IMG/VR virus record: IMGVR_UViG_3300045988_031517 | Coordinates: 1-5,327 of that record | Source of the DNA: a virus | DNA length: 5,327 nt | Direction: 5' to 3' (one strand) | In this document: positions 1 through 5,327 of the stretch, piece after piece | How positions within the stretch are numbered: position 1 is the first letter of the stretch | How the letters are laid out: each line of letters begins with the position of its first letter | Made by a program: the position numbers and the translations under genes | Notes under the pieces: generated by a model | Told to the model about the DNA's origin: nothing | The model's database searches: none | Seen by the model: only the letters and a program-made list of their open reading frames with translations

Positions 1-141
1 AACTTGTTGTTAATATCTCAGTAAAATTGCTTTTCTCTCCAAACGTTATATGTCACATTTAGGGTAGGCTTTGTGTCTGCCCTAATTTTAGATTAGGAGG
101 TTGTCTTGTGAATAATGATCAGCTTATGAATCAATTAACCA
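1..141. repeat. Terminal redundancy: 1-141 is identical to 5187-5327. This is the circular-genome overlap (assembly or over-extension artefact), giving a true unit length of 5186 nt.
   Basis: Direct comparison of the first 141 nt with the last 141 nt of the window, which are identical. The VP2 start codon and RBS appear in both copies (108 and 5294). Confidence 0.95.
60..90 (+). terminator. Weak hairpin (TAGGG...CCCTA, 5-bp stem) followed by ATTTTA, downstream of the VP1 stop. Possible leaky terminator after the capsid gene.
   Basis: taggg (60-64) is complementary to cccta (80-84) and is followed by a-tttt-a (85-90). The stem is short and the loop is 15 nt, so the call is weak. Confidence 0.2.
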
Positions 142-782
142 GTATTTCCGCTCAGAATACCGCGAAATCGCAAGAGTTTGCTCGCGAAGAGATGCGTTTC
201 AACGCCGCCGAGGCTCAGAAGAATCGAGATTGGCAGGCTCAGCAGTCCGGATCCGCTCATCAGCGTGAGGTGTTGGATCTTCAGAAAGCCGGACTCAATC
301 CTGTTTTGAGTGCTGGCGGCTCCGGCGCGCAGACTGGATCCGGGTCTAGCGCCTCTGGTGCAAAAGGTGATGTTGATACAAGCGTCGTTCCGGCGCTGAC
401 GTCTATCATCGTTAATCAGCAAAATAACGCTAACGCTCAGGCGATTGCTCAGATGCAGAGAGATGCTACACTGGAAGCCGCCCGGATTCAGCAGTCTACT
501 GCTTTACAGGCGGCTAACATTCAGGCCGCTGCTACTCGCTTCGCCAGCCTTAACAGCGCACAAGCGTCTCGTTACGCTTCTGATATGGGCTATGCAAGTG
601 CTAAATATTCTTCCAACAATAGTCTTACTGGTACAAAATACAGTAGTGATAAGAGTTCTTCTGCTTCTCGGTATGGCACTAAGGTCAACGCCGCCGTCCA
701 GAAACGCGGCCAGAATCTTAATCTTCTCGGCTCTCTCGTTGGCTCTGCGTCTAGCTTCTTAGGTAAGCTGTTCGGCCGCTGA
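108..782 (+). CDS. VP2: Minor capsid / DNA pilot protein VP2 (gokushovirus-type). GTG start 7-8 nt after an AGGAGG RBS.
   Basis: A 224-aa ORF rich in A/Q/S/N low-complexity sequence. It carries the conserved pilot-protein block '...EMRFNAAEAQKNRDWQ...SAHQREV.DLQKAGLNP.L' and a hydrophobic C-terminus (LLGSLVGSASSFLGKLFGR). AGGAGG lies at 95-100. Position after VP1 matches the VP4-VP5-VP3-VP1-VP2 gokushovirus synteny. Confidence 0.8.
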   Translation: MNNDQLMNQLTSISAQNTAKSQEFAREEMRFNAAEAQKNRDWQAQQSGSAHQREVLDLQKAGLNPVLSAGGSGAQTGSGSSASGAKGDVDTSVVPALTSIIVNQQNNANAQAIAQMQRDATLEAARIQQSTALQAANIQAAATRFASLNSAQASRYASDMGYASAKYSSNNSLTGTKYSSDKSSSASRYGTKVNAAVQKRGQNLNLLGSLVGSASSFLGKLFGR

Positions 783-910
783 TACCCGCTTTTTCCTTGG
801 GTGCCTGTCTCTCTGTCTAGTGGTTGCGGCCGCGTAGCGGACGGAATGCGCGGAGCGGCGGGAACCCATGGGGCGGCGGGCCGTCCGCGCAAACGGATGG
901 AGCCGATCAA
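783..910. other. GC-rich structured island between VP2 and the promoter region. It has nested inverted repeats (GCGGACGG 837-844 / CCGTCCGC 881-888), palindromes GCGGCCGC (826-833) and CCCATGGG (865-872), and direct repeats of GGCGGCGGG (854-862, 872-880).
   Basis: By eye the composition is roughly two-thirds G+C, against a moderately AT-rich genome. No plausible ORF is present: the only ORF through it is antisense and has no RBS. It is followed directly by an A8 run and an AT-rich promoter block. Confidence 0.6.
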
Positions 911-931
911 AAAAAATATTGTCGATGAGTA

Positions 932-960
932 TTGACAAAACTAATTGAATCAATTATAAT
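932..960 (+). promoter_or_regulatory. Consensus sigma70-type promoter: TTGACA (932-937), 17-nt spacer, TATAAT (955-960). Predicted TSS is around 967.
   Basis: Exact match to both consensus hexamers with the optimal 17-bp spacing, in an AT-rich block, 45 nt upstream of the 1005 ATG. Confidence 0.7.
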
Positions 961-982
961 AAATAATGTAATCAATCATAAT
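945..982 (+). promoter_or_regulatory. Two operator-like 16-bp direct repeats, TTGAATCAATTATAAT (945-960) and TGTAATCAATCATAAT (967-982), matching at 13 of 16 positions and spaced 22 bp start to start. The first overlaps the -10 element and the second overlaps the TSS.
   Basis: Alignment by eye. The 22-bp phasing is about two helical turns. Each repeat contains an imperfect palindrome ATTGAaTCAAT. This is a typical arrangement for autoregulatory HTH-repressor operators. Confidence 0.4.
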
Positions 983-1004
983 TAATAGAAAGGAATGATA
1001 AAAA

Positions 1005-1250
1005 ATGACATCCCACAATATTAGAAAATTATTAGGATTCTCGCAGAAAGATCTTGCTGATTGCTTCGGCATTCCCATTGCTACCGTCCGTAATTGGGAT
1101 TCGAAGGATTGCATGCCGGCTTATATCGTTGAAATGTTGTCTTATATTTTTACCTGCGAGAAATACAAGACTCCTCCGTGTGTGCGTTTTCTTCTCGAAA
1201 GAAAGCGTGAGGAATTGGAGGCAGAATTGGAGCCAGAATGTACCGATTAG
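1005..1250 (+). CDS. Small (81-aa) helix-turn-helix DNA-binding protein of the XRE/Cro-like family. Putative transcriptional regulator.
   Basis: ATG preceded by AAAGGA (990-995). The HTH signature 'FSQKDLADCFGIPIATVRNWDSKD' fits the XRE/Cro helix2-turn-helix3 pattern (Q.eLA..hG.s..TV.rWe.g). A perfect sigma70 promoter sits immediately upstream. The C-terminus is acidic (EELEAELEPE). Confidence 0.6.
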   Translation: MTSHNIRKLLGFSQKDLADCFGIPIATVRNWDSKDCMPAYIVEMLSYIFTCEKYKTPPCVRFLLERKREELEAELEPECTD

Positions 1251-1255
1251 CCGAC

Positions 1256-1287
1256 CAGACCAGTTACTACTTGATGTAACTGGTCTG
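1256..1287 (+). promoter_or_regulatory. Perfect 12-bp inverted repeat, CAGACCAGTTAC-tacttgat-GTAACTGGTCTG. It is a hairpin (cruciform in dsRF) and a candidate rolling-circle origin or operator.
   Basis: Reverse complement of 1256-1267 equals 1276-1287 exactly. The 8-nt loop contains ACTTGAT, which matches the phiX174 origin nick motif (CAACTTG|ATA). It lies between the HTH gene and the Rep gene. Confidence 0.45.
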
Positions 1288-1318
1288 AGTGACACAAAAA
1301 ACACAAAACAAGCTTTTT

Positions 1319-1352
1319 TGTCCGTCGTAGACGGACATTAAGAGTTTTTTTT
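1319..1352 (+). terminator. Terminator-like hairpin TGTCCGTC-gta-GACGGACA (1319-1337), flanked by T6 upstream and T8 (1345-1352) downstream. Possible terminator for the HTH-gene transcript.
   Basis: 8-bp GC-rich stem with a 3-nt loop. The T8 run begins 7 nt after the stem, which is not the ideal immediate T-tract. Confidence 0.35.
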
Positions 1353-1354
1353 AA

Positions 1355-1376
1355 GGGGGACTTGGCAGAGTCCCCC
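1355..1376 (+). promoter_or_regulatory. Hairpin GGGGGACT-tggcag-AGTCCCCC in the Rep 5' leader, ending 8 nt before the Rep Shine-Dalgarno sequence.
   Basis: Exact 8-bp inverted repeat with a 6-nt loop. AAGGAG (1385-1390) and the ATG at 1397 follow. Confidence 0.4.
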
Positions 1377-1396
1377 AGCACCGAAAGGAGTATTAT

Positions 1397-2422
1397 ATGA
1401 CCTGTTTTCACCCTCTTCGTGGTGCGTATACTAATGGTATAACAGCGAGCGGAAAAAAACAAGTGAAAGTATTTCCCACTGCTTCGACGGGAAATAAATA
1501 TGTTTATCAGAATAGAGCTAAACCAACTGTTTTCGAGTGTAGCGATCATGCGTTCGACGTTGGCACATGGAAGAAGCTTGACACGTTCTTAATTCCCTGC
1601 GGTCAGTGTGTTGGTTGCCGCTTGGACTATTCCAGACGTTGGGCAACGCGTCTGATGCTGGAGTTAGAATGCCATACGAGCGCGTTCTTCCTCACTCTCA
1701 CGTATGACGATGATCATATCGTCCGCGGTGAGAATTTAGCTTATACTCTCGTCCCCGAGGATGTGCAGTTGTTTCTTAAGCGTCTGCGGCGTGATCAGGA
1801 GTATCGCGGTATTGATGCTAAGATCCGGTTTTTCTGTGCTGGCGAATATGGTGATAAGTTCCACCGGCCGCATTATCATTTGATCGTTTATGATTGGATC
1901 CCGCCGGAAAATGATCTGCAATTCCTCAAGATGTCATTCCACGGCGACAAGTATTATACCAGCTTGTCGCTTCGAAAGCTTTGGCCTTATGGTTATAATC
2001 TGGTAACTAATGTATGCTGGAAATCTTGCGCGTATGTTGCGCGTTATATCCTCAAGAAGCAGAATGGCCACAAAGCGGATAAATACGAAGATCTTGGTAT
2101 CGAGCCTGAATTTTCGCGTATGTCGCGAAAACCCGGTATTGGTAAGGAATATTATGATCTTCATGCTAAAGAGATGCTTGATCGTGGTTACGTGCAGATG
2201 CCTGATGGCCTTAAGGCTCCGATTCCTAGGTATTTCGACCCATTTTTTGAGATGGATTTCCCCGCGGAGTATGAGAAACTCTCCGAGGATCGCGTCTTGA
2301 CCGCGAAAATGATGCAACAAGTTAAGGAATATGCCACCGATCTGGATTACTTCGAACAGCTTTTGCTTGACGAGGACGCGAAAAAATTCCGAGCTAAGAA
2401 ACTTGTAAGACCCGATATTTAA
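1397..2422 (+). CDS. VP4: Replication initiation protein VP4. A rolling-circle HUH endonuclease of the Microviridae gene A family.
   Basis: 341 aa. RCR motif 1 is FLTLTY (nt 1688-1705). HUH motif 2 is HYHLIVY (nt 1871-1891). Motif 3 has two tyrosines, YVARYILKK (nt 2033-2059), the YxxxY arrangement of phiX174 gene A-type Reps. A CGQCVGC Cys cluster lies near the N-terminus. The N-terminus 'MTCFHPL' is typical of gokushovirus VP4. The RBS is AAGGAG at 1385-1390. Confidence 0.92.
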   Translation: MTCFHPLRGAYTNGITASGKKQVKVFPTASTGNKYVYQNRAKPTVFECSDHAFDVGTWKKLDTFLIPCGQCVGCRLDYSRRWATRLMLELECHTSAFFLTLTYDDDHIVRGENLAYTLVPEDVQLFLKRLRRDQEYRGIDAKIRFFCAGEYGDKFHRPHYHLIVYDWIPPENDLQFLKMSFHGDKYYTSLSLRKLWPYGYNLVTNVCWKSCAYVARYILKKQNGHKADKYEDLGIEPEFSRMSRKPGIGKEYYDLHAKEMLDRGYVQMPDGLKAPIPRYFDPFFEMDFPAEYEKLSEDRVLTAKMMQQVKEYATDLDYFEQLLLDEDAKKFRAKKLVRPDI

Positions 2423-2435
2423 TCGGGTCTTTTTT
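2407..2435 (+). terminator. Rho-independent terminator overlapping the Rep stop codon: stem AAGACCCGAT / ATCGGGTCTT, loop ATTTA, then T6.
   Basis: 2408-2416 agacccgat is complementary to 2422-2430 atcgggtct, extendable by 2407/2431. A TTTTTT tract immediately follows. The TAA stop lies at 2420-2422 inside the loop and stem. Confidence 0.65.
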
Positions 2436-2437
2436 AG

Positions 2438-2464
2438 TTGACAATACCCCCCCCGGTATACAAT
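2438..2464 (+). promoter_or_regulatory. Candidate promoter for the VP5-ORF-VP3-VP1 block: TTGACA (2438-2443), a spacer containing a C8 homopolymer (2447-2454), then TACAAT (2459-2464).
   Basis: The -35 hexamer is perfect and the -10 (TACAAT) is good, but the spacer is only 15 nt at the current C8 length. It sits directly after the Rep terminator and 25 nt before the VP5 RBS AAGGAGG (2475-2481). Confidence 0.35.
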
Positions 2465-2488
2465 GGAAGAAAAAAGGAGGTATTAACC

Positions 2489-2602
2489 ATGGCAAAAAAA
2501 ATGAAACGTGGTCGTGATCGTTCTGTGTTTCGCAAAACCGCCGATCGCACCAAAAAACTTAACGTGAGACCATTATTATTCCGAGGAGGTATCAGACTGT
2601 GA
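2489..2602 (+). CDS. VP5: Small (37-aa) arginine/lysine-rich DNA-binding protein, the J-like/VP5-type ssDNA packaging protein of gokushoviruses.
   Basis: MAKKMKRGRDRSVFRKTADRTKKLNVRPLLFRGGIRL. It is highly basic and has the C-terminal 'RP..FRGG.RL' tail characteristic of gokushovirus small DNA-binding proteins. A strong RBS AAGGAGG sits 7 nt upstream. The six-frame ORF track missed it because of its size. Confidence 0.7.
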   Translation: MAKKMKRGRDRSVFRKTADRTKKLNVRPLLFRGGIRL

Positions 2603-2886
2603 AAGGATTACATAATCTTATCTATGCTTTGCATGATGATGTTGCCGGCAATGTGCTTCAGTATTACATCTGCCCTGATCCTGTATGGGCTGAACGTACT
2701 TTCCGGACGCTTGTCGGCCAGATTACATGTGGCACTCCGTCGGAATTCTCGTTCCGTCTGGTAGGTATGCTTGACGATCTGACTTACATTAACGCGGATG
2801 ATGTTCTTAATTCCGCGAAAGCTGACGGTATTGATTGTAAGGAGGTTATGCATGGAAGCGACTATGCACTGGAAAACAATGTATGA
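2599..2886 (+). CDS. Hypothetical 95-aa protein of unknown function (mildly acidic). Its GTG start overlaps the VP5 stop (GTGA), so it is translationally coupled.
   Basis: GAGGAGG (2583-2589) lies 9 nt upstream of the GTG at 2599. It fills what would otherwise be a 250-nt non-coding gap in a compact genome. Its 3' end overlaps the VP3 start by about 35 nt. I recognise no motif in it. Confidence 0.45.
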   Translation: MKGLHNLIYALHDDVAGNVLQYYICPDPVWAERTFRTLVGQITCGTPSEFSFRLVGMLDDLTYINADDVLNSAKADGIDCKEVMHGSDYALENNV

Positions 2887-3370
2887 TACCTTTTTCGATC
2901 CGGTGGAAGTGAGCACTTCCGCCGGAGATGAGACTCGCGCCGAGTATGTTCTGTCCGTCGGTAAGGACGGACGGAAATGTCTGTCTAAAGTGAGAGACGT
3001 AGACATCAGCGCGGAAATTAACAGCTACGCGCCTGGGTGTGATATGGCTGTGATTTTGAACAAGTTGCAGGCTGGTCTGATCCCAACTGATTACGATGAG
3101 TCTAATTGTGTTGATCTTACCGTTCTTCCAAAAGATGTGGTTGAAGCCATGCAGAAAACACGCGAGTTCCGCGATCAGTTCTCGGATTTTCCGGAAGAGG
3201 TGCAGAAGCTTTTCCAGTATGACGCTAACCTGTTTATGCAGTCGTTCATTGACGGTTCGTTGAATGATGCACTGGCTACCCTTCAGGCTCCGAAGCCTGA
3301 TCCGAAGCCTGATCCGAAGCCTGATCCGAAGCCTGATCCGAAGCCTGATCCGGAACCTAAGAAGGAGTGA
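2852..3370 (+). CDS. VP3: Internal scaffolding-like protein VP3 (172 aa from the ATG at 2852) with a C-terminal (KPDP)n low-complexity tail.
   Basis: AAGGAGG (2839-2845) lies 6 nt before the ATG at 2852. The ORF track's longer version starts at 2798 but lacks an RBS. Size and position (between VP5 and VP1) fit gokushovirus VP3. Acidic stretches, FRDQFSDFPEE, are typical of scaffold proteins. The assignment rests mainly on synteny. Confidence 0.6.
   Translation: MEATMHWKTMYDTFFDPVEVSTSAGDETRAEYVLSVGKDGRKCLSKVRDVDISAEINSYAPGCDMAVILNKLQAGLIPTDYDESNCVDLTVLPKDVVEAMQKTREFRDQFSDFPEEVQKLFQYDANLFMQSFIDGSLNDALATLQAPKPDPKPDPKPDPKPDPKPDPEPKKE
3290..3361 (+). repeat. Tandem 12-nt repeat CCGAAGCCTGAT in 5 perfect copies (3290-3349) plus a degenerate sixth, CCGGAACCTAAG. 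It encodes PKPD x5 (...KPDPKPDPKPDPKPDPKPDPEPKKE) at the VP3 C-terminus.
   Basis: Read directly from the sequence. The repeat is in frame with VP3. Confidence 0.95.
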
Positions 3371-3471
3371 TGTGTTTGGATCTTTTATGGGTTATGATTC
3401 TATTAATTATTTTCGATATCGGTCTCAATGTGGCCGTGTTGACTATGCTTGCCGGAAAGGAGTAATTATTG

Positions 3472-5178
3472 ATGGCATTTTCGAAGAATCTTATTGATTC
3501 GAATAGCTTTTTCAGCTCTTACAAGAGCGACTTGGAACGTCCCCGATCTCGTTTCGATCGAAGCAGCTCCGTTAAGACATCATTCAATGTTGGTGATCTC
3601 GTCCCGTTCTATCTTGACGAGGTTCTCCCTGGTGATACGTTCGATGTCGAGACAAGTTTTGTGACACGTCTTCAGACGCTGATCACGCCACCGATGGATG
3701 ACCTGTTTTTGGATATGTATTACTTTTTCGTTCCTTCTCGTCTCTGCTGGTCTCACTGGAAGGAGTTCATGGGCGAGTCCACTACTAGCTGGACGGCTGA
3801 TGTGACTTACCAGGTTCCGCAGTTGGTTGTAGCAGATAATGCGGCTAATAAAAAAGGTATCCAGGGATCTATTTTGGATTATCTTGGTGTTCCGATTGAC
3901 TGGTTTGGTTCGATGTCTATTTCCCGCCTTCCCATTAATGCCTATAATCTGATCTGGAACGAGTGGTTCCGTGATGAGAATTTGCAGGATGAGATTCTTG
4001 TGGATATTGATGATGGCAATGTGAATTTTGATGTCAACAATTCCGCGAAAGGTGGAAAACTGCTCAAGGTTAATAAGTTGCATGATTATTTTTCTTCTTG
4101 CCTTCCGTCTCCGCAGAAAGGCGATGATGTGACGATCTCGTCTATTTTTGGCGATCTTCCCGTCGTGACGCGGCAGAAAAACGTTGTGAGCGGTGCTCAC
4201 CCGCCTATGTCGTTTCTGCGTGATAATGGTAGTACATTTCCGGAAGCTCGTTGGCTGGCTATTAGCAGTCCGGCTACTATCCTTCCCAATCGTCCGGAAC
4301 CATTTCATAATCTTGTTGCCGGAAAGGATACGCAGGCTAGTAATGGTATTTCTGGTACCAACATTGGCTTGTTTCCGACTAACCTTGTTGCGGATCCGTC
4401 CTCCGCGGATCCTCTGACGGTTAATAGTTTGCGTTTGGCTTTCGCAACTCAGCAGATGCTCGAGACTGACGCTCGTTCCGGTTCTCGTTATGTCGAGCTT
4501 CTTCGCGGTCATTTCGGCGTGATTTCCCCCGACGGTCGCTTACAGCGTCCGGAGCTTCTGAGTGCTAACCGTACTCGGATCAACGTCCATCAGATTGTTC
4601 AGCAGTCCGAGACGGCATCAACTCCGCTTGGTACTACTGCGGCCATGTCTCTTACAAATAATACAGACAATAGTTTCGTTAAGTCCTTCACGGAGCACGG
4701 TTTCGTTATCGGTGTCATGTGCGCTCGCTATAATCACACCTATCAGCAGGGTATCAACCGTCTTTGGTCTCGTAAGGATCGACTGGACTATTATTTCCCG
4801 ATTCTCGCAAATATCGGAGAACAGCCAGTTTATACGAAGGAGTTGTACGCTAAAAGTCTAAACGAGGTTGGTAATCCAGATGGTGGAGTATTCGGTTATC
4901 AGGAAGCTTGGGCTGATTATCGCTACAAGCCGTCTCAGGTCACTGGTGAGATGCGTTCTGGTATCACCAACTCTTTGCAGTCCTGGCATTTCGCCGACTA
5001 TTACCAGAATAAGCCTACACTGAGTTCCGGTTGGATCCAAGAGGATCTGTCCAACGTTGATCGTACACTTGCGGTCACGTCTAAGCTCGCGAATCAGATT
5101 TTTGGAGATTTCTATGTTAAGAATCTGACCACTCGTGTAATGCCGGTTCACAGTATCCCGGGCTTAAGAAAACTGTAA
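3472..5178 (+). CDS. VP1: Major capsid protein VP1 (F-like) of Gokushovirinae. The ATG at 3472 lies 9 nt after AAGGAG. The ORF track's first codon is an in-frame TTG at 3469.
   Basis: 568 aa. The N-terminal block 'RSRFDRSSSVKTSFNVGDLVPFYLDEVLPGDTF' matches the conserved gokushovirus VP1 N-terminus (SFDRS...KTTF..G.L.P...DEVLPGDTF). Its size and large central insertion are typical of gokushovirus capsid proteins. Confidence 0.92.
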   Translation: MAFSKNLIDSNSFFSSYKSDLERPRSRFDRSSSVKTSFNVGDLVPFYLDEVLPGDTFDVETSFVTRLQTLITPPMDDLFLDMYYFFVPSRLCWSHWKEFMGESTTSWTADVTYQVPQLVVADNAANKKGIQGSILDYLGVPIDWFGSMSISRLPINAYNLIWNEWFRDENLQDEILVDIDDGNVNFDVNNSAKGGKLLKVNKLHDYFSSCLPSPQKGDDVTISSIFGDLPVVTRQKNVVSGAHPPMSFLRDNGSTFPEARWLAISSPATILPNRPEPFHNLVAGKDTQASNGISGTNIGLFPTNLVADPSSADPLTVNSLRLAFATQQMLETDARSGSRYVELLRGHFGVISPDGRLQRPELLSANRTRINVHQIVQQSETASTPLGTTAAMSLTNNTDNSFVKSFTEHGFVIGVMCARYNHTYQQGINRLWSRKDRLDYYFPILANIGEQPVYTKELYAKSLNEVGNPDGGVFGYQEAWADYRYKPSQVTGEMRSGITNSLQSWHFADYYQNKPTLSSGWIQEDLSNVDRTLAVTSKLANQIFGDFYVKNLTTRVMPVHSIPGLRKL

Positions 5179-5293
5179 TATATTGTAACTTGTTGTTAAT
5201 ATCTCAGTAAAATTGCTTTTCTCTCCAAACGTTATATGTCACATTTAGGGTAGGCTTTGTGTCTGCCCTAATTTTAGATTAGGAGGTTGTCTT

Positions 5294-5327
5294 GTGAATA
5301 ATGATCAGCTTATGAATCAATTAACCA
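5294..5327 (+). CDS. VP2: Duplicate of the VP2 5' end (GTG start at 5294) inside the terminal redundancy. This is the same gene as 108-782, not a second copy.
   Basis: Sequence identity with 108-141. Confidence 0.9.
   Translation, partial: MNNDQLMNQLT

Follow-up and report, generated by a model that had tools for sequence, protein, structure and literature searches.

A strand-specific, covarying module acquired by a gokushovirus lineage from gut Clostridia plasmids, a probable single-strand origin

The GC-rich island that follows the VP2 gene of a gokushovirus-type microvirus is a strand-specific module with covarying stems, acquired by this phage lineage from the plasmid pool of gut Clostridia, and its homologues occupy the slot of single-strand origins (ssos) in plasmids. 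The homology and the structure are practically certain. The best explanation of the island, which we consider probable, is that it is a horizontally acquired sso of a class that we did not find described; an sso function of the module, argued from the position and strand of its homologues, deserves the same degree of confidence. In sequence and structure the island would form a new class within a known kind of element, and its transfer from plasmids into a microvirus would also be new. An original prediction made from the nucleotide sequence had pointed to the island. As an observation it is partly confirmed, and its interpretation is partly supported and considerably sharpened by the comparisons described here.

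The phage genome and the island

The window, that is, the whole stretch of 5,327 nt that was analysed, holds the circular genome of a gokushovirus-type microvirus of 5186 nt, with its first 141 nt repeated at the end. All the genes are encoded on the + strand, and the main features are located as follows.

108-782, + strand, VP2 gene, TGA stop at 780-782
932-960, + strand, promoter of the CI-like HTH gene, perfect TTGACA-17-TATAAT, 3' of the island
1005-1250, + strand, CI-like HTH gene (Pfam Phage_CI_repr)
1257-1286, + (viral) strand, nick-type hairpin, TACTTGAT, same strand as the module
1397-2422, + strand, VP4/Rep gene
2489-2602, + strand, gene for a small basic protein
2599-2886, + strand, ORF
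ending at 3370, + strand, VP3 gene
3469-5178, + strand, VP1 gene

The perfect sigma-70-type promoter and the strong Shine-Dalgarno sites of the phage are compatible with a Clostridia-type host. A scan of the window located terminator-like sites at 59-85 and 2407-2431 and none at the island, and the reading of the island as an intrinsic terminator is ruled out because A8, not T8, follows it. A tRNA/tmRNA scan gave no match.

The GC content of positions 801-900 is 0.71, against about 0.45 for the genome and 0.22-0.61 for the other 100-nt segments, and it falls to 0.22 in the 100 nt after the island. A GC-rich island straight after the VP2 stop codon, as had been predicted, is thus borne out. The A8 run proposed as its end is real, and the unit extends from about 790 to about 903-916, slightly past the limit of 910 initially assigned to it. 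The island is an insertion downstream of the VP2 stop codon and ahead of the next gene's promoter, and the parts of the module in the window are these.

790-815, + strand, 5' leader with a T-run, the CCTTGGGTG motif (795-803) and a pyrimidine-rich linker, defined by alignments and of putative function
816-823, + strand, single-stranded junction motif TCTAGTGG, family consensus yTAGTGG (CAGCG in type B)
824-846, + strand, hairpin P3, TTGCGGCCGC-GTA-GCGGACGGAA, closed by T-A, abutting P4 and present in the DNA minimum-energy fold
847-859, + strand, 5' arm of P4, with outer helix 847-853, AG bulge 854-855, inner helix 856-858 and the invariant C859
860-880, + strand, terminal loop of 21 nt, GGGAACCCATGGGGCGGCGGG, the signature of the family
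881-891, + strand, 3' arm of P4, with inner helix 881-883, T884 bulge and outer helix 885-891
892-903, + strand, 3' junction AACGGATGGAGC, consensus AACGRAyGG (yAGCGTCCG in type B), from alignments A1 and A2
904-916, + strand, tail with the A8 run (909-916), right-hand boundary of the insert as judged by eye

The 5' leader is the counterpart of the CCTTGAyTrCT motif plus hairpin P2 of other members. P2 is missing in the window, and the same CCTTGGGTG variant without P2 is found in the plasmid L211/L222. The junction motif supplies the first positions of covariance model R1, and its A, G, G and G do not vary in alignment A2. The P3 tip, GCGTAGC (832-838), is the GCGNAGC motif of 'mini-hairpin DNA'. 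A further pairing, P1, of the A-rich 3' tail with the T-rich 5' end looks good by eye in four other loci (L135, L133, L138 and L128), and is doubtful in the phage lineage.

Comparative evidence for the fold

The pairing that is maintained by compensation comprises 847-853/885-891 and 856-858/881-883, plus the separate hairpin 824-846. It is not the nested inverted repeat noticed originally, GCGGACGG/CCGTCCGC (837-844/881-888), which is present in the window but is not a conserved pairing and is absent in the closest relative, L001. The internal palindromes GCGGCCGC (826-833) and CCCATGGG (865-872) do exist, and the duplicated block is real as the 8-mer GCGGCGGG at 855-862 and 873-880, not as a 9-mer. 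An unusual stability of the folded single strand, on the other hand, did not survive the folding check that was run: for 783-915 the z value was -0.71, with 36 out of 200 shuffles equally good, and for the element proper (816-903) it was -1.59, with 14 out of 200. Thermodynamic stability was dropped as evidence, since composition-matched, GC-rich shuffles fold nearly as well, and therefore the case for the structure rests on comparison.

The structure was derived by anchoring the homologues on the loop; RNAalifold yielded next to nothing from a plain MAFFT alignment. About 27 of 30 distinct pairs of P4 arms are complementary or nearly so, and P3 was found in 23 representatives with wholly different stem sequences. 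In alignment A2, of 16 sequences, all 16 pairs (6 of P3 and 10 of P4) covary with changes on both sides, 97.7% of the cells hold standard pairs, P4 is 100% paired, and a G·T pair occupies just one cell out of 256. None of 500 shuffles did as well, and with the partner shifted by 1-3 columns 30-43% of the cells were paired. The covariance model R1, built from this 16-member alignment and covering P3, P4 and the junctions but not the 5' region, scores the window with 80 bits over 816-903 and finds 84 further copies in plasmids and phages. A larger alignment of 75 distinct sequences has 96.2% of its cells paired, a value that leans towards structure as the sequences were fitted to the model, and contains four G·T in the nine inner P4 pairs. 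With DNA parameters, 816-903 has a minimum-energy fold of exactly P3 and P4, the same as the comparative fold.

Homologues and their shared layout

The exact 21-mer of the loop, GGGAACCCATGGGGCGGCGGG, was located in 111 IMG/VR stretches, 13 GTDB sequences (one of these matches being due to chance) and 112 metagenome sequences. Nearly all the IMG/VR matches are in contigs of 15-125 kb, most of them of 40-85 kb. The GTDB matches belong to Lachnospiraceae, Enterocloster, Blautia, Clostridium porci and other Clostridia, plus one small Capnocytophaga scaffold, and the metagenome matches come mostly from the human gut. A copy in Streptomyces (L132) was discarded as a chance match in GC-rich DNA that does not fold. 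The invariance of the loop is partly an artefact, because the search used the exact 21-mer; divergent second copies retain CGGG(AA/T)CCCATGGGG.

Every real copy starts with CCTTGAyTrCT, usually followed by P2 (GCC-GNA-GGC). The junction that comes next defines two types: yTAGTGG followed by P3 in type A, and CAGCGTTAA without P3 in type B. Then follow P4 (7 bp, an AG bulge and 3 bp), the invariant C, the 21-nt loop and the returning arm of P4, and the module ends with AACGRAyGG in type A or yAGCGTCCG in type B. The window carries a regular type A copy, with TCTAGTGG, P3 at 824-846, P4 at 847-859/881-891 and AACGGATGG. BLAST of the island or of its homologues against 72,556 plasmids and 50,697 phage records returned noise only, and a full-text literature search with the core sequence retrieved no paper. 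The resemblance to a MITE-like repeat was rejected, as there are one or two copies per replicon and none dispersed in chromosomes.

Replicon context and orientation

The module occurs in replicons with a single-stranded DNA stage, as a cassette near the double-strand origin or the mob gene, with the exception of contigs of about 75 kb that carry phage genes. Small circles among the metagenome contigs were recognised by terminal k-mer repeats, and the circular plasmid carriers, of 1.3-4.4 kb, encode RepB, RepL or Rep_3 with Mob_Pre. The carrier L170 is a concatemer of a 1290-nt circular unit that codes only for a CopG-like protein and RepB (Pfam Rep_OBD, E = 2e-43, plus RepB_C). Its double-strand origin is of the pMV158 type, with the hairpin GGGGGAGT-CACTACGAC-ACTCCCCC followed by GTTCATT iterons, and the module, which shares the nicked strand with this hairpin, is placed about 200 nt upstream of it. 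In L211/L222 the order is mob, module, nick hairpin GGGGGCACTACGACACCCCC with iterons, promoter, copG and repB, and this copy is the one most like that of the window (CCTTGGGTG, no P2, AAACGGATGG). L170 and L211/L222 are thus two rolling-circle plasmids of the pMV158 family with the module in the ssoA slot. In pE194, with the same order and strand, the ssoA RSB lies 240 nt and CS-6 180 nt upstream of the ACTACGA nick, and in pMV158 two ssos flank the mob cassette (PMC5737340).

Further carriers are RepL plasmids of 1.39-2.6 kb, plasmids of 3.4-4.4 kb with a Rep_3 or HTH initiator and a Mob_Pre relaxase, and a plasmid with a phage-like Rep. The carrier contigs from Lachnospiraceae encode ParA, a MobL relaxase, toxin-antitoxin pairs and HTH_36 initiators. 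The distance from the stop codon of the upstream gene to the loop is similar in unrelated surroundings: 78 nt from the VP2 TGA, 74 nt from mob in plasmid L149 and 78 nt from a rep-like gene in L135. In the 4-kb plasmids the module begins at the mob stop codon, 74 nt ahead of the loop.

The orientation is constant for each type of replicon. The module runs in the same sense as RepB, VP4, the phage-like Rep and the majority of Mob_Pre genes; in every RepL lineage (five or more) it is antisense to RepL. It lies on the same strand as the nick hairpin (CACTACGAC in L170 and L211, TACTTGAT in the window), the nick strand being known for three lineages. Such constancy could reflect shared ancestry rather than constraint, a point against the sso reading. 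Two copies in opposite orientation are found close together in L150, L194, L214, L236 and L144.

Around half of the copies are of type B and belong to the contigs of about 75 kb, with genes for an anti-repressor, an invertase, a nuclease and HNH proteins, where the module is intergenic and co-oriented with its neighbours. These phages are presumed to have double-stranded DNA and have no known need for an sso, so that their copies do not fit the sso reading. An assignment of them to Bacteroidetes hosts, made from promoter-like motifs, was dropped, as several of their genes have GGAGG-type ribosome-binding sites.

Comparison with known replication origins

The closest parallel is ssoA, known from pMV158/pLS1, pE194 and, as palA, pT181. 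Like the module, ssoA is non-coding, about 130-200 nt long and orientation-specific; it is active as a folded single strand, as is proposed for the module, and its place on the nicked strand is likewise after the mob cassette and before the double-strand origin. Both have a long hairpin with a conserved signal in the terminal loop and a conserved 5' motif, and both behave as cassettes shuffled between unrelated replicons. Moreover, CTGCCGAAGG of family members resembles the RSB core TGCCGA(G/A)AA, and TAGCGT/TAGCGG resembles CS-6. The module differs in its loop, a G-rich sequence of 21 nt instead of the 6-nt CS-6, in its two stacked hairpins with GNA mini-hairpin tips, in being GC-rich rather than AT-rich, and in its hosts, gut Clostridia-type Firmicutes rather than staphylococci and streptococci; in addition, the window copy is devoid of the RSB-like P2.

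The resemblance does not extend to a detectable match in sequence or structure. RSB (e.g. TTATGCCGAGAAAATTT) is absent from the window, which has neither TGCCGA nor the P2 hairpin, and the nearest that other members come to it is CTGCCG(A/C/T)AGG. The CS-6-like GTAGCGG of the window is at the tip of P3, not in the main hairpin P4, and TAGCGT is placed within P3 in L137 and just 3' of P4 in type B copies. Neither RSB nor CS-6 was recognisable in the reference RepL plasmid pKKS966. With the filters off and E <= 10, R1 gave no match in pE194, the pMV158-like pNGBS128, pRGI00384 and pUL8C, which are the representatives of ssoA and pWV01-like plasmids compared by model. The module is ssoA-like in position, strand, cassette behaviour and loop signal, but is not a detectable member of ssoA. 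That R1 leaves known ssos unmatched (pE194 ssoA, pNGBS128, pUL8C), and that the module is absent from the database plasmids and phage records searched, count against the sso reading.

A second parallel is provided by the complementary-strand origins of phiX174, with its PriA n' site, and of the primase-dependent G4, St-1 and alpha3, which are likewise intergenic hairpin clusters on the viral strand of a microvirus. Those of G4, St-1 and alpha3 carry mini-hairpins of the GCGNNAGC type that exclude SSB (PMC13037366), and the island has GCGTAGC. Unlike them, the island has no sequence similarity to any of these origins, lies after VP2 and not in the F-G intergenic region (as in phiX174), and is confined to one gokushovirus lineage while being common to plasmids. 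Conjugative and mobilizable elements also carry ssos, such as sso1 of ICEBs1 and ssoT of pBAA1, in which structure outweighs sequence (PMC4595007). The CCGAAGG mini-hairpin of RSF1010 ssiA is identical to the P2 tip of L126 and L135. Compared without a model, ssoT has three separate stem-loops and ssiA is a single hairpin of 40 nt that uses the plasmid primase, and neither of them has a 21-nt loop.

Proposed function of the module

A complementary-strand origin was among the functions initially proposed, and it is the best supported one, although on grounds beyond the reach of that prediction: the homologues in the sso slot, the nicked strand and the comparative evidence. Given that the module of the window is on the encapsidated + strand and that its homologues are found in the sso slot, synthesis of the complementary strand most likely starts there.

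The module would be a discrete, strand-specific DNA unit of about 110-130 nt, active in the single-stranded state. In the + strand, when packaged or just injected, P3 (824-846) and P4 (847-891) would fold and stack coaxially, flanked by the conserved unpaired strands TAGTGG and AACGGATGG. The mini-hairpin tips and the GC stems would resist SSB, leaving the loop and the junctions displayed to a host enzyme, which might be RNA polymerase, by analogy with ssoA, or a primase, by analogy with G4 and RSF1010 ssiA. A short RNA primer would be made at the module and its extension by DNA polymerase would produce the complementary strand. Capture of the module probably took place by recombination between single-stranded DNA intermediates of a co-resident plasmid and the phage.

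The start of complementary-strand synthesis is known for phiX174 and the G4 group, and in other microviruses there are predicted hairpins only (PMC9865509); the latter include the gokushoviruses that dominate gut viromes. The module is a concrete candidate, linked through its homologues to the place of the sso in rolling-circle plasmids, and would mean that plasmids and a single-stranded DNA phage take their replication signals from a common pool. The ssos are recombination hot spots (RSB) and limit the host range of rolling-circle plasmids (PMC5703833). Hence the cassette may adapt the phage to a Clostridia-type host, and it could mark, or even set, the host of the replicons carrying it; the genome matches point to Lachnospiraceae and Clostridia. 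A more tentative extension is that these copies constitute an unrecognised class of priming signals, moving among rolling-circle and mobilizable plasmids, a gokushovirus and the phages of about 75 kb of gut Clostridia, with the invariant loop read by one host enzyme. If so, possession of the cassette would decide the hosts in which a single-stranded DNA replicon can establish, and the copies in the large phages would be the sign of a single-stranded stage, or of a step dependent on single-stranded DNA, that had not been suspected. The family, with more than 200 copies, an invariant loop and textbook covariation, merits description whether it acts as DNA or as RNA.

DNA or RNA

Covariation alone does not separate DNA from RNA, and its strength suits a structured RNA as well as a single-stranded DNA. 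The module could be a non-coding RNA, either a gene of its own or a 3'-UTR element, whose loop binds a host factor or acts on RNA of the host; the VP1-VP2 message of the microvirus would then carry it at its end. In agreement with this, the RNA fold of 783-915 has a z value of -2.1, and the module starts right after a stop codon in three unrelated contexts. In L135, L126 and L136 an intrinsic terminator follows the module on the same strand, and the module is probably transcribed there, an observation that also weighs against the sso reading. Furthermore, in the phages of about 75 kb AT-rich, promoter-like sequence lies upstream of the intergenic module and the flanking genes have the same sense. 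However, five plasmid-like loci have the module antisense to its two neighbours and show no evident promoter for it, and in the microvirus it has neither a promoter nor a terminator of its own.

Three features point to DNA: the carriers pass through a single-stranded DNA stage, on which the distribution is centred; the GNA tips are closed by C-G; and G·T pairs are nearly absent. RNA helices usually show several per cent of G·U pairs, and C-G-closed GNA loops of 3 nt are not favoured in RNA. At the P3 tips, 15 out of 23 are GNA triloops, the P2 hairpins of the listed sequences, inspected by eye, behave likewise, and nearly all are closed by C-G, an arrangement that is stable in DNA. The GCGNAGC mini-hairpin is extraordinarily stable in DNA and is poorly bound by SSB. 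The priming sites of G4, St-1 and alpha3 contain mini-hairpins, and RSF1010 ssiA has one in the form CCGAAGG (PMC13037366). In the window, C-GNA-G hairpins with a stem of at least 4 bp are limited to the P3 tip and to 1319-1337 beside the + origin, and none is present on the - strand; the mean in shuffles was 0.26.

Searches of Rfam with the window, the island alone and the homologues matched no family, either at the gathering threshold or at E <= 10. The best score, 13.3 bits for the Transposase-2 motif against a gathering score of 42.7 (E = 2.4), is noise. The module shares with mobile-element RNAs in Rfam such as that one a small covarying structure, and matches no such family. Likenesses to HDV-like, twister and hammerhead ribozymes, T-boxes and riboswitches, noted by eye, were rejected because the motifs do not fit and Rfam holds those families. 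On balance, a structured RNA, as the sole function or alongside the DNA role, is possible but rather unlikely, and we favour a single-strand origin acting as DNA.

Phage relatives with and without the island

VP2 was used to scan IMG/VR, and 14 relatives were identified. Two of them, L001 and L002, carry the island and are 99-100% identical in VP2 and 89-98% in VP1 segments. Eleven more distant relatives (VP2 69-81%) have the same gene order and no island, and in them a nick-type origin hairpin or the promoter of the HTH gene comes directly after the VP2 stop. In L011 and L012 it is the promoter that follows straight after the stop, and so the insertion point is marked. R1 found no match in ten relatives (L003-L007 and L009-L013). 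The island is therefore an insertion of about 130 nt in one lineage only, as read from these genomes. A conserved, covarying hairpin adjoining the + origin (1319-1337 in the window) is kept in all the relatives and may be the native origin of this phage family.

In the three phage genomes with the island the fold is kept through compensatory changes. From the window to L001, G-C becomes C-G at 848:890 and A-T at 858:881, and the hairpin 824-846 is replaced in L001 by an unrelated perfect hairpin, TTCCAGC-TGTA-GCTGGAA.

These observations bear on whether the island is a mere passenger, i.e. a fragment of a plasmid sso brought in by illegitimate recombination between co-resident single-stranded intermediates and idle in the phage. 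The relatives that live without the module, and the hairpin near the + origin that may already serve the phage, speak for it and at the same time against the sso reading, and RSB of ssos is a known recombination hot spot (PMC5703833). For these reasons the island could be auxiliary for the phage, or a passenger. Nevertheless, all three genomes retain the complete module, with the P3 stem wholly replaced and two P4 pairs changed on both sides without loss of pairing, and a size-limited genome of 5.2 kb would be expected to shed about 130 nt of useless DNA. An idle passenger is, hence, unlikely.

The horizontal acquisition that had been proposed is supported by the relatives of the same gene order that have no island and by the recurrence of its core and architecture in plasmids and phages of gut Clostridia. 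The original prediction held that relatives lacking the island, together with a match to host sequence, would indicate incidental capture. Both were literally found, yet incidental capture does not follow, because what was matched is a conserved module with covariation of its own, and compensatory changes have preserved the pairing in the phage lineage.

Other readings of the island

A different DNA site, namely an oriT, a site for site-specific recombination or multimer resolution, a Rep termination site or a packaging signal, is improbable. The module does adjoin relaxase genes in many plasmids and serine recombinase or invertase genes in large phages, and the palindrome CCCATGGG is inside its loop. 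However, it is located downstream of mob, while MobV-type oriT sites are upstream, and it is present in replicons without a relaxase (L170, L167 and the microvirus). Double-stranded protein-binding sites lack the covariation of stems around an invariant loop. The module contains no nick motif, the nick-type hairpin of the phage being that at 1257-1286. A packaging signal, which had been suggested at the outset, is unsupported, as close relatives package their DNA without the island.

Finally, a coding role, as a read-through extension of VP2 or as a small ORF at 801-935 with a GTG start in the VP2 frame, was rejected as very improbable: the VP2 frame is open for 51 codons past the TGA, and none of the three phage genomes interrupts the ORF from GTG 801, as may happen by chance in GC-rich DNA, but a Shine-Dalgarno sequence, strong at every real gene here, is lacking, a 1-nt deletion in L002 puts a stop in the VP2 frame, the window and L001 differ by indels of +1, +1 and -5, and across the 75 distinct family members no frame is open in all, that of the window being stopped in 35.

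Probable replication origin and neighbouring elements

The following elements of the window lie downstream of the GC-rich module:

Window 932-982: perfect sigma-70 consensus promoter with an overlapping tandem repeat, upstream of a CI-like HTH gene
Window 1005-1250: CI-like HTH gene
Window 1257-1286: perfect 11-bp hairpin, AGACCAGTTAC-TACTTGAT-GTAACTGGTCT
Window 1319-1337: 8-bp hairpin whose tip is a C-GTA-G mini-hairpin, TGTCCGTC-GTA-GACGGACA

The hairpin at 1257-1286 is probably the + strand origin of this phage, because its loop is similar to the nick sequence of phiX174, ACTTGAT. This hairpin occurs in every one of the more distant relatives (L003-L013), and the segment 1255-1299 shares 93-98% identity with the otherwise unrelated microviruses MH572493 and ON840039. 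The hairpin at 1319-1337 is located immediately 3' of the origin hairpin, and in relatives the equivalent place is occupied by a hairpin with other stems, as in L004 (AGTTATCC-GCTCA-GGATAACT). This second hairpin may be the native complementary-strand origin of the phage family, or a terminator.

The repeat overlapping the promoter consists of two 22-nt copies, at 939-960 and 961-982, with 82% identity, and a single copy is deleted in the close relative L002. The placement of the HTH gene varies across relatives, where it is found 5' of the origin hairpin, 3' of it, or is missing. Elsewhere in the window, the C-terminal end of VP3 (3290-3360) carries five PDPK repeats in a run; the DNA that encodes them is a tandem repeat with a 12-nt unit, cctgatccgaag.

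The module in plasmids and larger phages

Several small plasmids carry the module in two copies (L150, L194, L214, L236, L144 and L240), at the following regions in four of them:

L150 1820-2140: two-copy region
L194 184-916: two-copy region
L214 1197-1463: two-copy region
L236 719-1054: two-copy region

The paired copies are mostly inverted and spaced by 100-600 nt, and the loop of the second copy is slightly altered (GGGTCCCATGGGGCGGCGGG, GGGAACCCATGGGGCGGTGGG, or an insertion). In L240 both copies lie on one strand, and this replicon resembles two RepL plasmids joined as a cointegrate. Among the circular replicons from gut metagenomes some are very small: L170 (unit of 1290 nt) is a 1.29-kb pMV158-family plasmid composed of copG, repB, the double-strand origin (dso) and the module, with an additional GC-rich repeat, GGCGGACGGACGGATGGACGGACGGATGG...CCGCCCGACCAACCGCCCGACC, between module and dso, while L167 and L178 (about 1390 nt) are two RepL plasmids of 1.39 kb each.

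A subgroup of the copies in ~75-kb phages, comprising L035 and 11 further IMG/VR loci together with L169 and L219, has a 3' arm (CTGACTTGCC) that is no longer complementary to the 5' arm of the long stem P4, and that is complementary instead to GGTCAG further upstream. Such copies either fold in a different way or have decayed. In one ~75-kb phage contig, L028 (3005-4530), an HNH endonuclease gene (PHROG HNH, 2e-29) overlaps a 242-aa ORF, the start of which appears Cas5/RAMP-like by eye (IYPLPPFSTVAGMVHFL).

Assembly artefacts and possible contamination

At the contig join, the IMG/VR microvirus contigs L010 (about 4900-4937 and wrap) and L012 (about 4880-4909 and wrap) each contain an inverted pair of Nextera adapter sequences (CTGTCTCTTATACACATCTCCGAGCCCACGAGAC). 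Such pairs are assembly artefacts, and the "genomes" are therefore truncated or chimeric at that join. Module and flank are closely alike in L127, a Capnocytophaga scaffold of 1371 nt from a Bacteroidota assembly, and L137, a plasmid-like Clostridia contig of Clostridium porci; over the roughly 130 nt compared they differ at a few positions, a likeness that suggests contamination or very recent transfer.

Follow-up and report, generated by a model that had tools for sequence, protein, structure and literature searches.

A putative XRE-type autorepressor gene next to the replication initiator gene in a gokushovirus-like phage genome

In the copG-repB system of plasmid pMV158, a small autorepressor is encoded first, behind one strong promoter overlapped by its operator, and the rolling-circle initiator is encoded downstream. 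RstR of CTXphi, a filamentous single-stranded DNA phage, is an XRE-type helix-turn-helix (HTH) protein that represses the promoter of the rolling-circle initiator gene. The C proteins, which are controllers of restriction-modification systems, and the Aca repressors, found in anti-CRISPR operons, are XRE HTH proteins of 70-120 aa which damp the strong promoter of their own operon via tandem sites laid over the -35 element, the -10 element and +1. Microviruses are regarded as minimal phages, whose gene expression is set by constitutive promoters and terminators. The initial annotation of the DNA analysed here had stated that no dedicated transcription factors are known in Microviridae. This agrees with the literature on Microviridae combined with the terms HTH, XRE, repressor or regulator, where we came across no account of a transcription factor encoded by a microvirus. 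The regulator encoded at the locus reported here is of a known kind but its host is unexpected, which makes the locus unusual for Microviridae. A global survey of microviruses recorded only methyltransferase and lysis-type accessory genes, along with many small proteins without assigned function, and saw little gene exchange, if any, with other elements (PMC9239249).

The window, i.e. the whole 5,327-nt stretch of DNA that was analysed, corresponds to a circular gokushovirus-like microvirus genome of about 5,175 nt, bases 1-152 being repeated at 5176-5327. The gokushovirus assignment made at the outset is confirmed by this circular genome of about 5 kb and by the Pfam matches of its proteins: Phage_F for the capsid protein VP1 (E = 1e-143), Chlamy_scaf for the scaffold protein and REP_ORF2-G2P (PF23343, E = 3e-20) for the initiator. 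Every gene of the genome lies on the + strand. The VP2/pilot gene (108-782) is followed by an 81-aa HTH ORF (1005-1250), by the gene of the rolling-circle initiator Rep, or VP4 (1397-2422), and by that of a 37-aa basic protein (2489-2602); a VP5-like ORF, the scaffold gene, a 32-aa hydrophobic ORF and VP1 are also present. The 81-aa ORF is located, as first noted, in the region between VP2, which ends at 782, and VP4, which starts at 1397. No phage close at the DNA level was found in GenBank, and PADLOC matched nothing meaningful. When the entire window was compared with Rfam, with E allowed up to 1, the sole match was a chance Trp-leader, so the GC-rich block and the hairpins described below are not explained by a known RNA family.

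The locus resembles copG-repB in its layout: a single promoter precedes two genes of the same strand, of which the first is small and encodes a putative repressor and the second, immediately downstream, is a rolling-circle rep gene. Moreover, members of the HTH family are also found beside plasmid initiators of the Rep_1 and Rep_trans types. However, CopG is a ribbon-helix-helix protein whereas an XRE HTH is predicted here, the origin lies between the two genes, and the replicon is a virus. No antisense RNA partner such as that of copG-repB was seen at this locus. Since the predicted fold is an all-helical HTH and not a ribbon-helix-helix, the protein would be an analogue of CopG and not a member of its family. 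As for RstR, the repressor and operator regions diverge between otherwise similar CTXphi phages, as do those of the type A and type B cassettes described below. However, the 81-aa protein scores no more than 16.7 bits on NF041951, the NCBIfam profile of RstR, where the cut-off is 80. In addition, rstR is divergent and CTXphi integrates at dif, whereas the gene studied here is oriented as Rep, and neither a dif-like site nor integrated copies were found. The C proteins C.BclI and C.Esp1396I and the repressors Aca1 and Aca2 are among the nearest structures of the HTH protein, but the operon partner here would be Rep, membership at the sequence level is absent and the operator sequences are unrelated. 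Finally, the DNA-binding fold is common to the lambdoid Cro/CI repressors and to P2 C, but no partner repressor, divergent promoters, cleavage or oligomerisation domain, or integration machinery is present here. The HTH protein most likely works like the cop-rep, C-protein, Aca and RstR systems, while belonging to none of those families. We favour, with a probability of roughly 0.6, the reading that it is an autorepressor whose gene heads an early HTH-Rep operon under negative feedback.

Both the sequence comparisons and the structure prediction indicate that the ORF at 1005-1250 is almost certainly a real HTH gene. Ten close homologues, 73-93% identical, were found on metagenomic contigs of up to ~5.3 kb, and the full-length contigs (5.1-5.3 kb) keep the gene order of the window. 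Pairwise dN/dS values of 0.03-0.1 among close homologues (dS 0.4-1.8) indicate strong purifying selection. Residues 1-50 of the protein are almost invariant among homologues, and the C-terminal third is variable. The XRE/Cro-type HTH proposed in the initial annotation was recovered both by profile search and by modelling. The 81-aa protein matches the Pfam family PF07022 (Phage_CI_repr) with 23.5 bits (E = 7e-5), passing the gathering cut-off of 22 by 1.5 bits. PF01381, which is recorded for five strong matches of the family, fails on the window protein (16 bits against a cut-off of 23). Matches to HTH_3, MerR, Xre-like-HTH and other HTH families are below cut-off, as are all NCBIfam matches. 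The AlphaFold2 model of the protein alone, built from a 70-sequence alignment, has a pLDDT of 91.9 and predicts a compact five-helix fold (helices 4-10, 14-21, 25-34, 39-53 and 60-74), within which helices 2-3 (residues ~14-34) form the HTH. An earlier AlphaFold model from 10 sequences had a pLDDT of 74 and gave a similar list of structural neighbours. Of the 50 nearest PDB chains that Foldseek listed, almost all are XRE-type HTH proteins. P2 C comes first (probability 0.97), and HigA2, ImmR, C.BclI, Aca2, HipB, SinR and P22 c2 are among the top neighbours; the Foldseek E-values are 0.12 or worse and are not significant, because the domain is small. A sequence search of the PDB with the family profile gave no significant match (best E = 0.037). 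A type II antitoxin of the HigA, MqsA or HipB type was considered and rejected, because a toxin partner gene is absent next door. The antitoxin-like repressor suggested in the first reading is likewise not upheld, as the gene is flanked by VP2 and Rep and the window has no toxin-like ORF.

When 1.84 billion cluster representatives were searched with a profile, 342 of them matched with E no higher than 1e-3, of which 49 had E no higher than 1e-10. Most of the family proteins are 60-100 aa long and have the motif IP-x-x-TV-[RK]-NWD-[SA]-[RK]-x-CMP-x-Y in common. In a set of 5.8 billion proteins, all matches with E < 1e-17 were located on contigs shorter than 8 kb. The next-best relatives in this set, which follow after a gap, are XRE regulators of Lachnospiraceae of ~155 aa (E ~1e-5). 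The family, about 340 clusters in all, is uncharacterised, and its best PHROG match is PHROG 8898 (E = 1.5e-5), which has no annotated function. Dulem virus 137 was the only clear homologue among 50,697 GenBank phage records, whichever of three different family queries was used. Its protein XCD04540.1, annotated as hypothetical, is 63% identical over residues 1-49 and is encoded, as in the window, between the pilot gene (VP2) and Rep. It differs from the window in carrying only the first of the two operator-like sites described below. Beyond microviruses, family members are located beside a Rep_1 initiator (L032), beside Rep_trans and integrases (L030), beside an integrase and ParA (L028), and on a RepL plasmid-like contig (L041).

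The promoter P1 (932-960, + strand) is composed of a -35 element TTGACA (932-937), a 17-nt spacer and a -10 element TATAAT (955-960). The perfect TTGACA-N17-TATAAT reported at first before the HTH gene is indeed there, and it is the sole 12/12 match in the genome. A perfect match was obtained in only 4 of 2000 first-order Markov randomisations, which preserve dinucleotide frequencies. On the same strand, the start codon is preceded at a distance of 10 nt by the ribosome-binding site AAAGGA (989-994), and relatives have kept GAAAGGAG/A. The initial annotation had also described two 16-bp direct repeats, each containing a short palindrome, over the -10 element and the transcription start. The direct repeat itself is genuine and is better described as 22 nt long (939-960 versus 961-982, 82% identical), but the full palindrome is present in the first copy only, where it proved longer than stated. 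This first putative operator, site 1 (942-956), is the perfect 7-1-7 palindrome TAATTGAATCAATTA. It touches the -10 element as proposed, overlapping its first two bases, but lies mainly in the spacer. The putative second operator, site 2 (964-978, TAATGTAATCAATCA; neither site is assigned to a strand), is located 4-18 nt after the -10 element and, in agreement with the original placement, across the expected start. The two sites match at 12 of 15 positions and their centres are 22 bp apart. However, site 2 is a poor palindrome, with AATCAAT as the only part in common with the palindrome of site 1, so that the protein may read either inverted or direct repeats, and this counts against the autorepressor reading.

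Perfect palindromes of the size of site 1 number 3 in the genome against 1.6 expected, which is within chance, and the weight given to site 1 comes from its position and conservation, not from its size. The heptamer AATCAAT occurs 5 times on both strands of the genome against 1.3 expected. We weighed the copies near the starts of VP2 and VP1 (128-137 and 3493-3499) as additional operators and discarded both, because in relatives the VP2 copy is disrupted by synonymous changes and the VP1 copy is accounted for by conserved Ile-Asp codons.

Conservation was measured as the mean pairwise identity among 10 close relatives. Identity is 100% for the -10 element, 98.7% for site 2, the best-conserved non-coding stretch after the -10, 96.7% for the -35 element and 90.8% for site 1. 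Both sites exceed the synonymous third codon positions of the HTH gene (77%), and the values are 69% for spacer bases 938-941 and 72% for positions 979-992. P1 is kept in the contigs L001, L021 and L041, although their flanks cannot be aligned, and TTGACA, [CT][TG]ATTGAATCA[AG]T and TATAAT persist between unalignable flanks in Dulem virus 137, L021 and L041, so that site 1 survives there along with P1. Two microviruses (L026 and L045) carry TATAATGTAATCAAT, and ATAATGTAATCAAT recurs at their -10 element.

In other members of the family, the place just downstream of the -10 element, 31-34 nt before the ATG, is taken by another palindrome, ATGT-N5-ACAT (mostly ATGTT-N3-AACAT). It is carried by three microviruses (L025, L042 and L043), by the Rep_trans element L030 and by the Rep_1 element L032; in L028, an integrase/ParA element, it is found further upstream. 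In the 1,891 nt that precede family genes this palindrome was counted 7 times, as against 8 in 62,362 nt of other sequence. Residue 13 of the protein tracks the type of operator, being Ser with AATCAAT and Thr with ATGTT-N3-AACAT, a correlation that is suggestive only, because the lineages are not independent. As far as can be judged from these alignments, the motif is fixed in position while its sequence changes with the protein, which is a pattern typical of autoregulators. It is quite probable that the HTH protein autoregulates its synthesis at P1. The comparative data on the promoter and the sites reinforce the autorepressor architecture; the autoregulated repressor proposed at the outset stands in this respect, since a repressor bound at the conserved operator-like sites would stand in the way of RNA polymerase. 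Against the autorepressor reading, the recognition helix IATVRNWDS is near-identical across proteins that have differing upstream sites.

In every microvirus carrying the HTH gene, this gene is directly upstream of Rep and on the same strand. The gap between the two is ~20-30 nt in L024, L026 and L046. In the window it reaches 146 nt and contains three strong hairpins (fold z-score of -6.9 for 1248-1396). The first of them (1256-1287, + strand) has a 12-bp stem and the loop TACTTGAT, and is probably the origin of viral-strand replication. Its loop holds ACTTGAT, the 7-mer around the annotated nick of the phiX174 origin (AACTTG^ATAT), and the hairpin is 93-98% identical in otherwise unrelated microviruses, always upstream of Rep. 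The two further hairpins (1320-1336 and 1355-1376, + strand) are conserved, with compensatory changes in relatives. From 1250 to 1397, neither a promoter-like nor a terminator-like site was called, and no conserved T-run follows the hairpins of this gap in relatives. At the end of Rep, an intrinsic-terminator-like hairpin followed by a T-run (2407-2431, + strand) is conserved in relatives and is the proposed end of the P1 unit. The linkage of the HTH gene to Rep, the lack of an intervening terminator and the presence of a terminator after Rep led us to read the segment from P1 to 2431 as an early HTH-origin-Rep unit, with Rep as the second gene of the proposed operon. We infer that the HTH gene and Rep would be co-transcribed from P1. 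The three hairpins between them could attenuate read-through.

The gene lies beside the origin hairpin and is associated with several families of rolling-circle Rep, and its product weakly matches HTH domains of the kind found in small terminase subunits (Nu1). These points could also be accounted for by an accessory replication or packaging factor, which would bind the origin region or the genome and would not be a transcription factor. This is very improbable, given that the conserved repeated motifs are in the promoter and not in the origin, that phages lacking the HTH gene conserve the origin hairpin just as well, and that matches of the XRE type dominate. A role in packaging was rejected on the ground that all terminase-type matches are sub-threshold.

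According to the autorepressor reading, P1, a consensus sigma-70/sigma-A promoter, would fire strongly once the incoming single-stranded DNA has been converted to the double-stranded form. The transcript would encode the HTH protein, continue through the origin hairpin into Rep and end at the terminator at 2407-2431. The HTH protein, presumably as a dimer, would then bind site 1, covering the spacer and the -10 element, and site 2, at the start site two helical turns away. Its binding would shut P1, resulting in negative feedback both on the level of the HTH protein and on the dose of Rep. DNA binding and repression by the protein are what we infer from the sequence, and the co-regulation of Rep is more tentative than autoregulation, with a chance that we place slightly below even. 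A unit composed of promoter, operator and repressor in front of Rep would add feedback control to replication.

The segment of ~470 nt covering roughly 783-1250 is best read as an accessory cassette inserted between VP2 and the origin and Rep of a gut gokushovirus-like phage. At its left end lies a GC-rich double hairpin (824-846 and 847-891, + strand), a candidate structured single-stranded DNA element, for instance a complementary-strand origin. The mean pairwise identity of this block is 92%, and it is absent from Dulem virus 137 and from the type B relatives. In the alignment, 92% of cells are paired, versus 27-45% when the partners are slid, and four pairs change on both sides. The fold energy of the block is unremarkable (z of -0.85), so that the support for its structure comes from covariation and not from energy.

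In three relatives without the HTH gene (L051, L052 and L055), whose Rep is 74-75% identical, the VP2 stop codon runs straight to the origin hairpin and no promoter-like site is found in the VP2-Rep spacer. The initial annotation had envisaged loss of the ORF with retention of the promoter, which would have pointed to a promoter serving Rep; the opposite is seen, as these three phages lack both. Because relatives without the gene also lack the promoter, the promoter, the operator-like sites and the gene are gained or lost as a unit, and this unit behaves, on the genomes compared, as a mobile cassette. The same phages indicate that Rep can be expressed without P1. Rep is consequently not strictly dependent on P1, which counts against the autorepressor reading and keeps alive an alternative in which the regulator has other targets.

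In this alternative, the cassette would be a self-contained mobile regulator that autoregulates P1 and acts elsewhere, on host genes or on the equivalent promoters of competing phages or plasmids, in immunity or exclusion, with Rep hardly controlled. The cassette comes and goes whole, Rep works without it in the three relatives, and the HTH gene and Rep are separated by three hairpins. The presence of the same cassette on a RepL plasmid-like contig without microvirus genes (L041) also speaks for it. Furthermore, type A and type B cassettes of related phages have the junction and the -35 element (GGATAATGTATTGACAT) in common and differ in their operator and protein types, a situation reminiscent of heteroimmune variants. 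However, the HTH gene adjoins a rolling-circle Rep in all carrier microviruses as well as in L030 and L032, there is no conserved terminator between the HTH gene and Rep, and the conservation of AATCAAT near the starts of VP2 and VP1 does not exceed what coding demands. We consider this alternative unlikely, and retain the autorepressor heading an HTH-Rep operon as the preferred reading.

The occurrence of the cassette on RepL, Rep_1 and Rep_trans plasmid-like contigs suggests exchange with Firmicute plasmids and a Clostridia-type host, and the cassette appears, from this distribution, to be mobile between microviruses and such plasmids. The search of PLSDB plasmids yielded nothing beyond a weak match to DUF1870 from Zymomonas, and a query with the family member linked to Rep_1 retrieved none. 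A more speculative extension, rather unlikely in our view, is that the cassette acts as a mobile module for copy control or immunity, which passes between microviruses and the small rolling-circle or RepL plasmids of Firmicutes and exists in at least two specificities, AATCAAT with Ser13 and ATGTT-N3-AACAT with Thr13. By throttling Rep, this module would allow a plasmid-like carrier state, exclusion of phages with the same operator, or both. If this were true, Microviridae would have their first dedicated circuit of gene regulation, and the view of microviruses as genetically isolated from other mobile elements would have a counter-example.

The initial annotation had put forward a Cro/CI-like switch and a role in lysogeny or prophage maintenance. 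In its most general form, such a repressor would silence Rep and keep the phage dormant, either integrated or in a plasmid-like carrier state. This is consistent with the phage CI repressor HTH family PF07022 being the best Pfam match, with the immunity repressor P2 C being the top structural match and with a weak match to RstR, which represses the replication gene rstA in CTXphi. Gokushoviruses are able to persist as circular DNA in surviving cells (PMC7062461). Moreover, distant relatives of VP1 (39-47% identical) are integrated beside tyrosine recombinases in contigs of Clostridia metagenome-assembled genomes, and are also integrated in Spiroplasma. However, the HTH gene is absent from the two integrated Clostridia prophages examined (L035 and L036). 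The window encodes a single HTH gene, with no second repressor and no divergent promoter, all genes being on the + strand, which does not sustain the proposal of a Cro/CI switch. Pfam detected no integrase domain in the genome. A scan that allowed up to 3 mismatches to the dif consensus detected no dif-like site, although a divergent one may have escaped it. A search for integrated copies with a 13-sequence family alignment, using one genome per species, retrieved no member of the HTH family from the genomes of 185,579 species, and the strong matches are all on contigs shorter than 8 kb. Finally, a repressor made from the promoter that it represses is expected to give homeostasis and not a bistable switch. 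The proposed role in lysogeny or prophage maintenance thus finds neither an integrase, nor a dif-like site, nor an integrated copy, and a repressor of this kind is distinctly improbable compared with the autorepressor of an HTH-Rep operon.

The variable cargo that the initial annotation placed between VP2 and VP4 in temperate enterobacterial gokushoviruses was overstated: the study of these phages reports no cargo genes, and describes a dif motif, dif-mediated integration and variation near the VP2 C-terminus, in the non-coding VP8-VP2 region and within VP1 (PMC7062461). The PF07022 match has a practical consequence, in that automatic pipelines would call the phage temperate in spite of the absent integration machinery. 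One published method, for example, treats PF07022 as a marker of lysogeny (PMC12323421) and would mislabel this phage.

Upstream of Rep, a hairpin with a 12-bp stem (window positions 1256-1287) carries in its loop ACTTGAT, the 7-mer found at the annotated nick site of the phiX174 origin. The same hairpin is present in two other loci (L002, 2759-2800; L003, 2671-2716); it is 93-98% identical across otherwise unrelated microviruses and its position is always upstream of Rep. It probably represents a viral-strand origin that is widely conserved among gokushoviruses. In L024 and L046, microviruses whose HTH gene lies close upstream of Rep, the origin hairpin sits 5′ of that gene. No obvious sigma-70-like promoter was seen upstream of the HTH gene in these two genomes when the sequence was read by eye. 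Approximately 150 nt upstream of the gene, both contain an 8-5-8 palindrome, AGTTATCC-N5-GGATAACT, an arrangement similar to DnaA-box-like motifs placed back to back. The palindrome is retained upstream of Rep in L055, although this relative does not have the HTH gene.

A second structured element, a GC-rich block at 824-891 (71% G+C versus 46% for the genome), forms two adjoining hairpins. The paired parts show compensatory changes in relatives and surround an invariant 20-nt loop, GGGAACCCATGGGGCGGCGG. The block had no match in Rfam, and the double hairpin is restricted to the subclade of the window. Possible roles are a complementary-strand origin or some other structured ssDNA or RNA element.

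At 2438-2464, directly 3′ of the Rep terminator (2407-2431) and 5′ of the structural genes, lies a second promoter-like element with the sequence TTGACA-ATA-C8-GG-TATACAAT. This element is kept even in the distant clade members L001, L025 and L026. Relatives have between 7 and 9 C in the poly-C tract of the spacer, so that the spacer length would shift between 14 and 16. Such variation might adjust the expression of late genes, or it might be an artefact of sequencing through a homopolymer. Within the structural-gene region, a perfect 12-nt tandem repeat (3289-3352, 5.3 copies) gives the scaffold protein a C-terminal (PDPK)n tract. A 32-residue, strongly hydrophobic ORF (MMCLDLLWVMILLIIFDIGLNVAVLTMLAGKE, 3367-3465), also called as a 31-residue gene in the relatives L006 and L010, separates the scaffold gene from VP1; its product is a candidate for a membrane or lysis peptide.

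At the C-terminus of the HTH protein (1005-1250), the acidic tail is encoded by a 12-nt tandem repeat, GAATTGGAGCCA, present in 2.3 copies at 1212-1239. In a homologous locus (L017, 3713-3949) the repeat is expanded and rearranged and the stop codon comes earlier, and the variant P0009 carries a frameshift. Slippage of the repeat drives the evolution of the tail, whereas the HTH domain remains constant. The family profile also matches the large proteins P0012 (525 residues), P0022 (611 residues), P0024 and P0038, in which 5-8 XRE-HTH units (…TQ..LA..L.VS..TVS.WE.G…) follow one another in tandem, with acidic linkers between them. This tandem architecture is unusual and unrelated to the phage.

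Two MAG contigs from Clostridia, 38 kb and 176 kb long, contain integrated gokushovirus-like prophages (L035, 3700-8500; L036, 5700-10800). Their VP1 proteins are 39-46% identical to that of the window. Both prophages adjoin a tyrosine recombinase, contain a holin-like gene and lack the HTH gene. The genes that follow in L035 are lexA and one for a YgjP-like peptidase.

Follow-up and report, generated by a model that had tools for sequence, protein, structure and literature searches.

The DNA analysed here, referred to below as the window, is a stretch of 5,327 nucleotides covering positions 1 to 5,327 of IMG/VR virus record IMGVR_UViG_3300045988_031517. Bases 1-148 recur at 5180-5327, which indicates a circular genome of approximately 5179 nt. 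Every gene of the window is carried on the plus strand:

108-782, plus strand, VP2-like gene
1005-1250, plus strand, CI-like HTH protein (Pfam Phage_CI_repr)
1397-2422, plus strand, Rep/VP4, the presumed nicking enzyme (Pfam PF23343 REP_ORF2-G2P, E = 3e-20)
2489-2602, plus strand, small basic protein
2599-2886, plus strand, VP5-like open reading frame
2852-3370, plus strand, VP3 scaffold protein
3472-5178, plus strand, VP1 capsid protein

Pfam matches in the window also include Phage_F (E = 1e-143) and Chlamy_scaf, and the translation of Rep shows the motifs HYHLIVY and YVARY. The genome is that of a gokushovirus-type microvirus. Its nearest GenBank relative is Dulem virus 137, with VP1 and Rep approximately 80% identical.

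A perfect sigma-70 consensus, TTGACA-17-TATAAT (932-960), precedes the CI-like HTH gene, and the 15-bp palindrome TAATTGAATCAATTA (944-958) sits in the spacer of this promoter. Dulem virus 137 and the related locus L131 retain the palindrome apart from a single change, and it is likely an autoregulatory operator of the HTH gene. A repressor-like gene of this kind is unusual for a gokushovirus. A non-coding, GC-rich insert (783-905, approximately 70% GC) separates the stop codon of VP2 from the HTH promoter and is missing from Dulem virus 137. The insert was considered as a structured element or a (-)-strand origin; BLAST matched it to no phage sequence, and the fold predicted for it was no better than that of shuffled sequences (z = -0.74). 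A hairpin, GGGGGACT-TGGCAG-AGTCCCCC, is located at 1355-1376, approximately 20 nt ahead of the Rep ribosome-binding site; its stem and the subsequent CACCGAAAGGAGT are kept in Dulem virus 137, and it may control Rep expression or have another role in replication. After Rep, at 2438-2466, there is a promoter-like site, TTGACAATACCCCCCCCGGTATACAAT, with a poly-C tract in its spacer, and sites of this type were also found at L006 4042, L132 1472, L133 1184, L135 4940, L136 3330, and L137 4863. The tract varies from 8 to 10 C across close relatives and thereby alters the -35/-10 spacing; slipped-strand changes of this kind could tune transcription of the late genes. In the VP3 scaffold gene a tandem 12-nt repeat (3291-3350) encodes five PDPK units at the C-terminus of the protein.

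The main subject of this analysis is an intergenic hairpin that begins 6 nt beyond the stop codon of the HTH gene (1250), with its end 110 nt upstream of the start codon of Rep (ATG, 1397). Its parts are as follows:

1253-1298, plus strand, conserved element, hairpin plus 3' flank (covariance model R1, 65.6 bits, E = 8e-15)
1256-1267, plus strand, 5' arm of the stem, CAGACCAGTTAC
1268-1275, plus strand, loop, TACTTGAT, with the core CTTG at 1270-1273
1276-1287, plus strand, 3' arm of the stem, GTAACTGGTCTG
1290-1295, plus strand, 3' flank TGACAC, candidate Rep-binding part of the origin

The first-pass annotation of this DNA had described a perfect 12-bp stem at 1256-1287, and both coordinates and sequence proved to be exact. 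CAGACCAGTTAC/TACTTGAT/GTAACTGGTCTG is the longest perfect inverted repeat of the window, and a perfect 12-bp stem arose in 1 of 200 shuffles of the genome. Folded as single-stranded DNA the hairpin yields -12.4 kcal/mol (z = -4.8), and none of 200 shuffles folded equally well. The loop had been read as the phiX174 nick motif ACTTGAT. This heptamer occurs once in the window (1269-1275) against 0.94 expected, which is chance level, and the resemblance to phiX174 can therefore not rest on it. The looser CTTGWT was observed 11 times against 6.8 expected. The composite motif CTTGWT-N15-GACAC, in contrast, occurs once against 0.01 expected, so that the comparison with chance fails for the heptamer alone and holds for the composite. 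Likewise, the CTTG core of the proposed motif stands, and its leading A varies among relatives. A further suggestion, that CAGACCAG in the 5' arm echoes the AGACCAC of phiX174, had to be abandoned: among relatives the sequence of this arm changes, in covariation with the 3' arm, and the likeness is coincidental. The flank that corresponds to GACCAC of phiX174 may be TGACAC at 1290-1295, on the 3' side.

BLAST searches with the whole genome and with 780-1420 as queries were performed against 50,697 phage records. Fragments of VP1 aside, the stretch 1255-1299 (approximately 45 nt) was the only part that aligned in otherwise unalignable microviruses, and the element was 90-98% identical in MH572493, ON840039, MZ364287, MG945474, and OR148999. 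The matched microviruses came from tunicate, rat, robin, dog, and human samples. The exact 14-mer TACTTGATGTAACT was present in at least 120 IMG/VR contigs; among the matches listed, approximately 85 were microviruses of 4-6 kb, and the remaining contigs were long, lacked the hairpin, and look like chance matches. Close relatives of the window (71-98% Rep identity) retain the element. In L131 and L132 the first loop base is C, not T, and in L136 and L137 the stem CCAGTTAC/GTAACTGG has become CCCATTAC/GTAATGGG. The element was not found in L133 (83% Rep identity), a broken contig with an adapter remnant exactly at the expected site, and its absence there is uninformative. The first bases of this contig (1-30) contain what is left of a Nextera adapter, …AGATGTGTATAAGAGACAG, and the contig is interrupted within the HTH gene (contig end 4909). 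The break is an assembly artefact, possibly caused by the hairpin. The expectation that the element would be conserved in relatives while its surroundings drift was borne out, with both flanks and stem sequence drifting and compensatory changes in the stem.

The relatives also bear on a second reading offered in the first pass, in which the palindrome serves the adjacent CI-like HTH protein as a dimeric operator. In favour of this reading, the palindrome is perfect and lies 6 nt past a gene whose product matches Phage_CI_repr. However, the HTH gene was found in only seven loci, all within the clade of the window (the window, L131, L132, L006, L133, L136, and L137), whereas the element is present in approximately 150 genomes without it, including the close relatives L134, L135, and L138. 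Moreover, the HTH gene sits on the other side of the element in L136 and L137. The arms of the element covary freely, which a sequence-reading dimer would not tolerate, and its loop and one flank are asymmetric and conserved. The palindrome TAATTGAATCAATTA in the HTH promoter spacer is a better operator candidate. With the HTH gene confined to one small clade and the element distributed across gokushoviruses, we rejected the operator reading as extremely improbable.

Covariation of the arms was assessed in an alignment of 73 distinct copies of the element (A4). The eight outer stem pairs covary heavily; pair 9/36, for example, is AU in 34 copies, CG in 30, GC in 6, UA in 2, and unpaired in 1, and pair 10/35 is AU in 44, CG in 29, and unpaired in none. 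The covariation score was reached by none of 500 shuffles. In the alignment 87% of cells were paired, compared with 73% in shuffles (0 of 500 as high), and sliding the partners by 1-3 columns reduced pairing from 87% to 24-39%. Changes on both sides occurred in 7 of the 12 pairs. The four inner pairs behave differently: the 3' GTAA is fixed in A4, and its 5' partner (TTAC) is often unpaired. The invariance of alignment columns 28-31 is in part due to most members having been found with a query containing GTAACT, and GTAA was common yet not universal in an independent sample picked by VP1 (see below). Thus, the 5' arm is conserved in relatives only as the complement of the 3' arm, whereas in the 3' arm GTAA, and usually also CTG, is conserved as sequence. 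Since inner and outer pairs differ in this way, the conserved unit consists of a stem of at least 8 bp that is free in sequence, a loop, and a 3' arm that is read as sequence. The perfect 12-bp stem of the window is one form of this general stem-loop pattern.

Loop and flank were compared in 121 elements that were found by regular expression and anchored on CTTG[AT]T, so that CTTG is present in all of them by construction. The two bases after CTTG were AT in approximately 95% of these copies and otherwise TT. The covariance model found loop variants such as CTCG (CTCGAT) in a few copies, and CTTGTC was seen in loci that were searched separately. The stem is followed by (A/G)NTGACAC, and the TGACAC flank is approximately 90% conserved in the class of genomes with the element on the same strand as the genes. 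From the G of CTTG to GAC the distance is 17 nt in 91 of the 121 copies and 18 nt in 24; in the window it is 17 nt (G1273 to G1291).

Most A4 members had been found with a loop-containing query, and for this reason 76 further genomes were gathered by VP1 similarity alone as an independent sample and searched with a covariance model built from A4. The model detected the element in 65 of the 76 genomes, and 61 of these matches had E < 0.01. When hairpins were sought more loosely, variant copies appeared in 6 of the 11 genomes without a covariance match, bringing the total to approximately 71 of 76. Cultured isolates carry the element on the gene-sense strand: Chp2 with a 14-bp stem and the loop tctaCTTGAT, SpV4 with a 10-bp stem and the loop attaCTTGTTataa, and phiMH2K with an 11-bp stem and the loop ..ctaCTTGTTgtaa. 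In Chp2 and phiMH2K the copy lies in the non-coding region before the Rep gene. Neither the covariance model nor the loose hairpin search found the element in Chp1. The viruses and prophages that carry it are tied to Chlamydia, Spiroplasma, Bdellovibrio, Enterobacteriaceae, Negativicutes, and Alphaproteobacteria. Conservation across such different bacterial hosts points to recognition by a virus-encoded protein rather than by a host-specific factor. In 110 of 145 copies the element is located no more than 600 nt upstream of Rep or immediately behind the Rep stop codon, a position that fits a cis-acting initiator.

Copies in bacterial chromosomes, together with the inverted arms around an 8-nt centre, are compatible with a site-specific recombination site (dif-like or attP) for prophage integration or dimer resolution, and integration at dif is known for some gokushoviruses (PMC7062461). 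In the prophages L236, L247, L220, and L221, however, the element is intact and internal, not split at the junctions, and in prophages within long bacterial scaffolds phage genes flank it on either side. In Intestinirhabdus alba (L236, within a 182-kb scaffold) it lies between Rep (1239-2009) and VP1 (2799-4415), and it is likewise intact and internal in a Phascolarctobacterium faecium prophage. The arms covary rather than match a host recombinase site, and the correlation between orientation and base composition described below is not predicted for a site acting as double-stranded DNA. We therefore give a recombination site hardly any credence.

Sequences matching the element were also found as CRISPR spacers, in Natronospirillum operosum (L234, approximately 3537; NZ_SRMF01000001) and in Marinomonas arctica (L235; NZ_QHJF01000002). 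These spacers correspond exactly to the part of the element made up of loop, 3' arm, and flank, TACTTGATGTAACTGGTCT[A/G][G/A]GTGACACC..., and the Marinomonas spacer matches window positions 1268-1295 across 28 nt. The Natronospirillum and Marinomonas hosts have met gokushoviruses that bear the element. Half-elements of the form TACTTGATGTAACTG-N7-TGACAC, without the 5' arm, occur at L222 7690, L223 3175 (minus strand), and L238 2312 (minus strand). These loci belong to Bacillota/Clostridia genome bins, lie outside CRISPR arrays, and show neither a capsid gene nor Rep in the flanking sequence available; remnants or junctions of prophages could account for them. In L009, L033, L046, L050, L068, L086, L102, L217, L220, and others, a further hairpin, short, GC-rich, and with a loop of the GAATA/GAATG type (e.g. 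GGCCGAATAGGCC), is located 5-30 nt 5' of the element. It is frequent in aquatic and gut gokushoviruses and could be a terminator or a second replication signal.

Among the VP1-picked genomes, 30 carry the element on the coding strand and 35 carry it on the opposite one, a ratio that is not a population estimate because one metagenome project dominates the sample. Copies on the coding strand lie within 600 nt upstream of Rep (75/106) or upstream of VP1 (22/106), and inverted copies lie directly after the Rep stop codon (25/39) or just upstream of Rep (9/39). These orientations bear on the possibility that the hairpin acts at the RNA level, behind the HTH gene, where it would terminate transcription intrinsically or stabilise the mRNA. 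Such a role would agree with a stable hairpin directly past a stop codon. However, the element is antisense to all genes in the approximately 35 inverted VP1-picked genomes, and in the window it has no T-tract, the bases after the hairpin being AGTGACACAAAAAAC. A terminator scan listed 59-85 and 2407-2431, not the hairpin, and a conserved loop with a one-sided flank is not a terminator feature. A search of Rfam matched no family and returned only a sub-threshold Trp-leader at 2362-2436 (E = 0.55). A function in RNA is consequently very improbable.

Base composition at four-fold degenerate sites was measured on the coding strand of VP1 plus Rep, with the following values:

Element on the same strand as the genes (n = 106): T 0.53, A 0.15, (T-A)/(T+A) = +0.56
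Element on the opposite strand (n = 39): T 0.12, A 0.41, (T-A)/(T+A) = -0.52

The skews of the two classes were significantly different (Mann-Whitney, p ~3e-18). In a neighbour-joining tree of VP1 the orientation switched at least six times, and in five of six inverted lineages the skew was strongly reversed relative to the normal skew of their neighbours (L122 -0.78 vs. L011 +0.75, L005 -0.63 vs. L104 +0.76, and L117/L027 -0.6 vs. L073 +0.80). By our own calculation, at least five of six reversals would arise by chance with a probability of ~3e-5, given a base rate of approximately 9% negative genomes in the same-strand class. Within L011/L122, L104/L005, and L073/L117 only 70-80 nt around the element align in reversed orientation, and the genomes are otherwise too divergent. 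The human gut gokushovirus KT264791, a GenBank record, follows the same pattern: it carries the element on the minus strand (3593-3640), abutting the VP4 stop codon, and its coding strand contains 38% A and 19% T.

Since the skew switched with orientation in five of six lineages, the element marks the T-rich strand. Genes are oriented alike in both classes, so the reversal cannot be due to transcription-linked bias. The virion strand of single-stranded DNA phages is T-rich, and the four-fold sites of phiX174 gene A bear this signature (T 0.49, A 0.13). The CTTGAT strand is presumably the strand that spends time single-stranded, i.e. the virion strand. There are exceptions: skew is normal in one inverted contig (listed both as L085 and as L216), and 10 of the 106 same-strand genomes, the isolate phiMH2K (-0.24) among them, show a weak reversal. 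phiMH2K (L128), L042, L075, and L120 carry the element on the coding strand and yet have more A than T at four-fold sites (-0.23 to -0.43), from which it follows that base composition is not set by strand identity alone. With these exceptions in mind, we favour, at somewhat better than even confidence, the interpretation that the orientation of the hairpin defines the packaged strand and that in several gokushovirus lineages the packaged strand is antisense to every gene. To our knowledge, Microviridae have been described as uniformly positive-sense. If the interpretation is correct, these lineages are negative-sense single-stranded DNA phages that arose by at least 5-6 switches, each of which reset the T/A asymmetry, and they include an abundant clade of the mammalian gut, with "Human gut gokushovirus"/Gokushovirus WZ-2015a (KT264791) as its representative. 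Polarity in the Microviridae would then be evolutionarily flexible and readable from base-composition asymmetry.

The orientation result fits a (+)-strand and a (-)-strand origin equally, because both must lie on the virion strand. At a (-)-strand origin (ssi/sso) the host primase, primosome, or RNA polymerase would prime the complementary strand, and Rep would nick elsewhere. Such origins depend on the host, and those of phiX174 and G4 already differ from each other. This function would suit a strand-specific hairpin whose loop is conserved and whose orientation follows the T-rich and presumably virion strand, and it has been considered for hairpins upstream of Rep in other microvirus clades (PMC9865509). 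Four observations favour the (+)-strand origin instead. First, the loop core is the nick motif of a homologous initiator, that of phiX174, and also matches the pC194 origin. Second, the spacing to the second block, GACAC, mirrors that in the phiX174 (+)-strand origin. Third, the element usually adjoins Rep, a location for which a host-recognised site offers no reason. Fourth, it is kept in viruses of very different bacterial phyla, whereas a (-)-strand origin depends on host priming and is expected to be host-specific and independent of Rep. A (-)-strand origin is thus unlikely, though it is the alternative to which we give the most weight.

We conclude with considerable confidence that the hairpin is the nick site of Rep (VP4) and the (+)-strand replication origin of this gokushovirus. 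The origin first proposed from the window alone gains support from conservation in relatives, from a composite motif above chance level, and from three cultured isolates. Counting against it, the architecture in phiX174 differs (no hairpin, and a location inside gene A), some copies read CTTGTT, CTTGTC, or CTCGAT, and none was found in Chp1. In the proposed mechanism the inverted repeat would extrude as a cruciform in the supercoiled replicative form, or fold on single-stranded DNA, and so expose the loop. Rep, a predicted HUH endonuclease with two putative catalytic tyrosines and a homologue of phiX174 protein A, would recognise the sequence of loop and 3' arm, yTACTTGATGTAA, and probably bind the TGACAC flank. 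By analogy with phiX174, CAACTTG|A, the cut is predicted between G1273 and A1274, and Rep would become covalently joined to the 5' end. The free 3'-OH at the nick would prime rolling-circle synthesis, and at the regenerated site Rep would cut again and re-ligate, releasing a circular strand for packaging. As the circle released by Rep is the one that would be packaged, the 5'-CTTGAT-3' strand would be the virion strand.

In the openly searchable literature we found no experimental nick mapping for any gokushovirus and no description of a gokushovirus (+)-strand origin or of the sequence of this element, and the eLife resurrection paper does not mention an origin. As a kind of element, HUH-Rep origins nicked at CTTG|AT are known. 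What is new, to the extent that the searchable literature contains no description of it, is the hairpin-presented, intergenic, and invertible form across the Gokushovirinae. This subfamily makes up most of the known microvirus diversity and a major part of gut and aquatic viromes. With an element of approximately 45 nt whose nick is predicted at one defined phosphodiester bond, the origin becomes directly testable, e.g. in the culturable E. coli gokushovirus, and gokushovirus replication is tied to the CTTG|AT nick site of phiX174 and pC194. The element further provides a gene-independent marker by which microvirus genomes can be recognised and their strand assigned, as well as a natural coordinate origin for circular assemblies, and it accounts for the pile-up of CRISPR spacers and BLAST matches at this position.

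Several known systems were compared with the element. The n'/PriA site of phiX174, the primase origin of G4, and plasmid sso elements are orientation-specific hairpins whose site of action is the single-stranded virion strand; host proteins recognise them, they are poorly conserved across priming systems, and we know of none that contains a Rep nick motif. CRESS-DNA virus origins (geminivirus, circovirus) share the architecture of a covarying stem and an invariant loop motif, with a loop presumably cut by an HUH Rep, a flank that is possibly Rep-binding, and an adjacent rep gene. They differ in the loop motif, which is of the NANTATTAC type, in a Rep with a single tyrosine and an SF3 helicase domain, and in their eukaryotic hosts, and they have no sequence relationship to the gokushovirus element. 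Reekeekee- and roodoodooviruses have conserved hairpins between Cap and Rep that are also intergenic, beside Rep, and endowed with a conserved loop and compensatory stem changes (PMC9865509). These clades are different from the gokushoviruses, and the comparison was made on the published description of the hairpins. The 2022 study considered a role as (-)-strand origin and left the function unassigned (PMC9865509).

In sequence, the double-strand origin of the pC194/pUB110 plasmid family is similar to the element in carrying CTTGATA, which in pC194 is presumably nicked between G and A; many gokushovirus copies likewise read CTTGATA. The pC194 origin sequence given in PMC7072734 contains this heptamer. 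Both groups have HUH Rep initiators, those of the plasmids belonging to the Rep_1 family, and the two are likened by origin sequence alone. We know of no covarying hairpin with a TGACAC flank in origins of this plasmid family.

The phiX174/Bullavirinae origin is the 30-bp CAACTTG|ATATTAATAACACTATAGACCAC inside gene A. GenBank J02482 annotates the viral-strand origin of phiX174 at 4306, within CAACTTGATATTAATAACACTATAGACCAC, which places the nick after CAACTTG. A search with covariance model R1 gave no match to this origin. A second origin candidate in the window, AACTTGTTGTTAATATC (1-25 / 5180-5204), resembles CAACTTGATATTAATAAC of phiX174 and was discarded, as it is not conserved in Dulem virus 137. 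The phiX174 site has no hairpin and an AT-rich spacer, whereas the gokushovirus spacer is the 3' arm of a covarying stem; the former lies inside the Rep gene, and the latter is intergenic, upstream of Rep, after Rep, or upstream of VP1. The bases at -5 to -7 differ as well. On the other hand, CTACTTG|ATG of the window and CAACTTG|ATA of phiX174 match at 8 of 10 positions, with the CTTG|AT core in common. Both have a second block, GAC(C)AC in phiX174 and GACAC in the element, which follows the G at 17 nt in the former (G4305 to GACCAC) and at 17-18 nt in the latter. The initiators are homologous, as judged by the match to PF23343, the HUH motif, and the YxxxY tyrosine pair. Both sites lie on the T-rich strand, and each is extremely conserved in sequence within its own group.
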